A stretch of DNA of 39,596 nt, taken from positions 1 through 39,596 of the IMG/VR virus record IMGVR_UViG_3300032103_000300, one strand, 5' to 3'. The position numbers and the translations under genes are program-made. Every line of letters starts with the position of its first letter. Positions within the stretch are counted from its first letter, which is position 1. Below the pieces are notes generated by a model. The model was not told the DNA's origin, made no database searches, and was given only the letters and a program-made list of their open reading frames with translations. This document shows positions 1 through 39,596 of the stretch, piece by piece. This stretch comes from a virus. Taxonomy: Duplodnaviria > Caudoviricetes.

Positions 1-1
1 G

Positions 2-142
2 TTAACAGGCCCAGCAGGTAATGGTGGCAATGGTGGATTCCCCGCGGGCGGTGGCGGTGGCGGTGGCGCATCGCGTAATGGCACAGGTGGAACCGGCGGC
101 AACGGCGGCAACGGCAGAGTTACTATAATGGGGGTGTTGTAA
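2..142 (+). CDS. 3' end of glycine-rich tail fibre protein (5'-truncated)
   Basis: Frame 2 reads LTGPAGNGGNGGFPAGGGGGGGASRNGTGGTGGNGGNGRVTIMGVL*. TAA 140-142 abuts the next GTG start. A Gly-rich C-terminus ending G-x-V-x-I is typical of phage fibre tips. Confidence 0.8.
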   Translation, partial: LTGPAGNGGNGGFPAGGGGGGGASRNGTGGTGGNGGNGRVTIMGVL

Positions 143-397
143 GTGAGAGCGGCGGTAATTGAGAACGGAGTAGTCACTAACATTATCGTGGTAGAAAGCC
201 TAGACTGCTTGCCGGGCTTATGCCTAATAGACGCACAAGGTGCGGACATCGGCGACGAGTGGGACGGGGTGCAGTTTATTCGTCCTGTGCCTGCACCTGC
301 TACCCTTTTTTCTGAGAGTGAGGTAGAGCAACTACGACGTGAGATTGTGGAGTTAAAAGAAGTTATAGATATAATGTTAGGAGGGCAGGCTATATGA
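143..397 (+). CDS. Tail fibre-associated small protein (putative chaperone/assembly factor)
   Basis: MRAAVIENGVVTNIIV...IGDEWDGVQF pattern typical of genes following Gly-rich fibres; short C-terminal coiled coil. Confidence 0.65.
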   Translation: MRAAVIENGVVTNIIVVESLDCLPGLCLIDAQGADIGDEWDGVQFIRPVPAPATLFSESEVEQLRREIVELKEVIDIMLGGQAI

Positions 398-561
398 ATC
401 ACGAGCGACGAAAAAATTTAGCTCAACAATTTGCAGAAACTCAACGAGGCGCTAAAGTTTTGAAAGACGCGACTCAAGAGCTACAAGAATATCTAGAAGC
501 AAAAGATAGGAATTTTAGACCTATTAGGAGAGTGCGAGATGCCCAGCAGATACGAAAATAG
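394..561 (+). CDS. Hypothetical 55-aa protein (not in ORF track)
   Basis: ATGA overlap with previous stop, AGGAGG upstream; MNHERRKNLAQQFAETQRGAKVLKDATQELQEYLEAKDRNFRPIRRVRDAQQIRK*. Confidence 0.6.
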   Translation: MNHERRKNLAQQFAETQRGAKVLKDATQELQEYLEAKDRNFRPIRRVRDAQQIRK

Positions 562-2008
562 CCGCGCGGCTCTTTTATCTGACACACCTACTCCCCCCGT
601 CCAGGCTTTCGTTCCTCAAACCGTGACACTAGGAACAGGCTCAGGCCAACTAACCTTAATACAACGCCCGAATGATGGGCCTTTGCAGACAGTAGTTGGG
701 GGGGGAGAGAGTTGGCTACCCCCAGGCTTCAATCCCGTCCAAACTACTATTCCTCCCGCTTTTCAGCCTCGAACTTTTTCACAAGAAATTCGTGAAATGC
801 ACCAACAACAGCTCCAAGCTCAAAAATTGGCGGCACGAAATAAAGCAGACTCTTCCAAGGCTGCGATAGAGAGACAACGAGGAGCTCTAGACCCTCAGTT
901 TCACAGGGAAAAAGTGGAAGCTGATACTGCAGCTGTAGTTGCGGGCAGACGTCTAAGTGAAAGACTATCTACAATGGGATTAGGCGGTAGTGGAGAGAAT
1001 ATCAGTGCTGGGGCCCGACTCGAAGCCGCGAGACAGGGCGCTTTCTCTGATATTGTTCAACGGCGTACCCAAGCACATCAAACCTTCGACCAGCACCAAG
1101 CAGATATTGAGATGGCACTTGCCAACGATGTGCAGCAGCTTTATGCTGCTGTGGGTGCGCAAGAAGCGCAAGCTTTATTACAAGACTTAATGCGACACGA
1201 GCAGATGCGGTATCAAGTACACCGTGACTCGGTTGGCGATTCTCAATGGGAAAGACAATTTGGTGAACAACAAAGACAAAGTGATGCTGCAAATAATAGA
1301 TGGACTCAAGAGTTTGGTTTTCAACAACAAAGAGCAAATGTTGGCGATTCTCAATGGGAAAGACAATTTGGTGAACAACAAAGACAAAGTGATGCTGCAA
1401 ATAATAGATGGACTCAAGAGTTTGGTTTTCAACAACAAAGAGCAAATGTTGGCGATTCTCAATGGGAAAGACAATTTGGTGAACAACAAAGACAAAGTGA
1501 TGCTGCAAATAATAGATGGACTCAAGAGCTAGAATGGTCTCGTAGTGCCGATAATCCAGCTGTAAGGCGGCAAATTTTAGATAATCGAATTAGGGAGTTA
1601 GAAGCCGCACACTTGCCTGAAATACAACGACTGCAACTAGACCAGATTAAGCAAGATTTAGCTAGGGGTACCGTAAACTTAGAACAAGCACGGGTGCAGC
1701 TTAATGCGATTAAAACTCCTGAAGCTCCAAAAGCTACGGATACCTTATCTTTAGTAAAACATTATATCAACCAAATTGAACGTGATTTTAAGATGGATAA
1801 TTATGTAGACTTACCAGCTGAATACGTAACCACGGGAATTTGGCCATTCCGGAAGTCGACCTTGACTAGAGAAGCTCGGACTCGAGAGCAACAACGTGAA
1901 GCTGACATTAAGCGATACATTGAGAATTTAGAAGCAAGTGGGGTACCCACAGAGGTCCTTCGAGAGCTGATGCGCAGCCTCGGTCTCTCAGGTCAAATTA
2001 TTAGATAG
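539..2008 (+). CDS. Putative internal virion / DNA-ejection protein, Gln-rich with 36-aa tandem repeats
   Basis: 489-aa helical Q/R/A-rich ORF with RBS AGGAG, between tail genes and the giant protein, where podovirus ejection proteins usually sit. Confidence 0.65.
   Translation: MPSRYENSRAALLSDTPTPPVQAFVPQTVTLGTGSGQLTLIQRPNDGPLQTVVGGGESWLPPGFNPVQTTIPPAFQPRTFSQEIREMHQQQLQAQKLAARNKADSSKAAIERQRGALDPQFHREKVEADTAAVVAGRRLSERLSTMGLGGSGENISAGARLEAARQGAFSDIVQRRTQAHQTFDQHQADIEMALANDVQQLYAAVGAQEAQALLQDLMRHEQMRYQVHRDSVGDSQWERQFGEQQRQSDAANNRWTQEFGFQQQRANVGDSQWERQFGEQQRQSDAANNRWTQEFGFQQQRANVGDSQWERQFGEQQRQSDAANNRWTQELEWSRSADNPAVRRQILDNRIRELEAAHLPEIQRLQLDQIKQDLARGTVNLEQARVQLNAIKTPEAPKATDTLSLVKHYINQIERDFKMDNYVDLPAEYVTTGIWPFRKSTLTREARTREQQREADIKRYIENLEASGVPTEVLRELMRSLGLSGQIIR
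1232..1528 (+). repeat. Perfect 108-bp coding tandem repeat, 2.75 copies
   Basis: Units start at 1232, 1340 and 1448 and encode VGDSQWERQFGEQQRQSDAANNRWTQEFGFQQQRAN. Confidence 0.97.
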
Positions 2009-2020
2009 GGGGAGTAATTC

Positions 2021-5000
2021 GTGCCCATAAGATGGAAAGAGCCTGAAAAGAAGCCAACAACGCCTAAGGTAGATATAAAGAGTTCTGCAACAGCTCCACG
2101 CTATGTGGCGCCCACTGTTGCCCCCCCTTCAGTTCCCGCTGTGGTTAAGGCACCTTCTGCTCCAAAGTGGGTGCAGTCCGCTCCTGCGCCCGCTCCTGCG
2201 CCCAGTCGCAAAGGGAGTGACCAACGCCAATCGGCACCTCTTACTCCACGAGCAAGAACTAATAATCAACGTCAGCCTATGCCTGTCTCTATTGCTCCAC
2301 CTTCTCCTCCTAAAGAAGGCTTCAAATGGGAGGACTTGAAAGCACTAGAAGTGGGCAACTTGCAGACTCATTTGGCCGATGCACAAAGACAGGTAATGTT
2401 TGACCCTAATAATCCTGAAAAAGCGAAGGCTGTCGAAATACTACAGCAGCAACTAAACGATGCGCAGATTGATACAAGTAACAAGACTTTCTTAGCTCGG
2501 GGCGTTATTGGTGCTTTGAAGCAGCTACCTCTAAGGGGCAGGTCTCTAGTACATGGGGCCAAGTATGGAGCTCCTGGAGCCGCAGTAGGAGCTGGCGCGG
2601 CAGCAATTGCCGGTCAATTAGGTCCACAAATCGCCCTTCCCGAAGAAATTGCCACAGTGCCATTAGGAGCGTGGTTTGGCGCTAAAACTGGCATGAAGCT
2701 TGGTTCTACGATTTATATGGCTCAGCAAGAGATGGGCCCCGCCTACTTCCAATATAGGTCACAAGGAATGACGCATGAAGAAGCATTTGCACCTGCACTA
2801 GCTGCTGGCGTGATAAATGGTGTGGTTGAAACTCTCCAGTTGGACCGATTTATCAAAACTATACCCGGTTTGGGCACAGCTATAGATGAAGTTAAAAAGA
2901 GAGCTGTTTTAGAAATAATGAAGAATTATGCACAATATGTGGCTCTCGAGACAAGTGAAGAAGTAATCCAAAGCCTGGTAACTAATACGATGGGGCAAAT
3001 TGCAGCAGCTGTAGCTAATAGTAAGAGATTGCCAGAAGACCAGATTGCGGGTATGAGTATTGGCGAGATTTTAAGTGCAGCGGGTCGCGAAGGTGCTGAG
3101 GCATTCCCTGCGGTTTTAGTAGGGGGCTTGCCAGGTCACGTAGCACAAGCGGGAATTGCGACCTTTACGTCGCCTTCAACGCCCTCTTCTATAACACAGC
3201 AAATCCCGGAGGTGAATATAGCTAGTGTTACCCCACAAACAGTGGATGTGCATCAAAAGGGGCCAGAGTACCGACTCCAGACTCTTAATGAGGCTCTGCG
3301 AACGACTTTGGATTCGGTTGGGACCCCCTATCAAGCGGAGATACCCCTCGCGGTGGCAACCTCGCAAGCGACTATTAAGTCCCGACCAGACCTCCAAATT
3401 GCACAGACTTTGTCTAAAAAAATTGGTGTGGAAGTGGTCTTCTATAACCCACAAGACGTAGCAGATTTGCATAATGGAATGTATTACGATGGTGCAATCT
3501 ACATTAACGAGAGAGCACAAAATCCTGCTCATGTAGTCTTTGGACATGAGCTTGTGCATACTTTTACTCCCACAGAAAAAGCAGAATTTAGTTATCTTAT
3601 GAAGGAGCTACGAAAAGACCCAGGCGCACAACAATATTTTAATAAACTCAAGCTAGAACATCAAGTGAGCACGGGCGAGATACTTGATAGAGCGCAACTT
3701 AATGAAGAATTTTTAGGTGACTTTTTGGGGGAAAATTTTACTAACGAGAGTTTCATTGATAAAATCGCTCAAGCGTCTCCATCGCTCGCTAAACGAATTT
3801 GGACAGGCATCAAAAAACTACTAAGTCGTCTTAGCGATGATGCTAAAAATACACCTCATGAACAGGTTCAGGTGCGTCAATTCGTAAAAGACTTAGAAAA
3901 AGCTGAGAATAAATTTGCACAGATAATTGGTGCTCGCATCGAAGCACAAAAAGATATAGCCCAAACTAGTCCAATGAAGGGGGATTCTTTTCTTAAAGCT
4001 TCGGCTAAGATTGGAATTCACGAAGGTGTTAAAAATGCGGACAAGTTTAATATTCCTGAAACACATAAACTCGTAACACCAGAACACGACAGAGGATTAA
4101 TACCTTCTAAGCATAGTGGCATTTTTGATAAAGATGGCTCAAAAACACTTGAGAATAACCTTGCTCCAACGCTTACTTTTTCACAACTACAGGGTTCGGA
4201 AGCTAAAAGGTCCATACCACGAGTCTCTACTAGGCGCGAAGAAAATGTATTTTACTCACAATTAGTTCGAACTATCAACGAAAAAATGCCTGGCACAGCC
4301 GACAAAGCGACCGTACTTGAGATTCTTAATAGTCCCGAAATTAAGCGTGATGAAGTCAAATGGACGAGGGGTCTGGAGAAATGGGTCAGCAGGCAAAAAG
4401 GCGAAATTAAAAAAGAAGAGCTGTTTTCTTATATTCAAGAACATGGCCCCCAATTTGTTCAAAAAATAGTGAAACCTTTGGCTCATAAAAAGAAGGAAAC
4501 TGCATTTTCCTCTAGTAAAGACTATTCTGAACAAGTTTATCATATCGTAGAAAGGGGTTCTATTGAAAACCTCAAATCACTTAAGGATACGACACGTGCC
4601 GTTAGAGAAGAAGGATTCAAGAGATTTTCGACCAAGCGAATAGATAATTTTTACTCCCAACTAGTTAAAGACATAGAAAAAAAGATACCTTATAAGACTA
4701 CTAAAAAAGCTTTACTATCTATCATAGAAGGACCAGCCATTAAACCCGAAGAAGTCAAATGGGCAGGCAAGTTAAAAGAATGGGTAGAGGCTCAAGATGA
4801 GCCCATTCTAAAGGAAGATATAATTGCTCATATTCATGAATATAGTCCAGAATTTGTCACGAGCTCGTTAAAAGCAGAGGAGTCCATTTATCGGCCAATA
4901 CTTCCTTTTGCTGCGAGTCGTGCATACCAAGAGAATTTTTACCACATAAACCAGCGCCCTGCTAAAGCTCGTACCTCCAAGGAGATTCAAGAATTAAAAG

Positions 5001-8000
5001 ATAATATTGAAGCTGCTCGAAAAGCTTTATATGACTACTGGGACATCACTAGTGGTTCCATGGGCAGCGCAGTAGCTGATGCTATTCCTAGGGAAGTTAG
5101 GGTGAGACATGAACCAGCACTAGGAAGAGAGCTAGCGAAGAGACGTGCCGAGTACACTCGAGCCACACAAAATCTTCCTTTTGCAGGCTATAAAACTGGC
5201 CATTTTGACGATAAGGCACCTATAGATTTAATCGCGCATTCTCGCACTGATATGCTTACCACTCGTCGTAAAGAGCGAGTCCTACACGTGCATGAGATAC
5301 AAAGCGATTGGCATCAGACTGGCAGAAGAGAAGGTTACGGGACTCTAAATCAGTATTCTTCGAATCCTCCAGAAGGCCCACACTCCAAAACTTGGCCAGA
5401 ATTTGTAGCTAAAAATATCTTGAACCAAGCAATAGAAACAAACGCAGAATATATTACCTGGTCCACTCCTGAGCAACAAGTTGAATTATATGGGACAGAC
5501 GTTTATGCATGGATGGGATACCATGATGCTAAAGGAAATCCAGCATGGGATATTCGATACAGAGAAACAAAACAGTCGCAGTACATGACCTACTTAGATA
5601 CTATTCGTAACTTTGAAGAGCTGGACCAAATTGCTCCTGACCATATTGCCAAAAAAATCTGGGCGAACATCCAGCAGAGCCCTGGTTTCGGGACCTTCAA
5701 GCCTCGCGAGAGAGGCATGGAAATATTTTATGGTACTTATGTACCTAAAGCATTCGAGAGCGCCTTAAGAGAGATAGGACAAAAGTTTGTTCCCATAGAA
5801 TTAGAAGTAGTTGACGCCGATGGTCAGCGTCACCTACAGCCGGGATTCAAATTCACAACTGAGATAGCTAAAGCTATTAAAGATAAAGGCTTTAAGAAGT
5901 TCTCAACAAAAAGAGATAATTTTTATTCTCAGTTGGTTAGGACTATAGAGCGAAAGATGCCTAAAACAGCGGATAAGCAAATGGCCCTTCAAATTTTAAG
6001 GAGTCCTGAAGTTAAGCCAGAAGAAGTTAAATGGGTTAGAGGGATTGAAGCTTGGATACATAAACAGGAAGGGAAAGTTAAAAAAGACGATTTGCTTACC
6101 TATATTTATGAGCATAGTCCACGATTTACGTCTATAAATCTTCCTGGGACTTATTATGCGGCATATACACCTTTCCGTCCCAGTGATAAATATTTAGAAA
6201 ATCTTTATCATATTGAGAAACTGGCTCCGACCATAGAAGACCCTCAAATATTGATAGATTTAATAGACGAAGCAAAACTTGCTCGGAATCGACTGGATGA
6301 ATATCAGGAAACGCTTATAAAAAAATATCCAATAGTGCCTGGGGATCCAGTATTACCTTTGACTAGAGAAGAACACGAAAAATTAAGTGAATTATATGAT
6401 GCTTGGATACTATCAGATAATGCGGTCTTGAGTCTTCAAGCTGACAAACCTTTTATAGGTTATATAGCCCCTCATTTTTCTAGGGCTGCGGATAACATAC
6501 CAGATATAATTGCTCACTCTCGCACGGACATCTTAGACAATCCAGAAAAAGAGCGAGTTCTTCACATTTTTGAAATTCAGAGTGACTGGCATCAAGCTGG
6601 GAGGAAGTACGGATACAATAAACAAGACCCACGAGGAAACATAACCCCCGAGGGCCCACATTCCAAAACCTGGCTAGAACTTGCAGTTAAAAATCTCCTG
6701 AATCAAGCGGTACATTCTGACGCAAAATATATTACTTGGGCTACCTCTAAACAGCAAGTTGAAGTGAATGGGACAGATGTGTTTGAATGGGTACAGTTAA
6801 GGGATGATGAAGGCCTTGAAAAATGGGAAGTGAAATACACTAAAACCACTTTGAATAACAAACGAGTACTTTTAGGTTATATTGAGACACTTGAAGATTT
6901 GCGGGAAAAACTTCAGGGCTCATACTATACCGCTAATAAAGTATGGAACGCAATGCAACAAGACCCATTTGGTATGATTAAGCCAAGAGAAGAAGGCATG
7001 GAAATATTTTATGGTACTTATGTACCTAAAGCATTCGAGAGCGCCTTAAGAGAGATAGGACAAAAGTTTGTTCCCATTACTGTGACCGTTGTGGACGACT
7101 CTAATCAAGGTCGGAAACAGCCAGGCATTGAAATTACCCCAGAAATAGTCAAGGCAATTCAAGACAAGGGTTTTAAGAAATTCTCCACTAAGAGGGGTTT
7201 TTACTCCCAGCTATATAAAACCGTGGAAAAAAAGATGCCTAAAACAGCGGATAAGCAAGTTGTTCTGAATATCTTACAGAGTCCCGAAATTAAACCCGAT
7301 GAGGTCCTGTGGACTAGAGGCCTGAAATTTTGGATAAATAGCCATGAAGGCAAAATTAACAAAACTGACTTACTTGCATATATTCATGAAGCGAGTCCTT
7401 CGTTCATCAAGACATCATTAACTCGTAATAACACAGCATATAGGGGAATGTTACCTTTCAGCGCTAGCGAAGACTATTCGGAAGACTTGTACCACATTGA
7501 AGCACAGCAACCTCTTGAGAAAGACCCAATTGTGATAGAAGAACTAAAAACTAAACTTCAAGCTGCAGATAGGGCACTTGATGATTATCGCCTATATCAG
7601 AATAATAGAACTCTCCCCGATGACTACCAAGCACGAACAAAACTCTTAGCCAAAGAGTTGCTCGAAGCCGAGAGATTAATGCGGAATTGGCAAAAAGCAA
7701 AGAAGCATCTAGATAAGGTCACTATCAGGCAGCCTGTGGTTGGCCATTACATAAGACATTTCAGAGGCGTGGGTATTCCTGACGTCTTTGTTCATGTCCG
7801 GACAGATGTGCTTGATACTGCTGACGCCTATGATGCTGTACTACATGTACATGAGATACAAAGTGACTGGCATCAAGACGGCAGAAAGTTTGGCTATGAT
7901 ACTTCCCCCCATAATATACCAGAAGGACCCCATTCTAAAACTTGGCTAGAGTTCGCGGTCAAAAATCTCTTACATGACGCGGCGCTTTCAAATTATCACT

Positions 8001-11000
8001 ATCTTACTTGGTCTACTGGCGACCAGCAAATTAAAATGTATGGGACAGATATTTTCAAATGGAGACGACAATTTGGAAATATCTGGAAGGTCGATTTATA
8101 TGAGTCTACTAATCCTTTTCAAATACTAGAAAACGCCACAATTGGCACTATGCATGGGTTACATGAGATAATAAGCCTATCTGACACCAAAAAAGCAGAG
8201 AAAGTCTGGAAGGCTATTCAAGCAAGTCCAGAACAAGGAAAAATTGAGCCTAGAGCCGCGGGCATGAAAGCATTTTATGAGACACTTGTACCCAAAGCGT
8301 TTGAAGCGGCTCTTCGTGAAATAGGCCAAAAATTTGTTCCTATCACAGTGGAAGTAATTGATGTTAATGATTTTACTCATAAACAGCCAGGCATAGAAAT
8401 TACGCCTGAAATAATACAAGCCATTCATGAGAAGGGCTTCAAAAAGTTTTCTATAAAAAGGAGTCCTAAAGCACAAACTTTAGAACAAAAGATTGCAGAA
8501 TTAAAGGCTCAAATCCCCACAATGTCAAAGACCGCCGCTAATAAGCTAAAAAAAGAATTGGCTCGCTATGAGGCACTATTACAGGAGGTTAAAGATAGGG
8601 AGGTCAAAACAAAACATATTAACGAGATTCGTAAAATCCTCACGCAAAAGCTAATCATCCCACAAATTAAACAACAAGCAAAAGAAGACAGAAAACTGGC
8701 GACAGGAAAGCTACGTCATAGATTAGAAGCAATAAGATTAAAAAAGCGAGAGAAAAGAGCAAAATTATTAGACCGTAGAGTAAAAAAAGATTTACTTGAG
8801 TCCCTAAGACAACTTAAGGCAGCTGAACTTAGGCCTCATTATCGAGCCGCGGCTGACCAGCTTCTGGAAGGATTAGACCTCAAATCCATTAGAATGAACT
8901 TAAATAACAAGCTAAAACTCGAAAAAGCTGCTGCTTTTTTCCAAGCACAACAAGCCCATGACCCTAGCTATGAAATTCCCGAAGGCTTGCAGAATCGTCT
9001 AAGAAGACTGAATCAAAAGAGAATTGGAGACATGAGCGCCGACGATATTCAAGTGCTGCAAGATGCTGTAACACATATCCTCAAACTCAATGAGCTTACG
9101 AATAAGTTAATAGCAGATAGGGGCCTTAAAGAATTCGAGAGCGTAAAACAAGCCGCACTACGTGGCATTAATGCGCCCAATAATAAGCAAATAAAAAGAA
9201 TGCACTGGTTGCAAAAACAGTGGGACTATCTTATGAAGACAGGAGCTTTGATGCCTGAGATGTTGGCCGCCCGATTGCTAGGCTGGGACCGAAATAATGA
9301 GGCCTACAAAGTCCTCTATACTGACATGGAGGAAGGGCAGCGGAAGATGTATGGGAAGCAACAAGAGATAGAGAATTATCTCGATGAGCAATGGAAGGGC
9401 ATAGATACCATTAAATGGGATGCAAATAAGCATGATGTGAAGCTTGCAAGTGGTACTTATAAACTTACCTCTGGCGAGAAAATCTCCCTTTATTTGCATT
9501 CTTTGCATCCACAAAATCGAGCCCACATTATAGAGGGCGGATTTACCACAGAAGAGAATTTAGCAGTTACAAAACTTACAGCTGAAGATTTAGCTAAAAT
9601 AGGGACCGAGCTTAAGCCTCAAGAATTAGACGTAGCAAAGTCAATCCACCATATGTTTAATGAGATGCTCAGCAAAGCAATCAATGAGACCTCTGTGAAA
9701 CTTAAAGGATATGAAATTGCTAGAGTTAGAGATTATTTCCCTATTATAACAGAGAAGATGCTGCAGGATAAAGACTTCCCCTCTCACTTACGAAAGGCTG
9801 TTCTCGAACAAGCTGGATACCTAAAGACCCGCCAAGGGGGGACTAATGCAATAAGGCTTGAGAGTGTTTTCCGAGTAGTAGAACGAAGTAAAAATATGGT
9901 CTCCGCTTATTATGGTCAAGCAATTCCTCTCCGAAACTTAAAAATGCTGCTAGGTAATGCAGACGTCAGTAACGCTATCCTCAAAAAATATGGTGAGAAC
10001 GTGCTTGAGATTTATCAGAGGCTGTGGCAGCAATTAGAAGGTAATCGAGAACGATTAAATCCTTCTGACCGAGCTATCAAAACAACCATGCATAATGTTA
10101 TCCAATCTATTTTAGGCTTGGGACCATGGATATGGTTCAAACAATTAGCTTCCATTCCCTCAGCCTGGGCAGATATTGATGCTAAATATCTGGCTCAAGG
10201 TGTGGCAACGAAAGCTGACTGGAAAACTATGGAAGCTAAGTCACCAATTATGTGGCTCCGTCGCCGAGGATATATCAATCCCGAAGCAGGAGAAATTGCA
10301 AGACGCAGACAGGAACATCGCAAGCCTGGTTCCTGGACGACTATGCCTATCCAGACTTTTGATAATATGGCTATTGCCTCAGTCTGGAATGCCGTCATAG
10401 CAGAAACTAAAGACTTAGAACCCCAACTATCGGGCGATGCCTTCTGGGACCGCGTGGCACGAAGGACTGAAAAAATCATCTTTCATACTCAACCTAATTT
10501 TAGCGCCCTCCAACGTTCAGATGTAGCAAGAACTGAGTCCGTACTACTTCGTTTAGCAACGCTATTTGCTTCACAACGAAACACTAACTATAATCTTCTC
10601 TATGAAGCTGGGGTTGAAGCTTCCCAAGGTAACTATAAAAAAGCCACGAGAATCGTCTCAGCTGTAGCTGCTGGCTCGTTAACAGTTGCCGCGATTGACC
10701 TGGTGAGATTCAAATGGCGAGACCGAGAGGACCAAGAAGAACTTGCTTACCTCACGGAACAATTCGCAGTTGCCTTAATGAGTAATGCATATTTCGCGGA
10801 ATCTCTATATAGTATTCTAATTAAGGGTAGGGCTCGAGAGGATGCGGTAGATACAGCGATTCAGGACTTCCTTATCGCCACTAGAGATTTAGCAAGTAGC
10901 CCATTTACTCCTGGCACGCTTTCCCCACAAGAGATTCATACTTTATCAATAACGGACCTTAGGGAGGCCGCTACTAGCCGGGGTATTAGCACAGATGGAC

Positions 11001-11428
11001 GGTCTCGAAACGCCTTGATTCAAGCCCTTACTAAATATAATCCCGAAGGGGCCACCTCTCTAGGAAAAATGGTCAATGTAATACGGGCCGTTGCTCATTT
11101 AGGAGGCATTCCAGTTGCTAATGTTCTACGAGAACTGGAAGCCGCTCTTAATCAAATAGACCCTCTATTAGCTTATGAATGGCAAAAGTTGATGGAGAAT
11201 CCCACAACGACTAAACAAATGGAGAGACTTTTCAAAGAGGTTGCGAAATACCCCAACCCCCAAGAGGCTTTTGCTAAATCTTCCTTGCTTCCTGTACTAA
11301 AACGGGATATGATAGAAAGAGGCATTACAGCTCGTTCAGTAGAGTCAAGCGGGAATGCAAGGAACCGCCGTAAGCCTGGGTCAATCCCACTGTTGCCAGT
11401 CATCTCGAGACACTTCCCTAGTAGATAA
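2021..11428 (+). CDS. Giant (3135 aa) polyvalent / internal virion protein with zincin metallopeptidase, tandem EIQSDW modules and SAP-like motif
   Basis: Single ORF with GGGGAG RBS and GTG start. Pro-rich N-terminus, Gly/Ala hydrophobic region, HELVH (3545-3559) with downstream NEEF, four repeats starting FYSQL, helical C-terminal region. Confidence 0.85.
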   Translation: MPIRWKEPEKKPTTPKVDIKSSATAPRYVAPTVAPPSVPAVVKAPSAPKWVQSAPAPAPAPSRKGSDQRQSAPLTPRARTNNQRQPMPVSIAPPSPPKEGFKWEDLKALEVGNLQTHLADAQRQVMFDPNNPEKAKAVEILQQQLNDAQIDTSNKTFLARGVIGALKQLPLRGRSLVHGAKYGAPGAAVGAGAAAIAGQLGPQIALPEEIATVPLGAWFGAKTGMKLGSTIYMAQQEMGPAYFQYRSQGMTHEEAFAPALAAGVINGVVETLQLDRFIKTIPGLGTAIDEVKKRAVLEIMKNYAQYVALETSEEVIQSLVTNTMGQIAAAVANSKRLPEDQIAGMSIGEILSAAGREGAEAFPAVLVGGLPGHVAQAGIATFTSPSTPSSITQQIPEVNIASVTPQTVDVHQKGPEYRLQTLNEALRTTLDSVGTPYQAEIPLAVATSQATIKSRPDLQIAQTLSKKIGVEVVFYNPQDVADLHNGMYYDGAIYINERAQNPAHVVFGHELVHTFTPTEKAEFSYLMKELRKDPGAQQYFNKLKLEHQVSTGEILDRAQLNEEFLGDFLGENFTNESFIDKIAQASPSLAKRIWTGIKKLLSRLSDDAKNTPHEQVQVRQFVKDLEKAENKFAQIIGARIEAQKDIAQTSPMKGDSFLKASAKIGIHEGVKNADKFNIPETHKLVTPEHDRGLIPSKHSGIFDKDGSKTLENNLAPTLTFSQLQGSEAKRSIPRVSTRREENVFYSQLVRTINEKMPGTADKATVLEILNSPEIKRDEVKWTRGLEKWVSRQKGEIKKEELFSYIQEHGPQFVQKIVKPLAHKKKETAFSSSKDYSEQVYHIVERGSIENLKSLKDTTRAVREEGFKRFSTKRIDNFYSQLVKDIEKKIPYKTTKKALLSIIEGPAIKPEEVKWAGKLKEWVEAQDEPILKEDIIAHIHEYSPEFVTSSLKAEESIYRPILPFAASRAYQENFYHINQRPAKARTSKEIQELKDNIEAARKALYDYWDITSGSMGSAVADAIPREVRVRHEPALGRELAKRRAEYTRATQNLPFAGYKTGHFDDKAPIDLIAHSRTDMLTTRRKERVLHVHEIQSDWHQTGRREGYGTLNQYSSNPPEGPHSKTWPEFVAKNILNQAIETNAEYITWSTPEQQVELYGTDVYAWMGYHDAKGNPAWDIRYRETKQSQYMTYLDTIRNFEELDQIAPDHIAKKIWANIQQSPGFGTFKPRERGMEIFYGTYVPKAFESALREIGQKFVPIELEVVDADGQRHLQPGFKFTTEIAKAIKDKGFKKFSTKRDNFYSQLVRTIERKMPKTADKQMALQILRSPEVKPEEVKWVRGIEAWIHKQEGKVKKDDLLTYIYEHSPRFTSINLPGTYYAAYTPFRPSDKYLENLYHIEKLAPTIEDPQILIDLIDEAKLARNRLDEYQETLIKKYPIVPGDPVLPLTREEHEKLSELYDAWILSDNAVLSLQADKPFIGYIAPHFSRAADNIPDIIAHSRTDILDNPEKERVLHIFEIQSDWHQAGRKYGYNKQDPRGNITPEGPHSKTWLELAVKNLLNQAVHSDAKYITWATSKQQVEVNGTDVFEWVQLRDDEGLEKWEVKYTKTTLNNKRVLLGYIETLEDLREKLQGSYYTANKVWNAMQQDPFGMIKPREEGMEIFYGTYVPKAFESALREIGQKFVPITVTVVDDSNQGRKQPGIEITPEIVKAIQDKGFKKFSTKRGFYSQLYKTVEKKMPKTADKQVVLNILQSPEIKPDEVLWTRGLKFWINSHEGKINKTDLLAYIHEASPSFIKTSLTRNNTAYRGMLPFSASEDYSEDLYHIEAQQPLEKDPIVIEELKTKLQAADRALDDYRLYQNNRTLPDDYQARTKLLAKELLEAERLMRNWQKAKKHLDKVTIRQPVVGHYIRHFRGVGIPDVFVHVRTDVLDTADAYDAVLHVHEIQSDWHQDGRKFGYDTSPHNIPEGPHSKTWLEFAVKNLLHDAALSNYHYLTWSTGDQQIKMYGTDIFKWRRQFGNIWKVDLYESTNPFQILENATIGTMHGLHEIISLSDTKKAEKVWKAIQASPEQGKIEPRAAGMKAFYETLVPKAFEAALREIGQKFVPITVEVIDVNDFTHKQPGIEITPEIIQAIHEKGFKKFSIKRSPKAQTLEQKIAELKAQIPTMSKTAANKLKKELARYEALLQEVKDREVKTKHINEIRKILTQKLIIPQIKQQAKEDRKLATGKLRHRLEAIRLKKREKRAKLLDRRVKKDLLESLRQLKAAELRPHYRAAADQLLEGLDLKSIRMNLNNKLKLEKAAAFFQAQQAHDPSYEIPEGLQNRLRRLNQKRIGDMSADDIQVLQDAVTHILKLNELTNKLIADRGLKEFESVKQAALRGINAPNNKQIKRMHWLQKQWDYLMKTGALMPEMLAARLLGWDRNNEAYKVLYTDMEEGQRKMYGKQQEIENYLDEQWKGIDTIKWDANKHDVKLASGTYKLTSGEKISLYLHSLHPQNRAHIIEGGFTTEENLAVTKLTAEDLAKIGTELKPQELDVAKSIHHMFNEMLSKAINETSVKLKGYEIARVRDYFPIITEKMLQDKDFPSHLRKAVLEQAGYLKTRQGGTNAIRLESVFRVVERSKNMVSAYYGQAIPLRNLKMLLGNADVSNAILKKYGENVLEIYQRLWQQLEGNRERLNPSDRAIKTTMHNVIQSILGLGPWIWFKQLASIPSAWADIDAKYLAQGVATKADWKTMEAKSPIMWLRRRGYINPEAGEIARRRQEHRKPGSWTTMPIQTFDNMAIASVWNAVIAETKDLEPQLSGDAFWDRVARRTEKIIFHTQPNFSALQRSDVARTESVLLRLATLFASQRNTNYNLLYEAGVEASQGNYKKATRIVSAVAAGSLTVAAIDLVRFKWRDREDQEELAYLTEQFAVALMSNAYFAESLYSILIKGRAREDAVDTAIQDFLIATRDLASSPFTPGTLSPQEIHTLSITDLREAATSRGISTDGRSRNALIQALTKYNPEGATSLGKMVNVIRAVAHLGGIPVANVLRELEAALNQIDPLLAYEWQKLMENPTTTKQMERLFKEVAKYPNPQEAFAKSSLLPVLKRDMIERGITARSVESSGNARNRRKPGSIPLLPVISRHFPSR
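4250..8461 (+). repeat. Four diverged intragenic domain repeats (one internally deleted, three of ~425 aa)
   Basis: Units start FYSQL at 4250, 4649, 5921 and 7199 and end GFK[KR]FS[TI]KR. Units 2-4 contain HxRTD...LHxxEIQSDWHQ...PEGPHSKTW. Confidence 0.93.
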
Positions 11429-11446
11429 GAAGGAGGAAGAAAAGCA

Positions 11447-12211
11447 ATGGACTACAAAAATCATTTTTTTGAAGAGGACATTAAAGAGTCTATTAGAAGG
11501 AAATTATTGGTTGGCGATGGGCAGGGCAATTTTAGACCCGATGACCCAATTACTCGAGGCGAAGCAGCAGCTTTAATGCTTCGATTATTGTCGCAAACAG
11601 AAGCACTAGAGTACGAAGTACGAAAGGTAATTAAGCAAGCTAAGCCCGCGGTTGTTCGTATTGCGACAGAGCATGGTCTAGGAACGGGTAGTATTATAAC
11701 TCCAGAGGGACTCGTGCTTACTAATCATCATGTAGTCAGTAAGCAAGGTCAATTGGCCAAAAATGTTATTGTTCAAGCTATTATTCAAAAGGTTGGGTGG
11801 GAAGAGTACGAAAACTTACCCGCCCAGATTATCCTCCGCGATGAGTTTCTGGATTTAGCCTTACTTAGGATAAATCAGCCCGCTCGTATACTACCCACTT
11901 TAAGCATTAAGCCCTCTGTGGAATGCCAAGATTTAGAGGGCAACTTCGTTATCTGTATGGGCTATCCTCTAGGGTTACAAGTAACAGCTACGTTTGGTAT
12001 TGTATCTCAGGACGTTCAAGTTGTGTCTGCCTATATCGGGCATATTCAAACTGATGCAGCTATCAACCCAGGTAACTCAGGCGGTCCTATGCTTAACTTA
12101 AAAGGGGAAATTATAGGAGTAAACACTCTCAAAATCTCAAATCATGATAATATGGGTTTTGCTGTGGATACCAGGTTTATCGAGAAATTCTTGTCGGGTC
12201 TTCGAGAATAA
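11447..12211 (+). CDS. SLH-domain trypsin-like (HtrA/S1C-type, no PDZ) serine protease
   Basis: N-terminal GNFRPDDPITRGEAAALMLR (SLH signature); catalytic triad motifs TNHH, DLALL, AINPGNSGGP. Confidence 0.92.
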   Translation: MDYKNHFFEEDIKESIRRKLLVGDGQGNFRPDDPITRGEAAALMLRLLSQTEALEYEVRKVIKQAKPAVVRIATEHGLGTGSIITPEGLVLTNHHVVSKQGQLAKNVIVQAIIQKVGWEEYENLPAQIILRDEFLDLALLRINQPARILPTLSIKPSVECQDLEGNFVICMGYPLGLQVTATFGIVSQDVQVVSAYIGHIQTDAAINPGNSGGPMLNLKGEIIGVNTLKISNHDNMGFAVDTRFIEKFLSGLRE

Positions 12212-12516
12212 TGGATAATTATAGAGGGCCTGTGAGCCGTGAAGAATGGTACTCTAACAAAGAACTGTATGAACTCATCATGGAGATGAGTGATGGACTT
12301 AATGCGTTAAATGTCGAGTTAAAGGAGACTCAACGAGTAGTAAAAAAATATAACTCACTCAGAGAAACTCTTGGAGAATGTCAGCTTAAAATTCAAGAGA
12401 TGGAAAATAGAGCCCAAGAGAGACAAAGAATAGGCTTATTTACGAGAGAATGGGTTGGTTGGCTTATAGGCCTCTTATCGTTCCTGTTATTATTGAAAGA
12501 GAGGGGAATATTATGA
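12211..12516 (+). CDS. Holin-like / XhlA-like membrane protein
   Basis: Coiled coil followed by a C-terminal hydrophobic helix (WVGWLIGLLSFLLLL); TAATG and ATGA overlaps with neighbours in the lysis cassette. Confidence 0.65.
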   Translation: MDNYRGPVSREEWYSNKELYELIMEMSDGLNALNVELKETQRVVKKYNSLRETLGECQLKIQEMENRAQERQRIGLFTREWVGWLIGLLSFLLLLKERGIL

Positions 12517-13163
12517 GAATAGCGATTGAGGCTGGACACGGGGGCGCCGACCCAGGCGCGGTGGGCCATGACTTGCAAGAAAAGAATCTAAATTTAATAG
12601 TGGCTTTTCATACGGCGGCGATTCTCCAGCAGCATGGGCTACAGGCAATTCTAATAAGGGGACATGACCATAATATAACGCTACCCGCTCGTACTAATAT
12701 GGCCATCCAGCTAAGTGCCCAAGCTTATCTTTCTATTCATTTTAATGCCTTCAACCTTCCACAACCTAGGGGAATGGAGATATTCCATAGCCGGGTACAT
12801 CCTAGTCCTCTTGGTCGACTTGTTTTGGAAGAGCTGCTTATTATGTTTCCCAACTTACCGTCTAGGGGACTCAAAACTCGACTGAATGACCAAGGGCAAG
12901 ATTGGTTCCACACCATAAGAGCTATGGGCCAAATACCTTCTATTGTCACAGAAGGAGCTTTTATTACGAATCCTGAAGATGCTGAACTATTAAAAGACCC
13001 TAGTTTCTTATTCAACCATGCTACGGCCTTAGCTCGTGGCGTGATTAAATTTGCTAACCAGCCTATGTTTAATTGGCCCCTCACCCAGGCATCAAAGAAG
13101 GAGGTTATCTACAAGGGTATGCTCACTAGTATCTCAAATATACTAAAAGGAGGTGAATTTTGA
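12513..13163 (+). CDS. Endolysin, N-acetylmuramoyl-L-alanine amidase (Amidase_3)
   Basis: IEAGHGGADPGA, EKNLNL, SIHFNA and TEGAFITNPED motifs; start moved to ATG 12513 (ATGA overlap, RBS GAGGGG). Confidence 0.93.
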   Translation: MRIAIEAGHGGADPGAVGHDLQEKNLNLIVAFHTAAILQQHGLQAILIRGHDHNITLPARTNMAIQLSAQAYLSIHFNAFNLPQPRGMEIFHSRVHPSPLGRLVLEELLIMFPNLPSRGLKTRLNDQGQDWFHTIRAMGQIPSIVTEGAFITNPEDAELLKDPSFLFNHATALARGVIKFANQPMFNWPLTQASKKEVIYKGMLTSISNILKGGEF

Positions 13164-13426
13164 TGGACATGGTCATCATTATCGGGCTAGTTATGATACT
13201 AATTGAGATTTTCAAGGTCACGCTAAGCAAGTTTTTAAGCAAAGAGACCATTAAGCAACTCATTCCATTAGGTGTATTTATTCTAGCCGGGAGCTTAAAT
13301 GTCTTATTCAACGCTCTACTTTTTGAACAAGTCACAATAATAGAAGCCCTGAGACAGGGCTTCATCGACGGAGCTATTGCTGGGGGCATCTACTCTTTAG
13401 GTAAAGCTGGATTGGGTAAAAGCTGA
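13163..13426 (+). CDS. Holin
   Basis: Small protein with 2-3 hydrophobic helices ending GAIAGGIYSLGK; AGGAGGTG RBS; TGATG overlap with the amidase. Confidence 0.8.
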   Translation: MDMVIIIGLVMILIEIFKVTLSKFLSKETIKQLIPLGVFILAGSLNVLFNALLFEQVTIIEALRQGFIDGAIAGGIYSLGKAGLGKS

Positions 13427-13481
13427 GAGGAGGTGGTCGACAGAGAGCACTGGAGGTGATGTCCAACCTTTCCTTTCTTTA

Positions 13482-13520
13482 AGGCCCCTTGCTTGCCATG
13501 GCGAGGGGCCTCTTTTTATT
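13482..13520 (+). terminator. Intrinsic terminator between convergent late and replication operons
   Basis: GGCCCCTTGC-N8-GCGAGGGGCC stem followed by TCTTTTTATT. Confidence 0.8.
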
Positions 13521-13839
13521 TGCTCTTGAAAGCTGCACGAATAGCCTTAAGCGCGGGGTCATCTTTCTTCCATTCCCACCGACCCTCTGCTTTAGCCATA
13601 TGTTTACGAAGCCACTTGCGAATTAGTCTGCCGTCTACTTTGAGCTCACTGCTAAGCTCTTTGAGGTTAATCAGGTCATTTGGATTAAAGTCTTTTTTCT
13701 TCTCTGGGATGACTACGGCAACTTTTAGGGGCTCCTTCCCTTGCTTAATTTCTGCTTCAATCTCATCAACCAATTTTTCGAGCTGCCCAGTCACATCTGT
13801 TTCAACTTTGCTAAAATCTAACTTAACCATTCGCTTCAC
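13516..13839 (-). CDS. Small basic HTH-like DNA-binding protein
   Basis: C-terminal LKELSSELKVDGRLIRKWLR...RWEW; start uncertain (13848, 13839 or 13830). Confidence 0.65.
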   Translation of the reverse strand: MKRMVKLDFSKVETDVTGQLEKLVDEIEAEIKQGKEPLKVAVVIPEKKKDFNPNDLINLKELSSELKVDGRLIRKWLRKHMAKAEGRWEWKKDDPALKAIRAAFKSK

Positions 13840-15268
13840 TAGGAACACTTCCTTTCAATATATTTTTGAGGTCATCGACCACCATTTTTGCAAGGTCTCC
13901 TTTGGTCCTGAGCCGGGCCATAATTTCCGTATCAACGGTTCCTTTAGCAACGATATGAATATAAGTGACCTTTTGCTCCTGCCCAATTCTGTGGACCCTA
14001 GCTTTAGCCTGTTCGTAATCGCCCAGATTATAGCTTAAGGATAAGAATATGACAGTATCGGCGGCAGTAAGCGTAATACCAACACCTCCAGTAGAGATTT
14101 GCGCTATGAAGACCTTAACTTCAGGGTCACTTTGGAACTCCCTGATTATCGTTTTCCTACTCTGGGGTTTTGTCCCCCCTACAAGTAATCGAAAGCATAT
14201 CTTTTGTGCCTTTAATCTTTTGACTAGTGCTTTAATTTCGGGAAGAAAACGGGCGAATACAACCACTTTCTTGTCTGCAATTATAGTGTCTTGGATAACT
14301 TCTTCACAAACTCCCAACTTCTCGCTGCCAACCCGTTGTATTACCCTAAGCTGAGAATCTTCTGGATGCTCTAGAGAGGCAAAGCCCCCTGCAATTTGTT
14401 GAAGCCTAAGAATTTTTGTTAATACTATAGGGGCGGTAACTATCCCTCTCTTTAGCTCGAGAATAGCCTCTTGCTTCATAGCCTCGTAGAGTTTTTTAGT
14501 TTTTGGTTCTAGCGAGACCCTCAAAATTTGGTCCACAGTATCTGGGAGGTCTAGGGCTTCTTTTTTAGTTACTCTATAAGCTATTCGATGGGCACGAGCT
14601 GCTAAATCTTCAAGGTCTCGAAAGCCGACAATTTGATAACCCATATAGCCTCCCATAATAGCATATCTATCTCGAAAGAGCTTGAGTCTTCTCCCAAAGA
14701 TTGTCTCGTCTAAGAAGAGGTATTGAGAAAAGAAGTCCATAGGAGATTTTGTCATGGGCGTACCAGTTAATATCATACGATATTTTGCTCTATGACCCAG
14801 CCTGATTAAAGCTTTTGTTCGCTTAGCTTGGGGGTTTTTGATGTATTGACTCTCATCAGCTACTATCAAGTCAGGCTTCCATTTTAGTAAGCTAGGTTCC
14901 ATTTTTGGAAGAGCATCGTAGTTGATAAGTAGAACTTGTAGAGATTCGTCATCGGCCCATTTGAGGACCGTCTCCTCCCGGTGCTTGATTTTATCTACCA
15001 ACGGAAATACCCTATTCGGAAAATCTGCATGCTCTAGGAATTGTTCTTCCCAGCTCCCAATGACAGATAATGGTGCAACAACCAATACCCTCTTAACTTG
15101 ATGTTGAAGATACCGATAGCCCATAGCAGCTATTGCAACTAAAGATTTTCCTGTACCCTGCTCCATAAGAAGCGCCACATTAGGTCTTGATATAGAAAAA
15201 CTGAAAGCTTCTACTTGGTGTGCATAGGGCTGAGTTTTAAGGGGCAGGGGATTATTCATCCCCTGCAT
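13823..15268 (-). CDS. SNF2-family (SF2) helicase/ATPase
   Basis: MEQGTGKS, ADESQYIKN, LTGTP, GGVGITLTAA, QAKARVHRIGQ. Confidence 0.93.
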   Translation of the reverse strand: MQGMNNPLPLKTQPYAHQVEAFSFSISRPNVALLMEQGTGKSLVAIAAMGYRYLQHQVKRVLVVAPLSVIGSWEEQFLEHADFPNRVFPLVDKIKHREETVLKWADDESLQVLLINYDALPKMEPSLLKWKPDLIVADESQYIKNPQAKRTKALIRLGHRAKYRMILTGTPMTKSPMDFFSQYLFLDETIFGRRLKLFRDRYAIMGGYMGYQIVGFRDLEDLAARAHRIAYRVTKKEALDLPDTVDQILRVSLEPKTKKLYEAMKQEAILELKRGIVTAPIVLTKILRLQQIAGGFASLEHPEDSQLRVIQRVGSEKLGVCEEVIQDTIIADKKVVVFARFLPEIKALVKRLKAQKICFRLLVGGTKPQSRKTIIREFQSDPEVKVFIAQISTGGVGITLTAADTVIFLSLSYNLGDYEQAKARVHRIGQEQKVTYIHIVAKGTVDTEIMARLRTKGDLAKMVVDDLKNILKGSVPSEANG

Positions 15269-15494
15269 CGTCTTTTAATACGAAATTGTCCTCCATATAG
15301 TCTGTATAAATCTTATAAATAAAGGAACCCACTTCTTTGGGGGAATGGGTAGCTCGGGGGTCAGCAATATATTTTGCAATTTCATCGGCTAGAAAATCGG
15401 ACCCATTGGCTAATTCTTCCTCCTCTAAAACCCTTAGCATTGAAATAAGCGCCGTTTTTTCGACCTGTTCCCTCATTTTAACGGTTATTGACAT
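15252..15494 (-). CDS. Hypothetical acidic protein
   Basis: 80-aa ORF with AAGGGGG RBS directly downstream of a consensus promoter. Confidence 0.7.
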   Translation of the reverse strand: MSITVKMREQVEKTALISMLRVLEEEELANGSDFLADEIAKYIADPRATHSPKEVGSFIYKIYTDYMEDNFVLKDDAGDE

Positions 15495-15530
15495 TTTCCG
15501 TTGCCCCCTTTTAGTTAAATTTACAAATTT

Positions 15531-15559
15531 ATTATACCAGAAGTTGCAAAACTTGTAAA
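15531..15559 (-). promoter_or_regulatory. Sigma-A-type promoter
   Basis: TTTACA-17 bp-TATAAT with extended -10 TG on the minus strand. Confidence 0.8.
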
Positions 15560-15563
15560 GGTC

Positions 15564-15854
15564 TTATTTTAAGCGCGATTTTACGGCATTTATAGCCTGG
15601 TCTGGGGTGGTAATCATCATGGCACAGCCTCCTGCTTGATTGATAAGCTTAAGTATATGTTGCTGAAGTTTGGTTAAGTTATGTTCGCGGCCAGGAAGCT
15701 TTACTTCAAAACCAAAGAAATAACCCTCACAGCATCCTATTATATCGGGAATTCCAGCACGTTGAAACGGTCCACCGTGAATCTTTATCCAAAAACCTCC
15801 TACCTGACCTTCCAAACTTACAATAATTTTAGTAACCAATCGGGCTTCACTCAT
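15564..15854 (-). CDS. VRR-NUC nuclease (Holliday-junction resolvase-like)
   Basis: MSEARL...KIHGGPFQRAGIPDII...FEVK...LTKLQ; AGGAGG RBS before ATG 15854. Confidence 0.88.
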   Translation of the reverse strand: MSEARLVTKIIVSLEGQVGGFWIKIHGGPFQRAGIPDIIGCCEGYFFGFEVKLPGREHNLTKLQQHILKLINQAGGCAMMITTPDQAINAVKSRLK

Positions 15855-15867
15855 CTTGTCCTCCTGC

Positions 15868-15902
15868 AAAAAGGGGCTACAGGCTTATCCTCCTGCAGCC
15901 CC
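15868..15902 (-). terminator. Intrinsic terminator/attenuator after the SSB gene
   Basis: Minus strand GGGGCTGCAGG-N8-CCTGTAGCCCC-TTTTT. Confidence 0.75.
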
Positions 15903-15912
15903 CGTTTCGTGT

Positions 15913-16482
15913 TTATAGGTCGTCTTCGTCCTCGGCATCTAACGCTTCCTGGACGACTTTCCGAACTTTGTTAATATCCTCTCTAATCTTTTTAGAGATT
16001 GCAATGTCGTTCTCGGATGCAAATGCTAGAAGTTCCTGCAGATTCATGGTATCTACATCGGGACCTTCTTCCTCGTCAATCTCGTCCCCATCATCTGCTT
16101 CAGCATCTTCAGAGGGGAAGAAGTCCGTAATACGAGCCTTCTTTTTACCTTCATACATTTCATGAGCGACCGTTACGCCACATTTGAGACCGATAAGCTC
16201 ATCTAAGTCTAAGTTCATGAGCTTATTAGGGACTGGTACACCCAGAGAGACGAGCACGTTTTTAAGATTAAACAGTGCTTGAGGTTGGAGGGAGGTATTA
16301 TGCCAAAGCTTACCGCCACCCGCAACTTCGAATTGCCAAGCTAGGTATTGTTTACTGGCTTCTGATACCTTCAGCTCAACCTCTTTGACAGTAACCGTGT
16401 GGTCCCCCTCAGGAGCGACCGTATGTGCTTCTATGCCCTCCATATTAATGCCGATGACGCGACCTTTCTTGTTCTTTGCCAT
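15913..16482 (-). CDS. Single-stranded DNA-binding protein (DUF669-like)
   Basis: PEGDHTVTV...YLAWQFEV...LWHNTSL...LDLDELIG...EMYEGKKKARI plus acidic tail; follows a Sak4-like ATPase. Confidence 0.75.
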   Translation of the reverse strand: MAKNKKGRVIGINMEGIEAHTVAPEGDHTVTVKEVELKVSEASKQYLAWQFEVAGGGKLWHNTSLQPQALFNLKNVLVSLGVPVPNKLMNLDLDELIGLKCGVTVAHEMYEGKKKARITDFFPSEDAEADDGDEIDEEEGPDVDTMNLQELLAFASENDIAISKKIREDINKVRKVVQEALDAEDEDDL

Positions 16483-17276
16483 TATTCCTTACCTCCTATT
16501 GATAGTTGTAGTAACTCCGAGTAAGCCGGATTTGCCAATACAGCGGGAACTTCTCCCCCCATGGAGGGGTCTCTACGTAATTTCGTAAGGTATCGTGCAT
16601 GGGGTCCAATGCGGAGACAAAACTCAGTGACTGTCTTAGTCTTCGTTTTATCTCCAACCTTCACTTTTTTCTCACGTTCTCTAATAAAGGTATTTCCTAT
16701 GACTGAAACTGCGGCATTGAGGATTTTAGCCACAGAGGGCATTAGGTAGGGCCCCATCTCGGGGTCAATAGCCCCTTCATCTTCTACTTCATCTGAAGCG
16801 CTCATGCGGTCTTGGGCCGTAAAAACTACATTCATTTCTAAGTCGCGATAAAACGTAATCCAAGTCTTAAGTAAACTGGCTGCTTCGCCCCAAGCTCTCC
16901 GGGATATAGTTCCGCCGTCTGCGCCCGTAACATGTTTAAGAGCTAAGTCTTGCAATTGTGTAACAGTGTCGATGACGACGGTCTGAAATTTTCCCTTACC
17001 TGGCCCAGCCAAATACCAATAAACTTCTTCTACGTCTAACCAAGTCTCGACTTTCAGGACTTTAATTCCCGACTGGCTGCGTAGGGTAGTCGTACCAATC
17101 TCTTTTACGTCCAGAAGTAGGATAGGTTTGGGAAAGGTGCCAGCTATATGCGTCTTACCTGTGCCCGAGCGACCATAAAATAACGCTTTCAGGTGGGTTG
17201 GCATTTCACTGACGTCTACAAAACGGTCTTCAATACTATTCTTCGTCAGTTCCTGTGGACTCTTCTTCTTCGACAA
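16482..17276 (-). CDS. AAA_24 / Sak4-like ATPase (single-strand annealing recombinase)
   Basis: YGRSGTGKT Walker A, VVIDTVTQL Walker B, VVFTAQ; start moved to TTG 17276 after AGGAGGTG. Confidence 0.85.
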   Translation of the reverse strand: MSKKKSPQELTKNSIEDRFVDVSEMPTHLKALFYGRSGTGKTHIAGTFPKPILLLDVKEIGTTTLRSQSGIKVLKVETWLDVEEVYWYLAGPGKGKFQTVVIDTVTQLQDLALKHVTGADGGTISRRAWGEAASLLKTWITFYRDLEMNVVFTAQDRMSASDEVEDEGAIDPEMGPYLMPSVAKILNAAVSVIGNTFIREREKKVKVGDKTKTKTVTEFCLRIGPHARYLTKLRRDPSMGGEVPAVLANPAYSELLQLSIGGKE

Positions 17277-18249
17277 ACGATTCACCTCCTTCAAATTCAG
17301 GGTCCAGTTTGGTTGCGTATTCGGTCTTGAGTATGAAGTCAACGTCGAGTCCCATAATTTCTGCGCTACATAATGAGTAGAATTCGCAACGGGTCTCACA
17401 TTCCCGACGAAGGTTCCTATAAGGATAGTTAATCAATCTTGGCATTTCGATGGAAATAACCCTGAGTTCCTCCAAGAGAGCATTCACGATATTATCAGGC
17501 TTGGGCAAATATTTTCGTTCGTAAAACACGTTTTGCTTCGCTCTTTCTAGCTCTTCTTGGTAATCGGCTGGGTTTAGTCCGTTAAGCTTGATAGCGTTCA
17601 AGTATGTCTCATAATCCGTACGTAGCTTTTTAGCACGACTAAGTCCTCCTTTCTTAAGAAGCTTGGGTATTGTAGGGGGTCGAGTCTTAATATAATCATA
17701 AACCACACCTACGGGTTTTCCAAGCTTTAATTTTTCTACCACCTTAATATATAACGCGCTTTGCAAATCGTAGAGACGAAAACCTTCTGTAGGCCAGCTC
17801 ATGGACGTGGATTTGTGTTCTTCCACCCATACTCCCCTGTGGTCAGAAAATACCCGGTCAATCTTACCTCGGACAAATACTCCAGGAAGGAGTTCGATAT
17901 CGGGACCGCGGTTTTGACCAAACTCAAGCTCTACTCCGATGGTGTTGCCCCGCATACCCTCATACTTCTTGAAATAACCCGTCATTAGTCTTTCAACTTC
18001 GTCGGGTAATGACCCGTAGAATTCCCTCTCTTCCTCAGTTAATTGAGCGAATTCCTCCCGAGCTGCCTCAATTACATTTGGCCACCATTCGCCTTTATAA
18101 TAGGCTTCAATAACTCGGTGAATTAAATCTCCCCGTTTTAGGGGTAAACCAACACGCTTTTTGCGGAGTTTTTTGACTCTTTTATAGTAGCTTAATTGTC
18201 GGCAAGTTTTCCAATCTCGGATAGACGAGAACGATAGTACTTGTGGCAT
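17236..18249 (-). CDS. PD-(D/E)xK exonuclease (Cas4/RecB-like)
   Basis: SFSSIRDWKTC, RGKIDRV, EHKS, QSALY and C-terminal C-x3-C-x5-C. Confidence 0.88.
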   Translation of the reverse strand: MPQVLSFSSIRDWKTCRQLSYYKRVKKLRKKRVGLPLKRGDLIHRVIEAYYKGEWWPNVIEAAREEFAQLTEEEREFYGSLPDEVERLMTGYFKKYEGMRGNTIGVELEFGQNRGPDIELLPGVFVRGKIDRVFSDHRGVWVEEHKSTSMSWPTEGFRLYDLQSALYIKVVEKLKLGKPVGVVYDYIKTRPPTIPKLLKKGGLSRAKKLRTDYETYLNAIKLNGLNPADYQEELERAKQNVFYERKYLPKPDNIVNALLEELRVISIEMPRLINYPYRNLRRECETRCEFYSLCSAEIMGLDVDFILKTEYATKLDPEFEGGESFVEEEESTGTDEE

Positions 18250-18275
18250 TTCGTTTAACCTCCCTTCGTAAGTAA

Positions 18276-18304
18276 ATTATAACATAGTTTTCGGAACTTG
18301 TAAA
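18276..18304 (-). promoter_or_regulatory. Sigma-A-type promoter
   Basis: TTTACA-17 bp-TATAAT with extended TG, upstream of a GGGAGG RBS. Confidence 0.8.
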
Positions 18305-18313
18305 TGGTACATT

Positions 18314-20659
18314 TTAAGAATTTCCAGTATCCCATATTTTTCCGCTCCCCCAGCTCCCTAATTTAATTTCAATCTCAATTGGAACGGGTATTTTATATCC
18401 AAAAATTGCTTCAATGGTCTCCATGTCAGTCATGTATTCTCGAACCTTGAGTAGCATCTCATCAATTGAATCTTTTCGTATTATAAATAAGAGCGCATCA
18501 TGGATATTCCCTAAACAGCGTATCTTTGCCCAAGGGAGCTCTTTTAATATACGTCCATAAGCAAACATAGCTAAGTCAGCACCAAAGCCTTGAACGGGTG
18601 CATTTATCGCTTGTCGCTCAGCTTCTGCTCTAATACCATTCTCAGGACTGTTAATCTCGGGTAATCTACGTTTTCTACCTATGGGATTACGGACATAACC
18701 AAATTTTTTTACTAATCTCCGTTGTCGGTCATGCCAAGAAGGAAGCCCGGAATACAAGTCAAAAAATCGTTCTCGAAAAGCTATCGCTTCAGCATCTTTT
18801 AGATGTACATCATATTTATCTCGAGCGTATTCCTTAAACTTTTTGGCTCCCATTCCATATAAAAATCCAAAATTAACTGCTTTAGCTTTTTTTCTCATAT
18901 CATTTGTGACTTGTTCTGGAGGTATACCAGAAACGGCAGAAGCTGTGAGTCGGTGAACATCGCCCCTTGTTTGAAACGCACGTTTCATTGTCACATCCCC
19001 CGATATCGCGGCGGCTATACGTAACTCAATTTGCGAGTAGTCTGCTTCTACAAATACCCAGCCAGGAGGAGCAGTAATAATCGACCTAAGGAACGGGTCG
19101 CGAGGTACTTGTTGCAAGTTAGGGTCCACACAGGAGAGTCGTCCAGTAACCGTGCCATGTATCTTAAAATTGGGGTGGATTCTGTCATTCTTCATGAGCT
19201 TACCCCAGCTTATAAGAAATTCACTCAACTTTTTTTGTTCCCTATATTTTAGCAGGGTTTCTACCACTGGATGATTACGAAGCTGGAGCAGAACAGACTC
19301 AGCCGTAGAATCTTTTCCCGTATCGGTTTTGGCGATAGACTCGAGCCCCAACTTATCGAATAATACCATTGCTACCTGTTGGGTTGAGTTCCAATTAATG
19401 CCTGGCGCATAGCTATCTAGCGCTGTTAACAAGTCTTTTATACGACTATTGACCGTACTAAGAGCTGCTTGATACTTTTCGGAGTCTAAATATATGCCTT
19501 CTAGTTCAGATTTAACTAAGCCATTAGATGCAGGTATGGTTATATGCTTAAAGATTTTCGTAAGTTGCTTATCCCTAAGTAACTCCTCCTTAAATCGCAT
19601 ATATAGTTTGAGCGTATAAAAGACATCGATAGCACAGTATCTTGCAAGTTTATGCAAGGGCATTGCATATGGGTCAATAGGCATAGGCAACTCATATTCG
19701 GGAGCATTAAAATACATTTGCGAGAGAGGCTTAAGACCATGTCGATTATTCTCGTCCAACAAATGAGACGCCAGCATTGTATCAAAAGTATGTTCTTTAT
19801 GAAACCCATGCTTCGCTAATAACCACTTACTGTCGAATTTAGCATTATGCGCGACCCATTTTTTCCCCCGAACAGCGAGCTCAAGCATTTTGAATATCTT
19901 TGATTGGGTAAGCTCATCATTAAAGGGGCTAGTAGGATACCACAAAGGTATGACCCACTGTTTGCCAGGTTGTGCTAAACCTAAACAATAGATTTTACTC
20001 TGAGGGTCTAACATATTCAAGCTCGAAGTCTCTACATCATAGACTATTACGTCTGCTTGGGCTAAGCTAGCCATACATTGCCGCAATTTCCCAGGCGTAT
20101 CAACTAAAGTCCAATTAAGCTCGCTATTAAGGTCATGAAGGGTCCCCCTTATGACGTCCCCGAATCTCTTGAAGTCTGCTCGTACGGACGACTCTTGTTG
20201 GGGTTGTCGAAATAGACCTGCGGGATGCATAGTTATCATATAGGATATTCCGTCTCTCTCAACAGTCTGACCTCTAAGCTGCATAACACCTGACTTATTC
20301 AGCGTTGCTTTAAGAGCGGTGGCGCCTAACACAATAACATACTTGGGCTTAACCTCCGCAATTTCCTTTTTTAAGTGAATGCTACAAGCTTTAATCTCCT
20401 TTTGGTTAGGTGGACTATTATCTTGTGGACGACATTTAACGGCGTTAGTAAGATACACATCTTCGCGTTTTAAGCCCGCTTCAGCTAACAGCTCCGAAAG
20501 CAATTTACCAGCCTTTCCCAAGAATGGGGCACCTTTCTCATCTTCAACGTATCCTGGAGCTTCACCTAAAATCATAATATCGCAGGGAATGGGACCTGTC
20601 CCTTTAAGCTTATTAGTCTGAGCATGTTCGTGTAATCTACAAAGCTTGCATTCTGCCAC
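18314..20659 (-). CDS. polA: Family A DNA polymerase with N-terminal family-4 uracil-DNA glycosylase domain and 3'-5' exonuclease
   Basis: UDG4: CKLC, GEAPG, TNAVKCRP, MHPA. Exonuclease: DVET, HNAKFD, YCAID. Polymerase: TGRLS, DYSQIELR, KAVNFGFLYG, IHDAL. Confidence 0.95.
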   Translation of the reverse strand: MAECKLCRLHEHAQTNKLKGTGPIPCDIMILGEAPGYVEDEKGAPFLGKAGKLLSELLAEAGLKREDVYLTNAVKCRPQDNSPPNQKEIKACSIHLKKEIAEVKPKYVIVLGATALKATLNKSGVMQLRGQTVERDGISYMITMHPAGLFRQPQQESSVRADFKRFGDVIRGTLHDLNSELNWTLVDTPGKLRQCMASLAQADVIVYDVETSSLNMLDPQSKIYCLGLAQPGKQWVIPLWYPTSPFNDELTQSKIFKMLELAVRGKKWVAHNAKFDSKWLLAKHGFHKEHTFDTMLASHLLDENNRHGLKPLSQMYFNAPEYELPMPIDPYAMPLHKLARYCAIDVFYTLKLYMRFKEELLRDKQLTKIFKHITIPASNGLVKSELEGIYLDSEKYQAALSTVNSRIKDLLTALDSYAPGINWNSTQQVAMVLFDKLGLESIAKTDTGKDSTAESVLLQLRNHPVVETLLKYREQKKLSEFLISWGKLMKNDRIHPNFKIHGTVTGRLSCVDPNLQQVPRDPFLRSIITAPPGWVFVEADYSQIELRIAAAISGDVTMKRAFQTRGDVHRLTASAVSGIPPEQVTNDMRKKAKAVNFGFLYGMGAKKFKEYARDKYDVHLKDAEAIAFRERFFDLYSGLPSWHDRQRRLVKKFGYVRNPIGRKRRLPEINSPENGIRAEAERQAINAPVQGFGADLAMFAYGRILKELPWAKIRCLGNIHDALLFIIRKDSIDEMLLKVREYMTDMETIEAIFGYKIPVPIEIEIKLGSWGSGKIWDTGNS

Positions 20660-20665
20660 TATTTA

Positions 20666-20860
20666 TCACCTCCGTTTTTTTGGACGGATAGCCCCATATC
20701 TACGTTGAGGACTCAATATCTGAATGTCTGCCCACGAAGGGCTTAAATTAGCTTTTTGTTGCTTTATTAAAGCTTTTGCTTTTATGTGTGAATCACATTC
20801 GCCGTGGCAACCAGGGTATCTTTTTATGCAGTTTAGACAGCCCCCGTATAAATCTCTCAT
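20666..20860 (-). CDS. Small Cys-rich hypothetical protein
   Basis: CLNCIKRYPGCHGEC; ATGA overlap with the deaminase stop. Confidence 0.7.
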   Translation of the reverse strand: MRDLYGGCLNCIKRYPGCHGECDSHIKAKALIKQQKANLSPSWADIQILSPQRRYGAIRPKKRR

Positions 20861-21273
20861 AGTTTTATTTTGGTCATCCCTGCCTGGTCTAAATACGAGA
20901 CAGCAGACTTACCATACTCCTCTTTATAGATTACGGTGTGGACTCCAGCATTAATAATAAGCTTTGCACAAGCCAAACAAGGGGAGTGAGTAACATAAAG
21001 CGTTGTTCCCTCCAAACTTATACCATGTCGTGCTGCAAAAGAGATAGCCGCAGCTTCTGCATGTACACAGCGTTCACAACTGCCTGTATCAGGGTTTAAT
21101 AGACACCCCTCGTCTAGGCAGTGAGGCATTCCCGTAGGAGCACCATTGTATCCCGTAGCTACAATCCGTCCGTTTTTGGTAAATACGCAACCGACTTGGG
21201 CTCGGGTACACGTAGCCCTAGTAGCCATGAGCATCGCCACAGCCATATGTAGCTCATTTCTCCCCAGTCGCAT
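20857..21273 (-). CDS. dCMP deaminase (ComEB-like)
   Basis: TGYNGAP, HAE and SPCLAC zinc-deaminase motifs. Confidence 0.93.
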   Translation of the reverse strand: MRLGRNELHMAVAMLMATRATCTRAQVGCVFTKNGRIVATGYNGAPTGMPHCLDEGCLLNPDTGSCERCVHAEAAAISFAARHGISLEGTTLYVTHSPCLACAKLIINAGVHTVIYKEEYGKSAVSYLDQAGMTKIKL

Positions 21274-22052
21274 TATAAATCCCTCCTATACTGAAGAATT
21301 GGAATATCGCCAACGAAGCAATGAAAAGACCATATTTGCATGGTGAGAGTGCCAGGTACAACATGCGTCCAGCCCACCTCATTGAGTACCCATAAGAGAA
21401 GCCTCGCGGCTAAGTAAATGTCGTCTCTAAAATGTCGGATGTAGTCGCATGCCCTAATGGGGTAGAACATATGTAGCTGGTCGTTTCTCATCATGAAATG
21501 GTAGCCTATCGTACAAGGTACTCTACCTCTATGTTTAACCCCAGTGTCCTCGGGAAACCAAATAGGTAAGAATGCTTGCCGGGTGTAGGGCTCTCGGCGG
21601 AGTAAGTTCACTACGTGTTTTAAGTCACCATATTCGTATCTAATTCCCCGAGTGGGGAGTGTTCGACCGCCTGCATAGATAGGCCAGAAGCGTTCCATAT
21701 AGCTATGGGTAAACTGTCCGCCTTGTGCTCGAAATGCATCATCTCGTTCGCTACCTACGCGATAGAAGGGCCAGTTTTTATATTGTTCGCCAGGATTGAG
21801 CGGGACTCCTCCCACTCGCTCTAAAAAATGGTCATCAGCCCATGGTAAATTGGGCTTAATTTGTCTTTTGAGCTCGTCAACGTCAGCAGAGACTTGGCAA
21901 GTGAAGGAATAGTTAAGCAGTTCATGAGACTTGAATTCTGGCTTACTACCAATATCCATACCTTGCCATCTTGTCGTATCAACAACCTCCCCCTGAATTA
22001 ATAGTGCCTCTCGGGCTTCGATAATTACCTGCTGGAAACTATTGTGGTACAC
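21273..22052 (-). CDS. Thymidylate synthase-fold enzyme 1 (probable dCMP-specific C5 transferase)
   Basis: TRQAFLPIW, VPCTIG (catalytic Cys), RACDYIRHFRDD (Asp at the ThyA Asn177 position), SFHCF. Confidence 0.85.
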   Translation of the reverse strand: MYHNSFQQVIIEAREALLIQGEVVDTTRWQGMDIGSKPEFKSHELLNYSFTCQVSADVDELKRQIKPNLPWADDHFLERVGGVPLNPGEQYKNWPFYRVGSERDDAFRAQGGQFTHSYMERFWPIYAGGRTLPTRGIRYEYGDLKHVVNLLRREPYTRQAFLPIWFPEDTGVKHRGRVPCTIGYHFMMRNDQLHMFYPIRACDYIRHFRDDIYLAARLLLWVLNEVGWTHVVPGTLTMQIWSFHCFVGDIPILQYRRDL

Positions 22053-22737
22053 TTAACTTCCCCCAATCTTTTTTGAATATGTGAATGGACCCAAACCAGT
22101 GGTGATAAATACCCACGGGCAAATTAAGCCTAGCCGCTACATGTTGCTGAATCATATGACTCACGAAAAGATTGTTTTGGAAGTGATTAATATAGTCACA
22201 GGACCGTTGCAAGACCGAAATATTTAGCTTCCCCTCGCGATTGGTAAAATAAAAGCCCAGAATTGTAGGTACAACCGAGTAACCGTCATTGTATCTCAAA
22301 TCTAACGTGTCCCATATGGGTATATATGCCTGTCGTCCCTGTGAGTCAATTCGCGAAAGATAGTCTACGACAGTCTTAAGTGTGCCTGCAGAATATATTC
22401 TCTCAGCTAAACTATAAGGAAACTCTGCGTCCATACTATATGTTACGCCGAACTTATCTTCATTAAGCTTCCATGCTTCACCGGGATTGATTGGCTTACC
22501 GCTAAGCGTCTCTTTAACATACGCATTAGCCCAAGGTTGGTCGGGGTAGAGGTCACTAGCATGAGGGTTACGTACTTGAAAGGAGTGGTTAAGCAGCTCG
22601 TGATACTCAAATTGGTCCGGGTCATCCCCCACAAATTGCCCGTTGCAATAGCGGGATATTATCGGTTGGCTATTCTCAATTTGGTATTGAAGCAGGGCCT
22701 CTGTATAGCGCTTGGCCAGGGAAAAATCGGTTAACAT
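22039..22737 (-). CDS. Thymidylate synthase-fold protein 2 (lacks catalytic Cys)
   Basis: GRQAYIPIW, VPTILG, RSCDYINHFQNN, GSIHIF; paralog of TS1 (shared HELLNxSF, PWA and PxNPGE). Confidence 0.8.
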   Translation of the reverse strand: MLTDFSLAKRYTEALLQYQIENSQPIISRYCNGQFVGDDPDQFEYHELLNHSFQVRNPHASDLYPDQPWANAYVKETLSGKPINPGEAWKLNEDKFGVTYSMDAEFPYSLAERIYSAGTLKTVVDYLSRIDSQGRQAYIPIWDTLDLRYNDGYSVVPTILGFYFTNREGKLNISVLQRSCDYINHFQNNLFVSHMIQQHVAARLNLPVGIYHHWFGSIHIFKKDWGKLSVPQ

Positions 22738-23543
22738 GAATTGTCCTCCTTCTTTTTCTTAATGGCTTCTAATAGAGCGGGAGAAATTTGATTTAAGAAT
22801 TTTTCAGACCATTTGCGCCTTTGCATCCATTTGATTTTATCGGGATAGATAAACTCCTGCCAGAAATGTTGTTTTATAGTCTCCTGCCACGGAGTTTTAG
22901 GACAAGACGTCATGAATCGTAATAGCTCTTCCTCCCCATGCGTATATAAGAGGAACAAAGGGACCATGTATTTCATCTGAGAAGGCAATAGAAGAGTCCA
23001 CTTAAGTTCAACGTTATCGATGTCGAACTTCTTAAGCTGCGCCTCCCGTGCCGCCCGTGCTACGCAATGCTCCAAGAATAGTACGTCCCCCAGCAATCTA
23101 GCCGTTATTTCAGAAGCTCGAGATAGGATGTGCACATGCCATTTTTTTTGAAACCACGTGAAGTTGATTGATATAAGGCACCCTCCTCCTGCAGGCACCT
23201 TTCGCTCTTTTGTGGCGCGACGATTAAAGACAATTACTGATGTGCTGGGATAAGACCCCGTAAGCTTACTTTGTCGTTCCAACATACGGCCCACACCAGC
23301 ATCCCAGAATTCGGGGTCGATATAGCGTTTAGCTAGCAGGCTCAATCGTTTGCTAGGCTGGAAAAATGGGGGCAATTTTTCAGGAATACCAAAGCCATTT
23401 GTGGCCGTAAGCGTGATGTGGTATTGGGCATAAGAAAAGTCACGTCCCGGCATTAGCATTGCGTTCGTGGGAACATCATATATAAATCGAGAATTTAGCT
23501 CCCACCAAGCGTTATAGATAGTATCGGTACGAATGTCCCGCAT
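22731..23543 (-). CDS. Divergent thymidylate synthase-fold protein 3
   Basis: GGGCLISINF...HILSRASEITARLLGD mirrors the TS core C...R-S-x-D...D spacing; adjacent to TS1/TS2. Confidence 0.6.
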   Translation of the reverse strand: MRDIRTDTIYNAWWELNSRFIYDVPTNAMLMPGRDFSYAQYHITLTATNGFGIPEKLPPFFQPSKRLSLLAKRYIDPEFWDAGVGRMLERQSKLTGSYPSTSVIVFNRRATKERKVPAGGGCLISINFTWFQKKWHVHILSRASEITARLLGDVLFLEHCVARAAREAQLKKFDIDNVELKWTLLLPSQMKYMVPLFLLYTHGEEELLRFMTSCPKTPWQETIKQHFWQEFIYPDKIKWMQRRKWSEKFLNQISPALLEAIKKKKEDNSC

Positions 23544-24136
23544 TAGTATTTGTTCTCCTGTCTTTTTTGATTGACAGCATTTTTGTGCATATATAACTCA
23601 TATAGCCTAGCCGCGTCTATGCCTACTGAAATACATAAGGCGACGAATTTGTGGAAGCTCGATACGACACGGGCATGTATTAAATCAATATCCGTAACGG
23701 TCTTAGTTTGCTTCCAGGGTTTATTACGAAGCGCGTGTCCCACCATACCTAAGCCCGAGACTAAAAAGGCCATGTTAAGCTGCGGGTCCCGAGAAAAAAT
23801 ATGCGAATGGGAATAAGCGAACAGGCCCCCTAAATCATCGGAGGTGATTTGACTAGGTACTACGCCACAGAGAATGGCGAGCTCTACGAGAAAATGAAAG
23901 GCGTCTGAAAGTTCGTCCTGACAACTCGTGGATTGCCAACCTCCGGGGGTGTTCATCGCCTCGGCCAATTCCTCAACGATACACCAAAGGGTGAACTTAA
24001 CGTAATATTGATAGTGCGCATCGCCTATGAGTCGCAAGTCAGGGTGCGGAGGCTCGAATCCATTGAACTCTTGAATCGCGTGGTACTTGCTCATGAGACG
24101 CCTTTGTTCTTCAAAGATAGCCTGCAATTTGTTCAC
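23543..24136 (-). CDS. All-alpha dNTP pyrophosphohydrolase (dUTPase_2 / dCTPase-like)
   Basis: VEELAEA, DELSDAFHF, KPWK, KNAVNQKRQENKY; start moved to GTG 24136 (TAGTG overlap). Confidence 0.85.
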   Translation of the reverse strand: MNKLQAIFEEQRRLMSKYHAIQEFNGFEPPHPDLRLIGDAHYQYYVKFTLWCIVEELAEAMNTPGGWQSTSCQDELSDAFHFLVELAILCGVVPSQITSDDLGGLFAYSHSHIFSRDPQLNMAFLVSGLGMVGHALRNKPWKQTKTVTDIDLIHARVVSSFHKFVALCISVGIDAARLYELYMHKNAVNQKRQENKY

Positions 24137-24654
24137 TACTCCTTCCCCCTTATGCAAAGGTGGATATCACCCGCCAGCTCAATAGCTTTAGGGTCTACAC
24201 GATAATTATATACAATGAGGGGTATCTCATCAAGTCGCCTTACTCGGTCCATAAAATCGTCATAGCTTTGCAAGAGTGCCGCACCATGGTCAACCACACC
24301 AGCCATCTGGTCACGGTCAGCGAGCGAGCCCAATATTAAGTCTCTGTGAGGACGGCAATATACTAGTATCATGTCGGGTTTAAGCTCGTCTAACCATCGC
24401 CGTTGTACATCTTTTAAGACATTCTCACCCCGAAGAATGGGACCATACACGTATTCGCTAATTATAGGAAGGCGGTCTACCAGGATATGACCAGTATCGT
24501 TATGCCGTTGCACGAGATTAATGAGCCACTCCTCATGCTCCTCCTTTGTGGCCTTACCGAGGGATTTAACTATGGGGAAACCAAATAAAGTATGCATTTT
24601 CTCAATCGCCGTTGTTTTACCAGTATTATCCATGCCTTCAAAAACTATAATCAC
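24136..24654 (-). CDS. dNMP kinase (thymidylate kinase-like)
   Basis: IIVFEGMDNTGKTT P-loop; DRLPIISEYVYGPILRG. Confidence 0.9.
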   Translation of the reverse strand: MIIVFEGMDNTGKTTAIEKMHTLFGFPIVKSLGKATKEEHEEWLINLVQRHNDTGHILVDRLPIISEYVYGPILRGENVLKDVQRRWLDELKPDMILVYCRPHRDLILGSLADRDQMAGVVDHGAALLQSYDDFMDRVRRLDEIPLIVYNYRVDPKAIELAGDIHLCIRGKE

Positions 24655-25091
24655 TTAACTTGCCTCACTTTCTTTAATTTGCGGGTATATGCGGGTTTAG
24701 GTTTCGGCTCCTTAGGCTGGGCAGGCGCTTTTTGTTGTCGTTGCTCACGCCCCTTGCGTATCGCATCGATTATGTAGCCCTTTAAGTCATCCAGACGATT
24801 GGCCTTGCGAACGTAAAAGTCACGGTCTGAAATATAGCAGATAGGGCATCTGACCAGCTCCATAATCTCATCCAGCCAGAAAGTTTGAGGTTTACCACAA
24901 TAGGGACACCAAAGGAAACGGCCTCGGCGAGAGAAAGAGTCGGGAGGCATCGCTGGCTCCAAAAGAGAATGCGTATGTATCTCCGCCCCTGGAAGACGGG
25001 CCGTAGCCAGCTCCATAAACTCCTCTATCTGATTATCGGGCAATCTGCGAGTTATACGAACGCCTTTATAGACAATAACGATGCCTCTCAT
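24651..25091 (-). CDS. Zinc-ribbon hypothetical protein
   Basis: WCPYC...RCPIC, basic tail; GTGA overlap with the kinase start. Confidence 0.75.
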   Translation of the reverse strand: MRGIVIVYKGVRITRRLPDNQIEEFMELATARLPGAEIHTHSLLEPAMPPDSFSRRGRFLWCPYCGKPQTFWLDEIMELVRCPICYISDRDFYVRKANRLDDLKGYIIDAIRKGREQRQQKAPAQPKEPKPKPAYTRKLKKVRQVK

Positions 25092-25095
25092 ATCA

Positions 25096-25431
25096 CTAAT
25101 GTTTCTTGTTAAGGTCCGCGTTATCTACTGCTGCTTCAAGGTCCTGAAAACTATCGAAGACCTGAATATCGACGTCGTCCTCCCGTGCCTCAAGCAAGTA
25201 TTGAAGAATCGGCTTGGGTAACGTGCCTTCGTCTAGCATGCAATGTGCACCCATTAAATTATGTAAGGCAGTGTCAGGACTTATTGTGGAAGTGACTTGA
25301 ATAGAGCGAGCTCCCAGCTGAATACCCATAATTAAATTCATTTTCTCTCGTTTGCAAATATCGTATAGCGAATCAACTAGCGCCTTAAGCTCCTCTTCAT
25401 AAATTTTAAGGTGACGTTTGAAGTCGGTCAT
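25096..25431 (-). CDS. Hypothetical protein, first gene of the leftward operon
   Basis: GGGAGG RBS before ATG 25431. Confidence 0.7.
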   Translation of the reverse strand: MTDFKRHLKIYEEELKALVDSLYDICKREKMNLIMGIQLGARSIQVTSTISPDTALHNLMGAHCMLDEGTLPKPILQYLLEAREDDVDIQVFDSFQDLEAAVDNADLNKKH

Positions 25432-25468
25432 ACGATTTTTCCTCCCTTCCATTTTTTGGTATGATGTA

Positions 25469-25497
25469 ATTATATCACAATCACGAGAATTTGTAAA
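25469..25497 (-). promoter_or_regulatory. Sigma-A-type promoter for the nucleotide-metabolism/polymerase operon
   Basis: TTTACA-17 bp-TATAAT with extended TG. Confidence 0.8.
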
Positions 25498-25530
25498 TAG
25501 TACAAAATTCCCCTCTTAGAATTTTTATTA

Positions 25531-25560
25531 TTTACCTTTGTTCAATATATATGGTACAAT
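25531..25560 (+). promoter_or_regulatory. Divergent rightward promoter
   Basis: TTTACC-18 bp-TACAAT with extended TG, followed by an AAGGAGGTG RBS. Confidence 0.65.
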
Positions 25561-25587
25561 TTACTAAATCAAAAGGAGGTGATGAAC

Positions 25588-25689
25588 ATGTGGGAGAAAG
25601 TATTGCTTGAATCGCAACTGGCAGTGGTTATCGCCCTTGTAAGTTTTGCGATGAGTGGTATCGCACTAGCTTTAGCAATTCTAAAATAA
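25588..25689 (+). CDS. 33-aa single-helix membrane peptide (not in ORF track)
   Basis: AAAGGAGGTG RBS; MWEKVLLESQLAVVIALVSFAMSGIALALAILK*. Confidence 0.7.
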   Translation: MWEKVLLESQLAVVIALVSFAMSGIALALAILK

Positions 25690-25723
25690 GAGTTCCCTTA
25701 TTATATAGGCGGAGGTGATGAGG

Positions 25724-25903
25724 ATGAAAGACATTATGACCACAGCTGAAGTTGCGAAGAAATATGATGTGTCCGTAAGGGAGGTGCTCTACGCAGTCAC
25801 TGTGGGCAAGTTAGAGGGTCAGAAAGTAGGGTGGATATGGCTATTTGTGACCGCTGATTTGCCCGATAAATGGCCAGTGCGAAAGAAGAAAAAGAGGAAG
25901 TGA
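25724..25903 (+). CDS. HTH_17 (Xis/MerR-like) DNA-binding protein
   Basis: IMTTAEVAKKYDVSVREV...GKLEGQKVGWIWL; GGAGGTG RBS. Confidence 0.8.
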   Translation: MKDIMTTAEVAKKYDVSVREVLYAVTVGKLEGQKVGWIWLFVTADLPDKWPVRKKKKRK

Positions 25904-25908
25904 ATTGA

Positions 25909-27744
25909 GTGGAAGTTGTTTTTCAAGCTTGGGACCACCAGAAGCAAAAAGGCAACGTATTTTTAAGCACGAAGAAAAACAAAGATTGGCAAGACCACCG
26001 GTTCACTTGGCCCGAAGATAGAGATAAAATTATGGAGTGGTTCAATCAGCATGAAGGCGCCGAGGAGGATTTATATTGGTGCCCGATGATATTCGCCACT
26101 AAGACTCGAAAGAAAGCAGGCGCCCTAGGGGGCAGGGTATTATACGCTGATTTAGACCCTGTGGACCCACGCTTCCTGCAGCAGAGGCCTACTATAGCAT
26201 GGAAGTCATCCAACGATAAGTATCAAGCACTCTGGCTAATGAATAAAAAGCTCACACCCACAGATATAGAGGCTCTCAACAAAAATATAGCCTACTCCAC
26301 GGGAGGGGATAAGAGCGGCTGGGACCTAACGCAAGTTTTAAGGATACCAGCCACCAAAAATTACAAGTACAAGCCCCCGCAACAAGGTAAAATATTATGG
26401 ACCGATGGTGCTACATATGACACGTTAACTTTTATACCTAAGACTGTTTCGCCAGAGGCTGGGCCCACACTGTTAGATTTATTGTCGAAGTATAGGAAGC
26501 AGATGCCTAGCAAAGTGTCACGTCTCTTACAGTACCCGCCCGAGCGTGTGAGCGAAGGCAGTCGCTCGGACATGTTATGGTATATAGAGAGTGAGCTTAT
26601 ACAAGCGAAAGTACCGTTAGAAGATGTAGCACGCATGGTAATGCTGTCTGCCTGGAACAAATATAAAGGACGAGCTGATGAGTGGTTACGTATCAATACA
26701 GAAGTCACTAAAGTTTATGAGAAGACTCACAGAGGAGAGGAAGCTGTTACTCCTATATTATTGCCGCTCGTAACATATGAAGATATGATGAGCTCTCTAA
26801 CCACAGAGCCTGGCTGGTTGGTGAAAGATATATGGATGAAGCGGTCGCATGGTATTATTGCAGGTGAGCCCAAGACATACAAGAGTGTAGTCTCGCTCGA
26901 TTTAGCAGTGTCAGTAGCCTCGGGGGTACCATTATGGAACACACATGAAGTTATGGAGCAGGGGCCAGTGCTTATGGTACAGAATGAGAACGCAGAGTGG
27001 ATTATGAAAGACAGGCTAGAGAAGATTGTAGCCCACAAGGGACTAGTGGGTAAAGCACAGGGCAGCAAGCGCAGATTAGACGTAGAGTTTGCGGAGTCGC
27101 TACCTCTATATTTTATCAACAACTATGGATACAACTTTAACGATATTAACCACAGAGAACTACTAGAAGATGTTATCAAGCAGATACGCCCGGTGCTCAT
27201 TATTTTTGACCCGCTTTATCTAATGTTCGACGGCGATATTAACAGTGCGAAAGATTTGCAGCCCGTCCTGCAGTGGCTTATCGACCTCAAGAATGCTTAT
27301 AAGACCGCGGTTATTGTCGTCCATCACTGGAATAAAGCAGGGTCTAGCAGCAGAGGCGGTCAGAGGATGTTGGGTTCCACAACTCTACATGGATTTACTG
27401 AGTCAGCCCAATATTTTCAGAGGCTGGATGATGATGAGGACGGTAAGGCGAGGGTAGTTATTGAGAGAGAGTTTCGTGCTGCAGGAATGTACCCAAAACT
27501 TGAGCTCTCTATTGAAATGGGAGAGTTTGGCTCGGCGGTTTATAGTCCACAGGTCCGGTCCGTCGCTATTACTGGCAAAAGTGAGCTTCTTGACCTTCTT
27601 TCTATGTATCCCACAGGGCTTTCCATGAATCAAGCGGCGAAGGAGCTTAACGTAGGACGCAGGACGATAACATCTATGTTATCAAAACTACCTGAGGTGA
27701 AAGTCATCCAGGGTCCACGTGGTTCAAAAATATTAAAATTATAG
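25909..27744 (+). CDS. Primase-helicase (RepB-type primase + AAA_25 helicase + C-terminal HTH)
   Basis: LYADLD, SSNDKYQALW, DLTQVLRIPATKNYK; GEPKTYKS, IIFDPLY, VVHHWNK. Confidence 0.88.
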   Translation: MEVVFQAWDHQKQKGNVFLSTKKNKDWQDHRFTWPEDRDKIMEWFNQHEGAEEDLYWCPMIFATKTRKKAGALGGRVLYADLDPVDPRFLQQRPTIAWKSSNDKYQALWLMNKKLTPTDIEALNKNIAYSTGGDKSGWDLTQVLRIPATKNYKYKPPQQGKILWTDGATYDTLTFIPKTVSPEAGPTLLDLLSKYRKQMPSKVSRLLQYPPERVSEGSRSDMLWYIESELIQAKVPLEDVARMVMLSAWNKYKGRADEWLRINTEVTKVYEKTHRGEEAVTPILLPLVTYEDMMSSLTTEPGWLVKDIWMKRSHGIIAGEPKTYKSVVSLDLAVSVASGVPLWNTHEVMEQGPVLMVQNENAEWIMKDRLEKIVAHKGLVGKAQGSKRRLDVEFAESLPLYFINNYGYNFNDINHRELLEDVIKQIRPVLIIFDPLYLMFDGDINSAKDLQPVLQWLIDLKNAYKTAVIVVHHWNKAGSSSRGGQRMLGSTTLHGFTESAQYFQRLDDDEDGKARVVIEREFRAAGMYPKLELSIEMGEFGSAVYSPQVRSVAITGKSELLDLLSMYPTGLSMNQAAKELNVGRRTITSMLSKLPEVKVIQGPRGSKILKL

Positions 27745-27749
27745 GGGGT

Positions 27750-28036
27750 GCACAAGTGGGAAGAATATATTTAGCAGTCTTGCACAAGTCGGCACAAGTG
27801 CGCACAAGTGGGTGCACAAGTGGGGAAAAAAAGCGCAACACGGGGATGGCCGACCACCTGTGCGCTATATATAAAATATAGCGCACAAGTGGTTCCGGCC
27901 GTTCCCAGTGCTTGCAGGGACCGGTAGATAAGGGACATTAAAGGAGATTCATATAGAGTGTGCACAAGTGGGTGCACAAGTGCGCACAAGTGATAACAAA
28001 ACAGTGCACAAGTGATAACAAAGTATTGCACAAGTG
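27750..28036. repeat. Iteron array with central palindrome: putative replication origin
   Basis: 11 direct copies of GCACAAGT (27750, 27782, 27792, 27802, 27814, 27883, 27962, 27974, 27984, 28006, 28028) and an 18-bp-arm inverted repeat at 27853-27893, just downstream of the primase-helicase. Confidence 0.85.
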
Positions 28037-28059
28037 GAATTTTTAAGGAGTGGATGATA

Positions 28060-28470
28060 ATGAGAATGGCGGATTTAATCGGTACCAAATGCGAAAACTG
28101 CCTCAAGAAGAGAGTTGTGGGGCAAGACGACCGCGGCGCACCAGTGCTTATTTGCGTGGCGCTGACTGAGTTCAGAGTCAAGGAAGAGGAACGATGTTGG
28201 GCACGAGAAACTTCTGTCGCCCGTTGGGTGAAAACTTTGAAAGATATCTTGAAATATGCGAAAGCAGATAAAAAATATGCTCCTGTGGAAATAACGACCC
28301 TCCTCCGCCGTGCTGAGATGAGGTTGAATGAGGAAATGAGTCAACAAGCAAGAAGTGCGTTTTATGAAGACTCAAATCGACAGCATAAACCTAGCAAAGG
28401 AGAGAAGTCAGAACGTAGTGCTCGTAAGAAATGGACAAGAATTGCCGTTATCCCTTGGGATGAACAGTAA
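28060..28470 (+). CDS. Hypothetical Cys-containing basic protein
   Basis: AAGGAG RBS; CENC...C...CW; followed by a terminator-like hairpin. Confidence 0.65.
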   Translation: MRMADLIGTKCENCLKKRVVGQDDRGAPVLICVALTEFRVKEEERCWARETSVARWVKTLKDILKYAKADKKYAPVEITTLLRRAEMRLNEEMSQQARSAFYEDSNRQHKPSKGEKSERSARKKWTRIAVIPWDEQ

Positions 28471-28482
28471 ACAACTATGGGT

Positions 28483-28504
28483 GGTGCTTCTTGAGCGCCT
28501 TTTT
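28483..28504 (+). terminator. Intrinsic terminator
   Basis: GGTGCT-N5-AGCGCC-TTTTT. Confidence 0.55.
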
Positions 28505-28550
28505 ACCGTCTCCCAGCTGGTTAAGCAGGTTGAATACGTTTAATGCACAT

Positions 28551-28571
28551 AAAAAATGCCCCTTGCGGGGC
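28551..28571 (-). terminator. Intrinsic terminator of the leftward early unit
   Basis: Minus strand GCCCC-GCAA-GGGGC-ATTTTTT. Confidence 0.75.
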
Positions 28572-28580
28572 GGAAGTCGA

Positions 28581-29051
28581 TTATTCGTCAGCCAAATGTT
28601 TTTCGATAATTGTCCGGACGGCTGCGAGCTCCTTAGAACCCGATGGCCACGAATACTTGGAACGGGGACCAAATCCTACGGCTCCTACTACTTCAGGGGC
28701 GCTAAATCCGTTAGCCCTGAGGAGGACTCTAAGTGCCCTCGGGTCTACGTTGTACTCCTCCGCGAGGTCTTTAACGTGGACAAGAATGACTTCCTCTACT
28801 TTTGGTGCCGCTACGACTTCCTTCTTAACTGCCTTTGCCATGATTACTTCACCTTTTCCTTTCTTTTTGTTGACCTCCGCCGTAATTATATCAGATTGCT
28901 TCGTGGGTGTAAAGGAGGGTTTTTCAAGTTTCATTTCTTCCTTTAATAGTTCGAGCTCGGCTTCTGCCACTAATTTCTTCATTCTGCGCCCGTCTGCGTC
29001 ATACTCTCGAATTTGCGTCTCTAACATTTTAACCCTTTTTTCGTTTGTCAT
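28581..29051 (-). CDS. Early protein with C-terminal HTH-like DNA-binding domain
   Basis: GAGGAGG RBS and own promoter; VKDLAEEYNVDPRALRVLLR...KYSW. Confidence 0.75.
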   Translation of the reverse strand: MTNEKRVKMLETQIREYDADGRRMKKLVAEAELELLKEEMKLEKPSFTPTKQSDIITAEVNKKKGKGEVIMAKAVKKEVVAAPKVEEVILVHVKDLAEEYNVDPRALRVLLRANGFSAPEVVGAVGFGPRSKYSWPSGSKELAAVRTIIEKHLADE

Positions 29052-29080
29052 GTGACCTTCCTCCTCTTCGATTTGGTTTA

Positions 29081-29109
29081 AGTATATAAGATTCTCGACG
29101 GGATGTAAA
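29081..29109 (-). promoter_or_regulatory. Early sigma-A-type promoter
   Basis: TTTACA-17 bp-TATACT; context duplicated at 29317-29345. Confidence 0.75.
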
Positions 29110-29125
29110 GGATGAGTTTGAAAAT

Positions 29126-29284
29126 TCAGTTATTCACTGCCTTAGATAATAGGGAAATAATCAATATTGCTTCGCCGTTCTCGAGCTCTCCTTCATTTGT
29201 GAGGTAATCGTACAATTCTTCGCCAGAGCCGTCTCCCCAATTTAACAATTTCTCAATCGTCTGTTTTATCGTCGTTCTTGCCAT
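29126..29284 (-). CDS. 52-aa acidic early protein (not in ORF track)
   Basis: AAGGAGG RBS; MARTTIKQTIEKLLNWGDGSGEELYDYLTNEGELENGEAILIISLLSKAVNN*. Confidence 0.75.
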   Translation of the reverse strand: MARTTIKQTIEKLLNWGDGSGEELYDYLTNEGELENGEAILIISLLSKAVNN

Positions 29285-29316
29285 ATATTTGTTCTCCTCC
29301 TTCTAGATTTGATTTA

Positions 29317-29345
29317 AGTATATGAGATTTGATTCTTGATGTAAA
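29317..29345 (-). promoter_or_regulatory. Early sigma-A-type promoter
   Basis: TTTACA-17 bp-TATACT. Confidence 0.75.
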
Positions 29346-29549
29346 GGATAGTTGCAAAAATATTTTTGCTTCGACATATCGCGCGCTTATGCGTGTGCGT
29401 ACGTACGTATCAAAACCGTGTTCGCTCTTATTTACATGGGACTATTCCGTGTGATAATATTTTTCTTGAACAGGAGACTGTTTTTTTATGTGTGCCGAAA
29501 TTACGTAGTTGTGCTTTTTACAATGCCCAAAAAATGGGAGGTGAACTAA

Positions 29550-30044
29550 TTGAGAAAGCTACGAAGAAATGATGAGCCGGTCCCTGAGAAGAGACCTCCC
29601 AATCATCATCTTAAGGGAAACAAGCGGGGAAACAAAAGCACGAAAATCAATCCCGAAATGGCGCTTTTCATCCTTGAAAAAGCTCCGCTTCATTCTTGTA
29701 GGCAGCTTGCCGAAATGATAACGGAAAAGTTCGGCATTAAAATCAGCCATGCGGGGGTCAACTCTTTTATTAGGAATAGACAGTTAGAACGCAAAGAGGT
29801 CACCAAGAGCGTTGTGGCGGAATACATCGCCAAGACCGTGCCCCGAGACCTTGAGATATTAGAAGCGATGAGGGAACAACTGGAGGCGCTTCGTCTCTCT
29901 AAAAAGCTCAGTCATCAAGAGCTCATGCAGACGATTGACCGCCAGCGACATGTTATTGATACCCGATTGAAATACGCGGGAGCGGGCGAACAGGCAGAGG
30001 GTCACCCAGGCAAACTAGAAGAATGGATGAAACAGTTGATATAG
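29550..30044 (+). CDS. terS: Terminase small subunit
   Basis: GGGAGGTG RBS with TTG start; HTH-like region; directly upstream of terL. Confidence 0.75.
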   Translation: MRKLRRNDEPVPEKRPPNHHLKGNKRGNKSTKINPEMALFILEKAPLHSCRQLAEMITEKFGIKISHAGVNSFIRNRQLERKEVTKSVVAEYIAKTVPRDLEILEAMREQLEALRLSKKLSHQELMQTIDRQRHVIDTRLKYAGAGEQAEGHPGKLEEWMKQLI

Positions 30045-30057
30045 GAGGAACAGGCCG

Positions 30058-31890
30058 ATGTCGTGGACCGCAAGAGAATTGATAATCAAGCGGCGGGCGT
30101 TGTGGATAGAGGGAAATGATTTAACGAAAGACCGCCAGTTCGTTTCTGACGTGGCACAATGGCTTGTTAGTGAGAAAGGCGCGGCCGTACGTAATGAGTT
30201 AATAGAACGGCCCGAGCTGTTCGTTGAATTGATTTTCCTCATCGTCAACAAGAGTCGACAGACCGTGCCTTTCTTCCTGAATGATGTGCAAAAGGAATTC
30301 TGTGAGGTGCTCAATAAGGCCATTAAAGAGTTCAGCCTGGGACGCAGGTTGCATCTCAATTTTATCGTATTGAAGGGGCGGCAGCAGGGCTTCACCTCAC
30401 TCATCACTGCTTATCAGCTGGCAAAATCAGTGACGAAGATGAACTTCGCGGGCTTCACATTAGCAGATAATGCAGAGAACACTGAGGCCATCTTCTCCGA
30501 CAAGGCCAAGTTCCCTTATGAACACATGCCGAAGGTCCTACGTCCGACCGAGAAATATAATAACCGTCGCGAGCTGCACTTCAGCAAGCTCAACAGCCGC
30601 TGGCGTGTGGCCACCGCAGGCACGAATGATGTAGGACGGAGCCGAACGCTAGGCTTTTTCCATGGCTCAGAGGTGGCATTCTGGCCTACGATTCATGGTG
30701 TAATGGTTGGACTTGGGCCCGCTCTAACACAGGACTCAATTAAAATCCTTGAATCCACCGCTAACGGCTTCAATGAATTCAAGCAATTATGGGACGCGGG
30801 CACGTGGACGAACTTATTCTTCGAATGGTGGCGCACCGCCGAATACCGGCTGAAATACGAGTCGTCGTCAGTGGGCCGAGAATTTGAGAGTCGTGTGGCT
30901 AGCCGCAAGGATTGGATATATGAACGATGTCGCTGGCTTCATGACCAGATGAAGCTGAGCTGGCCACAGGTCTATTGGTACTATGTGCAACATCGAAACC
31001 TGAAGGAGATGATAAAGCAGGAATATCCCTGCTCTCCTGAAGAAGCTTTTCTATCGTCTGGCCGTTGCATCTTTGAACAGGAACAAATCATCCATCGCAC
31101 GAAACATCTTGCAGCCTTGTATCGCGTGAATCCGCCTAAGCGTGGCGAGTTCCGTATCACATGGGACAACCCAGAGACAAAAGGGCGCATAGAAGGATTC
31201 AATTGGGTGGATGACCCTCATGGGCTCATCACTATCTATGAGCCGCCTATCACAGGTCATCCTTACGTAGGAGGCGGCGATACTAAGGGGGAGGGCTCTG
31301 ATAACTTCGCAGGACAGTTCATCCACAATCCCACTGGCAGGCGGGTGGCTACTCTGTGGGGCAACCCCGACAGTGATGAGTACACTCATCAGATGTATTG
31401 CCTTGGTATGCACTATAATGAGGCATTATTGGCAATTGAGAGCAACTTCAACACTTACCCTCTGGAAGAGCTTAATCGACTACGCTACCCGCGGCAATAT
31501 CAACGGAAGCAGTATGACAGTTTCTCGGGCAAATATCAGGATAAATATGGCTTCAAAACAGACGGCAATACACGGCCGCTCATCATCGACCGAGAGATAG
31601 TGCTCATCCGAGACCACATTGACTTATTCACAGACCTGAACTTCTTCAAGGAATGCTTAACTTTCATCAAAAACGATAAGGGCCGACCTGAGGCTGAGAG
31701 CGGTTGTCGTGATGACTTAATCTTCGCGGATATGATAGCGGAGGAGGCTCGTGGTCAGCAGAATCGTCTCGTAACTACGAATAGTTTCTCTGTGGACCAC
31801 CTCTCGCCTGACCTACAAGATGATTATGACAATGCCTCAGATGAAGAGAAACGATACTTGCTTAAGAAATGGGGGTTACTCCAAGAATGA
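30058..31890 (+). CDS. terL: Terminase large subunit
   Basis: VLKGRQQGFTS, FHGSEVAFW, ILESTANG, QEYP, GGDTKGEGSD, RDDLIFA. Confidence 0.95.
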   Translation: MSWTARELIIKRRALWIEGNDLTKDRQFVSDVAQWLVSEKGAAVRNELIERPELFVELIFLIVNKSRQTVPFFLNDVQKEFCEVLNKAIKEFSLGRRLHLNFIVLKGRQQGFTSLITAYQLAKSVTKMNFAGFTLADNAENTEAIFSDKAKFPYEHMPKVLRPTEKYNNRRELHFSKLNSRWRVATAGTNDVGRSRTLGFFHGSEVAFWPTIHGVMVGLGPALTQDSIKILESTANGFNEFKQLWDAGTWTNLFFEWWRTAEYRLKYESSSVGREFESRVASRKDWIYERCRWLHDQMKLSWPQVYWYYVQHRNLKEMIKQEYPCSPEEAFLSSGRCIFEQEQIIHRTKHLAALYRVNPPKRGEFRITWDNPETKGRIEGFNWVDDPHGLITIYEPPITGHPYVGGGDTKGEGSDNFAGQFIHNPTGRRVATLWGNPDSDEYTHQMYCLGMHYNEALLAIESNFNTYPLEELNRLRYPRQYQRKQYDSFSGKYQDKYGFKTDGNTRPLIIDREIVLIRDHIDLFTDLNFFKECLTFIKNDKGRPEAESGCRDDLIFADMIAEEARGQQNRLVTTNSFSVDHLSPDLQDDYDNASDEEKRYLLKKWGLLQE

Positions 31891-33962
31891 AGCTAAGAGA
31901 GCAGGTGAAACTCGTAATGGCTAAGCTCACTGGCAACAAGGTGAGAGTACAAGAGCTCTCAAGCCTGAAAGAGTGGCAGGACAAATTCACTAGGGCGAAG
32001 AGCTACATTAATCTACAGGCGTTCGATGACCGTGAGCTGCTTTATCATGGCACCCATAACGTGGATAAGTATATCAACTCACGACAGGCAGCGATTAAAA
32101 AGGCTGATAATGTACGTAACATTGTCTATGAGATGATTGAATCTCAGATAGATACTTCTATTCCCCAGCCTGCGGTCAAGAGCAAACGCAGAGGCTATGA
32201 GTTTGCGGCAAGAATGCTGGAAGAAAGCTTACGTAATGACCTTTATGAGCTGTCAATGCATCGTATCCATGATGAGAATGAACGGCTCACCCCTATTCAA
32301 GGTGTAACCTACGTGCAGGTTATGTGGAACCCCGAGACTGAGAAACTTGAACTGAAGAACATCCATCCTAAGCAGTTAATCCCGCAGCCTGGCGTGTGGC
32401 AATTGCAAGAGATGGACTACTTCTTTGTGCTAACCTCTGTGACCCACACCTACATTAAGCGACGGTACAATGTAGACCTTGAGGGTGAGTATGAGGAGTA
32501 TCCTCACATGAATAGCTTAGATTACGACACGCACACTCGTAACAATCTAAGTGGCACTGTGGTAGAAGATAAAGTCACTGAGATTGTTTGCTGGTACCGC
32601 GATGAGGAGGGTGACATCTGTCGTTTCGTGTGGGCCAATGACCAAGTTTTAGAGGATTTACCTAAATACTATCATCGCCGTATGGCCGTATGTCAGCATT
32701 GTGGTCAAGCTAACCCCCAGAATGATGAGCAATGTAGGCTGTGTGGGACGACTAAGTTAAAGAAACAGACTATGGAGCATGAGGTTATATTACTTCCTGA
32801 ATCTTTGACGCCTATTGTTTATAAGAAGCAACGTAAGATTGTGCAAATAGACCCAGCGACTGGTAGAAAAGTCGCAGTAGACCAGGAGGAGGATATCGTG
32901 GAAGAACGTGTTCTTAATCCTGGCGAGCCCATTCCTTATTATTCGCCTAAAAAGTATCCTATCGCTGTGCGTATCAACACTCCTAAAAGTTTCAGTGTGG
33001 GAGGCCAGAGCGATGTTGATATTATTCGAGACCAAGCAGATTCAATTAAAAAGCTGATTAGCAAAGCCATGCAGAAGACTATACGTGCCGGCTCCGTGCT
33101 TAAAATGCCCCGCACACTTAAGTATGATATAACCTCTGACGATAATCAAGTGCTAAGAGGTGAGGTGCATGAGCTAAATGCAGTACATGCTATTGCATTG
33201 CAACCCGACATTAGCCAGGATTTAGCTCTTGCGGAGAATCAATATGTCACAATACAGTCTACGCTGGGTATCAATGATTCTTGGCAGGGCAAGCATGATG
33301 CCTCGGCTAAATCTGGTGTGGCTAAACATAAGCAGATTCAGCAAGCAGCGGGACGACTCTCTAGCAAGATATTGAACAAGCATGACTTCTATCGCCAGCT
33401 CTATGAAATCATGTTTGAGTTCAAATTAGCTTTTTATGATGAGATACAGCCCTACTTAACTCGCAATGATACTGGTGAGGACGATTGGGGTGACTTCGAC
33501 AATCATGAGTTTCTTTATCGAGATAAGCATGACAAATGGGCTTATAATACGGACTTTTTGATTACTGCTGATGCAGGGCAAGGTATCCCAAGCGACAAGA
33601 TGTGGTTATTCGAGCAAGTGAACATGCAGGCGGGTGCTCAGTTAATAGACTTGATTCAGTACTGGACGATATTGGAACAGCTACATTTTCCTCATGCGTC
33701 TATGATACTCCAGCAACACAAAGCTCGACAAAAAGCGACGGAAGAACAAGCTATGCAACAGCAAGCGATGATTCAACAGCAGCAACAATCTAATATAGCA
33801 AATGAAGGCTTGAACAAAATGCTTAGTTCGCTTGTTCCAGGGCAACGTAGCTCTGTGAATAAAATCCTCTCAACTCTCACACCAGAAGAGTTAGAGAAGT
33901 TCAAACGTCTGCCGCCAGACCAGATGGCAGAAGAGCTGGCACAAGTTATGGAAGGGGGGTGA
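31887..33962 (+). CDS. Portal protein (podovirus type) with zinc-ribbon insertion
   Basis: Follows terL with ATGA overlap; NIVYEMIESQID, GQSDVDIIRDQ, TLGINDSWQG...AKSGVA; Gln-rich C-terminal tail. Confidence 0.88.
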   Translation: MKLREQVKLVMAKLTGNKVRVQELSSLKEWQDKFTRAKSYINLQAFDDRELLYHGTHNVDKYINSRQAAIKKADNVRNIVYEMIESQIDTSIPQPAVKSKRRGYEFAARMLEESLRNDLYELSMHRIHDENERLTPIQGVTYVQVMWNPETEKLELKNIHPKQLIPQPGVWQLQEMDYFFVLTSVTHTYIKRRYNVDLEGEYEEYPHMNSLDYDTHTRNNLSGTVVEDKVTEIVCWYRDEEGDICRFVWANDQVLEDLPKYYHRRMAVCQHCGQANPQNDEQCRLCGTTKLKKQTMEHEVILLPESLTPIVYKKQRKIVQIDPATGRKVAVDQEEDIVEERVLNPGEPIPYYSPKKYPIAVRINTPKSFSVGGQSDVDIIRDQADSIKKLISKAMQKTIRAGSVLKMPRTLKYDITSDDNQVLRGEVHELNAVHAIALQPDISQDLALAENQYVTIQSTLGINDSWQGKHDASAKSGVAKHKQIQQAAGRLSSKILNKHDFYRQLYEIMFEFKLAFYDEIQPYLTRNDTGEDDWGDFDNHEFLYRDKHDKWAYNTDFLITADAGQGIPSDKMWLFEQVNMQAGAQLIDLIQYWTILEQLHFPHASMILQQHKARQKATEEQAMQQQAMIQQQQQSNIANEGLNKMLSSLVPGQRSSVNKILSTLTPEELEKFKRLPPDQMAEELAQVMEGG

Positions 33963-33968
33963 TAATTG

Positions 33969-34088
33969 ATGAAGAAGAGTAATATTATTAAAAATAGCGG
34001 TACATTTATCTCTCCGGCGCCCAGGCAGACGAAGGGGGGTAAGTCTACGGCTAAGGTGCAAAAGGGTGGCGACCTTCGGGCTAAATAA
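33969..34088 (+). CDS. 39-aa basic peptide (not in ORF track)
   Basis: GGGGGGTG RBS; MKKSNIIKNSGTFISPAPRQTKGGKSTAKVQKGGDLRAK*. Confidence 0.65.
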   Translation: MKKSNIIKNSGTFISPAPRQTKGGKSTAKVQKGGDLRAK

Positions 34089-34125
34089 TTAGTAGCGCCT
34101 ACCAGAGCGCAAGGGGGATAATATT

Positions 34126-34905
34126 ATGGAAAAAGTTCTTGAAACTCCTGTGAATGCTGACGGCATTCAGTCTGTTCCACCAGCAGAGGAAGAGGAGTAT
34201 GATGTAGTTAAGTATAACAAAGAAGAAATCAAAGTTCCTAAGTCCGAGCGACAGACTCTATTGCAGAAGGGTCTGAACTATGATAAGGTGTTCGAGAGAA
34301 ATAAATCTCTTGAGGCGCAATTGAAGGCCCGAGACGAATGGGTGGCTCAAAACTACGCTAGCCAAGGTATAGAAACTTGGGATGAATTCCAAGCAGCTCT
34401 GGCAGAACAAGCTCGTGAGGAGGAGCTAAAAGACTTAGGTGTGGACTCTGAGATAGCAGACCAGCTAATTGAAAGAGACCCTAAGATTCGACAAAAGCTC
34501 CAAGAGGCTGAGACTATCAAACGGCAAGCGGAAGTAGAAGCCTCCCGACAGGGACTGCTTCAACAAATCCATGAGCTTAATGAGGAATTCGGGCTCAGAG
34601 TCAAAGATGAGAATGACTTAGATAACTTAGAAAACGTAGCCCAAGTAGCAGATTATTTCAAACGCGGCTTGAGCCTTAAAGAGGCTTATTACTTAGCTAA
34701 TCGAAACACCATCGACGCTAAAAAGTCTGTTAATGCTGCTGCTAAAAAAGCTAGCACTAGTCACATCCAACCAGATGCTAGAGGTGGTGCTGGAGACACA
34801 GTCGATTTACCCGCGGATGTCTTAGCTCTCTATCAGGAGCTTAATCCTGGTCGTTCTATGGAAGAATATCGAAGACATTACACTAAATCATTAAGAGGGG
34901 GTTAA
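34126..34905 (+). CDS. Head scaffolding protein
   Basis: Acidic helical protein between portal and capsid genes; LLQKGLNYDK, LKEAYYLAN. Confidence 0.8.
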   Translation: MEKVLETPVNADGIQSVPPAEEEEYDVVKYNKEEIKVPKSERQTLLQKGLNYDKVFERNKSLEAQLKARDEWVAQNYASQGIETWDEFQAALAEQAREEELKDLGVDSEIADQLIERDPKIRQKLQEAETIKRQAEVEASRQGLLQQIHELNEEFGLRVKDENDLDNLENVAQVADYFKRGLSLKEAYYLANRNTIDAKKSVNAAAKKASTSHIQPDARGGAGDTVDLPADVLALYQELNPGRSMEEYRRHYTKSLRGG

Positions 34906-34909
34906 AACT

Positions 34910-35299
34910 TTGAGAGTACATGCACGTTTAGTACCTGCTACTGAGCCTATTAAGTATTTGCCTGGCACTAATGCGGAAGCTTATGTTCGTAACCAAGCCT
35001 GCATACTGACAAATGGCACTCTTACGAGAGCGCTTCCCACTCAGAGGCCTACACACATTGTCCAAGCTGCTGTGGCTGCGGCTACGCCGGCTAATCCTCG
35101 AATTCCAGTAATTGAGGTACTCCCTGATATAGAGTTTGTTACTACTTCAACTGTCGCTATTGCACCGACTGTTGTGGGGGTGGCAGTCACTTTGCATACT
35201 GATGCTGTGGCTGTGACTGGTACAACTGCGAGTGGTGTTTTCACTATTACACATACGTCCAATGCCGTGGGTGGCGTTGTTCGTGGCATATTTAGATAG
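34910..35299 (+). CDS. Capsid decoration/cement protein
   Basis: Beta-rich T/V/A protein immediately before the major capsid gene. Confidence 0.65.
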   Translation: MRVHARLVPATEPIKYLPGTNAEAYVRNQACILTNGTLTRALPTQRPTHIVQAAVAAATPANPRIPVIEVLPDIEFVTTSTVAIAPTVVGVAVTLHTDAVAVTGTTASGVFTITHTSNAVGGVVRGIFR

Positions 35300-35311
35300 G
35301 GGGGGATAAGC

Positions 35312-36313
35312 TTGATATATACTAAAGCTTCGGGCGTAAATGACTCTATCTTTGGCAGGTCACAAGAGCCAATCAAGATGATGCTAGAAAAGTACGAAGA
35401 GTCCTTTGAGGCAAAGTCGATGATTAAAGAAATTTTCACTATGGATAAGACTAATAATTTTGCTGAGCGATTCGTCACTGAAACTTCCTTGGGTGACTTT
35501 CGGCCCGTAGGCGAAGCCGGCAACTATCCTCGTACCACGATGCAAGAGAGCTATGCAAAGGTAATCGAGCCTGAAGAGTGGAAGCTTTCTTTTGGCATTT
35601 CTCAAACCATGGTTGAGGACGGCAAGATAGGCAAAGCTATTCGCAAGAAGGGCAATAACTTTATGACTTCTTTCCACCGTACTCGTGAGAAGTTTGCTGC
35701 TGAGATGCTTCGTAACTGCATCAACGCATCTTTTGAGTTCGGAGAAAGAGTATTTGATATCCGTGGCGCGGATGGTCGCCCTTTCTTTGCCACAGACCAC
35801 CCATCTATCACCGCTGCGACCCTAGTGCAGTCTAATCGTTTCAATGCTGCATTCACGTATGATAATCTTTCACACGCTGAAGAGCGTATGCAGAAATTTG
35901 TGGATGATGATGGCCATCTATTAAATATCCAGCCAGATACTATCATCATCCCGAATAATGCACGTATCAAAATGCTCGTGTTCCATGCTCTCAATGCCGA
36001 GAATGTGCCTGGTGTGGTATCAGACGGGGGTAGTTATCACTTTGGTCGTTGGACTGTGAAAGTGTGGAACTATCTTGCTAACCCCGCTGGCATTACTCCT
36101 GGTACTGACTGGTGGATTCTTTGCGATTCTCAAATGAAGGACATTATAGAAGCTCTACCGTGGCTTGACCGCATTCCTTTGTCCGTTCATAGCTGGATTG
36201 ACCATAATAATGACAATAATATGTTCAATGGTCGTGCTCGCTTCGGTGCTGCGCCTAACAACTGGCGAGCCTTTGCAGCCTGCACTCCTGGTGCTGGTAC
36301 TGCATTAACGTAG
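35312..36313 (+). CDS. Major capsid protein (HK97 fold, Mu gpT-like)
   Basis: GADGRPFFATDHP, DDDGHLLNIQPDTIIIP, GRARFGAAPNNWR; followed by a terminator. Confidence 0.92.
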   Translation: MIYTKASGVNDSIFGRSQEPIKMMLEKYEESFEAKSMIKEIFTMDKTNNFAERFVTETSLGDFRPVGEAGNYPRTTMQESYAKVIEPEEWKLSFGISQTMVEDGKIGKAIRKKGNNFMTSFHRTREKFAAEMLRNCINASFEFGERVFDIRGADGRPFFATDHPSITAATLVQSNRFNAAFTYDNLSHAEERMQKFVDDDGHLLNIQPDTIIIPNNARIKMLVFHALNAENVPGVVSDGGSYHFGRWTVKVWNYLANPAGITPGTDWWILCDSQMKDIIEALPWLDRIPLSVHSWIDHNNDNNMFNGRARFGAAPNNWRAFAACTPGAGTALT

Positions 36314-36316
36314 GAG

Positions 36317-36349
36317 GAAGGGGGGAGCAATTCCCCCTTCTTTTCTTTT
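36317..36349 (+). terminator. Intrinsic terminator after the capsid gene
   Basis: GAAGGGGGGA-GCAA-TTCCCCCTTC-TTTTCTTTT. Confidence 0.85.
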
Positions 36350-36369
36350 AAGAAAGGAGAGATATAAAC

Positions 36370-36723
36370 TTGAAAGACTATTGCGTTACTAAAAGGGCAA
36401 TTATCCCTAACGGACAATCTCTTTCTAATATTATTGACCTTGAAAATTATACTAGATTGGCTATTTATATGCCTACAGCATGGACCGCCGCTACTATAAC
36501 GCTGCTTGCAGCTCCCACGATGGAAGGGCCTTTTCAAGCTGTCTTTGATGAGGCCAACACAGAAGTATCCATTACCGTAGCCGCAAGTCGAGTGCATGGA
36601 TTGGGTACGGCACAGACAGATAGACTAGGGGCCCTTCGTTTCATTCAGCTTCGTTCGGGTACTAGTGGTACTCCAGTTGCACAAGCTGCTGAGCGTACAA
36701 TAATGTTAATCGCAAAAAGATAA
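36370..36723 (+). CDS. Virion structural protein (putative head accessory)
   Basis: AAAGGAG RBS; MPTAWTAATIT...RFIQLRSGTSGTPVAQAAERTI. Confidence 0.65.
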   Translation: MKDYCVTKRAIIPNGQSLSNIIDLENYTRLAIYMPTAWTAATITLLAAPTMEGPFQAVFDEANTEVSITVAASRVHGLGTAQTDRLGALRFIQLRSGTSGTPVAQAAERTIMLIAKR

Positions 36724-36728
36724 GGTGA

Positions 36729-37355
36729 GTGCCGATGAAATTGGGTGATGCAAAACGACAAGCACTTGTGTTAATGCGAGAGTGGACTATAGATGGGCAG
36801 CCTATTGGGGCAGATAGCGTGGACTATCTTAAATCTATGGATGACTTAGCAAATATTGCGCAAACAGAGATAGCTAGACGACGAAAAATCCCTGCCGTAC
36901 TTCAGCTTCCATGGCTAGGGGGTGAGCCATATGCAAACATGAGAGTGTTCACCATGCCTCTTGACTTCCTAGAGGTCAGGCGTGTTGAATTTTATGAGAC
37001 GGCTGGCCAACCTTTAGATGAGGAAGCTAATAGATTGTTTCGTTGGATTAGTAAGAAAGAAATAGGCATTTTAGAATCTGCGCTTTTCGGCAATTGGTTT
37101 GTTTATTATTATCGTCTGCCTACTCCTATCGTTGTTAACCTTTCAAATGAAAAGGCTAATGATAATTATGAGTTTGAGGTTGATGCAGATGTGCAGTATT
37201 TAATTCCTTTCTTTATGGCAGCACAGCTTTTGATGGATGAGAATGTGGGCCTCGCAATAACTAAACTCAACGAGTATCAGTCTAAGTTAGATGGGCTGTT
37301 CACGGAAGGTGATTTTTCAATCTCTCAGTCTTTAAGAAATCCCAGTGGGTGGTGA
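36729..37355 (+). CDS. Head-tail adaptor protein
   Basis: Position before the nozzle gene; ANIAQTEIA, MPLDFLEV, YYRLP, LIPFFMAA. Confidence 0.7.
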   Translation: MPMKLGDAKRQALVLMREWTIDGQPIGADSVDYLKSMDDLANIAQTEIARRRKIPAVLQLPWLGGEPYANMRVFTMPLDFLEVRRVEFYETAGQPLDEEANRLFRWISKKEIGILESALFGNWFVYYYRLPTPIVVNLSNEKANDNYEFEVDADVQYLIPFFMAAQLLMDENVGLAITKLNEYQSKLDGLFTEGDFSISQSLRNPSGW

Positions 37356-37359
37356 GTGA

Positions 37360-39129
37360 ATGGTAAGGTTTAGTGTCCCCAGAATGGAACCTACGAGGAC
37401 AATACAAGTTTCTAAATTTACTGGGGCTAACCTTAACCCTGACCAAACGCAATTGGCTGAGGGTGAATCCCCAGACATGCTAAATATCATTTTAGATAAT
37501 GATGGAACTCCCGACAAGCGTACTGGTTATGAGGCTTGCTTTACCAGTCTTGGAGCCTCGCCAATCAGGGGTATGGTAGAATACAAAGGTTGGATAGTTT
37601 TCTCACAGGGAGGTAGGCTCTATCGTTGGCAGCAAGGACAGGTACCGTCTGAGATTGGTACAATTGCAGACATTAAAATGCGAGGTTTCGTGTTTAATGA
37701 TAACCTCTATCTTATTAACGGCTCACAATTCCTAATTTATAACGGTACATCCGTGACTGCAGTGGTTCCTCACATACCAACACTTGCAATTTCTAGTCCT
37801 CCCACGGGAGGAGGTACGATTTTAGATGATTGGAATTTGATTGGTACGGGATTCAGACAAACCTTTAATGGGAATGGAAGTGCTACTGCTTATACTTTAC
37901 TTCAGCGGGACTTAGCAGCTATAACTGTAATTGCGCTTGTGAATGGGGTTACTATTACTGAAGGTGCTGGTCTAACAGTCAACAGGACAACTGGTGTGGT
38001 TACTTTTTCTATTGCGCCTAGTACTGGCGTGAATAACGTCGAAATCGTTGCGCATAAAATTATTTCTGGCTTTGCTAATCGTGTCCTAAAGTGCACTAGA
38101 TTTAATATTTTCGGGGGAAACAACGATACGAAAATCCACCTGTTCGGGAATCCAGACTTTCCGTCAATAATTCGACAAAGTGGCACGAATAATCCTGCAT
38201 ATTGGCCTGAGAACTCGTTCAATCGCTATGGTAGCGATAGTGTATATGTGGCTGCGAAAATAAATCAGTATGATACTTCTGTGGTCTTCAAAGAGGACAG
38301 TATTTGGCTCGAGATGTTAAATTTTAATGAGGAAGGTCTGCCTATTTTTCCGAACAAACCCATAAATTCTTCTATAGGTTGCATTTCAGGAGATAGTTTG
38401 CAATTGCTTGATAATAATCCGGTGTTTCTCACAAATCACGGGGTCATGATATTAACTTCAAGTCAGGTTCGAGACGAAAGAAACGTGCAATTAATTAGCG
38501 AAAAAATCAATAGTGATTTATTAACTCGAAATCTAAAGGAAGCTTTTTCTGTCGAGTTCGAAGATAAGTATTTTCTCATTTTTCCTGGAGGCTTCGTTTG
38601 GGTGTATCATTATCGTCTGGGGGCTTGGTTTCCTTGGGCTAATTTTAATTTTACTTGTGCTTTAGTTCAAGGTCAAGAACTATTTTTTGGAGGCACGACT
38701 GGTCTACTATATAGGTTAAAAAGGTCTACTGACCAATTACCATTTAGTGATGCGGGCCAAGTTATTAATGCTCACTGGTCCACTAAGCTTTATGGCTTTG
38801 ACTCTGAAGCTTATCAAAAATTGATTAGAACTTTGCATGTTACGCTTAGGCCTAGTTTATCAACAAAAGTAGAAGTTTATGTTCGGAGTGACAGAAGAGC
38901 TTTATGGCGCTTTTTGACTAGATTTGGTGAAACTATTTTTTCGTACAATACCATCAACTATAGCCAATTCACATATAATTGTAATTTTCTACCGCAAGCT
39001 AACGCTAAAAAAGTAAAGGCGAAAAGGGTCGTTTATTTTCAACTGCGATTTGAAAATCATGCAAATAATAGTAGTATGGGTTTATTATCATTAGGGGTAC
39101 ATTTTACCATTCAAAGAGAGGTGAAATAA
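37360..39129 (+). CDS. Tail nozzle / DNA-stabilisation protein (P22 gp10 / T7 gp12-like)
   Basis: FTGANL...ESPDMLNI...KRTGY N-terminus; beta-propeller-like composition. Confidence 0.8.
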   Translation: MVRFSVPRMEPTRTIQVSKFTGANLNPDQTQLAEGESPDMLNIILDNDGTPDKRTGYEACFTSLGASPIRGMVEYKGWIVFSQGGRLYRWQQGQVPSEIGTIADIKMRGFVFNDNLYLINGSQFLIYNGTSVTAVVPHIPTLAISSPPTGGGTILDDWNLIGTGFRQTFNGNGSATAYTLLQRDLAAITVIALVNGVTITEGAGLTVNRTTGVVTFSIAPSTGVNNVEIVAHKIISGFANRVLKCTRFNIFGGNNDTKIHLFGNPDFPSIIRQSGTNNPAYWPENSFNRYGSDSVYVAAKINQYDTSVVFKEDSIWLEMLNFNEEGLPIFPNKPINSSIGCISGDSLQLLDNNPVFLTNHGVMILTSSQVRDERNVQLISEKINSDLLTRNLKEAFSVEFEDKYFLIFPGGFVWVYHYRLGAWFPWANFNFTCALVQGQELFFGGTTGLLYRLKRSTDQLPFSDAGQVINAHWSTKLYGFDSEAYQKLIRTLHVTLRPSLSTKVEVYVRSDRRALWRFLTRFGETIFSYNTINYSQFTYNCNFLPQANAKKVKAKRVVYFQLRFENHANNSSMGLLSLGVHFTIQREVK

Positions 39130-39130
39130 A

Positions 39131-39596
39131 ATGCCATTACCCGAGAGACTGGCTGATGTAAGGTTTAAACATCGTAACTATCCTGATAATATTGCTGAAT
39201 TTCTTGGCGATACGGCTGAACTTAAAAGACTTTTTGACCAACCTGTGGAGGATATCTTATTCTATCTTAATGGTATCTATGACCAGTTAAAAAATGTGGC
39301 ATCGGGGGATACTGGCGCAAGTGCGATTGGGGCATTGCCTCCCAATATTACGGCCCAGAATAATGTGCAAAGTATTCTTACAGCTTTGAAAACTTATATT
39401 GACCAAGTGGCTGCAAACTTTGTGCTTGGCCAAGTTAGTGATGGCAGTATTACCACCGCAAAAATAGCTGATAGCGCAATTACCACCGCAAAAGTATCGT
39501 CTGCTTTAATGACAACTATTAACGCAGCGGGCAGAATAACCCGAATACCTCGGACAAGCAACATAATGCTCACCGCCACGGAGCGCAACTCCCTCA
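39131..39596 (+). CDS. Tail fibre/spike protein N-terminus (3'-truncated)
   Basis: Open frame from ATG 39131 to the window end: MPLPERLAD...AELKRLFD...GASAIG...DGSITTAKIADSAITTAKV. Confidence 0.75.
   Translation, partial: MPLPERLADVRFKHRNYPDNIAEFLGDTAELKRLFDQPVEDILFYLNGIYDQLKNVASGDTGASAIGALPPNITAQNNVQSILTALKTYIDQVAANFVLGQVSDGSITTAKIADSAITTAKVSSALMTTINAAGRITRIPRTSNIMLTATERNSL

Follow-up and report, generated by a model that had tools for sequence, protein, structure and literature searches.

The window analysed here is the whole of a 39,596-nucleotide viral stretch (Caudoviricetes; IMG/VR record IMGVR_UViG_3300032103_000300), and the operon under study lies entirely on its minus strand (Table 1). 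Gene calls and family searches bore out the gene set and order given by an earlier sequence-only reading, namely a dNMP kinase, a dNTP pyrophosphohydrolase, three thymidylate synthase (TS)-fold proteins (TS-A, TS-B and TS-C), a deaminase and a UDG-PolA, but that list had omitted ORFs of 118, 146 and 64 aa. The 146-aa ORF, with its four cysteines, likewise precedes the kinase in the related loci L005, L006, L033, L122, L127 and L128. From the kinase through the 64-aa ORF, the genes overlap by 1-14 nt at their junctions. The pyrophosphohydrolase likely starts at GTG 24136, not TTG 24157, because of the ribosome-binding site; its matches to DCTPP1 in the PDB were non-significant (E 0.31). No glycosyltransferase or DNA methyltransferase was found among the 38 window proteins scanned, in agreement with the sequence-only reading, and the window showed neither a DHFR nor a canonical ThyA or ThyX. 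The region is matched without a single difference by contigs from the probable source run, which are not independent evidence. The promoter placed ahead of the operon reads TTTACA-17-TG-TATAAT (25497-25469) and matches the consensus at 11 of 12 positions. Further copies occur at 18304 and 15559, with both hexamers identical in all three; the total of 34 promoter-like sites is not above chance compared with shuffles (25.3 +/- 5.7).

Table 1. Features of the operon and its flanks, with the evidence for each.
Feature	Position	Strand	Basis
Promoter-like site, sigma-70/sigma-A type, extended -10	25469..25497	-	Consensus match only
118-aa ORF	25096..25452	-	First gene behind promoter; no significant family
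146-aa ORF with four cysteines	24651..25091	-	Gene call; homologues in relatives
P-loop dNMP kinase, thymidylate-kinase-like (predicted)	24136..24654	-	Weak PF02223; phrog_761 E 6e-19
All-alpha dNTP pyrophosphohydrolase, dUTPase_2 family (predicted)	23543..24136	-	PF08761 E 2e-11
TS-C, cryptic TS-fold protein	22731..23543	-	AlphaFold model and structure matches
TS-B, short-subtype TS homologue	22039..22737	-	PF00303 E 4e-8, above cut-off
TS-A, long-subtype TS homologue	21273..22052	-	PF00303 E 3e-5; phrog_160 E 4e-26
dCMP-family zinc deaminase (predicted)	20857..21273	-	PF00383 E 2e-25
64-aa cysteine-rich ORF	20666..20860	-	Gene call
UDG-PolA, 781 aa	18314..20659	-	PF03167, PF01612, PF00476; TIGR00758
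Second promoter-like site	18276..18304	-	Directly past polymerase stop, before exonuclease, Sak4 and SSB genes

The residues of TS-A at the key positions (TS numbering in brackets, used hereafter for TS-A and TS-B unless a protein's own number is given) are Cys180 (146), Arg200 (166), Asp203 (169), Asp211 (177), Arg177 (143) and His75 (58). Asp177, Cys146, Arg126 and Arg166 were present in all 88 loci of the TS-A family, as was Arg at position 143, a position set by sequence alignment, and position 169 was Asp in 87 of the 88 members and in 119 of 119 short-subtype proteins. VIA comparisons of TS-A with TS-fold structures gave Z scores of 14-17.4, the best match being the flavin dCMP hydroxylase 9iqc (17.4), with ThyA close behind at 16.6; its best PDB sequence match was MilA. 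All three TS-fold proteins fell far below the ThyA cut-offs, and the canonical ThyA signature (Asn177, Cys146 and Glu58) is not seen: TS-A and TS-C carry Asp. N177D has been described as a mark of dCMP preference (PMC8670742, PMC13326640). Because Asp177 is present in both TS-A and TS-C, dCMP is the likely substrate, as the sequence-only reading had proposed, and TS-A is predicted from its residues to be a dCMP C5-modifying enzyme. His58 and Arg143 match neither the published methyl nor the published hydroxymethyl signature, and suggest that its cofactor pocket was rebuilt.

TS-C carries an extra C-terminal helical part. It had no match in Pfam or NCBIfam, and sequence searches of the PDB and of cultured phages returned no TS match. 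The top structural matches of its AlphaFold model (pLDDT 93) were TS-fold entries only, with a Foldseek E value of 1.8e-6 to 9iqu and VIA Z scores of 10-15, headed by 9iqc (Z 15.0, rmsd 3.0, 182 residues aligned; next 11.9). For TS-C the TS fold is shown by structure prediction only. In hhalign its Cys122 aligns to the catalytic Cys146; Cys122 and Arg142 were present in 143 of 143 aligned members and Asp153 in at least 90%, and the equivalent of position 169 is Glu145. The family comprises 699 clusters at 50% identity. A locus scan with TS-C and a viral-contig scan with its close relatives found nothing.

TS-B matches the TS-A family in hhalign (99.6%). Its Thr158 stands at Cys146, Tyr73 at Glu58 and Asn189 at Asp177, and the Tyr94 equivalent is also missing; the phosphate- and sugar-binding residues are still present. 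TS-B was alone among the 120 sequences examined in being without Cys146, Glu58 and Asp177. It has lost six active-site residues that all 119 homologues share without exception, and ten family-invariant columns are lost; Cys146, Asp177, Arg126 and Arg166 are kept in all 119 short-subtype proteins. These changes predict that TS-B is catalytically dead, and since it is without catalytic residues, the system probably consists of two enzymes plus a dead or helper copy, not a three-enzyme machine. The ORF of TS-B is intact and has a strong ribosome-binding site. Over 60-90 neutral amino acid changes, it would have stayed free of stop codons with a chance of about 2.4-0.4%; the reading frame has therefore probably been maintained. 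No close homologue was found in 5.8 billion proteins (nearest 46%), a locus scan with TS-B as a single protein found nothing, and TS-B sits on a long branch in a quick tree that leaves its exact placement unsure. A recent duplication of TS-A was considered and rejected as its source: the two are 27% identical, TS-B falls outside the long subtype in the quick tree, and it has short-subtype indels. The short subtype is the usual partner of the TS-C lineage seen here, and the triple in the window has the look of one TS subtype giving way to the other.

A survey of gene neighbourhoods for a triple-TS cassette, which the sequence-only reading had suggested, did not recover one. The two subtypes occurred together in 0 of 88 TS-A-type loci (a count that leaves out the distant outgroups L032 and L036, partial proteins <200 aa and near-duplicates) and in 0 of 30 TS-B-type loci (deduplicated from 80), that is, in 0/118. 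Two A-family genes were likewise found in 0 of the 88 deduplicated TS-A-type loci, and the apparent TS doubles among the TS-B-type loci, L150 and L198, are canonical ThyA. The conserved unit is the TS-A/TS-C pair, not the trio: TS-C adjoins TS-A in 54 of 55 PolA-linked loci, including those of Muddy, Serbin and Emalyn, and adjoins the short-subtype gene in 25 of 30 short-subtype loci, while 26 of the 88 TS-A loci have no TS-C within 5-6 kb. TS-C is duplicated in relatives L006, L035, L143, L150, L164 and L198. Seven loci were scored with two TS-C matches, L081 and L120 being A-protein cross-matches, and the second matches in L061, L070 and L098 are weak (41-58 bits) and candidates only. A deaminase is encoded in 53 of 55 PolA-linked loci. 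The predicted family 4 UDG of the window exceeds the TIGR00758 cut-off (157 bits vs 125.3); the UDG match is missing in 11 of 55 PolA-linked relatives, Muddy among them, and is therefore not a core part of the cassette. Some relatives add canonical ThyA (L150, L198) or ThyX (L035, L098, L164), and the pair is therefore not merely a dTMP source.

Word counts gave mixed evidence for modified cytosine in the DNA; each class had just a single control, and the controls come from other hosts. In the window, GATC was observed once against 105 expected and TTTAAA once against 19, and the observed/expected ratio of C-containing 6-bp palindromes was 0.96, compared with 0.89 in Xp12 and 0.49 in D29. MboI (GATC) cuts the 5mC DNA of Xp12 and not the 5hmC DNA of T4gt, and DraI (TTTAAA) cuts T4gt and T4 DNA (PMC7653180). 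AclI and MluI cut neither Xp12 nor T4gt DNA, and 5mC blocks HpaII and MspI. Sites that are still cut in C-modified DNA are nearly lost and C-containing palindromes are not, which supports a C5-modified dCMP; Xp12 itself shows no avoidance of GATC (0.98). Other counts speak against 5mC. The cultured relatives avoid C-containing sites (Muddy 0.79, Serbin 0.79, PMBT14 0.71), Muddy is without the AclI and MluI sites that 5mC would protect (AACGTT 0 of 9 expected, ACGCGT 0 of 8), and CCGG is low in the window (0.53) despite the 5mC block on HpaII and MspI.

Comparison with known systems places the locus near the Xp12 pathway. A metavirome neighbourhood of an Asp177 TS, a dCMP-family deaminase, PRA-PH and PolA has been published (bioRxiv 10.1101/2024.12.05.627091). 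In that preprint, a TS lay within 3 kb of a deaminase in 104 of 149 C-modified vs 17 of 277 unmodified contigs, and 5 of 7 assayed TS, which may or may not be of the TS-A family, made 5mdC; dT supply by deamination was also proposed. The window likewise has an Asp177 TS beside a PF00383 deaminase, with a pyrophosphohydrolase and PolA. It is unlike Xp12 in its second TS-fold family (TS-C), which is invisible to Pfam, in its extra dead copy, and in TS-A, which is 23% identical to the Xp12 TS over 164 residues and carries His58 and Arg143; Xp12 has a DHFR, which the window seems to lack. Position 143 is expected to be hydrophobic in Xp12-type enzymes, a loose rule given that the Xp12 TS itself has Asn, and is Arg in the TS-A family. 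The gene set of the T4 dCMP hydroxymethylase pathway is gp42, gp1, gp56, cd and td. This pathway shares with the window a TS fold with the dCMP-type Asp, a kinase, an all-alpha dNTPase and a deaminase; however, T4 relies on a single homodimer whose residue 143 is acidic, along with a separate canonical TS and glucosyltransferases, whereas the window has Arg143, a Cys in each of two dissimilar proteins, and no glycosyltransferase. The flavin-dependent 5-hydroxy-dCMP synthases HY126 AfhB (PDB 9iqc/9iqu), RB69 gp48 and DLP3 gp80 (PMC13326640) give both TS-A and TS-C their best fold match and share Asp177, but the window proteins are without D169N (Asp in TS-A, Glu in TS-C) and no arabinosyl or other sugar-transfer genes accompany them. 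No active Asn177 enzyme of the SPO1 type was found, the sole Asn177 gene being TS-B, which is without the Cys. The UDG-PolA resembles those of SPO1, SP-15, YerA41 and N4-like phages in having a family 4 UDG N-terminal to the exonuclease and polymerase, as described in PMC10201439 and PMC13697223; members of the SP15-like group are at least 1000 aa long, compared with 781 aa here, where the protein is linked to C-type enzymes. The sequence-only reading had called the system undescribed. The TS-deaminase-pyrophosphatase-PolA neighbourhood is already in print; what is unstudied is TS-C.

We consider it about an even chance that TS-A and TS-C make a C5-modified dCMP, most likely 5-methyl, for incorporation into phage DNA through the kinase and polymerase, with TS-B lacking catalytic residues. 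The cysteine of TS-A would attack C6 of dCMP and modify C5, TS-C being a putative mixed-dimer partner or the agent of a second step. The product would be phosphorylated by the kinase, dUTP and possibly dCTP would be removed by the pyrophosphatase, and uracil would be taken out by the UDG domain during replication. The deaminase would convert part of the 5-methyl-C nucleotide to dT, as in Xp12; this role, also raised by the sequence-only reading, is possible but not new, being the published Xp12/mSCD model. TS-B may be an older partner of the TS-C lineage, kept as a nucleotide-binding helper or relic once TS-A took over catalysis. The pre-replicative C5 pathway of the earlier reading is supported, the modified base in DNA being a prediction. 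The explanation is favoured by Asp, not Asn, at position 169 and by the lack of a glycosyltransferase, while His58, Arg143, the low identity to the Xp12 TS, the want of a DHFR in the window and the TS-A loci lacking a nearby TS-C speak against it, and the separate ThyA or ThyX of relatives would be unneeded if 5mC deamination supplied dT.

It is possible, though doubtful, that all the dCMP methylated by the pair is turned into dT by the deaminase, which would leave virion DNA wholly or almost wholly canonical, and that the pyrophosphatase and UDG only exclude uracil. The avoidance of C-containing sites in Muddy, Serbin and PMBT14, the near-constant deaminase of PolA-linked loci, a pyrophosphatase family named for dUTPase and a window without canonical ThyA or ThyX would all suit this route, but several relatives add ThyA or ThyX, no deaminase gene was found in the CPD4 locus, a dedicated kinase is retained, and two Cys/Asp177 proteins exceed what the route needs. 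That the pair makes another cytosine derivative (5-hydroxymethyl, 5-hydroxy, or one made in two steps, with TS-C building on the product of TS-A), possibly without folate, is unlikely. The flavin hydroxylase as top structural match of both proteins, the MilA match, the seemingly rebuilt pocket and the doubling of TS-C in relatives argue for it; Asp169, which departs from the 5-hydroxy-dCMP synthase signature, and the absence of glycosyltransferases among the sampled neighbours of TS-C-bearing loci argue against it, and the loss of GATC is a poor fit to 5hmC, since 5hmC blocks MboI. A bolder version is quite improbable: TS-A and TS-C would form the first heteromeric or two-step TS-fold system, with a pocket rebuilt through His58, Arg143 and the helical domain of TS-C, and would bring an undescribed C5-substituted cytosine into the DNA of hundreds of phage lineages including Muddy, TS-B being a pseudo-enzyme subunit that senses dUMP/dTMP via Asn177 and tunes modified C vs T.

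The sequence-only reading had assigned all three TS-fold proteins to one machine. The fold was indeed found in all three, but three active steps, with TS-B on a uracil branch, are very unlikely: the intact and probably maintained frame of TS-B, its ribosome-binding site and its Asn177 are outweighed by the lost active-site residues and invariant columns, the long branch without close homologues and the 0/118 occurrence of the trio. An ordinary nucleotide supply, in which divergent TS genes convert dUMP to dTMP, is hardly credible. Database entries do label TS-A relatives thymidylate synthase, and the gene set typical of dTTP supply comprises a deaminase, a dUTPase and a kinase; however, Asp177 is invariant, the three proteins score far below ThyA cut-offs, and some loci co-encode canonical ThyA or ThyX.

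About 100 cultured phage records carry the cassette, 98 of them with a match spanning 80% or more of TS-A. Muddy, a therapy phage, is among them, as are many phages of Gordonia, and the annotation given there is thymidylate synthase and a hypothetical gene. Muddy (gp49-44), Emalyn, Serbin, PMBT14, Polewnik and CPD4 encode the kinase, dUTPase-like protein, TS-C ('hypothetical'), TS-A-family gene and PolA in the same order, with the deaminase in most of them and two TS-fold genes compared with three here. Our literature search found no base analysis of these six phages and no nucleoside data for cassette carriers; term searches of publications on P744, CUB19 and four mycobacteriophages returned no digest or base data, and a search for family motifs in the enrichment tables supplied with the eLife MetaGPA study returned no family member. 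Phage AXL3 is described as restriction-resistant, an observation not counted as evidence here. No paper describing TS-C or the pair was found in a search covering few subscription journals.

The triple TS of the window is a smaller point than the TS-A/TS-C pair, which is widespread and unstudied and likely methylates cytosine nucleotides ahead of DNA synthesis. The TS-C family is large, its catalytic-type residues are invariant and no Pfam model covers it, which makes it a candidate source of new nucleotide chemistry or of a mixed TS dimer. The deaminase is a candidate for a methyl-selective enzyme such as those employed in methylome sequencing. If the cassette modifies cytosine, the phages that carry it have a non-standard base, which would alter how host restriction systems see them.

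Gene calls and family searches of the window revealed that the operon is real and that its genes had been correctly listed in the sequence-only reading. The 39.6 kb window represents a tailed phage carrying terminase, P22-like portal, capsid, amidase endolysin and SLH-domain protease genes, and the SLH domain together with extended -10 promoters suggests a host in Bacillota. Its sequence is present in a sequencing run from an aquatic metagenome. From a promoter-like site, the minus strand encodes, in order, a 118-aa ORF, a 146-aa ORF, the kinase, the all-alpha pyrophosphatase, the thymidylate synthase (TS)-fold proteins TS-C, TS-B and TS-A, the deaminase, a 64-aa ORF and UDG-PolA. Neighboring genes in the stretch between the kinase and the 64-aa ORF share 1-14 nt, and the minus strand of the operon contains no terminator-like site that has a clean T run. 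Promoter-like sites at three positions divide the leftward replication arm into as many units.

Features of the TS operon and of other parts of the phage genome
Feature	Position	Strand	Remark
Promoter-like site	25497-25469	-	TTTACA and TG-TATAAT hexamers, identical at all three sites (sequence match)
Promoter-like site	18304	-	same hexamers
Promoter-like site	15559	-	same hexamers
Four-cysteine 146-aa ORF	24651-25091	-	recurs directly upstream of kinase in several relatives
TS-C	23543-22731	-	cryptic TS-fold protein
TS-B	22737-22039	-	short-subtype TS
TS-A	22052-21273	-	long-subtype TS
Probable virion protein, 3135 aa	2021-11428	+	C-terminal SAP motif; PHROG matches all of unknown function
SLH domain fused to trypsin-like protease	11447-12211	+	directly precedes lysis genes

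The conserved unit in related phages is the TS-A/TS-C pair. Relatives of TS-A occurred in 166 phage records, and in 98 the match spanned at least 80% of its length; the order kinase, dUTPase-like, hypothetical, TS, deaminase, PolA, exonuclease, Sak4 is common to the cultured phages Serbin, Emalyn, Muddy and PMBT14, among others. Iterated profiles identified the hypothetical gene of these cassettes as TS-C, which lay no more than 5-6 kb from TS-A in 62 of 88 deduplicated loci and in 54 of the 55 that also showed the polymerase. The 26 loci without TS-C at this distance mostly belong to a larger-phage clade with a different gene context. Glycosyltransferase, sugar aminotransferase and methyltransferase genes neighbor the large-phage TS-A at loci L093, L111, L117 and L072. 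DNA methylases and an asparagine-synthase-like amidotransferase adjoin TS-A relatives at L019, L028 and L029, where TS-C was undetected and a different modification route is possible; at L030 (5950-7146), the TS-A relative has an insertion of ~140 aa that may be what is left of a homing endonuclease or an intein. The UDG domain of the PolA fusion scored above the family 4 cut-off, and such fusions have been described (PMC10201439; PMC13697223). Because 11 of 55 relatives, including Muddy, showed no UDG match, this domain is accessory to the cassette.

TS-C had no Pfam or NCBIfam match and was missed by profile searches of PDB. Its predicted model (pLDDT 93) is a TS fold with an extra helical part modeled at residues 190-270; TS-family entries appeared throughout the Foldseek matches listed, and VIA gave Z scores of 15.0 to AfhB, 11.9 to MilA and 10-11.5 to ThyA, with the next fold at 5.1. 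A language-model search placed TS-C close to a cluster in which 10% of the members belong to PF00303. The family comprises 699 clusters at 50% identity; among 143 aligned members, Tyr74, Cys122 and Arg142 are invariant and Asp153 nearly so, and hhalign (E 3.4e-4) placed Cys122 and Asp153 on Cys180 and Asp211 of TS-A.

The possibility that TS-B is a recent copy of TS-A was rejected, as the two share 27% identity and TS-B possesses the indels of the shorter subtype. Of three informative loci with the closest relatives of TS-C, two (L120, L122) pair it with the shorter subtype only, and the third (L119) has the long type. The active-site positions compared below follow E. coli residue numbering. 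Equivalents of Glu58, Tyr94, Arg143, Cys146 and Asp177 were present in all of the best 119 of 402 short-subtype matches, whereas in TS-B these positions are occupied by Tyr, Leu, Val, Thr and Asn, 58 and 94 being assigned from sequence alignment only. TS-B keeps Arg126, Arg166, Ser167, Asp169 and His207 and 35 of 62 well-conserved columns; its mean identity is 34%, versus 56% for other short-subtype proteins. No surveyed locus (0/88 and 0/30) held both subtypes. Because of this and the lost active-site residues, we read TS-B as a dead or a helper copy, with the chances about evenly divided. Its reading frame is uninterrupted and follows a strong ribosome-binding site; such a frame is unlikely under long neutral decay, although translational coupling could by itself keep it open. 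The sequence-only reading had proposed a triple-TS pyrimidine-substitution system; this trio occurred in no surveyed locus, its third member is predicted to be inactive, and the triple is specific to the present genome. Other triples consist of one A-type and two TS-C genes (L006, L035, L143, L150, L164, L198). Two TS-C genes and a short-subtype TS, plus canonical ThyA or ThyX, were observed at L150 (996-1913), L198 (1732-2709), L164 (1972-2613) and L035 (3970-4611), forming runs of up to four TS-fold genes.

Asp177 is reported to predict dCMP as the substrate (PMC8670742; PMC13326640), and D169N, given as the 5-hydroxy-dCMP signature (PMC13326640), is absent from the TS-A/TS-C pair. Position 143 is Arg in all 88 TS-A loci, neither of the hydrophobic nor of the acidic type; 83 of these loci have His at the Glu58 site. 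A neighborhood of like kind is described as enriched in C-modified contigs (104/149 vs. 17/277 unmodified); 5 of 7 TS tested, which may be of another family than TS-A, made 5mdC, and a deaminase turned 5mdCTP into dTTP (bioRxiv 10.1101/2024.12.05.627091). A pre-replicative route carrying 5-methyl-dCMP into DNA has, in our estimate, roughly an even chance of being correct. A bypass supplying only dT is less likely. Some relatives add canonical ThyA (L150, L198) or ThyX (L035, L098, L164; in L007 and L050 by clustering only), which argues against plain dTMP supply. The same additions leave room for a cytosine derivative other than 5-methyl, which we consider less likely still.

Word counts bear indirectly on whether a modified base reaches DNA. 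The 39.6 kb window contains a sole GATC (at 6344; 105 expected) and a sole TTTAAA (at 39164; 19 expected), and Serbin is also nearly devoid of GATC (O/E 0.02). MboI is reported to cleave DNA of Xp12 and not of T4gt, and DraI that of T4gt and T4 (PMC7653180); thus, the counts fit 5mC better than 5hmC. However, CCGG is halved in the window, though 5mC blocks HpaII and MspI; GATC is not depleted in Xp12; and AclI and MluI sites, which 5mC protects, are missing from Muddy. Partial substitution or lineage differences would reconcile these data, and unmodified DNA facing host MboI-like and DraI-like enzymes would yield an identical pattern. The observed/expected ratio of C-containing 6-bp palindromes in the window (0.96) is near that of Xp12 (0.89) and far from that of D29 (0.49), with Muddy (0.79), Serbin (0.79) and PMBT14 (0.71) between these controls. 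In 9.7 kb of Clostridium phage CPD4, CG was at 0.09 of expectation, which may be host background, and no deaminase gene was found in its cassette. GC and CG were both low (0.78, 0.79) in L002 and Serbin, possibly a sign of evading modification-dependent nucleases.

No description of the TS-A/TS-C pair was found in the literature searched. This pair is the novel element, and the operon is a new variation on pre-replicative cytosine modification.
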